Below, in pieces: positions 1-64,000 of a stretch of DNA of 64,000 nucleotides. Within the stretch, counting starts at the first letter, position 1. Each line of letters starts with the position of its first letter. The notes under the pieces are model-generated. The model was not told where the DNA came from, searched no databases, and worked only from the letters and a program-made list of their open reading frames with translations. The stretch covers positions 325,200 through 389,199 of the forward strand of contig CBDBPS010000002.1 of assembly GCA_965208885.1 (NCBI GenBank). Direction: 5' to 3'. A program made the translations under genes and the position numbers. The DNA comes from Dehalococcoidia bacterium. GTDB lineage: Bacteria > Chloroflexota > Dehalococcoidia > UBA2979.

Positions 1-1071
1 GAACGCGTCCTGGCCCCACAGCACGCCCTCGGGGTTGAGCGGCTCGCCGACGGACATGACGTAGCGCAGCGAGGAGAGGTCACGCGAACGCGCGGAGTCG
101 ACGCCCGCCTTCATGAGCATGCGGATCGCCGTCGGCGCGGTGTACCAGACGGTGACATTGTGGCGCTGGATCGCCTCGTACCAGCGGCCGGCGCCGAAGC
201 CACCCTCGTAGACCAGGTTCGTCACCCCGTTCGTCCAGGGGGCGAACATGTGATAGCTCGTGCCGGTCACCCAGCCCGGGTCCGCGGTGCACCAGTAGAT
301 GTCGTCGGGGTGCAGGTCGATGACGTGCTTGCCGGTGGCGTAGTGCCCGATCACGGCGTTGTGGACGTGGGCCGCGCCCTTGGGCAGGCCCGTGGTGCCT
401 GAGGTGAAGTGCATCACGGACCAGTCCTCGGGGCCGGTCGGCTCGTTCTCGAACTCCTCGGACGCGCCCTCGGTCATCTCCATGTAGTCGAGGTTGCCCT
501 CGCCGGCCTCGACGCCCTGGCGGTGGCCGATGACCACGACGTGCTCGAGCGAGGGCAGGTCGTCGCGGATGGCGTCGATCTTGGACAGCAGGTTCGGGGT
601 GGTGACCACCATCACGCCCTCGGCGCGGCGGATGCGCTCCATGACGGCCTCGGGGCCGAACGCCGAGAACAGCGGGGCGATGATCGCGCCGCGCTTGAGC
701 GTGCCGAAGATGGCGAAGTAGAGCTCCGGGATGCGGTCGGTGAAGAAGAAGACGCGGTCGGCCTTCTGGATGCCGAGGTCGGTGATCGCGTTGGCCCACT
801 TGTTGGCCTCGCGCTGCATGTCCTTGAACGTGTAGTTCGTGACCTCGCCGTCGGTCGCCTCGTAGATCATCGCGATCTTGTCGCCGAGTGCGCCATTGGC
901 GTGGCGGTCGATGCACTCGTGCGCGAGGTTGTAGGAGCCGCCGGGCAGGTCGAGCTCGGCGACGATGTCGTCCCAGTTCCAGTTGGCGCGCAGGTCGTCG
1001 TAGTCAGCCAGGTTCGGCGGCGCGCCATGTGCCGCGGCGTCCTTCGCGATCTCGGCGTAATCCGTGACCAT
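1..1071 (-). CDS. acsA: Acetate--CoA ligase (acetyl-CoA synthetase), 5' part; continues beyond the window start
   Basis: Manual translation from ATG at 1071 (MVTDYAEIAK...) gives the AMP-binding motif MHFTSGTTGLPKG and DDIYWCTADPGWVTG; no stop before base 1. Confidence 0.9.
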   Translation of the reverse strand, partial: MVTDYAEIAKDAAAHGAPPNLADYDDLRANWNWDDIVAELDLPGGSYNLAHECIDRHANGALGDKIAMIYEATDGEVTNYTFKDMQREANKWANAITDLGIQKADRVFFFTDRIPELYFAIFGTLKRGAIIAPLFSAFGPEAVMERIRRAEGVMVVTTPNLLSKIDAIRDDLPSLEHVVVIGHRQGVEAGEGNLDYMEMTEGASEEFENEPTGPEDWSVMHFTSGTTGLPKGAAHVHNAVIGHYATGKHVIDLHPDDIYWCTADPGWVTGTSYHMFAPWTNGVTNLVYEGGFGAGRWYEAIQRHNVTVWYTAPTAIRMLMKAGVDSARSRDLSSLRYVMSVGEPLNPEGVLWGQDAF

Positions 1072-1216
1072 AACGGGTCTCCCTCCGCTGACCGACGCTC
1101 CGGAAACAGGTGCGCCGAGTATATCGCAGCCCCGCCCCCATCGAGACGTGCCGGCAGATCGTGGGAGCGCTTCGCGCCGGAATCGGCTACCCTGAGCCCG
1201 CAAACGGGGACTCACG

Positions 1217-1834
1217 ATGACATACGAATCAGACATCGAAGAGCGCGGCCCCGAGGTCTCCATGACGGAGCCCGCCATCGACCGCCTCAAGAACCTCATC
1301 GCCAACGCCGGCGACCCGCCCGTCTCGGGCATCCGCCTCCAGATCACCAAGCGCAGTGCGCACGGCTTCGAGCACCTGCTCTCCATGGTCGACGCCGGAC
1401 GCGAGCCCGAGGAGGACTACGAGCTCGACTTCGACGGGCTCGCCCTCTTTGTCGAGGGCGCAAACGCGGAGTACCTCGATGGCATCTCGGTGCACTGGGA
1501 GTACAAGGGCGAGGGCGTCAACGGCTTCGACTTCGACAACCCGAACCCGCCCTGGCGCGACCCGCTGGCGATGCAGATCCAGCACCTCTTCGACACGAGC
1601 ATCAACCCCGGCATCGCCTCCCACGGGGGCTTCGTCGACCTGCTCGGTGTCGAGGGCAAGGTGGCCTACATCCAGCTTGGCGGCGGCTGCCAGGGCTGCG
1701 GCCTCGCCGACGTGACGCTCAAGCAGGGCATCGCCGTCGCCATCAAGGAAGCTGTGCCCGAGATCGAGGAGGTCGCCGACGCGACCGACCACGAGGCCGG
1801 CACGAACCCCTACTTCCAGCCCTCGAAGAAGTAG
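1217..1834 (+). CDS. nfuA: NfuA-type Fe-S cluster carrier (degenerate A-type domain plus NifU-C domain)
   Basis: INPGIASHGG...LGGGCQGCG...TLKQGI...DATDH..G.NPYF motifs. Confidence 0.88.
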   Translation: MTYESDIEERGPEVSMTEPAIDRLKNLIANAGDPPVSGIRLQITKRSAHGFEHLLSMVDAGREPEEDYELDFDGLALFVEGANAEYLDGISVHWEYKGEGVNGFDFDNPNPPWRDPLAMQIQHLFDTSINPGIASHGGFVDLLGVEGKVAYIQLGGGCQGCGLADVTLKQGIAVAIKEAVPEIEEVADATDHEAGTNPYFQPSKK

Positions 1835-3282
1835 TGCCCGACGGCCCCGCGGCATCCCCGCACGCCCCGGCGGCGCGTGTCCTGCTGCTCTCGACGTATG
1901 AGATGGGGCACCAGCCGCTCAGCCTGGCCGCACCCGCAGCAGCGCTGCGCGCACGCGGCCACAACGTCGACGTGCTCGACCTCGCCGTCGACCCGCTCGA
2001 CGAGGCGCGCGTGCGAGCGGCCGACCTGATCGCGCTGTCGATCCCGATGCACACCGCCTCGAGGCTCGCGCTGCAGCTCGTGCCGCGGCTGCGAGCGTTG
2101 CGGCCGGATGCCACGATCGTGCTCTACGGCCTGTACGCCGGGCTGCTCGGCGACCTCCGCATGAGCGGCGTCGTCGATGCGGTCGCGGGTGGCGAGTACG
2201 AGCCGGCCCTGTGCGACCTCGCCGACCGCGTCGCGGCCGACAGCGGCATCGATGGTCCGCTCTTGCCCGACGCCGCATTCGCGCGACAGGACTACCCCGT
2301 CCCCGACCGCGCCGGCCTGCCGTCCCTCGACCGCTACGCGCAGCTCCAGACCGCGGACGGGTTCGCCATTGCGGGCTACGTCGAGGCGACGCGGGGTTGC
2401 GCACACCAGTGCCTGCACTGTCCCGTCACCGCCGCCTATGACGGGCGGCTGCGCCTCGTCGCCCCCGAGACGGTGCTCGCCGACATCGACCAGCAGGTGG
2501 AGGGCGGCGCCGAGCACATCACGTTCGGCGATCCCGACTTCCTCAACGCCGTGCCACACTCGCTCGCGATCACCGAGGGGCTGCACGAGCGTCACCCGTC
2601 GCTGAGCTTCGACATCACGACGAAGGTCGAACACCTCCTCGAGCACGCCGACGTGCTCCCGCGGCTGCGCGAGCTCGGATGCCTGTTCGTGACCTCGGCG
2701 TTCGAGGCGACGAGCGACGAGGTGCTCCGTGAACTCGACAAGGGCCACACCGCCGCAGACCTCGTCCCCGCCATCGAGGCGTGCGAGGCCGCCGACCTCG
2801 CGATGCGCCCGACGTGGATGACGTTCACGCCGTGGACCACGGCCGAGGACCTCGCCGACATGCTCGCGTTCATCGAGGCGCATGGGCTCGTCGAGCGCGT
2901 GCCGCCGGTGCAGTACGGGCTCAGGCTGCTGCTGCCGCCGGGCTCGCCGCTGATCGCGCCGATCCACGCGCAGGGCCTCCTCGGCGACTACGACGCCGAG
3001 ACGCTCACGTACGAGTGGCGCCCACTCGACGAGCGCGTCGACCCGCTACAGCGCACCATCGCCGACCTCGTGGCCGAGCAGCACACCGACATCCACGCGG
3101 GCCACGCCCGCACGTTCAGCCTCGTGCGCGATGCGATCCTCGAGGTCACCGGGCAGCCGGCTCCCGCGACGGCCGCGCCGCCACGCGTCCTCCCGGCAAC
3201 GCCGGGGCTCACGGAGAGCTGGTTCTGCTGAGCGGAGCCCACCGCGAAGCAGTCTGCTTCGCTCGACCTCATCACCCTCTAG
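1834..3282 (+). CDS. B12-binding-like radical SAM protein with CUAEP tail; probable selenoprotein (Sec at TGA 3229-3231)
   Basis: GTG start overlaps the nfuA stop; N-terminal GHQPLSLA..ALRARGH cobalamin-binding-like domain; RGCAHQCLHC (CxxxCxxC); frame reads ESWFC-TGA-AEPTAKQSASLDLITL-TAG. Confidence 0.85.
3244..3262 (+). promoter_or_regulatory. Putative bacterial SECIS hairpin
   Basis: GCGAAGCA-GTC-TGCTTCGC is a perfect 8-bp stem starting 12 nt after the in-frame TGA, with a G-containing apical loop. Confidence 0.7.
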
Positions 3283-3305
3283 CCAGGCGACGCAACCAGC
3301 CCCAG

Positions 3306-3665
3306 CTACTCCGCCGGCGGCGTCTCCTCGTGGACGATGCCGACGACGTTGCCCGCGGGGTCCGCGAAGAGCGCCATAGTGACCATGCCGGGGATCGTCG
3401 TGATCTCCTGTACGACCTGGCCGCCGAGCGCCGTCACGCGGTCGAGGTATGCCTGCAGGTCGTTGACCTCGATGTAGATGGTGACGCCGGACTGCTCGGC
3501 GGCCGTGATGCCGCCGCCGATGCTCGTCTCCGTCTGCGGTTCGACGAGGCCGTACGCCATCGGGTTCTCGGCGTTGACCTCCCAGTCGAAGGCCTGGGCG
3601 TAGAACTGCTGCAGCGCGCCGCCGTCCTCGCCTGCGATATCAAAGTGCACGATGGGATTGGGCAT
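3306..3665 (-). CDS. VOC/glyoxalase family protein
   Basis: MPNPIVHFDI...FYAQAFDW...YIEVNDL...GG...ALFADPAGNVVGI. Confidence 0.85.
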   Translation of the reverse strand: MPNPIVHFDIAGEDGGALQQFYAQAFDWEVNAENPMAYGLVEPQTETSIGGGITAAEQSGVTIYIEVNDLQAYLDRVTALGGQVVQEITTIPGMVTMALFADPAGNVVGIVHEETPPAE

Positions 3666-3858
3666 GCGTGGCCCCTCTCGGTGAATGGGTGGGAACGATG
3701 TGCCGGCGGACGAGCCGCCTCGATCAAGCTAGCACGGGACGAGGCTGCAAGCGCGTCCACCGCTGGCCCGAATCAATATAACTATCGTGCTGTGACGACT
3801 ATTGTCATGGACGAGTGCATGGCGTAGGGTCGGTAGACTGGCAAGAGGGTGAGGCGAG

Positions 3859-4251
3859 ATGGCCACGCGCGATCTGGTTGAAGTCGCTGACCACGCCGCC
3901 CAGGCGCGGGAGTTCCTGGCGAAGTCCCGGGAGTACCTGGCCGAGGGTGCCCTGCATCAGGCCTCCGAGAAGGGCTGGGGCGCGGCCGCACATATGGCCA
4001 AGGCTGTCGCAGTGGCACAGGGCTGGGAGTACGCGACCCACGCCGACTTCAGCGTCGTCTTGAACCGCGCGTGGCAGTTGACCAACGAGGACCGGCTTCG
4101 GGCTCTGCGAGGCATCGCCAACGACCTGCACGGCAACTACTACCGACGCAAGAGGCACCTCGACTCCGCAGTGATTGGCGAGGACATCGAGAGCGTCGCC
4201 GAGTTGGTGGAGATCCTCGCGCCGCTCACCGACTCGCCCGCGGACGATTAG
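3859..4251 (+). CDS. PaREP1-like (HEPN-fold) protein
   Basis: LAEGALHQASEKGWGAAAHMAKAVA...H...LHGNYY pattern; RBS-like GAGG upstream. Confidence 0.7.
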   Translation: MATRDLVEVADHAAQAREFLAKSREYLAEGALHQASEKGWGAAAHMAKAVAVAQGWEYATHADFSVVLNRAWQLTNEDRLRALRGIANDLHGNYYRRKRHLDSAVIGEDIESVAELVEILAPLTDSPADD

Positions 4252-4277
4252 GCACCGCCGCTCGAACCCCTCGGCTG

Positions 4278-5576
4278 CTACGAGAGCGCGCGCGGCGCCT
4301 CCGCTCCCTGCTCGAACGCGAGTGCCGCAGCCCCATCGCGATCGTCGACGATGTCGATGCGCAGCAGCGCGTGAGCCTCGCGCAGCACTGCCTCGACGTC
4401 CCCGGGCTGTCCGCCTCGCGCGAAGATGAAGCCGAGGTACTCGCTGCCCTCGGGGAGTGGCGTCACAGCGTGACCCAGCGGGATCGTGATAGCGATGCCG
4501 GCGACGCCCGTGACGGCGCGCGCCGCAGCGAGTCCCTCGACGCGCCGCAGACGGCCCGCGCGCGGAATCGGGATCATCATCACGCCGGACGCCGCGCTCG
4601 TCCGCTCGATGCTGGTCGCGGGGGCGCCCACCGCGTGACTCAGCAGCAGTTCTTCGAGGCTGACCCCGGCGCCGAACCGCAGCGTCCGCGAACACAGGCC
4701 GCCGATGCTCCTCGCGGCGATGTCGACCGGCCAGACGCCCTCGTCGTTGATGCGCACCTCGGCGTGCAGGGGTCCATCGCGCAGCCCGAGCGCGCGTGCC
4801 GCGTCGGCGGCGGTCCGGCGGACCTCCTTCTGCCGCTCGGGCGAGAGCCGCGAGGGCGTCACGTAGATCGTCTCCTCGAAGTACGGGCCCACGAGTGGGT
4901 CGGGCTTGTCGAAGATGGCGAGCACATCGAGCTCGCCGTCGGTGAGCAGGCCTTCGACGGAGACCTCCTCGCCGGGAATGTAGCCCTCGATGAGCACGCG
5001 GTCGTCAGTGCCCATGCACTCGCCTGCGACCGCGGGGTCGCTGAGGAGCGCACGCAGCCGCTCGAACGCTGCGACGAACTCGGTCTCGTCGTTAGCTCGG
5101 ATCACGCCGCGGCTGGCGGACAGCGAGAGCGGCTTCACAACGCAAGGGAGCGGCGCCTCGGCGGCTATGGCGCGCGGATCCGCGTCGACCGGTGCGACCA
5201 TCCACGGCGGCGAGAGCACCCCGCCTGCCTCGAGCCGTTCACGCAGCAGCGACTTGTCGCGGGTCCCCGCCACGGCGTCGACGGTGTTGTGCGGCAGGCC
5301 CAGGCGCTCGGATGCGCGCGCAGCTGCCAGCGTTCCGGCGTCGTCGACCGCGACGATAGCGGCGAGGGGTCGCTCGGTCGCGAACGCCTCGATGGCGTCG
5401 GCAGCGGCGTCCGCATTGCCGAGCGGCAGCGCGACCGTGGCGCCGGGCAGGAATGACTCGACGGCCGACCGCTCATCCGAGCCCACCACCACGTCCACGT
5501 CGAGTTGCGCAGCAGCGGCCATGAAGTCGGGCGCGCGGTAGCTGGCGCTGGGGATCAGCAGGAGCACGCGTGCCAT
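4278..5576 (-). CDS. ATP-grasp domain protein
   Basis: Start MARVLLLIPSASYRA after GGAGG; RDKSLLRERL, VVKPLSLSASRGV, IEGYIPGEEVSVEG, GPLHAEVR. Confidence 0.85.
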   Translation of the reverse strand: MARVLLLIPSASYRAPDFMAAAAQLDVDVVVGSDERSAVESFLPGATVALPLGNADAAADAIEAFATERPLAAIVAVDDAGTLAAARASERLGLPHNTVDAVAGTRDKSLLRERLEAGGVLSPPWMVAPVDADPRAIAAEAPLPCVVKPLSLSASRGVIRANDETEFVAAFERLRALLSDPAVAGECMGTDDRVLIEGYIPGEEVSVEGLLTDGELDVLAIFDKPDPLVGPYFEETIYVTPSRLSPERQKEVRRTAADAARALGLRDGPLHAEVRINDEGVWPVDIAARSIGGLCSRTLRFGAGVSLEELLLSHAVGAPATSIERTSAASGVMMIPIPRAGRLRRVEGLAAARAVTGVAGIAITIPLGHAVTPLPEGSEYLGFIFARGGQPGDVEAVLREAHALLRIDIVDDRDGAAALAFEQGAEAPRALS

Positions 5577-5645
5577 CGGGCCTCCGGTAGTGGTTGTCGG
5601 CCTCGGTAGCATCGATTGTAGCCGCACGGTCGAGGGAGCACCGCG

Positions 5646-6368
5646 ATGCTGCAGGCCCGCACCCACATTGGGCTCGTGCGCGCGACGAACCAGGACATCG
5701 CGCTCGCCGAGCGGCTGCCCGACGGCAGCAGCTTGCTGGTGGCCGCCGACGGCGTCGGTGGCATCCCGGGCGGCGCGGTCGCCTCGCGCACCGCCGTCGA
5801 CGCGCTCGCCGAGGCGCTGCGCGCGGCCGGCGACGAACCACCCGACGCGGCGCTGCGGCGGGCGTCCGCGGCAGCGAACGACGCGGTGCGCGCGAGGCAG
5901 CAAGGCGACCTCGCCCGCATGAGTACGACGCTGGTCGCCGCACTCATCCACGACGCCACCGCGTGGGTCGCCAACATCGGGGACAGCCGTGCGTACCTCG
6001 TGGCCGACGGCGGGGCGCGCCAACTGACGCTCGACCACTCGTGGGTAGAGGAAGGGATCCGCTCGGGTGAGCTCGCGCCGGACGACCCGTTGGTCGCGCT
6101 CAACCGCCACGTGATCACGCGCGCTATCGGCCTCGACGCCGACGCGCAGATCGACGTCTTCGGACCCATCGACGTGGCTCCCGGCAGCGTGCTGGTGCTG
6201 TGCACCGACGGCCTTCACGGCGTCCTCGACGACCGGGCTATCGCCGATGTGATCGCCGCGTCCGGGGGCGACTACGCGAGCGACCTGATCGACGTGCTGC
6301 TGGCGGCGGGCGCGCCGGACAACATCGGAGTTGCCGTCCTCGCAACGCGGCCAGGTAGGCGGACGTGA
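5646..6368 (+). CDS. PP2C-family Ser/Thr protein phosphatase
   Basis: R..NQD, VAADGVGG, NIGDSRAY, DHS, LCTDGL, DN motifs. Confidence 0.9.
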   Translation: MLQARTHIGLVRATNQDIALAERLPDGSSLLVAADGVGGIPGGAVASRTAVDALAEALRAAGDEPPDAALRRASAAANDAVRARQQGDLARMSTTLVAALIHDATAWVANIGDSRAYLVADGGARQLTLDHSWVEEGIRSGELAPDDPLVALNRHVITRAIGLDADAQIDVFGPIDVAPGSVLVLCTDGLHGVLDDRAIADVIAASGGDYASDLIDVLLAAGAPDNIGVAVLATRPGRRT

Positions 6369-6435
6369 TCCACGGGCTTGTCGTAGTACAGTGCCGACAA
6401 TCGATTTCACCCAGACACCCGCACGAGGAGAAGAG

Positions 6436-6756
6436 ATGCCCAAGTACCTGGTCAAGGCTTCGTACAATCCTGCCGGAGCGCAGGGACTGCTCGCGGAAGG
6501 CGGCTCAGCGCGCCGCGACGCCCTCACCGCCTCGATCGAGTCGGTCGGCGGGTCCGTCGACACGTTCCTGTACGCCTTCGGCGGCGACGACCTCTACATC
6601 GTCATGGACGTGCCCGACAACGCATCGGCCGCGGCGCTTGGCCTCGCTATCGGCGCGGCGGGCGCGATCACCTGGAACACCACGGTGATGCTGACGCCCG
6701 AGGAGATCGACGAAGCCGCCGGGAAGTCCATCACCTACCGCGCGCCCGGCGCGTAG
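6436..6756 (+). CDS. GYD domain-containing protein
   Basis: MPKYLVKASY..G..GLL.EGGSAR...SVGG...YAFG.DD; RBS GAGGAG. Confidence 0.8.
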   Translation: MPKYLVKASYNPAGAQGLLAEGGSARRDALTASIESVGGSVDTFLYAFGGDDLYIVMDVPDNASAAALGLAIGAAGAITWNTTVMLTPEEIDEAAGKSITYRAPGA

Positions 6757-6775
6757 GCCGTTCACGGCCGGCCCG

Positions 6776-7711
6776 CTAGAAGACCACGAGGGGGTTGACC
6801 GGGCTGCCGGTGCCCCCCGGCACGCGCAGCGGCGCGACGACGAGCAGGAACTCGTAGCGGCCCTCCTCGGCGCACGCCTCGGCGAGCGGCTGTAGCAGCG
6901 CGTTGTCGACAAGCGCGACGCCGAAGGCGTAGATGACCGGGTGCACGGCCCAGCCGAGCTCATACTCGTTGGGGCGCGCGTCCATCATGTCCCACACGAG
7001 CATCGCGACGTCGCGGTCGCGGATGTAGCCCATGCAGCTCGAGTGCAGGCCGGGCGCGGGCTCCTCGCGGTTGCCGAAGAAGAAGTCGGGGTTGGCGTCC
7101 TGGAACGCCTCGCGTCCGCTGTAGACGACGAGGGCGTCACCCGGGCGGACCTCGACGCCCTGCGCGTCGGCGATCTCCGCGAGCTCTGAGCCATGCACGG
7201 GCCGGTCGACGGTCACGTGCGGCTCGCCGCGGTGGCGCGGCACGTCGAGCAGGACGCCGCGAGTGATGATGCCGGTCTCCCAGGCCGTGACGTCGCCGAA
7301 CGTGACGCCCTCGCCCGTGACAAAGTCGTCGGGGTTGCGGCCCTGCCAGCCGCCTCGGTGGTCCCAGACGTGGCTCAGCGCGTCGAGGTGCGTGTGGTTG
7401 TGGCCGTGGTAGATGAAGCCGTAGTAGTCGACCACGGCTCCGCTCCGGTACGGGCGCTCAGCGCGGCGCATGAAGTGCTGCGCGGGCGTCGGGTTCGTCG
7501 GGCCCGGCTCCTTCGGGTACGGCCGGCTGATGGAGACGACACGCCCCGTGCGCGCTAGCCCGAGCGCCTCCACCCGCTTCTGCGCATCGATGAGGTTGAC
7601 CGCACCGACCTGGTCATCGTCGCCCCAGCGGCCCCAGTTGTTGCGGTTCTCGAGCCAGCCGTGCACCTCGTCCATCGAGGGCGTCGCGCGCCCGTCCTGC
7701 TCGTCGGCCAT
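6776..7711 (-). CDS. Cyclase/kynurenine formamidase-like metal-dependent hydrolase
   Basis: NWGRWGDDDQVGAVN, HTHLDALSH, TRGVLLDV, GGTGSPVNP. Confidence 0.85.
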   Translation of the reverse strand: MADEQDGRATPSMDEVHGWLENRNNWGRWGDDDQVGAVNLIDAQKRVEALGLARTGRVVSISRPYPKEPGPTNPTPAQHFMRRAERPYRSGAVVDYYGFIYHGHNHTHLDALSHVWDHRGGWQGRNPDDFVTGEGVTFGDVTAWETGIITRGVLLDVPRHRGEPHVTVDRPVHGSELAEIADAQGVEVRPGDALVVYSGREAFQDANPDFFFGNREEPAPGLHSSCMGYIRDRDVAMLVWDMMDARPNEYELGWAVHPVIYAFGVALVDNALLQPLAEACAEEGRYEFLLVVAPLRVPGGTGSPVNPLVVF

Positions 7712-7829
7712 GGTGCCCCCTCGTCGCGTATGCAGGTTGCCGGGCGCGATGGTAGCGCGAGCCACGCGCTACCCCCACCACGGCGGTACGATGGGCCCGA
7801 CGACCACGCCACGCAGCCAAGGCCCGCCC

Positions 7830-8204
7830 ATGCCCGAGCAGTACGCCGCCACCGACACGCGCACCGGCCTCGAGGTGGTCGTGACGGGCGACTTCCCCGA
7901 GGACCCCGACGACCGCGTCCGCATCGCCCGCACGACGACGCTCTTCACGCGCCTCATGTCGACCATCCTCGCGATGGACAACAAGACGGAGCAGCGCGAG
8001 GGCTTCCGGGCGATCGAGACGCAGCTCGAGGTCGCCGAGGCGCTGCTGCGCCGGGACCTCGAGGAGGTGCAGAGCCTGATCCGCACGACCCTCGAAACCA
8101 TGGGGATGACGGAGGAGCGGCTCGAGGAGATCGAGGCGGAGCTGCGTCGCCACCTGGAGGAGTTCGGCGGCTTCGACCTGCCACCGTCCGAGCCTCGGCC
8201 GTAG
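7830..8204 (+). CDS. Hypothetical helical acidic protein (124 aa)
   Basis: Strong host-like GC3 codon bias; no motif recognised. Confidence 0.7.
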   Translation: MPEQYAATDTRTGLEVVVTGDFPEDPDDRVRIARTTTLFTRLMSTILAMDNKTEQREGFRAIETQLEVAEALLRRDLEEVQSLIRTTLETMGMTEERLEEIEAELRRHLEEFGGFDLPPSEPRP

Positions 8205-8250
8205 CAGGCGAGCGCTGCTACCGTCACGATTCCTGTGGTACACTGATCTC

Positions 8251-8481
8251 GTGAGAAATGTGACCATCGCGCTCGACGATGAGACTGCGCGCTGGGCCCG
8301 CGTCGAGGCGGCCCGGCAAGATACAAGCCTGTCACGATTGGTTGCCGGGCTGCTCCGGGAACACATGGCCCGCGACGATCGCTATGAACAAGCTCGCCAG
8401 GCATACCTCGCGCGGCCCCCCAGGGACCTCAGCTCCGAGTCCGGACCATATCCCTCCCGCGACGACCTGTACCGGCGGTGA
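8251..8481 (+). CDS. Ribbon-helix-helix antitoxin (VapB-like)
   Basis: MRNVTIALDDETARWARVEAA...TSLSRLV; overlaps the PIN gene (GTGA). Confidence 0.8.
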   Translation: MRNVTIALDDETARWARVEAARQDTSLSRLVAGLLREHMARDDRYEQARQAYLARPPRDLSSESGPYPSRDDLYRR

Positions 8482-8909
8482 GTGTCTTCGTCGACACGAA
8501 CGTGCTCGTCTATCTACAGGACAATCGCGATCCGCTCAAGCAGCGTCAGGCCCGTGCCTGGATTGATCATCTGTGGTCGTCACGCGATGGGCGTGTCAAC
8601 GCTCAGGTATTGAACGAGTACTACGTGACGGTGACAGGCCGCCTCCGGCCCGGCCTCACACGGGCGGAGGCGCGCGCCGACATTGAGTGGCTGACGGCCT
8701 GGAACCCACTACCGATCGACGCGGATCTCATCATCCACGCCCTTGATATTGGGTACGCCGCGTCGTTGTCCCACTGGGACGCGTTGATCGTCGCGGGAGC
8801 ACACCGCGCCGGCTGCGAACTCCTGCTCACGGAAGACCTCAACGACGGCCAGCAGATTGGAACTGTCACCGTGATCAACCCCTTCACACACGATCCCCCG
8901 GCGAGCTGA
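8478..8909 (+). CDS. vapC: PIN-domain toxin (VapC-like)
   Basis: [29 protein letters not shown]. Confidence 0.88.
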
Positions 8910-8965
8910 CCGACTGGCGCCGCGTAGGCCCGCTGCGGCCACTGGCAGAGCCCGCCCGCCCCGGC

Positions 8966-8990
8966 TACGATGATCCCGAACGCCCATTCG
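8966..8990 (+). promoter_or_regulatory. uvrA -10 element (TACGAT) followed by a LexA/SOS-box-like site
   Basis: TACGAT at 8966-8971; CGAAC-GCCC-ATTCG at 8977-8990, one mismatch to CGAAC-N4-GTTCG. Confidence 0.55.
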
Positions 8991-9030
8991 ACCGTCGCGG
9001 ACTCCCCCTCGCCGCAATCGAGGTGACCCC

Positions 9031-12030
<3,000 letters not shown>

Positions 12031-12172
12031 GTCGCGCCCGCCCGGACGTTCCGGCAACCGCTGGGATCACCGCGGACCAGTTCAAGTCACGGACCGCGCA
12101 CGCGGCCCGCTCAAACTGGTCGGGAGATAGGGCGAGGGGATCAGCGAAGGCGCGCCGCGCCCCGCAACCTCT

Positions 12173-12682
12173 CTACCAGAACTTCCACCACGGCTTGCCG
12201 CCGCCCGCCGACACCATGCCCGCCGTCAGGCGCGCCGTGCCGACGGAGTGCTCCACGGCTTCCTGGCTGGCCCGGGGCACGTTCTCGACGTGCCGCGGGA
12301 TGAGCTCGTAGAGCACGTCCATGTCTTCGGGGGTGAAGCGGTCGCGTGCGACGGTCTGGACGAGCGCCGCGTGGTGCATCGCCATCCCGCCGGGTACGCG
12401 CTCGAACGCCTTGTCGTAGGCGTTCGCCGCGTCCTGCGCCCGGCTCAGGTTGTCGCCGGCCATGCTCATCCACGACCGCAGGCGAGCCTCCGTGAAGTCG
12501 GCCAGCGGTTCGTCGTCGAGGGTGTACTCGGCACGGATCATCGATTCGGCCTGCTGCTCACGAGCGGCCTGGTCGAGCCCGGCAAGCGCCTCGAAGCGCT
12601 GTTGCATCTCAGTGATCTGAGCGTCGCCCTCCGTGTCGTTGATCTCCGACCACGTCATGTCCGGTTGCGGTTCGTTCGTCAT
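12173..12682 (-). CDS. Hypothetical protein with C-terminal KPWWKFW tail
   Basis: Good codon bias and purine-rich RBS; no family recognised. Confidence 0.7.
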   Translation of the reverse strand: MTNEPQPDMTWSEINDTEGDAQITEMQQRFEALAGLDQAAREQQAESMIRAEYTLDDEPLADFTEARLRSWMSMAGDNLSRAQDAANAYDKAFERVPGGMAMHHAALVQTVARDRFTPEDMDVLYELIPRHVENVPRASQEAVEHSVGTARLTAGMVSAGGGKPWWKFW

Positions 12683-12762
12683 GGCCTTCTTCCTTCCCGC
12701 GCGGGCAGAACACGGTACGCTCCACGGGAGCGCGAGCCAACCCTGCTGCGGGAAGGTATCAA

Positions 12763-13305
12763 ATGGCGACCTTCCATCTCCACCTCCCCGAGGCCCGCAT
12801 CGTCTCGCTCGCCGTCACCTACCACCTCGGCCGGCCCGGATCGGAGACCGACGCGGCCACGCTGCAGCGCCACTCGCTCGGCCTCGGGCCCGTCCTCGAC
12901 GCGCTGGAGCCTCAGCTCGACGCCGACTCCGCGGGGTCCGAGGTCATCGAGCTGGAGCTGTCCGCCTACCAGGTCACGCGCCTGGGCGCGGCGCTGCACG
13001 GGACGGTCAACGAGCTCAAGCAGTTCGGCATGGCCGACGGACGCTCGGCCGTGCCGGGCTTCGCCGAGGCGTTCGAGCACCTCTTCCCCGATGCGACCGA
13101 GGACGGACGGGGAGCCGACGCACTGGACCTGGTGCCTCACGCCGTGGGCCTGCGTCGCCGCCTCGCGGCGGCCGTCCGCGAGGCGGAAACAGAGGTCGAG
13201 GCCGCACGCGAGGCGGACCGCATCGAGGCGGAGCGACAGCAGCGAGGGCGCCTGGCGCGGCTCTGGAGGCGTGTCGCGGGATGGTTCGCGTTGCGTGGCC
13301 GATAG
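12763..13305 (+). CDS. Hypothetical protein with basic amphipathic C-terminus
   Basis: RBS GGAAGG; host codon bias. Confidence 0.7.
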   Translation: MATFHLHLPEARIVSLAVTYHLGRPGSETDAATLQRHSLGLGPVLDALEPQLDADSAGSEVIELELSAYQVTRLGAALHGTVNELKQFGMADGRSAVPGFAEAFEHLFPDATEDGRGADALDLVPHAVGLRRRLAAAVREAETEVEAAREADRIEAERQQRGRLARLWRRVAGWFALRGR

Positions 13306-13402
13306 CGGGGCGTCGGTGCTTGTTCGCCAGTCCGCCCGTACCTAGACTGGCAGCGCGCGGATTCGCGCTGCGGATCGTGGATGAGAAGGGACGCCCAGCC
13401 GG

Positions 13403-13678
<276 letters not shown>

Positions 13679-13706
13679 CCACTGACCCCTCTCGGGCCAA
13701 CAGTGC

Positions 13707-13736
13707 AGAAGCGCCGCATGAGCGGCGCTTCTTGTT
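13707..13736 (+). terminator. Intrinsic terminator hairpin after ferredoxin
   Basis: AGAAGCGCCGC-ATGA-GCGGCGCTTCT followed by TGTT, between convergent genes. Confidence 0.7.
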
Positions 13737-13772
13737 GTCCCTCACGGTTCGCGCGCAGGCGAACGTACCGGG

Positions 13773-14585
13773 TCAGGGAGACGGCTGGCCGTCCAGCATG
13801 GGCAAGTCGTCGTGGTGCATGAAGTCGCGGTGCTCCTGGACGGGGTGCGACTCCAGCCGCACGCCACCGTGTGGCTCCAGGTAGACGAGCAGCACCGCGC
13901 CGCCGGTCTTGCCCGCAAGGCCGTCCGGAGCCCCCGAATACGCCGCGACCGTGTTGTCACCGGCAGCGACGCGCGTCTGCTGCTCCCAGTGCCCAAGCGC
14001 GATGTAGTCATGGTCGAGCACCGCGAGGTGCTCCTCGTAGATGTGGTACGAGCTATGCGACCCGGCCTGCGGATGCAGGAAGTGGCCGTGGCCGATGCCG
14101 ATATGCCAGTCGGCGTCACCCCGGAGCGGGGCGTCGCCGAACGGGCTGAAGTCCGCATCGAGGTGGCTACGTCCCCACAGCTCGACACTGAGCTCGGGGA
14201 GCGTGACGGTCTCGCCCTCGGCCTCGCGCATCAGGATCAGGTTCGGCGCGGCGTGCGTCAGGTCGAGCCGGTCGTACACGGAGCCGGGTCCGACGTGGTC
14301 GTGGTTGCCGGGCAGCAACACCACGGGGCCCGGGACGCGTCGGAGCTGCTCGGCCGCGAAGTCCATCGTCTCGTCGCGCACACGCGCGTTGTCGAAGAAG
14401 TCGCCCGCGATGATCATGAAGTCGACCTCGAACTGGATCGTCAGGTCGACCACTGCCGAGAAGGTGTCGTGCATCTCCTGGCGGCGTCGCACGGAGCGTT
14501 CCTGGTGACTGTGGTCGTACGCACCGAGGTGTACGTCCGAGGTGTGCAGGAATCGCAGCGCACGCCGTTCGTTGCTGTTGCTCAT
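13773..14585 (-). CDS. Mre11/SbcD-like metallophosphoesterase
   Basis: HTSDVHLG, AGDFFD, GNHD, GHG, YIALGHW, AYSGAP. Confidence 0.85.
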   Translation of the reverse strand: MSNSNERRALRFLHTSDVHLGAYDHSHQERSVRRRQEMHDTFSAVVDLTIQFEVDFMIIAGDFFDNARVRDETMDFAAEQLRRVPGPVVLLPGNHDHVGPGSVYDRLDLTHAAPNLILMREAEGETVTLPELSVELWGRSHLDADFSPFGDAPLRGDADWHIGIGHGHFLHPQAGSHSSYHIYEEHLAVLDHDYIALGHWEQQTRVAAGDNTVAAYSGAPDGLAGKTGGAVLLVYLEPHGGVRLESHPVQEHRDFMHHDDLPMLDGQPSP

Positions 14586-15943
14586 GCAACCTCCCCCTCC
14601 GGTTGCAGCTCGTCGATGCGCTGTTGCAGCGCCTCCACCAGCCCGCTGATGGGCACTCGAATCTGCGACATAGTATCGCGATCACGGATGGTAGCGGCAT
14701 CGTCCTCGAGACTGTCGAAGTCGACCGTCACGCAGAGGGGTGTGCCGACTTCGTCCTGCCGTCGGTAGCGGCGGCCGATCGACTGCGCGTCGTCGAACTG
14801 CGTGCGGAAGTGCGGGCGCAGCGCGTCCCACACCCGGCGAGCGGTGGGTGCGAGGCGCTCGTTGCGGGACAGCGGCAATACGGCGACCGTCACGGGCGCC
14901 ACGTGTGGTGCGAGCCGCAGCAGCACGCGCTTCTCGCCGCGGTCGTCGGTCTCCTCGTCGTAGGCATCGACGAGCAGCGTCAGCAGGATGCGGTCGACGC
15001 CCGCCGCCGGCTCGACGACGTGCGGCACGATGTGCTCTTCGCGTTGCGGGTCGAAGTACGACAGCGTCTTGCCGGACGCCTCGGCGTGCGCGCTGAGGTC
15101 GAAGTCGCCGCGGTGTGCGATGCCCTCAAGCTCGCCCCAGCCCCACGGGTAGAGGTACTCGACGTCCGAGGTCGCGCTCGAGTAGTGCGAGAGCTCCTCG
15201 GGATCGTGGTCGCGCAGCCGCAGCCGGTCCGGCCGCACGCCGAGCGAGTGGTACCAGGCGAGGCGCTCCTGCTTCCAGTACTCGTGCTGCGCGATCGAGT
15301 CCGCGGGGTCGCAGAAGTACTCCATCTCCATCTGCTCGAACTCGAGCATCCGGAACGTGAAGTGCCCCGTTGTGATCTCGTTGCGGAACGACTTGCCGAC
15401 CTGCGCGATGCCGAACGGCAGCCGCCGTCGCGTGCTCTGGAGCACGTTGTCGAAGTTCACGAACATGCCCTGCGCAGTCTCGGGTCGCAGGTACGCCACG
15501 GATGCGTCGTCCTGCACCGCGCCGACGAACGTGCGGAACAGCAGGTTGAACTGGCGCTCCTCGGTGAACCGTCCGACCGTGCCGCAGACCGGACACGTGT
15601 CGTCCTCGATGTGGTCGGCGCGCACGCGCGAGCGGCAATCGAGGCAGTCGACGAGCGGGTCGGAGAATCCGTCGACGTGACCCGATGCCTTCCAGACCGC
15701 CGGGTTCGTGATCATCGCCGCCTCGATGCCGACGACGTCGCTGCGCTCCTGCACCATCCGGCGCCACCACAGCTCGCGGATGTTGCGCTTCATCTCGACG
15801 CCGAGCGGGCCGTAGTCGTAGGTGGACGCGAAGCCGCCATAGATCTCGGCCGAGGGGAAGACGAAGCCTCGCCGCTTGGCGAGCGAAATCAGCGTCTCCA
15901 ACTCGACATTGGCGGCCACAGTCTCCACGGGAGCCTCAGTCAC
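14582..15943 (-). CDS. glyQS: Glycine--tRNA ligase (homodimeric type)
   Basis: EIYGG..YDYGPLG, YLRPETAQG, FRNEIT, EFEQMEMEYF, SIGRRYRRQDEVGTP. Confidence 0.96.
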   Translation of the reverse strand: MTEAPVETVAANVELETLISLAKRRGFVFPSAEIYGGFASTYDYGPLGVEMKRNIRELWWRRMVQERSDVVGIEAAMITNPAVWKASGHVDGFSDPLVDCLDCRSRVRADHIEDDTCPVCGTVGRFTEERQFNLLFRTFVGAVQDDASVAYLRPETAQGMFVNFDNVLQSTRRRLPFGIAQVGKSFRNEITTGHFTFRMLEFEQMEMEYFCDPADSIAQHEYWKQERLAWYHSLGVRPDRLRLRDHDPEELSHYSSATSDVEYLYPWGWGELEGIAHRGDFDLSAHAEASGKTLSYFDPQREEHIVPHVVEPAAGVDRILLTLLVDAYDEETDDRGEKRVLLRLAPHVAPVTVAVLPLSRNERLAPTARRVWDALRPHFRTQFDDAQSIGRRYRRQDEVGTPLCVTVDFDSLEDDAATIRDRDTMSQIRVPISGLVEALQQRIDELQPEGEVA

Positions 15944-16102
15944 GCCTCACCTCGCGCTATCGCCCCGGCACGCGCTGACGCGCGCCGCGGGCTGCACCGC
16001 ACCGAACCGGAATGGCTCCGCGCGATCATACGTGGAGCGGAGGGTAGCCGCCGGTGCTAGCATGATCGATAGCAACCACTCCCCGGTACCCGGAGTCCTG
16101 CC

Positions 16103-16219
16103 ATGGCACGCTTGATGATGTTCCTCGTGCTCGGCATCGCCGTCGGCCTCGCGGCCGCGCTCTACATCTCCGCCCGCGACGAGCTCGAGGCGGAGGGAGC
16201 AAGCGAGGCGGGCGACTAA
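16103..16219 (+). CDS. Small single-pass membrane protein (38 aa), not in the ORF track
   Basis: MARLMMFLVLGIAVGLAAALYISARDELEAEGASEAGD; GGAG RBS; TGcTAGCAT -10-like element upstream. Confidence 0.6.
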   Translation: MARLMMFLVLGIAVGLAAALYISARDELEAEGASEAGD

Positions 16220-16304
16220 CCCGCCTCGCTCCTCTGTAGCTTCGCTACCGGCCCGGTCCCCGCACTGAGCGGGGCGCCGGTCCGGTTCGCCGGACGCTCT
16301 TGCG

Positions 16305-18359
16305 CTAGATGAAGAGCGGTCCGAACACCACCGCCACGATCGCCATCAGCTTGAGCAGGATGTTCAGCGACGGCCCCGAGGTGTCCTTGAACGGGTCGCC
16401 CACGGTGTCGCCGATGACCGCCGCGGCGTGCGCCTCGGAGCCCTTGCCGCCGTGCGCGCCTGCCTCGATGTACTTCTTCGCGTTGTCCCAGGCGCCGCCT
16501 GCGTTCGCCATCATCAGCGCCAGCAGCGCACCCGCGGCGATCGAGCCGGCCAGCAGCCCGCCGAGCGCCTCGGGGCCAATGAAGACGCCGACCCCGACCG
16601 GGACCACCACGGCGATGGTGCCGGGGATGACCATCTCGCGGAGCGCACCCCGCGTCGCGATGTCGACCGCGCCCGCCGAGTCCGGATCCTCCGTGCCGTC
16701 CATGATGCCGGGGTGCTCGCGGAACTGCCGCCGCACCTCGTTGACCATCGCCATCGCTGCGCGGCCGACCGCCGCCATGGTGAGGGCGGCGAACAGGAAC
16801 GGCATCAGCGCGCCGAGCAGCGTGCCGATCAGCACACTCACGTCGAGCAGGTCGAAGACGAGCGTCTCACCGTCGCTGATCACCTGCTGGTAGGTGAACA
16901 TCAGCGCCATCGCCGTCAGTACGGCGGAGCCGATGGCGAAGCCCTTGCCTGTCGCCGCCGTCGTGTTGCCGAGGCTGTCGAGCGCGTCCGTGCGCTCGCG
17001 CACCTCGGGCGGCAGGGCGGCCTGCTCGGCGATACCGCCGGCGTTGTCGGCCACAGGCCCGTACGCGTCGCTGGCGAGCGTCACACCGAGGGTCGAGAGC
17101 ATGCCGACCGCAGCGAGCGCGATGCCGTAGAGCCCGGCCAGTTCGTAGGTGATGGCGATCGCGACCACGATGGTGATCAGCGGGATCGCCGTCGAGAGCA
17201 TGCCGAGCCCGAGGCCGCCGATGATCACGGTGCCCGCGCCGGTCTCGGCCTGCTCGGCGAGCTTCTTCGTGGGTGAGAACTCGAACGCGGTGTAGTACTC
17301 CGTCGCCGTGCCGATGATCTGGCCGGCGACGAGCCCGACGAGCACGACCCAGAACAGGTCGTACTTGAGTTCCATCACCGTTACCGCGATGGCCGTGCCG
17401 ATGAGCACGAGGCCGCCTGCCGAGAAGATGCCGGTGCGCAGCGCCCAGAGCAGCCGCCCCATCGTCGCGTCCTCGCTCGTCCGCACGAGGAAGGTGCCGA
17501 TGATCGAGGAGGCGATACCGATCGCCATCACGAGGAACGGCAGCACGAAGGCGTCGCCGTCGTAGTCGGCCGTCGCGCCGTCGGCGAAGACGATGGCGAC
17601 CGTTGCCAGCGACATCGTCGCGACGACCGAGCCGGTGTAGGACTCGAAGAGGTCGGCGCCCATGCCCGCCACGTCGCCGACGTTGTCGCCGACGTTGTCG
17701 GCGATGGTCGCCGGGTTGCGCGGGTCGTCCTCGGGGATGCCCGCCTCGACCTTGCCGACGAGGTCGGCGCCGACGTCGGCGGCCTTCGTGTAGATGCCGC
17801 CGCCGACGCGCGCGAAGAGCGCGATGGACGATGCGCCAAACGCGAAGCCGGTGAGCGGCCCCACGTCCTGGAAGATGAGGTACAGCACGGCAAGGCAGCC
17901 GAGGCTGATGCCCACGACCGTCATGCCCATGACCGAGCCCGACGAGAACGCCACGCGCAGCGCCGGGTTGAGGCCCTCGCGCGCCTTGGCCGTCGTGCGC
18001 ACGTTCGCGCGCACCGCCACGTACATCCCGATGTACCCGGCCGTCGCCGACGCGATGGCGCCTACGACGTAGGCGATGGCGAAGCGTGGCAGGTCGGTCA
18101 GGTTCCCCGTGCCGCTGTCGAGCTTGTCGAGCACGTCGAGGTCACGGAACAGCAGCAGCACCACCGCCACCACCACCACAAAGACGGCGATGAAGGTGTA
18201 TTCGCGGCGCAGGAACGCCGCCGCTCCGATCTGGATCTGCTCGGCGATCGAGCGCATGGTCTCGTCGCCCTCGTCTTCGCCCAGGAGCCGTTGCGTAGCC
18301 ACTACGGCGAACGCGAGCGCGACGAGCGCAGCTACGATTGCGACCCAGAGGATCTCCAT
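16305..18359 (-). CDS. hppA: Membrane-bound ion-translocating pyrophosphatase, K+-dependent type
   Basis: GGGIYTKAADVGADLVGKVE, DNVGDNVGD, GNTTAATGKG (Ala signature of K+ dependence). Confidence 0.95.
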   Translation of the reverse strand: MEILWVAIVAALVALAFAVVATQRLLGEDEGDETMRSIAEQIQIGAAAFLRREYTFIAVFVVVVAVVLLLFRDLDVLDKLDSGTGNLTDLPRFAIAYVVGAIASATAGYIGMYVAVRANVRTTAKAREGLNPALRVAFSSGSVMGMTVVGISLGCLAVLYLIFQDVGPLTGFAFGASSIALFARVGGGIYTKAADVGADLVGKVEAGIPEDDPRNPATIADNVGDNVGDVAGMGADLFESYTGSVVATMSLATVAIVFADGATADYDGDAFVLPFLVMAIGIASSIIGTFLVRTSEDATMGRLLWALRTGIFSAGGLVLIGTAIAVTVMELKYDLFWVVLVGLVAGQIIGTATEYYTAFEFSPTKKLAEQAETGAGTVIIGGLGLGMLSTAIPLITIVVAIAITYELAGLYGIALAAVGMLSTLGVTLASDAYGPVADNAGGIAEQAALPPEVRERTDALDSLGNTTAATGKGFAIGSAVLTAMALMFTYQQVISDGETLVFDLLDVSVLIGTLLGALMPFLFAALTMAAVGRAAMAMVNEVRRQFREHPGIMDGTEDPDSAGAVDIATRGALREMVIPGTIAVVVPVGVGVFIGPEALGGLLAGSIAAGALLALMMANAGGAWDNAKKYIEAGAHGGKGSEAHAAAVIGDTVGDPFKDTSGPSLNILLKLMAIVAVVFGPLFI

Positions 18360-18520
18360 GATTCGTTCCCCCCGTGCACAGGATTCCCGCGGAAATCTGC
18401 GAGCAACACTGACGCCGCGATACTAAACGCGCGCGCCCGCGTGCGCGAGCGCACAATCGACGTGACACTCCCTTATCGGACGCACTTGCGCGGATCGTGC
18501 ATAGGTGAGCGTGCGAGGGC

Positions 18521-18859
18521 TCAGTCAGAGACGGAGTCCGGGAGTTCCCCGTCCCGCGCGGCGTCGATCATCTCGCGCGTGTCGTCGGGGATGTCGAGGC
18601 CGTACTCCGCGAAGCGCTGCTCGACCCACTGGCCGATCTGGCGCGGGTCGCGGTACCCACCGCCCTCGGCCGGCGACCCGTACTCGTCGACGACGTCCTG
18701 CGTGGTCTTGAGTCGCGCGACCTGCGATACCACGCGGCTGATCTCCGCCGAGCCGCAGTGCTCGCAGCGCTGGTCAGGCGAGACTTCCTGGCGGATCGAG
18801 CGCAGGAACACGCTCGTCACCTGCTCACAGTCGTCGCAGCGGTACTCGTAGATCGGCAT
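18521..18859 (-). CDS. FmdB-family zinc ribbon protein
   Basis: MPIYEYRCDDC...CEHCGS. Confidence 0.85.
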   Translation of the reverse strand: MPIYEYRCDDCEQVTSVFLRSIRQEVSPDQRCEHCGSAEISRVVSQVARLKTTQDVVDEYGSPAEGGGYRDPRQIGQWVEQRFAEYGLDIPDDTREMIDAARDGELPDSVSD

Positions 18860-18888
18860 CGGCGGGTGCGAGGCGCGGCCGCGGCGGC

Positions 18889-19305
18889 CTACGCCCCCTC
18901 CTTCGCCTGGCGCTCACGCTCGGCCCGCATGCGGCCGTGCTGCAGGTTGTGCTCGAAGGAGTGCCCCGCGCCGAAGCGGTCGACGGGGTCTTCGCCGGCC
19001 TCGGTCTGCTCGGCGAGCTCGCGGTAGTTGGTGCCGAGCGCTTCGTCGTACTCGGCGCCCGCGCGACGCGCCCAGCGCGCGAAGCTCCGCTCGTCGCCGT
19101 CCTGGAGCGCTGCCTGCTGCGCCTCGATGTCGACTTCCTCGAGGCGCTGCGCGCCGGTGCGCGCCCGCGCGAACGTCGACATCACGCGTGTGAGCTCAGC
19201 GTTCCCGCACTGCGGGCACGACGCGTTGTCGATGCTCGCCGCCGAGCGGTGGAGGACCTCAACGCGGTCGCCGCAGCCGGCGCAGTCGTACTGGTAGATC
19301 GGCAT
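18889..19305 (-). CDS. FmdB-family zinc ribbon protein
   Basis: MPIYQYDCAGC...CPQCG...RVMSTF. Confidence 0.85.
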   Translation of the reverse strand: MPIYQYDCAGCGDRVEVLHRSAASIDNASCPQCGNAELTRVMSTFARARTGAQRLEEVDIEAQQAALQDGDERSFARWARRAGAEYDEALGTNYRELAEQTEAGEDPVDRFGAGHSFEHNLQHGRMRAERERQAKEGA

Positions 19306-19349
19306 GGTCGGAGTGTAGCCCCGCGCACCACGTCTTGCAGCCCCATCGT

Positions 19350-19730
19350 TCAACCCTCGACGGCGTTCACCACGTGCTCGAACGACGCCACCGAGCCGTC
19401 GTCGCCGAGGTCGATCGCGACCACGTCGATGCGCTGCTGCTCGGGCAGCTCGGGGTGCTCGGCGGCGTAGGCGAGTGCGAGGTTGCGGAGTCGGCGCTGC
19501 TTCGCCGGGCTCAACGCCTCGATCGCCCGCCCTGCCTGCCGCGGTCGCCTCAGCTTCACCTCGACGAACACGAGCGTGCCGCCCTCGCGGGTCCCGTCCA
19601 GCGCGATGAGGTCGACCTCGCCCTCGCGACGCCGCACGTTGCGCGCGATCAGCTCGTAGCCATGCCGCGCGAGGTAGTCCGCGGCCAGCCGCTCACCCGA
19701 GCGGCCGAGGCGGTCCGTCGGCCTCGTCAC
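19350..19730 (-). CDS. YraN family (UPF0102) protein
   Basis: LGRSGERLAADYL..GY...N....GEVDLIA...LVFVEVK...RIDVVAI; follows rnhB. Confidence 0.9.
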   Translation of the reverse strand: MTRPTDRLGRSGERLAADYLARHGYELIARNVRRREGEVDLIALDGTREGGTLVFVEVKLRRPRQAGRAIEALSPAKQRRLRNLALAYAAEHPELPEQQRIDVVAIDLGDDGSVASFEHVVNAVEG

Positions 19731-19737
19731 GGCCGAG

Positions 19738-20442
19738 TCAGGCTGCGCGCCCCGCGGCGCTGCCTGTGATCCTGGCTGAACGCGCGCGCAGCGCGTGAAG
19801 TACGGGGGCGAAGAGCAGGCGGTGGACACTCGAAGGCCCGATCTCGTGGAGTGCCCGGCGGTGGTCGGGCGTGGCATAGCCCTTGTTGCTCGCGAAGCCG
19901 TAGCCAGCGAAGCGGGCGTCGAGGCCGTCCATCATCGCGTCGCGCGCGACCTTCGCCACGATGCTCGCCGCGGCCACGGAAGGGCAGAGCGCGTCGCCGT
20001 CGATGACGGCGCGCTGCGGGGCGTCGCACTCCACGACCTCGCGCCCGTCGACGATGAGCGCGTCGGGCGGCTCGGGCAGCGCGAGCACCGCGCGACGCAT
20101 CGCGAGGCGCGTCGCGCGGGTCATGCCGAGCTGGTCGATGACGGGTGGCGAGACAACGCCGATGGCCCAGTCGCAACGCTCACGGATCTCGGCCGCGAGC
20201 TCCTCGCGCGTGGGCGCGTCGAGGAGCTTCGAGTCGCGCAGCCGCCCCACCCACCGCGCACGCGAGTACGGCAGCACCACCGCGCCCGCGACGACCGGCC
20301 CGGCAAGCGGCCCCCGTCCGACCTCGTCGACGCCGGCGACGCGCGCGAAGCCCTCGCGCCAGATCGCGTTCTCGACCTGCCACGTGGGTTTGGCGGTGCG
20401 TCGGGGCTTGAGTTGGGGTAATAGCTTCGTCGTGGTGGCCAC
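19738..20442 (-). CDS. rnhB: Ribonuclease HII
   Basis: GVDEVGRGPLAGPVVA, LRDSK, VDG, SVAAASIVAKVARD, NKGY. Confidence 0.95.
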   Translation of the reverse strand: MATTTKLLPQLKPRRTAKPTWQVENAIWREGFARVAGVDEVGRGPLAGPVVAGAVVLPYSRARWVGRLRDSKLLDAPTREELAAEIRERCDWAIGVVSPPVIDQLGMTRATRLAMRRAVLALPEPPDALIVDGREVVECDAPQRAVIDGDALCPSVAAASIVAKVARDAMMDGLDARFAGYGFASNKGYATPDHRRALHEIGPSSVHRLLFAPVLHALRARSARITGSAAGRAA

Positions 20443-20512
20443 GCGGCATCCTAGGCATCGCTATACCGATCGGGCAAGTAAGCCGTTGTACACGCCGGGA
20501 TCCCGACGCTGC

Positions 20513-22255
20513 CTACCACGATGAGAATGGAAGCCTCGTGTACTCGACGTCCCCCCAGCACACGACCTCGCCCGCGGCCGTGACCGCGCAGAACCGATCC
20601 GCGCCCGCGCTGATGGCGGTGTACCGGCCTGCGGGTGCGTCGGTCTGTCCAGCCCAGTTTACCCCTCCCCAGCAGACTGCCTCTCGCCGATCCGTGAGGG
20701 CGCACGTATACCCGAAGCCGACGCTGATGGCCGTGTATCGACCCGGCGGCACTTCGGTTTCACCCCGTATGTTTGTACCCCAACAGACCACCCTGCCATC
20801 GTGTCCGAGGGCACAGGTGTGGAGGCGGCCCCCGCTGATCGCGGCGTACCCGCCTTCGGGGACTTCGTAGTACGCGTCCATGCTCGCCCACTCCCATCCC
20901 CAACAGGCCACCTCACCGACATCCGTGAGGCCGCAGGCCCGCACACCAGCCGATGTGATCACGCTGTACGGACCGGATAGCACGTCGAGATCACCACGAT
21001 CCCAGCACGCCGCGTCGTGATTCCAGGTAAGCGCACAGGTCATGAAGCCGCCCGACTGCGTGTCGATCTGTCGGTAGCGTTCCGGGAGGACGCGCGTCTC
21101 GCCGGGACTCCGGTAGCCCCAGCAGACGGCTTCACCTTCGAGCGTGAGTGCGCAACTGTGCCTCGCGCCTGCGGTGATCGCTCGGTAGAGGCCGGGTGGC
21201 GCATCCGCCTGACCGGAGGAGTTCCAACCCCAGCACGCGACCTCGCCCACGTCCGTCAGGGCGCAGGTGTGGTGAGCGCCGTCTGCTACCTGCACGTAGC
21301 GATTCGAGTCGGGATCGGGCCGCTCCACACGGATGTCCGTCGCTTCCCAGCAGATGGCTTCGCCACTGTCTGTGAGCGCGCAGGCGAACGCACGGTGGCG
21401 ATCACCGATACCGACGCTCCGGGGGGTGACGCCCACGCTGATCGCGGTGTATCCAGCGGGTGACGGATCGGGGGGCGTGAGTCGTGTGTAGTACGGGGTC
21501 CAACAGACCGCTTCGCCTGCGTCGCTCAGGGCACAGGCGTGATGGGGGGTCGCGTCCACGGTGGTGTACACCCCCTGGGGTGTATGCCGGGCCGCGGCGC
21601 CACTGCACACAGCCGCACCGGCTTCGGTCAGGACGCAGACGCCGCCACCCATCACACTGATCTCCGCGTAGCGGCCTGGCGGCAGCCCCAGCCCACCAGA
21701 GCCCCAGCAGACCAGATCCCCATCCTCGGTCAGCCCGCAACTGGTGGAGTGAGACGAGTCAATGTATGCCTGGTATCCAACACTCACCGCCACGAATGGA
21801 CCCGAGGCGGCGTCGTGAAACGCGGATGGCCCCGAGTCATCCCAGCAGACCACGCCTTTGCTCTCCGTGACCGCGCAAGTGTGCGACGCCGTCGTACTGA
21901 CCGAGACATAGTGTCTCGGGGGCGGCCAGCCCCAGAGCCCGCCACGCCCCCAGCAGGCAACGTCGCCCTCAACAGTCACCGCACAGGTGTGAGCCGGCCC
22001 GGCGTCGATCGACTCATAGCGAGCCTGCGGCACCTCCAGTTGCCCATGCTCGTTCGATCCCTAGCAGACCACCTGCTCGTCACTCGCAAGCGCACACGCA
22101 TGTAGCGCTCCTACAGTGATCGCTACGTACCTGCCGGGTGGCACATCGAGCGGCGTGCCCGCAGCTCCCGGGGGCGCGGGCGGCCTCGAGCGGACCTCGT
22201 TCCCGTCGCTACATGCGAAGGCCAGCGCGATGGCAGCGAGCACCGAGCCAAGCAT
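20513..22255 (-). pseudogene. RCC1/BLIP-II-like beta-propeller repeat lipoprotein interrupted by one in-frame TAG (22061-22063)
   Basis: Lipobox-like LAFAC, then many HTCALT..G..VCWG repeats; the first repeat reads VVC-TAG-GSNEHGQ in frame with the rest; start position uncertain. Confidence 0.75.
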
Positions 22256-22462
22256 GGAGGAAGCGAGCAGTGTCCGACCTGTCCCACCCCACACCTCGAG
22301 CCTCCAGACCCTCCCGCAGGAGGAAGCGCGAAGCGTACACAACCCCGTCAAGGGCCACCCGGCACAAACGGGCCCGGTGCTACACTGGTCGCGAACCCGG
22401 TGGGGGTATGCCACGGCGGACTCGGGGAGGGCCCCGCCGCCGCATGGGAACGACGGAGCGCG

Positions 22463-24439
<1,977 letters not shown>

Positions 24440-24508
24440 CCAACGTCACGCGCCATCCGGCTCCCTCGCCCGCCTGCGGGCGAGGGTTGGCGTGAGGGTC
24501 CGAGGGTG

Positions 24509-25228
24509 CTACGCGCCTCGCTCGCTCGGCGTGGGCTCCCGAGTGGAGTCCTCGGCAGCTTCTTCGGCGGCACGGGCGCGGCCGTAGGCGCGCGAGTACT
24601 CGCGGCGGAAGACCACGTACAGCGCGACCGCGATGGCCGCGAGGCCGAGCCGGAGCACGGGATGCGACTCCAGCGTGCCGTCCTCGGTCAGGACCGCCTG
24701 GCCGAGCAGCCAGCCGGCGCCCACCCAGCCGGTGTTCGAGATGACCGCGCCCAGGTAGTCGAGGGGCACCCACACGCGCAGCGGCAGCCGCAGTGCGCCC
24801 GCGCCCACCGCACCGATCGCGCGCGTCCACGGACTGAAATGGTAGAAGGGGATCAGCCAGCGCGCGCGCCCCTCCATGACCGAGCGGCCGGCCAGCAGGT
24901 GGGTACCGAAGCGGGACGCCTCGAGCCGTGCGCCACCCCAGCGCCCGATCGCGTACGAGATCGTGTCGCCGGTGATGGTGCCGGCGATCGCCAGCAACCA
25001 GACGACGCCAAGGGACGTGCCCTGCTCGCCCGCAAACGCGCCGCCGAGGAAGATGAGCACCGTGCCCGGGAACACCCACCCAAGCCCGACCGTCGCCTCG
25101 ATCAACGCGGCGAGGTACACCATCGGCGATCCGTAGCGGTCGTAGAGCGCCTTCATCGCGAGGAAGCCCTGGTCGGCGATCCAGTTGAAGAAGTCGTAGG
25201 GAGCGGTGATGACGTCGACGAATTCCAC
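24509..25228 (-). CDS. DedA family membrane protein
   Basis: E...GLG..FPG...GDTISYAIGR.GG pattern. Confidence 0.8.
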   Translation of the reverse strand: MEFVDVITAPYDFFNWIADQGFLAMKALYDRYGSPMVYLAALIEATVGLGWVFPGTVLIFLGGAFAGEQGTSLGVVWLLAIAGTITGDTISYAIGRWGGARLEASRFGTHLLAGRSVMEGRARWLIPFYHFSPWTRAIGAVGAGALRLPLRVWVPLDYLGAVISNTGWVGAGWLLGQAVLTEDGTLESHPVLRLGLAAIAVALYVVFRREYSRAYGRARAAEEAAEDSTREPTPSERGA

Positions 25229-25328
25229 GATCGCCCTTCGGCACTGCGGGGGTGTGCGCGTCTGTTCGTTGACGCTGCGCGACAGCCCCCACTAGGATCG
25301 ATCGGTAGCCCGACTGACGGAAGGCCGT

Positions 25329-25646
25329 ATGTACGCAATCGTCCGCACCGGCGGTAAGCAGTTCCGCGTCTCGGCAGGCGATCACATCGCCGTCGAGCGG
25401 CTCGAAGCCGACGAGGGCGCCGAGGTCACGCTCGACGACGTCCTGCTCGTCGGCGGCGACGACGGCGTCGCGGTCGGCAACCCGACGGTCGAGGGCGCCT
25501 CGGTCGCCGCGCGGGTGGACGAGCACTACCGTGACCGCAAGGTGACGGTCTTCAAGTACAAGAACAAGACGCGGCGACGCGTGCTGCGCGGTCATCGCCA
25601 GCAGCGCACGCGCCTCACCATCACCGGCATCACGTCCGGCAGCTAG
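25329..25646 (+). CDS. rplU: 50S ribosomal protein L21
   Basis: [14 protein letters not shown]...FKYK.K...GHRQ. Confidence 0.97.
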
Positions 25647-25663
25647 CGAGCGGGGGCAACGCC

Positions 25664-25936
25664 ATGGCACACAAGAAGTCCGGTGGCTCCAGCCGTAACG
25701 GCCGGGACTCCAACGCCCAGCGGCTCGGCGTGAAGCGCTACGACGGGCAGGTCGTCACGGCCGGCTCGATCATCGTGCGCCAGCGCGGGACCCGCATTCA
25801 CGCGGGCGAGAACGTCGGCGTCGGCCGGGACCACACCCTGTGGGCGCGGGTCGACGGCACCGTGAAGTTCGCCCCGTACGCCAAGAACCGCCGCAAGCAG
25901 GTCTCGATCATCCCGATCGAGGCCGGGACGGTCTGA
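25664..25936 (+). CDS. rpmA: 50S ribosomal protein L27
   Basis: [16 protein letters not shown]. Confidence 0.97.
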
Positions 25937-25949
25937 CGAGGGCCCCTCC

Positions 25950-26216
25950 ATGAAGTCCGAAATCCACCCCGACTACCACCCCGTCGTCTTCGTCGACATC
26001 TCGACGGGTGAGGAGTTCCTCACCCGTTCCACGCTCACCTCCGAGGAGCGCCGCGAGGTCGACGGCGTCGAGGCGTACGTGGTGCGCGTCGAGGTGAGCT
26101 CCAGCTCGCACCCGTACTTCACCGGCGAGCAGCGCATCGTCGACAGCGCCGGCCAGGTCGAGCGCTTCCGACGCCGCTACGCGCAGCACCTCGATGACTC
26201 GGAGGGCGACGACTAG
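25950..26216 (+). CDS. rpmE2: 50S ribosomal protein L31 type B (Zn-free)
   Basis: [13 protein letters not shown]...[13 protein letters not shown]; no cysteines. Confidence 0.93.
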
Positions 26217-26286
26217 CCCGCTCCCCGTCTCCAGCGCTCCTGCTCTCTCGACGACACTGACGACACCTCGTCGTACGCTGCGCGCG

Positions 26287-27210
26287 ATGCCCACTGAGCA
26301 GCCCGCAGCGCACCCCGCGTCCAACAGCTTCGGCGGCCAGGCCGTCGTCGAGGGCGTCATGATCCGCGGCCCACGCTCGATCGCCGTCGCTGTGCGCACG
26401 CCGGACGGCGAGATCATGATCCGCACCCGCGGGCTCGGCGGCCGCCTCACCAACCTCGTGCGTCGCATCCCGCTGGTCCGCGGGATGCTCGTGCTGTGGG
26501 AGACGCTCGCGATCGGCATCTGGGCGCTGGCCTGGGCCAGTGCCGTCCACAACGAGGAAGTCGACGAGCATGGCGAGGCCAGGCCGTTCGGCGTCGCCGG
26601 GTGGCTGATGCTGCTCGTCGTGCTGGGGTTCGCCGTGAGCGTGTTCTTCGCGGGGCCAGTGCTGGTCACGGCGTGGCTCAGCGCGCTCCTGCCGGATCTG
26701 CTCGTGATCGGCATCGAGGGCGCCGTGCGTCTCGGGCTGCTGCTCGGCTACATCCGGCTCATCGGGCGCTCGCCCGAGGTGCGTCGCGTGTTCCAGTACC
26801 ACGCCGCCGAGCACAAGGCCGTGCAGGCCCTGGAGCAGGGCCGTGAGCTCTCCGTGCAGGCCGTGCGTCGACTCCCGAAGGAGCACCCGCGCTGCGGCAC
26901 CTCGTTCCTGCTCACCGTCGCGGTCGTCGCCGCGATCGTGTTCATGTTCGCGGGCACCGAGCCCCTGTGGTGGCGGTTCGTCTCGCGCCTCGTGCTGATC
27001 CCGGTGATCACCGCCGTCTCGTACGAGGCGATCCGCTTCGGGGGCCTGCACCTCGGCAACGCGATCGTGCGGACGCTGTTCTCCGCGAATCTCGCGCTCC
27101 AGAAGCTGACGACGAGCGAGCCCGACGACGAGCAGATACAGGTCGCCATCGCCTCACTCAACGCGGCGCTCGAGGTGGAACGCGAGGCCGCCGAGGCCGC
27201 GAGCAGCTAG
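26287..27210 (+). CDS. DUF1385 family membrane protein
   Basis: GGQAVVEGVM, FQYHAAEHK, HPRCGTSF, LQKLTTSEPD. Confidence 0.9.
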   Translation: MPTEQPAAHPASNSFGGQAVVEGVMIRGPRSIAVAVRTPDGEIMIRTRGLGGRLTNLVRRIPLVRGMLVLWETLAIGIWALAWASAVHNEEVDEHGEARPFGVAGWLMLLVVLGFAVSVFFAGPVLVTAWLSALLPDLLVIGIEGAVRLGLLLGYIRLIGRSPEVRRVFQYHAAEHKAVQALEQGRELSVQAVRRLPKEHPRCGTSFLLTVAVVAAIVFMFAGTEPLWWRFVSRLVLIPVITAVSYEAIRFGGLHLGNAIVRTLFSANLALQKLTTSEPDDEQIQVAIASLNAALEVEREAAEAASS

Positions 27211-27902
27211 CTCGAGAGTGTGACGAGCGGGAGCAGCTCGTCGAGCGCACCGACGCTCACGACGTCCAACCCCTCGGAGCGGTCGAAGCGGTCGACGAGC
27301 ACGGCGTGGAGGCCTGCGGCGCGCGCCGGTTCGTAGTCGTTGTCGTAGCGGTCGCCGACCGCGAGCGTGCGAGCGGGGTCGGCGCCGCCCTGCTCCGCGG
27401 CGAGCCGGAAGAAGCCCGGATCGGGCTTCCGCACTCCCACGTCCCGCGAGTACTGCATCGCGCTGAAGTAGCGGTCGAGGCCGACGCGGGCCAGCGGGAA
27501 CGTGCCGTTCGATGCCGTGGTGAGGGTGAAACCTCGATCCCGCAGCTCATCGAGCGTCCCTTCGACCTCCGGGAAGACGACCATCGTCGCGTCGCGGGTG
27601 CGGTAGTAGACCTCCGCCACCTCGTCGACTGTGACACCATCGGGGTTCCCGAACGCCTCGATCACCCGCCGGAACGACTCGCGGCGAATCTCCTGGAGCG
27701 TGCGCTCGTGCCACGCCGGGTCGGCGGCCACGCCGTTCCGCAGCACGCCGAGGTCGTCGACGGTCATCTCGAACCCGTCGGCGCGCTCGGAGAGGTGCGA
27801 GGCGACGGCCTCGAGGCCCGCGAAGATCGCCGCGCGGTAGTCCGTCAGCGTGCCGTCGATGTCGAAGACGATGTGGGAGACCTCGAAGCGCGGACCGCTC
27901 AC
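27207..27902 (-). CDS. HAD family hydrolase
   Basis: FDIDGTL, SNG, KPDP, VGD...D; overlaps hisI. Confidence 0.88.
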
Positions 27903-28255
27903 GCCACCTCCGTCCCGACGCGCCGCGGCTCGGCGCTCTCGGGGTCGAGGAAGCAGGACCGCGCGCCGGTGTGGCAGACGGCGCCGCCGACGAGTTCGAC
28001 CTGCACCAGGAGCACGTCGGCGTCGCAGTCGGTGTGGATGTCGAGGACGTTCACGTAGTCGCCGGAGGTCGCGCCCTTGTGCCAGATCTCCTGGCGGCTG
28101 CGCGACCAGAACACTGCCTGGCTGATCTCCAGCGTCTGCGCCAGCGACTCCTCGTTCATGTAGCCGACCATGAGCACCTCGCCGGTGTCGGCGTGCTGGA
28201 GAACGGCGGGGATGAGGCCCTGCGCGTCGAAGCGCAGCGCGGCGGGGTCGATCAC
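27899..28255 (-). CDS. hisI: Phosphoribosyl-AMP cyclohydrolase
   Basis: [28 protein letters not shown]. Confidence 0.95.
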
Positions 28256-29064
28256 GATGTGGTCCCTTCGATGCTGGCGCCCTCGTGCGCGGCGTCCAGC
28301 CGCATCGGCACGCCACGGTCGGCGAGGTACTGCTTGAGTGCGGCGATGTCGTACGTGCCGAAGTGGAAGATCGAGGCGGCGAGCACGGCGTCCGCGCCAC
28401 CGGTCGTGAGCGCCTCGTAGAGGTGGTCGGGCGTCCCCGCACCGCCCGAGGCGATGACCGGCGCGGTCGCCGCCTCGCGGATCGCGCGCAGCAGTTCGAG
28501 GTCGTAGCCGGTCTGGTGCCCGTCACGGTCCATCGAGGTGACGAGCAGCTCACCCGCCCCTCGCTCGACGGCCTCGCGCGCCCAGCCGACGGCGTCGATG
28601 CCGGTCGGTGTGCGGCCACCGTGGGTGTAGACCTCCCACCCGGCCGAGGAGTCGTCCGGGTCGCGGCGCTTCGCGTCGACGGCGACGACGATGCACTGCG
28701 AGCCGAAGCCGCGTGCCCCCTCCGTGATCAGCTCGGGCCGCTCGACGGCGGCGGTGTTGATCGACACTTTGTCTGCGCCGTGCTCGAGCATCACGCGCAC
28801 ATCCTCGGGGCTGCGGATGCCGCCGCCCACGGTGAACGGGATAAACACCTGGTCGGCCGTCCTCGCCACCATGTCGTAGACCGTCGGGCGGTTATCCGAG
28901 GAGGCGGTGATGTCGAGGAAGACCAGCTCGTCGGCGCCGCGCTCCTCGTACTGCGAGGCCAGCTCGACGGGGTCGCCGGCGTCGCGGAGCTCGACGAAAG
29001 AGATTCCCTTCACGACACGGCCGTTGTCGACGTCGAAGCAGGGGATGATGCGCTTGGTCAGCAC
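28252..29064 (-). CDS. hisF: Imidazole glycerol phosphate synthase cyclase subunit
   Basis: [30 protein letters not shown]. Confidence 0.96.
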
Positions 29065-29089
29065 GGTGCTCGATGCCTCCTCGGGCCTG

Positions 29090-29803
29090 CTACGCCACTG
29101 CCGCGAGGGCGTCCGGCAGGCGGATGTCCCCGGTGTAGAGCGCGCGGCCGATGATTGCCGCCTCGACGCCGCAGCGCGCCAGTTCGCGCAGGTCGTCGAG
29201 CGCCGACACGCCGCCGGCCGCGATGACGGCCATCGAGGTCTCGTCGACCAGTGACGCGTACGCCTCGAAGTTGGGGGAGCCGCGCACGCCGTCGCGGTCG
29301 ATGTCCGTGTAGACGATGCGCTCGACGCCAATCGACGCGAGCTCACGCACGAACGAGGCTGCCTCCACGTCGCTGCCCTCGGTCCACCCCTCGACGCGCA
29401 CGATCCCGTCGCGCGCGTCGACGGAGACGATGAGCCGCTCGCGCGCGAGCGCGACGGCCTCGCGCAGCAGCTTCGGGTCACGCACGGCCGCGGTGCCGAG
29501 CACGACGCGCGCCGCGCCGAGGTCGAGCGTGGCGCGCAGCGTATCGAGGTCGCGGACGCCGCCGCCGATCTGCACGGCCGCGTCGACACCTTCGACGATC
29601 GCGCGGGTCACGTCGGCGTTCGCCTGCCGGCCCTCGCGCGCGCCGTCGAGGTCGACGACGTGCACGCGGCTCGCGCCCTGCTCGACCCAGCGGGCCGCTG
29701 CGGCGACGGGGTCGTCCTCGAACACGGTCTCGCGGTCGTAGTCACCCTGGTGGAGGCGGACGGCGCGGCCACCGCGCACGTCGACGGCGGGGATGACCTC
29801 CAT
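29090..29803 (-). CDS. hisA: ProFAR isomerase
   Basis: [31 protein letters not shown]. Confidence 0.95.
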
Positions 29804-30468
29804 CACGCGCCCCCTGCGGTCCCCGCCTCGGCGGGTGCGGGCGCGATCGAGCCGGTCTCGAGGGCGAGGCGCAGGAAGTTCGCGTAGAGCCGCAGCCCCG
29901 ATGCACCGGACTTCTCCGGGTGGAACTGCGTCGCGATCAGGTTCCCGCGCCCCACGATCGAGGGGAACACGTCGGCGTACTCGGTCTCGGCGATCACGAG
30001 CGCCGGGTCGTCGGGTTGCGGGTGGTAGGAGTGCACGAAGTAGGCGTAGGTCCCGTCCTCGATGCCTTCGAGGACCGGGTGCGGCCGCACCATGCGCAGC
30101 GTATTCCAGCCCATGTGCGGGATCACGAGGCCGTCCGGGAAGCGCACGATGCGCCCCGGCAGCACGCCGAGGCAGACGTGCTCGCCGCCCTCCTCGGAGA
30201 CGTCGAACAGCGCTTGCATGCCCATGCACACGCCGAGGAACGGCCGGTCGGCGGCGATGTATTCACGCAGTGGGTCGACAAGGTTGGCCGCGCGCAGGTT
30301 CGCCATCGTGTCGGCGGCCGCGCCGACGCCCGGCACGATCAGCGCCTTCGCGCCCTCGATCGCCTCGGGGTCGGAGCGGATCTCGGCGTCGTAGCCGGCG
30401 TGCGCGACGGCGCGCGCGACGCTGCGCAGGTTGCCGGCGCCGTAGTCGATGATCACCGTGTCGGCCAT
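29803..30468 (-). CDS. hisH: Imidazole glycerol phosphate synthase glutaminase subunit
   Basis: DYGAGNLRSV, PGVG, GVCMGMQ, QFHPEKS. Confidence 0.96.
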   Translation of the reverse strand: MADTVIIDYGAGNLRSVARAVAHAGYDAEIRSDPEAIEGAKALIVPGVGAAADTMANLRAANLVDPLREYIAADRPFLGVCMGMQALFDVSEEGGEHVCLGVLPGRIVRFPDGLVIPHMGWNTLRMVRPHPVLEGIEDGTYAYFVHSYHPQPDDPALVIAETEYADVFPSIVGRGNLIATQFHPEKSGASGLRLYANFLRLALETGSIAPAPAEAGTAGGA

Positions 30469-30557
30469 GCCGCCCCCCGTGCGATCGATGGTAGCAAGGG
30501 CCGCCGATACGCTCCGCGCGCGGGCTCGCGAGGGTACTGCGGCGTATAATGGAGTAG

Positions 30558-32609
<2,052 letters not shown>

Positions 32610-32771
32610 GACTCCATGTCGGGAACCCTCGGGGCGTTCCGGCTGCGCTATACTCAGGGTGCGGCGGCGAAGTGCGGGGGCCGGTCTCTCCCCAGCGATG
32701 GAACCCCCTCGTGCCCCGCCGGCGTCCGAACATTTCGGGCCGCGGATGTGGCATGCACGCCCGAAGGGCGG

Positions 32772-33839
32772 ATGATGGCGTTCAATCCCCTCTCGTCATT
32801 CCTCGGCATGTTCTCGCACGACATCGGCATCGATCTCGGGACGGCGAACACGCTGGTGAGCGTGCGCGGGCGCGGCATCGTCATCGACGAGCCGTCCGTG
32901 GTCGCCATCGACACCGTCTCGAAGCGCGTACTCGCCATCGGCAACGAGGCGAAGCTCATGGTGGGCCGCACCCCCTCGACCATCGTCGCGGTACGGCCGC
33001 TCCGAGACGGGGTCATCTCCGACTTCGCCGTCACCGAGCGCATGCTCCAGTACTTCATCCGATCCGTGCACGAGCGCTTCGGCCTCGGCGTGCCCAAGCC
33101 GCGCGTCGTGATCGGTATCCCCTCGGGCGCCACCGAGGTGGAGAAGCGCGCGGTCCACGACGCCGCAGTCGCCGCCGGGGCGCGCTCCTCGTACCTGATC
33201 GAGGAGCCGATGGCCGGCGCGATCGGCGCCGGGCTGCCCGTCATGGACGCGACCGGCACGATGATCGTCGACATCGGTGGTGGCACGACCGAGATCGCGG
33301 TGATCGCCCTCGGCGGCATCGTGGTGTCGAGCTCGTCGCGCGCCGCGGGTGACGCGATGGACCAGGCGCTCATGGTGTACGCGCGCCAGGTCCACAACAT
33401 GCTGATCGGTGAGCGCAGCGCGGAGCACATCAAGATGGAGGCCGGCTCGGCCTACCCCCTCGACGAGGAAGAGACCGTCGAGATGCGTGGCCGCGACCTG
33501 GCGACCGGCCTGCCGAAGGTCGTCGAACTCTCGACGGTCGAGGTCCGGGACTCGCTGCTGCCGGTCACGAACGAGATCGTGCAGGCGGTGCGCTCCGCCA
33601 TCGAGCGGACGCCGCCGGAGCTGGTGGCGGACCTGATGATGCACGGCATCGCGATGGCGGGCGGCGGCGCGTTGCTGCGCGGCCTCGATCGCCGCATCGC
33701 CGCCGAGACTCGCTTCCCCACCTACGTAGCCGATGACCCACTGCGAGCCGTCGTACGCGGCTGTGCAGAGGCCCTCGAGGAGGCCACGACGCTGCAGAAG
33801 GTGCAGGCGGCCGTTGCCATGCGACGCCCACCCCGGTAG
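32772..33839 (+). CDS. mreB: Rod shape-determining protein MreB
   Basis: IGIDLGTANT, VDIGGGTTE, GGGALLRG. Confidence 0.96.
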   Translation: MMAFNPLSSFLGMFSHDIGIDLGTANTLVSVRGRGIVIDEPSVVAIDTVSKRVLAIGNEAKLMVGRTPSTIVAVRPLRDGVISDFAVTERMLQYFIRSVHERFGLGVPKPRVVIGIPSGATEVEKRAVHDAAVAAGARSSYLIEEPMAGAIGAGLPVMDATGTMIVDIGGGTTEIAVIALGGIVVSSSSRAAGDAMDQALMVYARQVHNMLIGERSAEHIKMEAGSAYPLDEEETVEMRGRDLATGLPKVVELSTVEVRDSLLPVTNEIVQAVRSAIERTPPELVADLMMHGIAMAGGGALLRGLDRRIAAETRFPTYVADDPLRAVVRGCAEALEEATTLQKVQAAVAMRRPPR

Positions 33840-33993
33840 TCGCGAGCCTCCGAGCAATCCTCCGCTCGCAAGATTCCTCAGATTTTCACACCGTTGGCGC
33901 GCTTCTGGCTGCGCGAGGGGCCCCACCCGCGCGTTAGACTAGGCATAACGAAGCGCTCAGGCGCATGAACGAATACATCGCCGCGAGGGCACA

Positions 33994-34827
33994 GTGGTCC
34001 GCACGCAACAGGTCGGTTGGTTGATTGCGATGCTGGCGATTGGCCTCGCGCTGCTCGCCGGCTCCGCCCTGCGCAACTTCGGGACCGTCGAGCTGGATGC
34101 GGCGGGCATCATCGGCTCCGCCACCCAGGCCGTCGCAGTCCCCGCCCGCCCGATCGCGGACTTCGCGCACCACGTTGGCCAGACGCAGACCCTGAGCGAG
34201 GAGAACGCCGCACTCCGCCAGCAGATCGCGCGACTGGAGGCGAACCTCGCCGCGCTGCGCGAGCAGCAGATCCGCTCCACGCAGGTCTCCGAGCTGATCG
34301 CCGCCGTCGGCACCGACGCAGCCGACCGCTACGTCTCCGCGTCGGTGCTCTTCCGCGATCCGGCGCCCGCCCGCGAGGCACTGACGATCGACCGCGGCCT
34401 CAGCGACGGTGTGCGCGTGGGGCAGCCCGTCCTCGGGCCGGGCGCGACGCTGGTCGGGCTCGTCTCGGCAGTCGACGACCACCAGTCGCGAGTGCGCCTG
34501 CTCATCGACATCGATTCCGCCATCCCGACGGTTGTGCAGTCCTCCCGCACGCAGGCGGCGCTGACCGCTACGCCCGAGGGGCTCCGGCTGGAGTTCGTGC
34601 CCTCAGAGACGCTCGTCACCATCGGCGACACCGTGCTCAGTTCCGCCCTCGGCGGCGAGCTGCCGGGCGGGCTCCTCGTCGGCCAGGTGAGCGCCTTCGA
34701 GTCCGACCCGCGCGAGCTCTTCGCGTTCGCCACCGTGGAGCCACTGGCGGACTACGCCCGGCTCGAGCAGGTGCTCGTGCTCACCGACTTCCTCCCGTCC
34801 GAACCCGAACAGGCCACGTCACCATGA
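33994..34827 (+). CDS. mreC: Rod shape-determining protein MreC
   Basis: TM, coiled coil, IDRG..DGV..G.PV, GD...SS.LGG..P.G; position after mreB. Confidence 0.88.
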   Translation: MVRTQQVGWLIAMLAIGLALLAGSALRNFGTVELDAAGIIGSATQAVAVPARPIADFAHHVGQTQTLSEENAALRQQIARLEANLAALREQQIRSTQVSELIAAVGTDAADRYVSASVLFRDPAPAREALTIDRGLSDGVRVGQPVLGPGATLVGLVSAVDDHQSRVRLLIDIDSAIPTVVQSSRTQAALTATPEGLRLEFVPSETLVTIGDTVLSSALGGELPGGLLVGQVSAFESDPRELFAFATVEPLADYARLEQVLVLTDFLPSEPEQATSP

Positions 34828-35315
34828 GCGCGCTGGTGGGCTTCGTCGTGGGTGTGGGCCTGGGGCTGGTGCAACTCGGTGCCGCCCCGGTGCTGTTCGG
34901 CGAACCACGTGCCGCGCCGCTCATCCCCATCGCCGTGCTCGCGGGGTGGAGCGCGACACGCGGCTTCGGCGGTGTCGCGGCGGCCCTGCTGGGTGCGGCG
35001 CTCGTACTCGGCGTGGCCTCCGAGGATCGAGTCGGCTGGTTCGTCCTCGCGATGGTTCCGGCCGCCGCCCTGCTCGCGGCGGCCGACCTGGTGCCGCCTC
35101 GGCGGCGGATCCTGCTGGCGCCGGCCGCGGCCAGCCTGGGCGCCGGCGCGTATACCGCACTGCTGTACGCCACCGGGGGGCGATTCGAGCTGCTGAGCGT
35201 GCACGCTGAGCCCGCGATCGGGCTCGTGCTGTGGACGGGCGCGCTCGCTGCCGCGTGCGCGGTCCTTGCATGGCCGTTGAGGCCGCGCCAGCCGCAGACG
35301 GGCCTGTTCCCGTGA
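34824..35315 (+). CDS. mreD: MreD-like membrane protein
   Basis: Multi-pass hydrophobic ORF translationally coupled between mreC and mrdA; called mainly from synteny. Confidence 0.65.
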   Translation: MSALVGFVVGVGLGLVQLGAAPVLFGEPRAAPLIPIAVLAGWSATRGFGGVAAALLGAALVLGVASEDRVGWFVLAMVPAAALLAAADLVPPRRRILLAPAAASLGAGAYTALLYATGGRFELLSVHAEPAIGLVLWTGALAAACAVLAWPLRPRQPQTGLFP

Positions 35316-37240
35316 GCGACGGCCGGCTGTGGGCGCTCCAACTCACCGTCGTCGTGGCGCTCGCCGCGCTCGCGGTGCAGCTCGTCCGCATGCAGCTCGT
35401 CGAGCTCCCCATCCCGCCCGAGGGCTCAGACGCGCTCAGCGTCCGCGACATCCCGCTGGAGGCGCCACGCGGCCTCGTGCTCGACCGCGACGGCGAGGTC
35501 CTCGCCCGCAACGTCCCGCTGTTCACCGTTGCCGTGGTGCCGGGCGAACTCCCGCGCGAGGGCGCTGCACGGCACGCGGCGCTCATGGCAGTCGAGGAGC
35601 ACACCGGCGTCCCGCTGCGCACGCTTGAGCGCGCGATCAGCACGGGCCTCGCGACGATCGACCCGCTGGTACCGGTCGAAGTCCACCACGGTTTCGACCT
35701 GCAGGAGGCGATCGCGCTGCGGGCCTCCCTCGCTGGGACCCCGGGCGTGCTCGTGCAGACACGCGCGATGCGGCGCTACTCGGGCGGGGCCCTGCTGGGG
35801 CACGTGCTCGGGCACGTCGGGCCAATTCCGGCGGAGAGTGCCGAGGACTACCTCGGCGAGGGGTACCGGCTCGACGAACGCGTCGGCCAGTCCGGCGTCG
35901 AGGCGGTGTACGAGGCCGAGCTGCGCGGCGAACTCGGCCGGCGCGTGATCCTCGCCGACCCGACCGGGCGCGAGGTCGAACAGCTGACGCAGGTCGACCC
36001 GATCGCCGGCGCCGACCTCGTGCTCAGCATCGACCTCGACCTCCAACGGGCCACCGCTGAGGCGCTCGAGCGGGGGCTCGACGCGGGCATGGAGGAGGCG
36101 CTCAGCCGGGAGGTCCGCCACGACCAGCCCCTCGATCGCATCGGCGCGGCGGTGGTGATGGACGTGCGCACGGGCGAGCTGCTCGCGCTCGTCTCCTCGC
36201 CGTCGTACGACGCCAACGCGTTCTCCGGCCTCGATGGGGGTGTCGACGCTGTCGCGCTGCTGACCGGCGAGGAGCGCCCGTTGGTACATCGCGCCTACCA
36301 GGAAGTGCGCTCGCCGGGGTCGATCTTCAAGCCGCTGGTGGGCGCGGCTGCCCTGCAGGAGGGCATTGCGACGCCATCGACGAAGATCCGCAGCACCGGC
36401 GCGATCACCGTCCAGAGCATCTACGACCCGAGCGTGACGTACACGTTCCGTGACTGGACCGCGCACGGTGTGCTCGACTTCTACGGCGGCCTCGTCCGCT
36501 CCTCGGACGTCTACTACTACTACCTGGCCGGCGGATACGAGGGGCCGGACGGGAGCTCCTTCGAGGGGCTCGGCGTGGAGCGCATCGCCCAGTACGTGCG
36601 GCAGTTCGGGCTCGGCGGGCCCACGGGGCTGGACCTCCCAGGTGAGGCCGGCGGCCTCGTGCCGGACAGCGAGTGGAAGGAAGACACGTACGGCGAGCCG
36701 TGGGTGCTGGGCGACACGTACACCCTCGGTATCGGCCAGGGCTACCTGACGGTCACGCCGCTGCAGATGGTGGTCGCCACCGCAGCCATCGCCAACGGGG
36801 GCGATGTGCTCGTCCCGCGAGTCGCGCGCGGATTCCGCGTGGGCGATGACATCGAGTTTCTGCCGCGCCACCTCGCGGGATCCCTCCCGATCGAGCCGGA
36901 GCACCTCGACGTGGTACGTGAGGCGTTGAAGCAGACAGCCGACGGGCCGCTCGGCACCGCGAGGCGCGGCGAGCCCGAGGGCATCACCATTGGCGGAAAG
37001 ACGGGCACCGCGGAGTTCGGGCCACAACACCCCGACGCCGAGTACGACACGCACGGCTGGTTCATCGCCTTCGCACCGTACGAGGAGCCGGAGGTCGCGG
37101 TGGTGGTCTACCTGAACCACGGCTCGGGCGCGATCCACGCCGCGCCGGTAGCGCACGACATCTTCGAGGCGTATTTCAACGGGTCGACGGCACAAGTCGG
37201 CTCCCTGTCAGCACCGGGGGCCGAGGGGGACGCCCAATGA
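35312..37240 (+). CDS. mrdA: Penicillin-binding protein 2
   Basis: APRG...DR.G, SIFK, SSD, KTG motifs. Confidence 0.92.
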   Translation: MSDGRLWALQLTVVVALAALAVQLVRMQLVELPIPPEGSDALSVRDIPLEAPRGLVLDRDGEVLARNVPLFTVAVVPGELPREGAARHAALMAVEEHTGVPLRTLERAISTGLATIDPLVPVEVHHGFDLQEAIALRASLAGTPGVLVQTRAMRRYSGGALLGHVLGHVGPIPAESAEDYLGEGYRLDERVGQSGVEAVYEAELRGELGRRVILADPTGREVEQLTQVDPIAGADLVLSIDLDLQRATAEALERGLDAGMEEALSREVRHDQPLDRIGAAVVMDVRTGELLALVSSPSYDANAFSGLDGGVDAVALLTGEERPLVHRAYQEVRSPGSIFKPLVGAAALQEGIATPSTKIRSTGAITVQSIYDPSVTYTFRDWTAHGVLDFYGGLVRSSDVYYYYLAGGYEGPDGSSFEGLGVERIAQYVRQFGLGGPTGLDLPGEAGGLVPDSEWKEDTYGEPWVLGDTYTLGIGQGYLTVTPLQMVVATAAIANGGDVLVPRVARGFRVGDDIEFLPRHLAGSLPIEPEHLDVVREALKQTADGPLGTARRGEPEGITIGGKTGTAEFGPQHPDAEYDTHGWFIAFAPYEEPEVAVVVYLNHGSGAIHAAPVAHDIFEAYFNGSTAQVGSLSAPGAEGDAQ

Positions 37241-38397
37241 TCGCTCCTCCGGCCGGGGCGCGCGCAGCAGCTGCATCCTTCCATGTGCTCGCGCGCAGCG
37301 ATCGCGTGCTGTGGCTGGTGGTCGCCGCGCTCGCCGCGCTCGGGCTGCTCATGGTGTATTCGGCCTCGCTCGACACGCCGCCACACCCGAGTGTCACGGC
37401 CGAGGCAGTCCGGCACGCGGTCCTCGGCTCACTCGGGATCGTCGCGATGCTCGTGGCGGCTCGGATCGACTACCGGCTGCTGCTGCGCTTCAGTGCGCTC
37501 GCCTACCTGGGCGCCGCAGCGCTGCTGGTCGCGGTGGTCGTGGTGGGTGAGTCCGAGTACGGCGCGCGACGCTGGCTCGCGGTCGGCGGCTCCACGGTCC
37601 AGCCGGCTGAAGCAGCGAAGCTCGCGCTCGTGATCGCGCTCGCCGCCTACGCCGCATCCAGGCCACCACGCGCTGCCGCACTGGTCGTCACGGGCCTACT
37701 CCTCGCGGTCCTGGCGGCGCCCGTCCTGGCGCAGCCGGACACCGGGACCACGATCGTGCTCGTTGGCACGTGGGTGGGGATCGTTATCGCCTGGGGCGTC
37801 CCGTGGCGCACGCTGGGAGTGCTCTTCGCGGCCGGAGGCGCCGCGGTGCCGCTCGGCTACGCGCTGCTCGTGCCCGACTACCAGCGCGAGCGCCTGGCCG
37901 TATTCCTCGATCCCACGCGCGACCCGCTCGGCAGTGGCTTCAGCCTGCGACAGGTCGAGACGGCGCTCGCCGCGGGCGGCGTCACCGGCGAGGGGCTCTT
38001 CGGCGGCGCCGAGTCACACCTGGCCAGCATCAGTGGCCGCTCCAGCGACTTCATCTTCGCCCTCGTCGGCGAGGAGCTGGGCATCGCCGGCGGGCTGGCC
38101 GTGATCGTGCTCTTCGGACTCGTCGCGTGGCGCGGCTTCGAAGCATCGAGGCATGCACCCGACACATTCGGCCGGCTGCTCGCCGCTGGACTGACCACGC
38201 TCATCGTCCTGCAGGCCTTCGTGAACGTCGCCGTCAACCTGCGGCTGTTCCCGGCCACAGGGCTGCCGCTGCCATTCGTGTCGGCCGGTGGTTCCGCGCT
38301 GCTCGTGATGTTCGTGGCCATCGGGCTCATCCAGAGCGTCCACAGCCAGCGCCCGCCGGGCCAGGGCATGCAGGCCGCCGTGGACCGCGAGGGCTGA
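37237..38397 (+). CDS. rodA: SEDS-family glycosyltransferase RodA
   Basis: GARRW, QPAEAAK, QPDTGT, DFIF...GEELG, TGLPLPFVSAGGS. Confidence 0.9.
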   Translation: MIAPPAGARAAAASFHVLARSDRVLWLVVAALAALGLLMVYSASLDTPPHPSVTAEAVRHAVLGSLGIVAMLVAARIDYRLLLRFSALAYLGAAALLVAVVVVGESEYGARRWLAVGGSTVQPAEAAKLALVIALAAYAASRPPRAAALVVTGLLLAVLAAPVLAQPDTGTTIVLVGTWVGIVIAWGVPWRTLGVLFAAGGAAVPLGYALLVPDYQRERLAVFLDPTRDPLGSGFSLRQVETALAAGGVTGEGLFGGAESHLASISGRSSDFIFALVGEELGIAGGLAVIVLFGLVAWRGFEASRHAPDTFGRLLAAGLTTLIVLQAFVNVAVNLRLFPATGLPLPFVSAGGSALLVMFVAIGLIQSVHSQRPPGQGMQAAVDREG

Positions 38398-38456
38398 CGC
38401 AGCCCACTCCGCCTCGCGCCTGATCGCCCTAACCGGATCCCAGTGCCGGGGTAAGA

Positions 38457-38482
38457 CAGGGGCCGCCTCACGGCGACCCCTG
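38457..38482 (-). terminator. Hairpin between convergent rodA and clpC; likely clpC terminator
   Basis: Minus strand CAGGGGTCGCC-GTGA-GGCGGCCCCTG followed by TCTT. Confidence 0.6.
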
Positions 38483-38517
38483 GAAGTAACTGACATGCGC
38501 GCCGATGGCGCGCTGCG

Positions 38518-41025
<2,508 letters not shown>

Positions 41026-41204
41026 CGCGGACTCCCGTCCGTGCTGTCGTCTAGGCTACCACGGCCTGATTTTGAGCACGATCAGCGTTCGTCATAACGG
41101 TTGGCCGAACGCGTCGTGCCGCGTCCCGTCGCCTACCCCGAAACAGAGCCCCGCCAGAGGCGTGCGCGATGGGCCCAGCAACCTGATGGCGGGGCGAATC
41201 GAGG

Positions 41205-42758
41205 CTACTCCGGCTCGTCGTCCGGTTCCTTCGCGTCGGCGAGCTCGGCCTGCGCCTGCTGCATCGCGGCGGCCATTGCGGTGAGCGGTGGCGCATCGTC
41301 GCGGTGTGTACTCTGCTGCCGGCCCCCGCCGCTGCCGCGCGAGCTCTCGCGCGCCTGGCGCCGGGCATCCAGCTCTTCGCGGCGCTGTGCGTAGCGCTCG
41401 TCGGCTGCTGCGGCTTCTTCCGGGAAGGCTTCACGCGCCTCGTCCGGGACCTGGACCACGCGGCCCTGGTCGTCGAAGTTCCACCCGAGGATCTCGGCCT
41501 GCGACCGCGCTTCGCGCAGCGACAGGCCCAGGCGGTGCCGGTCCTGCTCGATGCGCACGATCTTCAGCGGCAGCACGTCGCCCTCGGCGAGCACTTCCTC
41601 CGGGTGGTTGATGCGCCGGTCGACGATCTCCGAGACGTGGGCCAGCCCCTCGACGGGCCCGGGCAGCCGCGTGAAGGCGCCGAAGGCGACGAGCTTGGTG
41701 ACCACGCCCGGTACCACATCGCCGACGTGGTACTTGGAGATGAGGTCCTGCCACTGCTCGGGGGCCGCCCGGCGGATGGAGAGCGCGATCTTCTTGTTCT
41801 CGCGGTCGACCCGCATGACGAAGACTTCGATCTCCTGCCCGACCTTGAAGAGCTCCTCCGGGTCGCTGTTGCGGTCCCAGGAGAGCTCGGAGAGGTGGGC
41901 GAGGCCGTCGGCCCCGCCGAGGTCGACGAAGACCCCGAAGTTGCGGATCGAGGTGACCTTGCCCGTGCGCACCTCGCCCTCGGTGAGCTCCTCCAGGAGG
42001 CGCTCCTTCTGGGCGGCGCGCCACTCCTGCATGGCCGCGCGCTCGGAGAGGATGGCGCGGTTGCGGCGCCGGTTGATCTCGATCACCTTCATGCGGAGGC
42101 TGCGGCCCACCATCTCGGATAGCGGGTTCGCGCCCTCGGTGCCCGGCTTGGCGCCCACCACCTGGGACATCGGGATGAAGGCGTTGACGCCCTCGACGTT
42201 CGCGAGCAGTCCGCCCTTGTTGAAGCCGGTGATCTCCGCGTCGAAGATCTCGCCGCTCTCGAAGCGCTCCTGCAGCACCCGCCAGCCCTGCTCGCCGCGT
42301 GCGCGGTCGATCGAGAGCAGTACCTGGCCCTCTTCGGTCTCCGCCTGCAGCACGTATACGAGCAGCTTGTCGCCGATGTGGATGCGCGACAGCGGGTCGG
42401 CGCCCATCGAGTGCATCTCGTGCGTCGGCACCACGCCTTCGGACTTGGATCCGATGTCGACGAGGTCGACGAGCACGCCCTCGCGCTCAACGCCCATCAC
42501 CAGGCCTTCGACGACCTCGCCGCGGCGGAGCTGTCGCGGCTCTGGGGCCTCGCCCGAGGCGAGGAGCTCGGCCATGTCGACGATCTCGGGCTCAGCAACG
42601 GCCGTAGCGGCCGGCGCCGGGGCTTCGGCAACGGCCGTGGCGGCCGGCGCCGCCGGCTCGGGAGCGGGAGGCGGAGCTTCGGTGGGTGGTGCTTCGGAAG
42701 CGCCGGACTCGGCGCTGGTCGGCGGTTCGGTCTGCTCGGACGTGGGCGAAGTAGTCAA
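41205..42758 (-). CDS. rpsA: 30S ribosomal protein S1 (four S1 domains, disordered termini)
   Basis: AGGAGG RBS then TTG at 42758; NKGGL...FIPMSQ, FGVFVDLGGADGLAHLSELSW. Confidence 0.9.
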   Translation of the reverse strand: MTTSPTSEQTEPPTSAESGASEAPPTEAPPPAPEPAAPAATAVAEAPAPAATAVAEPEIVDMAELLASGEAPEPRQLRRGEVVEGLVMGVEREGVLVDLVDIGSKSEGVVPTHEMHSMGADPLSRIHIGDKLLVYVLQAETEEGQVLLSIDRARGEQGWRVLQERFESGEIFDAEITGFNKGGLLANVEGVNAFIPMSQVVGAKPGTEGANPLSEMVGRSLRMKVIEINRRRNRAILSERAAMQEWRAAQKERLLEELTEGEVRTGKVTSIRNFGVFVDLGGADGLAHLSELSWDRNSDPEELFKVGQEIEVFVMRVDRENKKIALSIRRAAPEQWQDLISKYHVGDVVPGVVTKLVAFGAFTRLPGPVEGLAHVSEIVDRRINHPEEVLAEGDVLPLKIVRIEQDRHRLGLSLREARSQAEILGWNFDDQGRVVQVPDEAREAFPEEAAAADERYAQRREELDARRQARESSRGSGGGRQQSTHRDDAPPLTAMAAAMQQAQAELADAKEPDDEPE

Positions 42759-42911
42759 GACTGGTTGGGCCTCCTGTGCTCGGTTTCTACCGCCGTCCCG
42801 CGAGGGCACGACAGCCCGCGGATCATACCACGCATGCGCGGACGGTCTCGTGAGGGGCGCACGGGTCATGACGCAGGTCCGGTCCGGGCGCCAACGAGCG
42901 TCCGGGATCAC

Positions 42912-42941
42912 GCAGGCCGGCCCCTCGCGAGGCCGGCCTGT
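42912..42941 (-). terminator. Hairpin downstream of 5S rRNA
   Basis: CAGGCCGGCC...GGCCGGCCTG inverted repeat directly after the 5S 3' end; no clear U-tract. Confidence 0.5.
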
Positions 42942-42946
42942 GTAAG

Positions 42947-43065
42947 TCCTGGCGGTGGCCTATTTTCCGCGCCCGGTTGCCCGGGGAGTATCGTCGGCGC
43001 TGCGGCGTTTCACTTCCGTGTTCGGGATGGGAACGGGTGGTGCCACCGCGCTCTAACCACCAGGA
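42947..43065 (-). rRNA. rrf: 5S rRNA
   Basis: CCTGGTGG...CCCATCCCGAACACGGAAGTGAAAC...CCGCCAGG. Confidence 0.95.
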
Positions 43066-43241
43066 CTACCTACTATCGAGCGTCCCCTCGCGAGCCGCAA
43101 GTCCGCGCCCGCGCGAGCGCCCGTGGCGCCTCGAGCAGCTGTCGAGTAGCCCTCCGTGCGAGGTGCCGGCACGGAGCGGCGGCGTGCGGATGGCCTGGGA
43201 CGCGAAACGGGCGGAGCAGGTGCTCCGCCCGGTCATTTGTT

Positions 43242-43316
43242 TGGTAGCGGGAGAGGGATTCGAACCCCCGACCTTCGGGTTATGAGCCCGATGAGCTACC
43301 GCTGCTCCATCCCGCG
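43242..43316 (-). tRNA. Initiator tRNA-fMet (CAT)
   Basis: CGCGGGATGGAGCAGCGGTAGCTCATCGGGCTCATAACCCGA...TTCGAAT...CCCGCTACCA; C1:A72 mismatch and three G-C pairs in the anticodon stem. Confidence 0.95.
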
Positions 43317-43329
43317 ACGCTGTGCAACC

Positions 43330-43338
43330 AGTATAGCA
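43330..43338 (-). promoter_or_regulatory. Extended -10 promoter for tRNA-fMet
   Basis: TGC-TATACT ending 13 nt upstream of the tRNA 5' end. Confidence 0.55.
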
Positions 43339-43464
43339 CGGGCCGCCGCCCTTCCGGGGTCCGCGGCCGGCGTTGTACCGGCGCCTGCACACGGAAGAGC
43401 GCACGAGCGGGGTAGCTACGACAGTTGGGGCACCGGCGAGGGATCACGGATGCGCCTGATGAAG

Positions 43465-46400
<2,936 letters not shown>

Positions 46401-46666
46401 CTTCGTCAGGCACTCCCGCGATCGTAGTTGCCACCGCGCCCGCCCGGAACCTCCAGGGTCCCGCGCCGGCCGGCGGTTTCCCGCTCGCCGTAGTACTCCA
46501 ACTGTGTATTTGTAGCTTGTATGCTCGTGTGCTCTTCCGTTGTGAAGGCGCCGGCCGGGAGCCACTTGCTCCCGCCGAGGACGCTGCCGGCGACTTTCGC
46601 CGCGGCTGCGTTTCCCGCTGATGTAGTGTGCCTGGCCCGTCCCGTGGACAGCTGCCGGTAGCCAGT

Positions 46667-46742
46667 TGGTGGAGCCGGGGGGACTCGAACCCCCGACTTC
46701 CGCCTTGCAAAGGCGGCGCTCTCCCAGCTGAGCTACGGCCCC
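46667..46742 (-). tRNA. tRNA-Ala (TGC)
   Basis: GGGGCCGTAGCTCAGCTGGGAGAGCG...TTGCAA...CTCCACCA in the ITS. Confidence 0.96.
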
Positions 46743-46794
46743 ACGCCTGAACGGCGCCACGCCGCTCAAGGCGGCACTCGGCCGTTTCAGGTGC

Positions 46795-46871
46795 TGGTGG
46801 GCCATCCTGGATTCGAACCAGGGACCTCAGTCTTATCAGGACTGCGCTCTAACCAACTGAGCTAATGGCCC
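46795..46871 (-). tRNA. tRNA-Ile (GAT)
   Basis: GGGCCATTAGCTCAGTTGGTTAGAGCG...CTGATAA...GGCCCACCA in the ITS. Confidence 0.96.
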
Positions 46872-47171
46872 GGCGCTGCCCGGAGACCGCCGCCCCGTTG
46901 TCCTGGGGACCTGAGTCCCTCAGGGACTCAACCGAGGCGGCGAGGGCGCGGGCACATCAACCGTTGGATAGCAGTCAGAAGCGGCGCGCCGATTCCACGC
47001 GCGGTGCGCATCACCAACTCCGGTCAACCGGGGCGCGCACGACCCCGAACTCCGCACGCCCCGAGGAATCCTCGTGGCGTCCGAAGCGACCGGCAGCTGA
47101 TCGACCTGGGTACTGTACCGGGCCCGACCGCACACCGTGCGGCCAGACAACATCCGGCAGTGGTATCCCTA

Positions 47172-48659
<1,488 letters not shown>

Positions 48660-48842
48660 ATTCGCTTCTGTGAAACTTGGTTCCGTGGAAGCTCGGCCTG
48701 CCCCCACCGGGTCCGCGTAAACGCGTTCCCGCCGGGCACCGGCCAGAGAGTCGTCCTATGCACTAGCACCCGACGTACACCCGCACGTCCCCGAAGGGGC
48801 GCCGGCGCCGCCAGGCGCAGGTCATGACGGGAATCTGTGTTC

Positions 48843-48876
48843 CCGCTTCTGGCTGCTATCCAAGTGTTAATGTGCC
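48843..48876 (-). other. 16S leader arm of the processing stem (pairs with 46951-46984), with a boxA-like motif
   Basis: Leader GGCACATTAACACTTGGATAGCAGCCAGAAGCGG is nearly complementary to the ITS segment; a similar pair flanks 23S (46484-46554 with 43378-43440). Confidence 0.7.
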
Positions 48877-48905
48877 TCGGTCGCCCTCGGGCAGGCCGTC
48901 GAATG

Positions 48906-48933
48906 ATCGTAACTCTCTCACGGCGTGAGTCAA
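48906..48933 (-). promoter_or_regulatory. rRNA operon sigma70-type promoter
   Basis: TTGACT-16 nt-TACGAT. Confidence 0.7.
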
Positions 48934-48999
48934 GACCCCCAGAGCAGAACTTGCCGTGAGTTCGCCCCCCAATCCCCTCGATCTGCCCACAATCGCGCG

Positions 49000-50079
49000 T
49001 TATGTGGCGCGCCACGGCCCCTGCCCGCCGCCGACCGCGACGATCCATACCGCCTCCCCGTCCGTCGACGCCGCTCCCCCGCGCAGGTCGACGTGTGCAC
49101 CACGCCGGGCCGCGATCGCCAGCACGCCCGCCACCTGCTCACCGTCGACGCTGACTCCCACCGCCGACGCCGCGCGGCGGATCACTCGCAGCGCCACCGC
49201 CTCCGGCAGCGCGGTCAGCGCCCGGCGCTCGATACGCGCCCTGTCGCCCTCGACCCGCAGCAGCTCGCCTGCCTCGCGCTCCGCCCATGCCTCCAGCGCC
49301 TCGCCATCGCGGCGGGCGTGGCCGGCGAACCGTGCGAGGGCCTCCGCAGCGCGGTGGTTGAGCGCTTCCAGCTCCGGCATCACGCGATGCCGGATCCGGT
49401 TGCGGCTGAACGCGACGTTTTCGTTCGAGGCGTCGTGGCGGGGGGAGCGCTCCTCGCCCGCGAGCCCCAGCGCTTCGAGGTAGACGGCCACATCGACACG
49501 CCCGATGGGGAGCAGCGGGCGCAGCACCCGCAGCGGCGCGTCTCCCGCCGACACCTCGCATGCGACGGGCCACGGCGCCTCGAGGTGCATCCCGGCGGCC
49601 CCGGCGAGCCCCGTGCCCCGCGCCAGACGCAGCAGGACGGTCTCCGCCTGGTCGTCGAGTGTGTGGCCGGTGACGCATGCACGCGCGCCAACCTCACGGG
49701 CTGCCTCCGCCAGCCAGAGGTAGCGCGCTTCCCGCGCTGCCGCCTCGGACGTCGGCGGAGCGCCGGCCTCCCCCACGCTGCCCGCCACCGCCGACACGCC
49801 GAGACAACCCGCGAGCCACTCGAGGTATGCGAGGTCGGCTGCCGCCTCAGGCTCGGGCCGCATCCCGTGGTCGAAGTACGCGGCGACGACGCGGCCTCCG
49901 GCGGCCTGCATGAGGCGGGCGACCGCGACGAGGGCTGCGGTGGAGTCCGGGCCGCCGGAGCACGCCACGAGGAGCGTCGAGTCGCTCGCGACGTGTTCGC
50001 CGAGCGCCGAGGCGACGCGGCGCTCGAACGCCGCCGTCGAGCGGGTGCGTCGCGGGAAGACATCGGGGTGGCTGGTCAT
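49000..50079 (-). CDS. tilS: tRNA(Ile)-lysidine synthetase
   Basis: ACSGGPDS, DHG.R, E..AREARY, GHTLDDQAET, RNRIR. Confidence 0.93.
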   Translation of the reverse strand: MTSHPDVFPRRTRSTAAFERRVASALGEHVASDSTLLVACSGGPDSTAALVAVARLMQAAGGRVVAAYFDHGMRPEPEAAADLAYLEWLAGCLGVSAVAGSVGEAGAPPTSEAAAREARYLWLAEAAREVGARACVTGHTLDDQAETVLLRLARGTGLAGAAGMHLEAPWPVACEVSAGDAPLRVLRPLLPIGRVDVAVYLEALGLAGEERSPRHDASNENVAFSRNRIRHRVMPELEALNHRAAEALARFAGHARRDGEALEAWAEREAGELLRVEGDRARIERRALTALPEAVALRVIRRAASAVGVSVDGEQVAGVLAIAARRGAHVDLRGGAASTDGEAVWIVAVGGGQGPWRAT

Positions 50080-50107
50080 GCGGGCAGCGTAGCGCAGCGG
50101 GGACCGG

Positions 50108-50524
50108 TCAGCGGCCGAAGAGTGCTTCCCACCAGCGCTCGCCGGGTTCGCGATCGGGCTGGCCGCTCACCAGCGGCTCCTCAATGGCGAGGTGGTCCTC
50201 GACGATGATCGCCGTCTCGCCAGGCCGTACCAGCCCGAAGCGGCTCCGCCCGACGGCCTCGATGTACTCGTCGGACGCGAGGTACTCACGCAGGCCGTCG
50301 AGTTCGGCGATCTGCTGCTGCAGGCCGGCGATCTGATGCTCGACCTCGCGCTGTTGCTCCGCCAGGCGATGCTGCTGGCGCGCGGTCTGCACGCCCGCGT
50401 ATGCGAAGAGGACGAGCAGGAGCGCGGCGATCGCGATCACCATCTGCAGCGGGCCGAAGCGCGGGAGACGTGGTCTGGGGAGAGTGGGCACGTCCGTCCT
50501 CGAGAGTGCCCCGCCGCGTTCCAC
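50108..50524 (-). CDS. Septum formation initiator (FtsB/DivIC) family protein
   Basis: TM plus coiled coil plus YIE..GR..FGLVRPGE; start uncertain. Confidence 0.8.
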   Translation of the reverse strand: MERGGALSRTDVPTLPRPRLPRFGPLQMVIAIAALLLVLFAYAGVQTARQQHRLAEQQREVEHQIAGLQQQIAELDGLREYLASDEYIEAVGRSRFGLVRPGETAIIVEDHLAIEEPLVSGQPDREPGERWWEALFGR

Positions 50525-50557
50525 CGTAGCAGCGCGGAGCGCCGCCTACAAACAATG

Positions 50558-51202
50558 TCAGGCCGGCTCCTCGCCGGGCAGGTGGCACTGCTCGTTCAGA
50601 CCCACGACCGACCACCTCGATGGTCCGCCATCCTCGCCCGGCCGCCGCTCGACCACCGACAGGGAGGCGAGCCCGAGCTGGAAGCGCCGCTGAGCCGCCA
50701 TCGAGACGCCGAGTGCGTGTGTGAGCAGGGACTTCAGCGCCATGTTGTGCGAGACCACGACGACATCTGCCTCGCCGTGCCGCTCAGCCGCCTCGTCGAG
50801 AGCTTCGAGCATGCGCACGCGCGCCTCGCCCATCGACTCGCCACCGGGGAAACGCAGGTCCGCGAAGGTCTCGTCGCGCCACTGCTCCAGGAAGTCAGCG
50901 AAGTGGTCGCGGATCTCGTCGAACGCCATCCCGTCGAGGTCGCCGTGGTCGACCTCGTGCAGGCGCTCGTCGACGACGGGCTCCAGACCGTACGCCTCCG
51001 CGACGGGGGCGGCCGTGCTGCGCGCCCGAGATGCCGGGCTGACGTAGAGCGCCACCGGTCGGTACGGAGCAATCGAGGCGGGAACGGTGGCGGCCTGCCG
51101 GTGGCCACGCTCGGTGAGCTGGTTGTCGATACGGCCCTGCGTCTGGCCGCCCAGATTGCCGGTCGCCTCGGCGTGTCGCAGCAGGAGGAAACGGGTCGTC
51201 AA
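50558..51202 (-). CDS. Histidine phosphatase family protein
   Basis: LLRHAE, SP..RA..TA, E...G...G, GGES, VVSH. Confidence 0.9.
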   Translation of the reverse strand: MTTRFLLLRHAEATGNLGGQTQGRIDNQLTERGHRQAATVPASIAPYRPVALYVSPASRARSTAAPVAEAYGLEPVVDERLHEVDHGDLDGMAFDEIRDHFADFLEQWRDETFADLRFPGGESMGEARVRMLEALDEAAERHGEADVVVVSHNMALKSLLTHALGVSMAAQRRFQLGLASLSVVERRPGEDGGPSRWSVVGLNEQCHLPGEEPA

Positions 51203-51864
51203 GGTTGTAGCCCCAGGAATGCCCGGATCACGGGATGCTCGCGTATCTCGGCCCGACTGTTCGGTGGCGACCCGGGGTCAACCTCGGAGCCGTAGAACCC
51301 GACGAACCATATCAGCAGGCCCCGGTTGAAGTAGACATATGGGGTCGGCGGGTCGCAGCCGTCTAGAAGGGGCTGGGCTCGGCCTCGCTCGTTGATGACC
51401 CACTGCTCCCAGAACGCCTCCCGGCTGGGGTACGGCCAGAGCACCCAGACCGCGAAGCGGTCGCCGTCCCCGACGTCCGGTCCGGCGAACACGATCGGCT
51501 CGACGGACGCGCCGGGGCACATGGGGTCGTAAGCGTTCGTGAGTATCAGCCCGGGCTCCGGGAGCGCCGCAGCGAGCTGAGTGAACGAGGGAGGTAATAC
51601 CTGGTTCGACGTTGGAGCGGGGGTCGGCGTCGGAGTCGCAGGCACGGGGGATGGCGTCGGAGCCGGGGTGCTGGTCGGCGCTGGAGGCGCAGCGGTGGCG
51701 GTCGCCGTCGGTGTGGCCGTGGGGGTCGCCGGGGTTGCGGTGGGTGGCGCCGGAGTCGCAGTAGGCACCGTTCCCGGCCCCTCTTCGTCATCGCCGCGGC
51801 TGAACAGCGCGAGGACGGCGAGGACCACGACCACCGCGGCGGCGGTATACGCCAGGCGTTTCAC
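51199..51864 (-). CDS. Membrane-anchored Pro/Thr-linker protein with unknown C-terminal domain
   Basis: N-terminal TM, PT-rich linker; paralogous to the next gene. Confidence 0.75.
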   Translation of the reverse strand: MKRLAYTAAAVVVVLAVLALFSRGDDEEGPGTVPTATPAPPTATPATPTATPTATATAAPPAPTSTPAPTPSPVPATPTPTPAPTSNQVLPPSFTQLAAALPEPGLILTNAYDPMCPGASVEPIVFAGPDVGDGDRFAVWVLWPYPSREAFWEQWVINERGRAQPLLDGCDPPTPYVYFNRGLLIWFVGFYGSEVDPGSPPNSRAEIREHPVIRAFLGLQP

Positions 51865-51886
51865 GGCAACGACTCCCGGAGGCGCG

Positions 51887-52522
51887 TCACTGCCATGTCA
51901 ACCCAAGGAAGGTGCGTACCACGGGGTGACCCCGGATCTCGTCGCCCGTTGCTGGAAGCGTGCCGGGCGCCACTTCGGAGCCGTAGTACCCGGCGAACCA
52001 CAGCAGGAGGTTCTCGTGCCAGTAGACGAACCCGTTAGGCGGCTCGCAGCCATCGAGGAGCGAACGCACGCGGAAGTCCTCGCCCACGGCCCAGTCAGCC
52101 TCGAAGGCCTCACGGCCGGGATAGACCCACAGCACCCACACGGCGTGCTTCTCGCTCGATGCGCCATCGGGCCCGGTGAACACGACCGACGGCGCAGAGG
52201 CGCCTGGGCACTCGGGCTCGAACTCATCAGAAAGCGCCATCCCCGGTGACGGCAGTGCGGCCTCGAGATCCCCGGAGGAGAAGGGATCGCCCTCGATTTC
52301 CGTGCCGCCGACGGTTCCCTGGGCTCGAGTTGGCGCCGGAGCCACGGTCGAAGTCGCGCTCGGCTGGCCGGTAGGCGAAGCCGCGGGTGCCGGCGTCGTC
52401 GCTGGGCGCGCTGCGGTGGTTGCGGTCGGGGTCGGCTCCTCGTCGTTCGAGCCGTCGCCGAAACACCCGAGGGTGACCGCTGCGCCGAGCATGAGCACAG
52501 CGGCCACGGCCCGGCGCCTCAC
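51887..52522 (-). CDS. Putative lipoprotein, paralogue of 51199-51864
   Basis: TLGC lipobox-like, PT linker, shared CPGAS/WVLW.YP/LLDGC.PP domain. Confidence 0.75.
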   Translation of the reverse strand: MRRRAVAAVLMLGAAVTLGCFGDGSNDEEPTPTATTAARPATTPAPAASPTGQPSATSTVAPAPTRAQGTVGGTEIEGDPFSSGDLEAALPSPGMALSDEFEPECPGASAPSVVFTGPDGASSEKHAVWVLWVYPGREAFEADWAVGEDFRVRSLLDGCEPPNGFVYWHENLLLWFAGYYGSEVAPGTLPATGDEIRGHPVVRTFLGLTWQ

Positions 52523-53235
52523 GGCAGCGGCTCCTCGACGATCTCCTCGAACTCCAGCATCGACTGCGTGCGCGGCGGCTCGTTCAGCCTGAGGCCGGTC
52601 CGGCGACGCTCGCGCGGCCTGGCGCGCTCGCCCAGCGCGTCGAGGACGGAGAGCGGCCGACCGGTGAGCCCGTCGCGTGCCTCGAGATGCATCGCCACGA
52701 CGACACGGTTACGCTCGGTGCGCACGCCGAGGTCACGGATGGTGGCGCGCAGGTCGTAGATGCGGGTCTTCTGGCCGCGCTGATCCTCCCACTCCAGCTC
52801 ATGCGTGGCGAGCAGTCCGTCGATGCGCCACTGCAGCTCGGTGGCGTCGATGTCCGCACGGTCGAAGACCAGCTCGAACGTCGCCGACGTGATGGCGGAC
52901 TGCAGCGAGGGCTCCTCGTGCGCTATCTCCTCGACGGCGACGACGGAGAGGCCGTCGGGCAGCTCGCCACTGAGCGCCTTGACCACGTCGAGCGGCGCGA
53001 CCGGCGGAGACATCCACGCGTCAAGCAACTCGGCGTCACCCTCGAAGCCGACGGCGAGCGGCGCGCCGAGCGCGAGGCGCGCGTGGGGGGAGAAGCCCTG
53101 CGTGTACGCGAGTGGCAGGCTCGCGCGGCGCAGCGAGCGCTCCCATGTGCGCATGAGGTCGAGGTGCCCGACGTAGCGCAGGGCGTCCGCCTTGCGGTAG
53201 GTCACGCGCAGCCGTTGCGGCCGTTCATCAGTCAT
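52519..53235 (-). CDS. Radical SAM-linked protein (DUF2344 type)
   Basis: RYVGHLDLMRTWERSLRRA.LP.AYTQGFSPH...LAVG. Confidence 0.85.
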   Translation of the reverse strand: MTDERPQRLRVTYRKADALRYVGHLDLMRTWERSLRRASLPLAYTQGFSPHARLALGAPLAVGFEGDAELLDAWMSPPVAPLDVVKALSGELPDGLSVVAVEEIAHEEPSLQSAITSATFELVFDRADIDATELQWRIDGLLATHELEWEDQRGQKTRIYDLRATIRDLGVRTERNRVVVAMHLEARDGLTGRPLSVLDALGERARPRERRRTGLRLNEPPRTQSMLEFEEIVEEPLP

Positions 53236-53301
53236 CGTGAGGCTGAGTGTACGCGAGCCCCGCGTGACCTCGCAGAGGACGAAAGCGCCCGATCCAGCGG
53301 G

Positions 53302-54261
53302 TCAGTCGCTCGCCCACCCCGCGCGAACCGCCGCCAGCAGCGCGCCCGCAGCCGAGCGAGGATCGCGGCGGCGCGCCGCGACCTCATCGACGAGGCCGCT
53401 GAGCACGCCGATGCCACCCGCGGCCTCCAGCGACTCGCGCTGCATCGCCGCGCGGGCCAGCGAGACGATCTGCTCTCGCACGTGCTCCCGGCGCTCCTCG
53501 TCGGCGTGCTCGGACGTGCGGAGGTGCTCCTGGTGGTCGTCGATCGCCGTCACGAGTTCTTCGAGGCCTTCCTGCTCGCGGGCGACCGCCTTGAGGATCG
53601 GCGGCCTCCATGCGCGCTCGGGAGCGATGGCGAGCAGGCCGCGGAGCTGGCCGACGGCGGTGTCGGCGCCGGCGAGGTCGGACTTGTTCACGACCATGAC
53701 CTGCGCGACCTCCATCAGGCCGGCCTTCATCGACTGCACATCGTCGCCGCCCGCGGGCATCGTCACGAGGACCGTCGTCTGCGTCGCCGCGGCGACCTCG
53801 ACCTCGTCCTGCCCCGCCCCAACGGTCTCGACGATGACCACGTCGTAGCCCGCCGCGTCCATCACGTCGACGACGCCCGACGCGGTCTCGGCGAGGCCGC
53901 CGAGGCTACCCCTCGACGCCATCGAGCGCAGGAACACGCCCGAGTCCGATGTCAGGTCCTGCATGCGGATGCGGTCGCCGAGGATCGCGCCGTGCGAGAA
54001 CGGCGAGGAGGGGTCGACCGCCACGATCCCGACCGTGCGGCCGAGTGCGCGCTCGGCGCGCGCAAGTCCCCCGACCAGCGTCGATTTGCCGACGCCGGCC
54101 GAGCCGGTCACGCCGATGGTCTGGGCGCGTCCCGTGCGTGGGTACAGCGAGGCGAGGACCGTGCGGCCCGTCTCGGTATCGGCCTCGACATGCGTGATGG
54201 TGCGTGACAGCGCGCGGCGATCACCCGCGAGGACGCGTTCGCCCAGCTCGCTCGCGTCCAC
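53302..54261 (-). CDS. meaB: Methylmalonyl-CoA mutase-associated GTPase
   Basis: GSAGVGKST, VDPSSPF..GAILGDRIRM, ETVGAGQ, NKSD. Confidence 0.93.
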   Translation of the reverse strand: MDASELGERVLAGDRRALSRTITHVEADTETGRTVLASLYPRTGRAQTIGVTGSAGVGKSTLVGGLARAERALGRTVGIVAVDPSSPFSHGAILGDRIRMQDLTSDSGVFLRSMASRGSLGGLAETASGVVDVMDAAGYDVVIVETVGAGQDEVEVAAATQTTVLVTMPAGGDDVQSMKAGLMEVAQVMVVNKSDLAGADTAVGQLRGLLAIAPERAWRPPILKAVAREQEGLEELVTAIDDHQEHLRTSEHADEERREHVREQIVSLARAAMQRESLEAAGGIGVLSGLVDEVAARRRDPRSAAGALLAAVRAGWASD

Positions 54262-54280
54262 GGGGCTGCGCGCTCGCCGG

Positions 54281-54691
54281 CTAGTTCGCGTACGTCGGCG
54301 CGTGCTCGCGGACGAACTCGATGATGTCCTGCGTGCTGGTGCCGGGTCCGAAGACGCCCTGGAAGCCCATCTCCTGCACCGCGGGGATGTCCGCCTCGGG
54401 GATAATGCCGCCGCAGAACAGCAGCACGTCGCTCACCTCGCGCTCCTCGAGCGCGGCGATGACACGCGGGAACAGCTCGAGGTGCGCGCCGGACAGGATC
54501 GACAACCCGACGACCTGCGCGTCCTCCTGGAGCGCCGCCTCGGCGATCATGTCGGGCGTCTGGCGGATGCCGGTGTAGATGACCTCCATGCCGGCGTCGC
54601 GCAGCGCGCGAGCGACCACCTTGGCGCCACGGTCGTGGCCATCGAGGCCCGGCTTCGCGATCAGCACGCGAATCGATTGGTCGTCGGCCAT
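54281..54691 (-). CDS. Cobalamin-binding subunit of methylmalonyl-CoA mutase
   Basis: [24 protein letters not shown]. Confidence 0.94.
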
Positions 54692-54773
54692 GGGGAGCCT
54701 CCTCGTTGCGCTGCTCGCGCGGTTACCGCTCGCGAGTCTAGCCAGCCTCGCGCACGTGCGCGAGGGTCGAACG

Positions 54774-55589
54774 CTATACGTACTCCAGCAGCTGGATGCC
54801 GATGCCGAATGCCTGCTCGGCGCTGATCGTCGAGCGCCGCGTGCCCGGCAGCGTGCCCACCTCGCCGTCCGGGACGTCGAGTCCGGCTGCGCGGTAACGC
54901 GCGATCTCGCTGTCGAGGTCGGGGACTTCGATCGCGGCGACCGGGAACGCGCCCTCGCGCTGCTCCTCGATCACCTGCGCCAACGGCGCGTTGGGGCTCG
55001 CCGGTGCGATCAGTTCGAGGATGGTGCGGCTGATCGGGAACTGCCCGATCACGATCTGCGCCTCCTCGACGTCGAAGCGGTGCTGCTCCTCGAGGCCGAT
55101 GACCTCGTTCCAGCGCTGCTTCGCCGCGTCGTAGTCCGCGACCCGGGCCGCGAGGTGGTCGATGCCCTTCGAGTCGGAGTGGTGCGCACCGGGGCGCGGC
55201 TGCGCGAGCTCGACGAGGACGCCGAACATCGAGCGCGGGTGCAGGAACGCGATCTCCCCGGCCAGCCCGTAGCGCGGCTCCTGGTCGATCAGCTCGACGC
55301 CGAGGTCACTGACCCGCGCGAGCTCGGCGCGGATGTCGTCCGTGCTGAAGCAGAAGTGGTGCAGCGTCTGCCCGCGCGTCTCGAGGTAGCGCGCGACGCC
55401 GGTGCCCTCCCGGACGGGCTCCAGTAGCTCGATCTCGTTCTCGCCGAGCGGCAGCAGGACGCCGCGCACGCCCTGCTCCTCGACGACCTCATCGACGGCC
55501 ACCTCGAGGCCCATGATGTCGCGGTAGAAGCCGAGCGCATCGTCGGCGCTGTGGACGACGATGCCGATGTGATGCAGCCGGTCGATCAT
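54774..55589 (-). CDS. mce: Methylmalonyl-CoA epimerase-like protein with two VOC domains
   Basis: HHIGIVV...EQGV...IELLEP...LHH...FLHP....GVLVEL, followed by a second VOC repeat. Confidence 0.82.
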
Positions 55590-55595
55590 GCGTCT

Positions 55596-56087
55596 CTACA
55601 CTCCCTGCTCGCCACGCCAGGCGAGGATTGCTTCCGCGTGTTCCCGGTCGTGCTCCGCCGCGTCGGCGAGCCGGTACGGCGTACGCCCCTCGGCGTAGCG
55701 GTCGGGCTCGAGGGCGGCGAGGCCCCGGATCGCCTCGTTGTGCTGCTCGCGCGCGTCGCGCAGGTTCGCGAGGACCTGCTCCCAGCTGAGCTCGCCTGAG
55801 CGGGCAACCGACTCGGCGTTGAACGCGTTGTCCGCCGCCTCGGGGTCCTCGCGGTTCGGCTCGAACTCGGGGATCGCCGGGCGCTCGCCGCTCGCGACAA
55901 GGCCGAGCGCGTGCGCCCAGCCGGACTGCCACCGCGCGAGGTGGGCGAGGATGTCCTTCGCCGACCACGCCTCCGGGCCGAACCAGCCCTGCACGCGTCG
56001 CTCCGCCGGAAGCGCATCTAGTGCGTCCAGCAGCTCGGCGCGCGCCCGTTCGTTCTCCTCGATGAGGGCGTCGAGCGCCTCGGTCAT
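55596..56087 (-). CDS. DinB-like four-helix-bundle protein
   Basis: WSAKDILAHLARW...N...EHDREH. Confidence 0.78.
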   Translation of the reverse strand: MTEALDALIEENERARAELLDALDALPAERRVQGWFGPEAWSAKDILAHLARWQSGWAHALGLVASGERPAIPEFEPNREDPEAADNAFNAESVARSGELSWEQVLANLRDAREQHNEAIRGLAALEPDRYAEGRTPYRLADAAEHDREHAEAILAWRGEQGV

Positions 56088-56127
56088 GCGGGATGCTCCG
56101 TTCGCGCGCGCGGTGCGGTCGCGCGCA

Positions 56128-57783
<1,656 letters not shown>

Positions 57784-57986
57784 GGCGACCCCCCGGCTGC
57801 CCGCACATGCCCGGCGCCCAGTCCTCGGGCGCTCCAGCGAGCCGCATCGCGAGTGTAGGCAGCGGCCTGTCGGGAATCAACGCGCGAGGCCCGTCGCGCG
57901 TGCTCTCGCCGCGCAGCACACTGGCCGAACCCGATGGATGAGATCAGTACTCAGCGCGCGCGGGACGCCGGAAGGAAGGCACGAGG

Positions 57987-58733
57987 ATGGTCGAGTCAGG
58001 GCAGCGAGTCGTCATCGTCACCGGCAGCACCGTCGGCATTGGCCGCACGATCGCCGAGGAGTTCGCGTCGAACGGCTGGGCGGTAGTCGTCAACGCCCGC
58101 AACGCCCGCGACGTGGACACGGTCAGCGCGGAGATCGCTGCCGGGGGCGGCACCGTCGTCGGCATCCCCACCGACGTCACCGACCCCGACGCCGTGCAGG
58201 CGATGGTGGAGCGGACGACTACAGAGCTCGGGCCTATCCATACCCTCGTGAGCAACGCCGGCATCCCGGGCCCGCGTGTCTTCGCCCAGGACGTCGAAGC
58301 GCACGAGTTCCTCGAGGTCCTGCGCGTGAACCTCTGGGGCGCGTTCCTCTGCGCGAAGTACGTGCTGCCGGGGATGATCGAGCGAGCCGAGGGCGGGCAC
58401 ATCATCAACATGACCGGCGGCGGCGCGGCCTCCGACCGCCCGCTCCGTGGTGGCATCTCCTACGCATCGTCGAAAGCAGGCGTCGAGGGCATGACGCGCA
58501 ATCTCGCCCTCGAGGTGTCGCGCTTCGGCATCACCGTCAACGCGATCCAGCCCGGCCGCATCGCATCGCGCGGCTTCCCGCAACTCGACGACGACGTGCG
58601 CCGCGGCGTGCCCTTCGTGAGCGCGGAGCCCGCGGGTCGCCTCGCCGTATGGCTCACCTCGGAGGAGGCCGCCGAGATCACCGGCGAGACGATCGACGCG
58701 CAGGCATGGGACGCCGGGCGCCGGGCGGGGTAA
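57987..58733 (+). CDS. SDR family oxidoreductase
   Basis: TGSTVGIG, NAG, YASSK. Confidence 0.9.
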   Translation: MVESGQRVVIVTGSTVGIGRTIAEEFASNGWAVVVNARNARDVDTVSAEIAAGGGTVVGIPTDVTDPDAVQAMVERTTTELGPIHTLVSNAGIPGPRVFAQDVEAHEFLEVLRVNLWGAFLCAKYVLPGMIERAEGGHIINMTGGGAASDRPLRGGISYASSKAGVEGMTRNLALEVSRFGITVNAIQPGRIASRGFPQLDDDVRRGVPFVSAEPAGRLAVWLTSEEAAEITGETIDAQAWDAGRRAG

Positions 58734-58828
58734 GCGACTCGGCGGCCCTCGCGCGGTTGTCAGGCGAGGAAGCGGGCTGGTACAAGGCGACCGGAGCTGG
58801 TCGGCTCCAATCATCGGGCGAGGTGAAT

Positions 58829-59275
58829 ATGTCCTACATCAGGTTCCTGGGCGCGTTCGTTGTCTACACGGTCATCGATGTCGGGTGGAACATCTCGCCC
58901 ATCGCGGTGGGCATGTACGAGCGCCTGTACGAAGCGAGTGGCAACGACGTACTCCTCGACGAATTCGGCCGGGAGATGGAGATGTGGGGCGGCGGGCAGA
59001 TGCTCGCGCTGCTCGCCTTCCTCGTGCTCATCGCGCTCGCAAACACCTACCTGGCGATCGAGCCGGCGTTAAGGGAGAACAGCCTCGTCAGGGCGATGAA
59101 GAACAGCTTCGTGCTGGGCTGCGCCGCGTACGCCACCTACATCGTGCCGATCTACCTGATCCTGTCGACGTGGCCCGGCGTCCTCGTGCCCATCGACATC
59201 CTGATCGGCGGTCTGCTCAGCCTGATCACGTCGACGGTCGTGACCTACGTGACGCAGCGCCGCAGGGCGGCGTAG
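58829..59275 (+). CDS. Small multi-pass membrane protein (DUF2177-like)
   Basis: GAGGTG RBS; ID..W, LG..AYATY, W......DI..G pattern. Confidence 0.65.
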   Translation: MSYIRFLGAFVVYTVIDVGWNISPIAVGMYERLYEASGNDVLLDEFGREMEMWGGGQMLALLAFLVLIALANTYLAIEPALRENSLVRAMKNSFVLGCAAYATYIVPIYLILSTWPGVLVPIDILIGGLLSLITSTVVTYVTQRRRAA

Positions 59276-59555
59276 CGCCCGGCGCACGACGACACTGACC
59301 ACGCCCGGGAGGTCACGGGAGCAGTGACGCTTAAGTTCTGCCTCGTTGAGGTCGAGTCGCCATCGTGGGTCGCCGCTTCGCTACGACTACCCCCGATGAC
59401 GACCCTGAGGCCGGCCGCCGGCCTCGAGAGCGGAGCGAGCGCTGCTCCAGGCCTATGAAGTGGTGAGCTGCGTGAGAAGAGCCGCCAATGAGGCGGCGCG
59501 CCGCCCCCGGGGCGCCGAACCTGGCTTGAGAATCCGCAGTCCCGGAATCGTAACC

Positions 59556-59780
59556 ATGACCGACCTTCTCCAACAGGCCTTCGACAGGGCAGCGGAGTTG
59601 CCTCGAGACGAACAGAATGCGTTCGCCCGCTTCCTGCTGGCCGAGCTCGATGCGGAGCGGCGATGGGATGAGTTGTTCGACCGCCCCGACTCGCAGGACA
59701 TGCTGGAGCAGATGGCGGACGAGGCGATCAGGGCTCACCGGGCGGGGCGGACGGAGCCTCTGGATCTGAGCCGCCTGTAG
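59556..59780 (+). CDS. Putative antitoxin
   Basis: MTDLLQQAF.....LP..EQ...A..LL.EL..E.RW...F; directly upstream of a RelE-like relic. Confidence 0.7.
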   Translation: MTDLLQQAFDRAAELPRDEQNAFARFLLAELDAERRWDELFDRPDSQDMLEQMADEAIRAHRAGRTEPLDLSRL

Positions 59781-59782
59781 GC

Positions 59783-60051
59783 GTGCGTTCCACACGCTGC
59801 CAGGCTCCTGGAGCGCCTATCGCCGGCTCCCGGACGCCGTGAAGCAGCAGGCGCGCGACGCGTACCGGTTCTTCCTGCTGGATCCGCAGCACCCCGGCCT
59901 CCACTTCAAGCGTGTGGGGAAGCGGCGCCCGGTGTATTCGGTGCGCGTGAGCAGGAACTATCGCGCCCTGGGCGTACTTGAGGACGGTGATGTCGTCTGG
60001 TCTGGATTGGCCCACACGACGAATATGGCCGGGTTGCTGAGGCGCGCCTGA
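59783..60051 (+). pseudogene. Frameshifted RelE/ParE-like toxin
   Basis: P.HPGLHFKRV...YSVRV...YRALG core is intact; the GTG start and the WIGPHDEY tail lie in other frames. Confidence 0.7.
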
Positions 60052-60377
60052 GGCGACCGTCGGCGCCCGATCCTGCCTACCGTCGCGTTCGGTGCGAAAT
60101 GGTGGGCCTACGCGTACTGTACTGCGAACTTTCTCGTGGGCGATCTCGCTAAAGAGGCCCGGTGCAGCGAGCTGGGCAAGGTTTGCGCGGTACGAGCGGG
60201 CGCCCTCCCGAAGCTCGCATGGGATGCTGCGATTATCAGTGCTCTACCGAAGTCGGCCGCCGGAGAATGCCAGCAGATGGTACCCGAGCGTTGCGAGGAG
60301 TCAGGTCGCCTCGTCTTGCTGGACGGGCCGACTGCGCAGGCTGCGAGACTGTAGGTCGATGAGGTCGTCGTGTAAAT

Positions 60378-60629
60378 GTGTCCATGGAATACACGATCAG
60401 CGCGGCACACCTTCGCAAAGTAGACACGTGGGATTCGGGTTGCGGAGTGGAACTCGACATCCTTGAGCTGGAGGACGGCACGGTGCTCGTCGTCGCCGAT
60501 GATACGGTGACCTTCTACCGCTCTGCAGACGAGTTCTGGGCCGAGGCCGAGGACGGAGACGAGGACCATCGAACGGTCACAATTCTCCGTGAGACGGGGA
60601 GTCCGTTCGAGTTGGCGGGAGCGCGGTAG
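60378..60629 (+). CDS. Small acidic hypothetical protein
   Basis: Protein-like composition; start may be ATG 60384. Confidence 0.5.
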   Translation: MSMEYTISAAHLRKVDTWDSGCGVELDILELEDGTVLVVADDTVTFYRSADEFWAEAEDGDEDHRTVTILRETGSPFELAGAR

Positions 60630-60877
60630 GCGTCGCCTGCCCGCCTCGCCATACCCCTGCCGAACATTCTCCGGCCTCCCTGCCACGGGCCTGCTGGTCT
60701 GCGCACACGCCGCGAGGAACGCCCTCGGTCGTCGCTTGTCAGGGCCTGTTTGCGACGGCGCCTGCCTGCATCCATTTGGCCCGGCGTCGCGCAGGAGTGA
60801 CTGACCCGTAGTCCACTGAGGCCAGGGCGCTGCCGCGGTTGGCGCTCCGACACCCCGTGTGCGAGTCTCCGAATGTA

Positions 60878-60960
60878 ATGACGGATTTCGATCTGGTACC
60901 CCCGCGAGCCGATGCTCTCATGGAGTCATTGAGAGCCACGGGCTATTCCCTGCCTGACGC
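60878..60960 (+). pseudogene. 5' fragment of a MORC/GHKL-type ATPase gene
   Basis: MTDFDLVPPRADALMESLRATGYSLPDA; truncated just before the expected DNS motif. Confidence 0.55.
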
Positions 60961-61208
60961 TCCCGCAGGAACTACGCCGGCACCTCGCCGCTCACCGTAG
61001 CATCGGGCCGCAAGCGCAGCGTGCGCGCCCGCTTTGTGCGCAACCGCCGGCTCGCCGACGCTGTGGACCGCTGGGCGCTCTGCTCGCTGCGGGCAAGTCC
61101 GGGCTGCCACGACTTCTACCGGCGGCGGCGCGCTGCGGGCGACCTCCACCACCAGGCGCTGCGCGCTCTCGGCAACGCCGCTTGACCCCTTAGCACACTG
61201 GGGTGTCT
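60961..61208 (+). mobile_element. IS110-family remnant (transposase C-terminal fragment and probable right end)
   Basis: RNYAGTSPLTVASGRKRSVRARFVRNRRLADA..RWA...SPG...FY...R..G..HHQALRALGN, stop at 61183-61185, then ...GGGGTGTCT. Confidence 0.75.
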
Positions 61209-61521
61209 CTCCCCCAGGAGAGACAGGACGGAGGGGGACGGAGGGGGCCGGAGCGGCGCGCAGCGCCCCTCCGACGCCCGCCGCGCACGAGCCTCCGGCG
61301 GCGCAGCACCCCATCGAGGGTGGGTCCCGTTGCGACGGTCGCCCGAAGCGCGTCCCGTCGATCGGTCGCCCTGCCTGAGGCCGCTGCGCCTCTCATGCCT
61401 CCAGGAGCCCGCTGACAAGTCTGCGAAGACCCTCGAAGTTGGCGAAGTACTGCGCCGCCCCAAGCAGCGTCCGGCGACGGGCCAACGACCACTCGTCCTA
61501 CGTAATGCTGCTTCCGGTAGG

Positions 61522-61593
61522 CCGCAAGGTTCGCTTCACCCCATCTGTCACGGGCATTTGCCCATGGCAGATGGGGTGAAGCGAACCTTGCGG
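61522..61593. repeat. 72-nt near-perfect palindrome with 26-bp perfect arms
   Basis: CCGCAAGGTTCGCTTCACCCCATCTG (61522-61547) is the exact reverse complement of 61568-61593. Confidence 0.9.
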
Positions 61594-62028
61594 TGAGGCT
61601 ACGTCACTTCCGATGATCTTCAGTGTCGGATCGCTCTCCGGTGCTGCCCGGTGAGCCGCGAACAACGCTCTGATTGATACATCTCACGAGGAGGGTGCTG
61701 GCTTGAGCAGTGGCGCTCGCGGGAAAGGCCGCTCAGTCGGACGACACGGGCCTTCCCCACTCCTGCCGTCTTGCCGGGTTCGGGTCGGAACGACCGCAAG
61801 GCTGGAGAAGCCGCGTACGTGGCCCGCTCCCGGCACGGATCGGCGGTGGCGACAGGGTTGGAGTCAAGCGGTGCATAACTGCAGGTATAGACCCCATTCG
61901 AAAGTCGCCCTTGGTTTAGGGTCGGCAGCCCGTGCATGTGGGGGCGAGGTCGCACGACCCAGTGTTCCGACGCTCATCGCAATCCTAGCTGAGCCCCTGC
62001 CCAGCATCCGCTGCCATCTACCGCCGAC

Positions 62029-62799
62029 GTGCTAACAGGAAGGTCCGCACCGCACGATATCTTTAGGGACAACCTGGCGGATGCCGAAGCCCTCTTGTGG
62101 CACGGACGCGCCCCCGACGATGTGGGCAGGCCAAATGTCCGCCGCGGACTTCGCGATCGCATTGGCGCGGGCCTGCGGAGACGGTCTACGCGGCCTTTGC
62201 GCTTGGGGCCGCTCGATGTCCCACTCGTGTCTTGGATTCCTCGGCAGAACGTCGCAGGTCTTCACTCCTGCGAATTCCAGCCCTTCCTGCGGCAGTCGCT
62301 GGTAGTGGCTTGTTCGGCGCTCGAAGCGTACGTGGTCGGTAAGGCGCTGGAGTGCGTAGCGACACGCTTCGCCGCCGGAGAGTTTCCCCACGAAAGGGAA
62401 CCCACGGCCGGCGTAGGGGGAATCACTGAAGGCCGACACGAGAGACGAGGAAGCCAGAGTCAGCCTTCCATCGACGCCTACCTCCGAGCAACGAGGAGCA
62501 TCACCGCAGACCGCATCGGCCACATCTTCTCGTCAATTGGGGTAGAGGACTGGACCGTCTACGTCGACCGGTCGCGGGGCGTTCCAAAGGGGTCGACGGC
62601 GAGGGAGCTTCACGAGATCACCGAGCGCCGGAACCGCATCACACACGGTGCCGGCTGGAACGGGCGAGGCCGAACGAACATCAAGCCGGAGGAGTTGGCG
62701 CGCTATCTCCACAGCGCCTCTTCAATCGTCGAAGCGATGGAGGCATTGCTGAAGGAACACTGCGAGTCGCTAGAAGCCCGGGAACGGCGGACCCGATGA
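62029..62799 (+). CDS. HEPN domain protein
   Basis: LVVACSALEAYV helix and RNRITH (Rx4H) motif. Confidence 0.65.
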   Translation: MLTGRSAPHDIFRDNLADAEALLWHGRAPDDVGRPNVRRGLRDRIGAGLRRRSTRPLRLGPLDVPLVSWIPRQNVAGLHSCEFQPFLRQSLVVACSALEAYVVGKALECVATRFAAGEFPHEREPTAGVGGITEGRHERRGSQSQPSIDAYLRATRSITADRIGHIFSSIGVEDWTVYVDRSRGVPKGSTARELHEITERRNRITHGAGWNGRGRTNIKPEELARYLHSASSIVEAMEALLKEHCESLEARERRTR

Positions 62800-62935
62800 C
62801 TCCGTCAGTGCTGTGCTTGTGGGCGCGCCCGCAAGCTCACCACACCTTGAGACTCAGTTCCACCGTTCGCTCCCTCCCGCGCCCCTACGACCCTCCCCCC
62901 ACTCCCTTCATCTTGCCCAGCACCGGGGTCCAACT

Positions 62936-64000
62936 TTGAGGAGGGCAGAGGCACTCAAGTCCCTGATAGCGGCTGGCACGCTCGTGCTCCTGAGCGTAGT
63001 CGCGTCCGCCGGCGGCCGGGGTCACGCACAGGAACCCGACACCACGCCGCCGGCCTTCGTGAGCGCCAGCACCGACGGCGTCACGGTGGTCATAACGTTT
63101 AGCGAAGATGTCTACGTGAGTCCCCTGGTCGCATATGGGAGGGACTTGGTCGACGTTCCGCTATCTCTCTTCTTGAAGGCATCTTTCAATGTGACGATCG
63201 AAGGTCACGATGTTTTTCTGAATGACGATACTTTTATTTCGGGCAGGACCCTCACCCTGGACCTTGCGTTCGCCGCAGGACCAGACGACGATGTCGAGGT
63301 CTCATACAACAATATCTTCGCCACGAGTGTGGGCGGGATCCTTACTGATGCTGCGGGAAATTACGTGCCGCTCTTCTCCTCTGAGAGTGTGCAAAACAAT
63401 GCTTCTGTAGAAGGCTCCAATTTAATATCAGGTCCAAAGCTGACGCCACTTGAGATGACGATACAAGAAGGGGCTACCGGGAGGTACACCGTAGAGCTCG
63501 AATCGGAGCCATCAGAGTCGGTTACGGTAAAGATACTCCCTTACCAGACTGTCCAGGTAAGTTCCTCCGAACTAACGTTCACAACTGAGAACTGGGATGA
63601 ACCGCAGGAAGTGACCGTTACCCCATACGGCGACAATGACTCCATTGACGCCTGGGCGGCAGTGCTGCATTACACGGACGGGGTAGCCAACGGCAACTGG
63701 ACGTTTGTGCGCATCGTGGTGGACGATCAGGACACCCCGCTCGTGGTCGCCGGGAACTCCGCGGTCAGCTATGCGGAGAATGGCGCCACGGGGGTAGCAA
63801 CGTACTCGGTGACCGGGGAGAGCTCCATCAGGTGGTCGCTCCTCGGGGAAGACAAGGACCGCTTTTCCATCAGCGCTGGCGGCGTCCTCTCATTTCATTC
63901 GCCGCCCGACTTCGAACACCCCGCAGACCATGACGACGACAACATTTATCGGGTGTTCATCCACGCGGCGAGTGGGTCATCCACGGGCTTCCTGCCTGTC
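62936..64000 (+). CDS. Secreted multi-domain adhesin-like protein (SwmB-like, Calx-beta-like and cadherin-like modules); runs off the window end
   Basis: Manually translated open frame from TTG 62936: signal peptide (GHA/QE), DTTPP...TFSE...LTDAAGN, LTFTTENWDEPQEVTV, YAENG...PPDFEHPAD.D.DN.Y. Confidence 0.8.
   Translation, partial: MRRAEALKSLIAAGTLVLLSVVASAGGRGHAQEPDTTPPAFVSASTDGVTVVITFSEDVYVSPLVAYGRDLVDVPLSLFLKASFNVTIEGHDVFLNDDTFISGRTLTLDLAFAAGPDDDVEVSYNNIFATSVGGILTDAAGNYVPLFSSESVQNNASVEGSNLISGPKLTPLEMTIQEGATGRYTVELESEPSESVTVKILPYQTVQVSSSELTFTTENWDEPQEVTVTPYGDNDSIDAWAAVLHYTDGVANGNWTFVRIVVDDQDTPLVVAGNSAVSYAENGATGVATYSVTGESSIRWSLLGEDKDRFSISAGGVLSFHSPPDFEHPADHDDDNIYRVFIHAASGSSTGFLPV

What the first reader, a model, noticed from the sequence alone, without database searches (positions are those of the whole stretch)
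1834..3282. Hidden selenoprotein: B12-type radical SAM enzyme with a Cys-Sec-Ala-Glu-Pro tail and SECIS-like hairpin
Seen: the ORF track stops at ...ESWFC-TGA (3229-3231), but the frame continues AEPTAKQSASLDLITL-TAG (3282). A perfect 8-bp hairpin GCGAAGCA-GTC-TGCTTCGC starts 12 nt after the TGA. Known: bacterial SECIS elements lie just 3' of the Sec codon, and the E. coli fdhF apical stem-loop (GCAGGUCUGC) is similar. A CUAEP/CCAEP-tail radical SAM family has been named, and to my knowledge it has no established reaction. Inference: the product is 482 aa with a vicinal Cys-Sec pair that binds a metal(loid) or acts in redox. Cys-rich tails on arsenic-handling radical SAM enzymes such as ArsL are a possible analogy.
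Basis: partly seen in the sequence, partly recalled or inferred. Interest (0 to 1): 0.88.

Follow-up and report, generated by a model that had tools for sequence, protein, structure and literature searches.

The report
Known selenoprotein radical SAM enzyme, ArsL-like
The gene is a true selenocysteine-containing member of an already named but uncharacterised radical SAM family, a sister of the arsenic-carbon bond-forming enzyme ArsL, and it is inherited together with an amino-acid ligase gene that hints at what it makes.

Summary
The frame 1834-3231 ends ...WFC-TGA and continues AEPTAKQSASLDLITL-TAG (3282). The hairpin sits at 3244-3262.

The protein scores 581 bits on NCBIfam NF040546, "CUAEP/CCAEP-tail radical SAM (seleno)protein" (cut-off 500). 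That family was already named as an uncharacterised selenoprotein by Haft and Gladyshev (bioRxiv 2022).

- **Sec machinery:** the genome has selA, selB, a Sec-containing selD and tRNA-Sec.
- **Homologues:** of 80 loci from many phyla, 53 read C-TGA-AEP, 26 read CCAEP and one reads TGA-Cys.
- **SECIS:** the hairpin covaries. It holds at least 5 bp in a fixed register in 42 of 51 Sec forms and 4 of 26 Cys forms.

Found here and not in print in my searches:

- An L-amino-acid-ligase-type ATP-grasp gene (window 4278-5576, minus strand) lies within 4 kb in 37 of 46 well-flanked loci. It is present in exactly the 12 of 41 related genomes that hold the enzyme.
- Nfu/NfuA, YggX and SaoD-like genes also recur nearby.
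- ArsL-family clusters on Firmicute plasmids carry the same kind of ligase.

My reading is an ArsL-like enzyme whose flexible Cys-Sec tail presents a soft atom, or reducing power, to the active site. Its amino-acid product is then ligated. The reaction itself is untested.

The parts
1217..1834 (+). NfuA-like Fe-S carrier gene (205 aa; degenerate A-type domain plus Nfu domain). Its stop overlaps the start of the radical SAM gene.
   Evidence: Pfam NifU 69.6 bits and Fe-S_biosyn 26.7 bits. NCBIfam NfuA 107 bits, below its cut-off of 269. Directly upstream in 11 of 12 loci from related genomes. An Nfu-type gene lies within 4 kb in 36 of 81 loci. Not exclusive to the enzyme: found in 23 of 41 related genomes, 11 of which lack the radical SAM gene.
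1834..3282 (+). Radical SAM selenoprotein gene of family NF040546 (482 aa with Sec466): B12-binding-like N-domain, radical SAM core, C-terminal tail.
   Evidence: NF040546 581.2 bits against a cut-off of 500, residues 16-475 on profile positions 1-467 of 468. Pfam B12-binding 43.5 bits and Radical_SAM 48.6 bits. AlphaFold2 model with mean pLDDT 88.2 and pTM 0.89.
2398..2421 (+). CxxxCxxC motif (C189, C193, C196; GCAHQCLHCP) for the radical SAM [4Fe-4S] cluster.
   Evidence: Invariant in 119 of 119 aligned family proteins. The only other invariant Cys is C465.
3226..3231 (+). TGC-TGA: the vicinal Cys465-Sec466 pair. The TGA at 3229-3231 is the Sec codon.
   Evidence: The TGA aligns with Cys in CCAEP homologues. 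11 of the 12 family members in related genomes carry one in-frame TGA.
3232..3282 (+). Read-through tail AEPTAKQSASLDLITL plus the TAG stop.
   Evidence: AEPT..Q is conserved after the TGA or TGC across phyla. The NF040546 profile extends to residue 475. pLDDT in the tail is 37-71, so it is probably flexible.
3244..3262 (+). SECIS-type hairpin. In the family register it is a 7-bp stem (3244-3250 with 3256-3262) and loop AGUCU; here an extra A-U pair makes it 8 bp with a GUC loop.
   Evidence: -10.8 kcal/mol. In a fixed register, 42 of 51 Sec forms and 4 of 26 Cys forms hold at least 5 bp. Covariation: 90.2% of cells paired against 69.4% in shuffles (0 of 500 shuffles reach it), and 6 of 7 pairs show changes on both sides.
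4278..5576 (-). L-amino-acid-ligase-type ATP-grasp gene (432 aa), convergent with the radical SAM gene. The mechanical ORF 4278-6563 is over-long.
   Evidence: Pfam ATPgrasp_N, ATP-grasp_4 and LAL_C2. Translation. Profile match at G000:C2:329543-330775 with E = 2.7e-179; strong matches occur in exactly the 12 of 41 related genomes that hold the radical SAM gene. Within 4 kb in 37 of 46 loci that have at least 4 kb on both sides. Closest solved relatives are BL00235 (E = 7.9e-35) and BacD.

Best explanation
SHOWN. Window 1834-3282 encodes a full-length 482-residue member of NCBIfam NF040546. The TGA at 3229-3231 is read as selenocysteine. The read-through is directed by a hairpin 12 nt downstream, whose loop is built on the conserved Gln codon (CAG followed by U). 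The organism, a high-GC Chloroflexota by the names of its closest homologues, has the complete Sec machinery. The gene forms a co-inherited pair with an L-amino-acid-ligase-type ATP-grasp gene. An NfuA-like Fe-S carrier gene is translationally coupled upstream.

INFERRED, about 0.35-0.4 for the specific chemistry. The enzyme works like its sister ArsL. The single [4Fe-4S] cluster cleaves SAM, probably at the C-gamma-S bond, giving methylthioadenosine and a 3-amino-3-carboxypropyl (ACP) unit. The flexible Cys-Sec (or Cys-Cys) tail holds a soft atom and swings it into the active site to receive that unit. The candidates for this atom are a chalcogen such as a persulfide sulfur, or a metal(loid). 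Arsenic is unlikely because no ars genes accompany the family. The methionine- or homocysteine-like amino acid that results is then joined to a second amino acid by the ligase. Nfu/NfuA and YggX keep the oxygen-sensitive cluster supplied. Sec in place of Cys gives a better nucleophile or ligand and is not essential, since a third of homologues use Cys.
For: Selenoprotein status
- Family score 581.2 bits against a cut-off of 500, with the profile running past the TGA.
- selA 531 bits; selB 299 bits; selD 365 bits with Sec in SCGGUAGK; tRNA-Sec by ARAGORN and Rfam, 73.7 bits.
- 11 of 12 family members in 41 related genomes carry one in-frame TGA and one has Cys. All 11 Sec-form holders have selA.
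- Of the best 120 database homologues, 86 end at W-x-C, 33 read CCAEP and 1 is partial.
- 80 loci from many phyla give 53 CU, 26 CC and 1 UC.
- The selD gene of the same genome has a similar GCAG-GUC-CUGC apical hairpin.

ArsL kinship
- 304.6 bits on NF040542.
- 36% identity over residues 15-405 to a Bacillus cereus RCCLKC-tail protein, E = 7e-83.
- Both families have only the three cluster cysteines plus a Cys-rich C-terminal tail.
- ArsL's tail binds As(III) and is needed for C-As bond formation but not for SAM cleavage (10.1101/2024.02.01.577332, passages; 10.64898/2026.04.29.721666, sections 6 and 11).
- An ArsL variant keeping only the vicinal CC pair is fully active (PMC13598754, passage).

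Ligase partner. BL00235 makes Met-Gly and Met-Met (PMC6920838, Table 2 passage). ArsL-family clusters in Bacillus, Priestia and Alicyclobacillus plasmids also hold a ligase of the same three-domain type.

Fe-S helpers and SaoD-like neighbours.
Against: - No experiment or computation here shows which SAM bond is cut, what the tail binds, or what the ligase joins.
- The tail has two soft ligands, not ArsL's three.
- No ars, methyltransferase or transporter genes recur near the family.
- The ATP-grasp proteins of the two families are only 24% identical (E = 5e-18), so their pairing with the radical SAM genes may have arisen independently.
- The ligase and the enzyme are neighbours, so their shared presence and absence partly reflects joint gain and loss of one DNA segment.
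- The NfuA-like gene is single-copy in all 19 genomes of the genus, 11 of which lack the enzyme. It is therefore not dedicated to the enzyme.
- Nine of the 46 well-flanked loci have no ligase within 4 kb. Three of those (L032, L033, L058) have none of the five recurring partners. The Thermomicrobium roseum locus also has no ligase.
- An unconstrained search for the best hairpin does not separate Sec from Cys forms (mean -12.3 against -14.9 kcal/mol, p = 0.89). Only the fixed-register test does.
- The 38 sequences used for covariation were those whose better register had a 5-nt loop, which is a mild selection. Related sequences are not independent.
Confidence: 0.55

Rival explanations
1. Canonical radical SAM chemistry with a redox tail. 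The enzyme makes the 5'-deoxyadenosyl radical and acts on an amino acid or on the ligase's dipeptide. The Cys-Sec pair on the flexible tail serves as an electron or hydrogen-atom donor, cycling through a selenenylsulfide. This would work like the C-terminal Gly-Cys-Sec-Gly arm of mammalian thioredoxin reductase (recalled, not from a call).
For: - Sec/Cys interchange at a vicinal pair on a low-confidence, probably mobile tail.
- One homologue has the order Sec-Cys (L069), which fits a pair acting as a unit.
- The closest solved fold is AprD4, a canonical 5'-dA-radical enzyme (TM 0.67).
- No metal(loid) resistance or transport genes recur nearby.
Against: - The nearest characterised sequence relative is ArsL. 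Its tail is a substrate-binding site, not a redox arm.
- SaoD/DsrE-family neighbours occur in 10 of 81 loci. Thermogemmatispora tails carry extra CC pairs. Both fit atom handling better than redox.
Confidence: 0.28
2. A cobalamin-dependent (class B) radical SAM methyltransferase, in which the tail is only a regulatory or substrate-anchoring extension.
For: - Pfam B12-binding domain at 43.5 bits against a cut-off of 32.1.
- Foldseek matches to TsrM, OxsB, CysS, MgmA and TokK, with E-values from 8.5e-16 to 2.8e-13.
Against: - The best structural match is AprD4, which as I recall carries no cobalamin.
- The preprint on the sister enzyme ArsL does not mention cobalamin or B12 at all (0 occurrences).
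- The invariance of the tail's Cys-Cys/Sec pair is left unexplained.
Confidence: 0.08
3. Selenium is the substrate. The tail carries selenium from selenophosphate, and the enzyme makes a seleno-amino acid such as selenohomocysteine.
For: - 15 of 26 genomes with the Cys form still have selD above its cut-off.
- The family is common in lineages that use selenium: selA in 34 of 41 relatives.
Against: - 11 of 26 Cys-form genomes show no selD above its cut-off. One is a 10.8-Mb Nonomuraea genome (G049). Several of the other ten may be incomplete metagenome bins.
- No selD or other selenium gene recurs in the neighbourhood.
Confidence: 0.06
4. The TGA is a real stop. The product is 465 residues ending in WFC, and the downstream similarity is a relic.
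For: Deposited gene calls stop there. The single-sequence fold is unremarkable.
Against: - The tail is conserved as protein (AEPT..Q) across many phyla, and TGA alternates with TGC.
- The hairpin covaries and is largely missing from Cys forms.
- Sec forms use only CAG among Gln codons, while Cys forms also use CAA (CAA in 0 of 51 against 5 of 26).
- The Sec machinery is complete.
Confidence: 0.03

Closest known systems
NCBIfam NF040546, CUAEP/CCAEP-tail radical SAM (seleno)protein (mentioned by Haft and Gladyshev, bioRxiv 10.1101/2022.07.06.499078)
   Same: Member by score, by architecture and by the C-U-A-E-P tail. The paper lists the family among the few selenoproteins with a CU motif and calls its structure and function 'not well known' (passage).
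   Different: Nothing differs; this is one more member. Added here and not in that passage: a SECIS consensus, counts of Sec and Cys forms, and the ligase, Nfu, YggX and SaoD-like gene partners.
ArsL, arsinothricin biosynthesis radical SAM protein (NF040542, RCCLKC tail)
   Same: Same two-domain architecture and one CxxxCxxC motif. 36% identity over about 390 residues. A Cys-rich tail sits at the same end. A ligase-type ATP-grasp gene lies in the cluster in three Firmicute genera.
   Different: Below the ArsL cut-off (304.6 against 450). The tail is C-U/C-A-E-P-T-x-x-Q instead of R-C-C-L-K-C, so it has two soft ligands, not three. No arsM, arsN, ACR3 or aquaporin genes lie nearby, whereas ArsL clusters have them. 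ArsL itself is not known as a selenoprotein.
Bacterial SECIS of Escherichia coli fdhF (recalled, not from a call)
   Same: A hairpin a short distance 3' of the UGA, inside the coding region, with G and U in the apical loop.
   Different: The loop consensus here is AGU(U/C)N closed by C-G. I saw no conserved bulged U. No Rfam model matches. bSECISearch could not be run.
AprD4 and class B radical SAM enzymes (TsrM, OxsB, CysS, TokK, MgmA)
   Same: Rossmann-like N-domain plus a partial TIM barrel. Foldseek E-values from 1e-16 to 2.8e-13; TM 0.67 to AprD4.
   Different: Only 14-18% identity. None of them has a Cys-Sec tail. Cobalamin use is unknown for this family.
L-amino acid ligases BL00235 and BacD (for the partner gene)
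   Same: Three-domain ligase architecture. E = 7.9e-35 to BL00235 and about 1e-16 to BacD.
   Different: Scores lie far below every NCBIfam equivalog cut-off. The substrates are unknown.

Membership tests
NF040546 CUAEP/CCAEP-tail radical SAM (seleno)protein | Whole-protein HMM score at or above the curated cut-off (500 bits) | tested here: met
   581.2 bits, E = 1.5e-174, profile positions 1-467 of 468.
NF040546 CUAEP/CCAEP-tail radical SAM (seleno)protein | C-terminal C-[U/C]-A-E-P motif | tested here: met
   WFC-U-AEPT at residues 463-470. The same motif is present in all 12 related loci.
NF040546 CUAEP/CCAEP-tail radical SAM (seleno)protein | B12-binding-like domain plus a radical SAM core with CxxxCxxC | tested here: met
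   Pfam PF02310 and PF04055. C189, C193 and C196 are invariant.
Bacterial selenoprotein | In-frame UGA aligned with Cys in homologues, with conserved protein sequence downstream | tested here: met
   53 CU, 26 CC and 1 UC of 80 loci. 86 truncated and 33 CCAEP of 120 database proteins.
Bacterial selenoprotein | SECIS stem-loop shortly 3' of the UGA | tested here: met
   Fixed-register stem in 42 of 51 Sec forms against 4 of 26 Cys forms. Covariation. No Rfam match. bSECISearch was not available.
Bacterial selenoprotein | selA, selB, selC and selD in the genome | tested here: met
   The genes are scattered over both contigs.
Bacterial selenoprotein | Selenium actually incorporated at the UGA position | not testable with these tools
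   Needs 75Se labelling or mass spectrometry.
ArsL (NF040542) | HMM score at or above the cut-off (450 bits) | tested here: not met
   304.6 bits.
ArsL (NF040542) | RCCLKC tail with three cysteines that bind As(III) | tested here: not met
   The tail here is CUAEPT. True RCCLKC tails are shown.
ArsL (NF040542) | Arsenic gene context (arsM, arsN, arsenite transport) | tested here: not met
   None among the recurrent neighbours or the annotated own neighbours. Present in ArsL-family clusters.
ArsL (NF040542) | Cleavage of SAM to methylthioadenosine plus an ACP unit | not testable with these tools
   Needs an enzyme assay.
Cobalamin-dependent (class B) radical SAM | N-terminal cobalamin-binding-type domain | tested here: met
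   PF02310 at 43.5 bits. Fold matches.
Cobalamin-dependent (class B) radical SAM | Bound cobalamin used in catalysis | not testable with these tools
   The top fold match, AprD4, is to my recollection cobalamin-free, so fold alone does not decide.

The most novel reading that the evidence does not exclude
The radical SAM enzyme and its co-inherited L-amino-acid ligase form a widespread two-enzyme pathway. At least 580 matching stretches were found among species-representative genomes of Chloroflexota, Actinomycetota, Acidobacteriota, Gemmatimonadota and other phyla. In this reading the enzyme transfers the 3-amino-3-carboxypropyl group of SAM, ArsL-style, onto a chalcogen or metal(loid) atom held by the Cys-Sec tail. 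The resulting methionine-like amino acid is ligated into a dipeptide. That would be a second natural carbon-heteroatom bond-forming branch of noncanonical radical SAM chemistry and a new class of small metabolite.
Probability: 0.25. Interest if true: 0.8.

Novelty: already known. Interest (0 to 1): 0.4.

Why it matters
The selenoprotein itself is not news. The family name says '(seleno)protein', and near-identical proteins in public records already bear that name.

The value lies elsewhere.

- **Annotation:** this gene and most deposited relatives are truncated at WFC, so they lack the Sec and the conserved tail. This includes the copy in the cultured Thermomicrobium roseum DSM 5159.
- **Function:** the family is large and found in many phyla, it has no known reaction, and it is the sister of the only canonical-fold radical SAM enzyme known to cut SAM at the C-gamma-S bond.
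- **Testability:** the co-inherited ligase, the Fe-S helper genes and the parallel ligase in ArsL clusters turn 'unknown function' into specific assays. These are methylthioadenosine against 5'-deoxyadenosine, the atom bound to the tail, and the ligase's substrates.
- **Detection:** the SECIS consensus tied to a conserved Gln codon gives a simple rule for finding and correcting Sec forms.

Tried and rejected
- **Rfam SECIS models:** nothing beyond two chance matches (E = 3.6 and 6.2).
- **Single-sequence folding:** not significant.
- **Unconstrained best-hairpin comparison of Sec and Cys forms:** no difference (p = 0.89). It was confounded by terminators after the short Cys tails, so I replaced it with the fixed-register test.
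- **Glyoxalase-like gene at 3306-3665 (minus strand) as a partner:** rejected. It has only one weak relative among 81 loci (L100, about 4 kb away). One database protein (P0113) does carry a different VOC domain fused at its N-terminus.
- **'U126' and 'c13' neighbour clusters:** these are antisense shadow ORFs of the ligase gene in high-GC DNA.
- **Fused forms:** the search of longer proteins gave three hits. Their sequences show wrong-frame, Arg-rich or shifted stretches between the domains. I read them as frameshift or gene-calling artefacts, not true fusions.
- **In-frame stops reported inside the ligase match in three genomes:** these are simply the genes' own stop codons at the end of the match. 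The ligase is not a selenoprotein.
- **True ArsL in Gammaproteobacteria:** a search of 401 genomes found none above the cut-off. 17 had weaker matches with no in-frame stop, below the ArsL cut-off, and I did not inspect their tails. ArsL-family sequences came from plasmid records instead.
- **selA in Thermomicrobium roseum:** only the megaplasmid record could be searched and it has none. The chromosome was not examined, so this says nothing about the organism.
- **Solved structures by sequence:** only MgmA (9ccb) at E = 0.0015.
- **Literature:** 'CUAEP', 'CCAEP' and 'NF040546' each find one relevant paper, the same one. 'radical SAM' + 'selenoprotein' + 'ArsL' finds none. On these four searches I say the gene partnership is not in print. 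Subscription journals are not covered.
- **Not used:** Complex prediction, sequencing-run tools, the protein atlas and the representative search. None would have decided the open question.
- **Closed:** I did not consult the supplementary files of any paper.
Full report
**Observation.** The sequence is as described. A GTG at 1834 overlaps the TAG stop of the upstream gene. The frame reads to ...TESWFC, TGA (3229-3231), then AEPTAKQSASLDLITL and TAG (3280-3282). Twelve nucleotides after the TGA lies GCGAAGCA-GTC-TGCTTCGC (3244-3262), at -10.8 kcal/mol alone. The window's + strand has 33 perfect 8-bp hairpins in 64 kb, so the chance of one starting in a given 20-nt span is about 1%. On its own the region does not fold unusually well (z = -0.43). 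A competing stem is predicted in a 47-nt context. Rfam has no matching family. The case for a SECIS therefore rests on comparison with homologues.

**What the protein is.** With Sec read at the TGA, the 482-residue product scores 581.2 bits on NCBIfam NF040546, 'CUAEP/CCAEP-tail radical SAM (seleno)protein' (cut-off 500). The profile covers residues 16-475, so it runs across the TGA. Pfam finds a B12-binding domain and a Radical_SAM domain. The second-best NCBIfam model is ArsL (NF040542), at 304.6 bits and below its cut-off of 450. In the held literature the family appears in one paper, Haft and Gladyshev (bioRxiv 10.1101/2022.07.06.499078). I read passages only. It lists the family among the rare selenoproteins with a CU motif and calls it uncharacterised. 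The closest database homologues (84-93% identity) come from Chloroflexota metagenome bins. Several already carry the family name, yet they end at WFC.

**Sec machinery.** The 2.96-Mb, 69.5% GC genome holds four components:
- selA at C2:309871-311199, 531 bits, about 16 kb upstream of the gene;
- selB at C1:428426-430255, 299 bits;
- selD at C1:645341-646270, 365 bits, with one in-frame TGA that gives SCGGUAGK;
- tRNA-Sec at C2:1596453-1596549, found by ARAGORN and by Rfam RF01852 at 73.7 bits.

The selD TGA is followed by a hairpin GGCGCAG-GUC-CUGCGCC, whose apex resembles the one studied here.

**Homologues past the TGA.**
- Related genomes: 12 of 41 hold the family above its cut-off. Eleven have one in-frame TGA and one (G034) has none. 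All twelve continue C-[U/C]-AEPT..Q.A.LD. All eleven Sec-form holders have selA, as do 34 of the 41 genomes.
- Best 120 database proteins: 86 end at W-x-C, 33 contain CCAEP and one is partial.
580 of them encode a relative, and 80 loci were kept. They come from Chloroflexota, Actinomycetota, Acidobacteriota, Gemmatimonadota, Rokubacteria and other phyla, including cultured Thermogemmatispora, Dictyobacter, Nonomuraea and Actinopolyspora.
- Tails in those 80 loci: 53 C-TGA, 26 C-TGC and one TGA-TGC (L069). One search gave the first counts, and one search corrected two loci that my first parse had missed.

**SECIS.** There are no indels between the Sec codon and the conserved Gln codon, so a fixed register can be tested. 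The stem's last 5' base is the C of CAG, and the loop is AGUU or AGUUN.
- Stem: at least 5 contiguous pairs occur in 42 of 51 Sec forms and in 4 of 26 Cys forms (Fisher p = 1.5e-8). Related sequences are not independent, so this p-value overstates the case.
- Codon use: CAG followed by T occurs in 43 of 51 Sec forms against 8 of 26 Cys forms. The CAA Gln codon occurs in 0 of 51 against 5 of 26 (on the 77 loci parsed at that point).
- Covariation: I used 38 Sec-form sequences in the 5-nt-loop register, chosen because that register gave their longer stem, plus the window and three relatives. 90.2% of cells pair, against 69.4% in shuffles (0 of 500 reach the observed value) and 35-55% when the partner is slid. 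63 cells change on both sides against 25 expected, and 6 of 7 pairs show such changes.
- Negative result: an unconstrained best-hairpin comparison showed no difference.

**Architecture.** In 119 aligned family proteins the only invariant cysteines are C189, C193 and C196 (GCAHxCxHCP) and C465. Position 466 is Cys or the stop. There is no motif for an auxiliary cluster. The AlphaFold2 model is confident (pLDDT 88.2, pTM 0.89), except for the tail after about residue 450 (37-71). Foldseek ranks AprD4 first (TM 0.67), then TsrM, OxsB, CysS, MgmA, TokK and MiaB. By sequence no close relative has been solved.

**Kinship with ArsL.** A Bacillus cereus plasmid RCCLKC-tail protein is 36% identical over residues 15-405 (E = 7e-83). 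The two share the cluster motif region and many core motifs, and they differ in the tail. For ArsL the papers I read report the following:
- cleavage of SAM to methylthioadenosine and an ACP unit, and a tail that binds As(III) and is required for C-As bond formation but not for SAM cleavage (10.1101/2024.02.01.577332, passages);
- binding of arsenic by the three tail cysteines, and an Fe-C(ACP) organometallic species (10.64898/2026.04.29.721666, abstract and sections 6 and 11);
- full activity of a variant that retains only the vicinal CC pair (PMC13598754, passage).

**Gene partners.** I clustered the ORFs within 7 kb of the gene in the 80 loci plus the window's own.

| Partner | Identification | All loci | Loci with at least 4 kb on both sides |
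|---|---|---|---|
| L-amino-acid-ligase-type ATP-grasp | Pfam ATPgrasp_N + ATP-grasp_4 + LAL_C2 | 50 of 81 | 37 of 46 |
| Nfu or NfuA-like | tblastn with the window's own NfuA-like protein | 36 of 81 | 25 of 46 |
| YggX | PF04362; NF003817 above its cut-off | 18 of 81 | 12 of 46 |
| DUF169 | PF02596 | 11 of 81 | 6 of 46 |
| SaoD/DsrE family | NF040913, 198.6 bits against a cut-off of 152 | 10 of 81 | 6 of 46 (Cys-form loci only) |

- Haft and Gladyshev note that such SaoD relatives tend to sit beside metal-handling genes (passage).
- In the window the ligase is 4278-5576 on the minus strand.
- A profile of 30 partner ligases finds strong matches (E of 1e-176 or lower) in exactly the 12 related genomes that hold the radical SAM gene. 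The other 29 give only one weak hit. Within the genus, 8 of 19 genomes have both genes and 11 have neither.
- The NfuA-like gene is single-copy in all 19 genomes of the genus and in the four other holders, 23 of 41 in all. It is therefore associated with the enzyme but not dedicated to it.
- The ligase's closest solved relatives are BL00235 (E = 7.9e-35) and BacD. A review lists Met-Gly and Met-Met as BL00235 products (PMC6920838, passages).
- ArsL-family clusters on Bacillus cereus, Priestia and Alicyclobacillus plasmids also contain a ligase of the same three-domain type. It sits beside a CMD-family gene, a CobW-type GTPase and arsenic genes. The ligases of the two families are only 24% identical.

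**Is selenium the substrate?** Fifteen of the 26 genomes with the Cys form have selD above its cut-off and eleven do not. One of the eleven is a 10.8-Mb Nonomuraea genome (G049). Selenium is therefore not required for the enzyme to be kept.

**Mechanism.**
- Shown: a genuine Sec-decoding gene of a known family, its SECIS, the kinship with ArsL, and the co-inherited ligase.
- Inferred, most likely (about 0.35-0.4): ArsL-type transfer of the ACP unit from SAM to a soft atom presented by the Cys-Sec tail, followed by ligation of the methionine-like product. Nfu and YggX would support the cluster.
- Main rival (about 0.28): canonical 5'-dA-radical chemistry with the tail as a redox or hydrogen-donor arm.
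- The identity of the atom, the SAM bond that is cut and the ligase's substrates are all untested.

**Verdict.** The selenoprotein and its family are already known, so the finding itself is ordinary. The function remains open. The partner genes found here make it testable.

Noticed in passing
G000:C1:645341-646270 (outside the window; locus L124): The genome's selD is itself a selenoprotein (Sec in SCGGUAGK). Its hairpin GGCGCAG-GUC-CUGCGCC starts 26 nt after the UGA, and its apex resembles that of the radical SAM gene.
   Followed up: partly
L069:1299-2690: One homologue, from an uncultured Chloroflexi record, has the order reversed: WY-TGA-TGC-AEP (Sec-Cys instead of Cys-Sec).
   Followed up: no
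L115:7935-9470 (Thermomicrobium roseum DSM 5159 megaplasmid NC_011961.1): [quoted passage not shown] The frame continues TGA-AEPLEDPSGPV..., with a GGACCC-GUC-GGGUCC hairpin. This is a cultured organism with an apparently truncated Sec-form annotation. Its neighbours are an aminotransferase and an MFS transporter, with no ligase.
   Followed up: partly
L116:1441-2664, L117:2433-3665, L118:2632-3855: ArsL-family (RCCLKC-tail) clusters on Bacillus cereus, Alicyclobacillus and Priestia plasmids each carry a CMD-family gene directly followed by an L-amino-acid-ligase-type ATP-grasp gene. Each also has a CobW-type GTPase. This suggests that arsinothricin-type products may be ligated into peptides there.
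   Followed up: partly
L059 and L060 (Thermogemmatispora): The Cys-form tails are long and carry two further vicinal CC pairs (...GSCCGS...SGCCS...). L059 also keeps an 8-bp hairpin in the SECIS register, and both genomes have a Sec-containing selD. This may reflect a recent Sec-to-Cys change.
   Followed up: no
protein P0113 (615 aa, from the search for homologous proteins): A family member with an N-terminal glyoxalase/VOC domain (PF00903) fused in front of the radical SAM protein. It also ends at WFC.
   Followed up: no
window 4278-6563 (-) and 5646-6368 (+): The mechanical 761-aa ORF on the minus strand is over-long. Only its last 432 codons are the ligase. The rest overlaps a PP2C-type Ser/Thr phosphatase gene on the plus strand (NF033484, 186.7 bits, below its cut-off of 230).
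   Followed up: yes
G000:C2:309850-313603 (outside the window; locus L026): selA is followed by a MutS2 gene (834 bits) whose longest ORF overlaps the end of selA. selA lies 17-19 kb from the radical SAM gene in five genomes of the group (conserved synteny). selB, selD and tRNA-Sec lie elsewhere.
   Followed up: no
G065:C3:364910-366100 and G065:C3:1290281-1291474: A Gammaproteobacteria genome bin holds two copies that match the ArsL model below its cut-off and have no in-frame stop. One copy is the CCAEP locus L102.
   Followed up: no
G019: radical SAM gene on C46:8040-9419; NfuA-like and ligase genes on C78:14578-16469: In this related genome the NfuA-like and ligase genes are adjacent to each other, while the radical SAM gene lies on another contig.
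   Followed up: no
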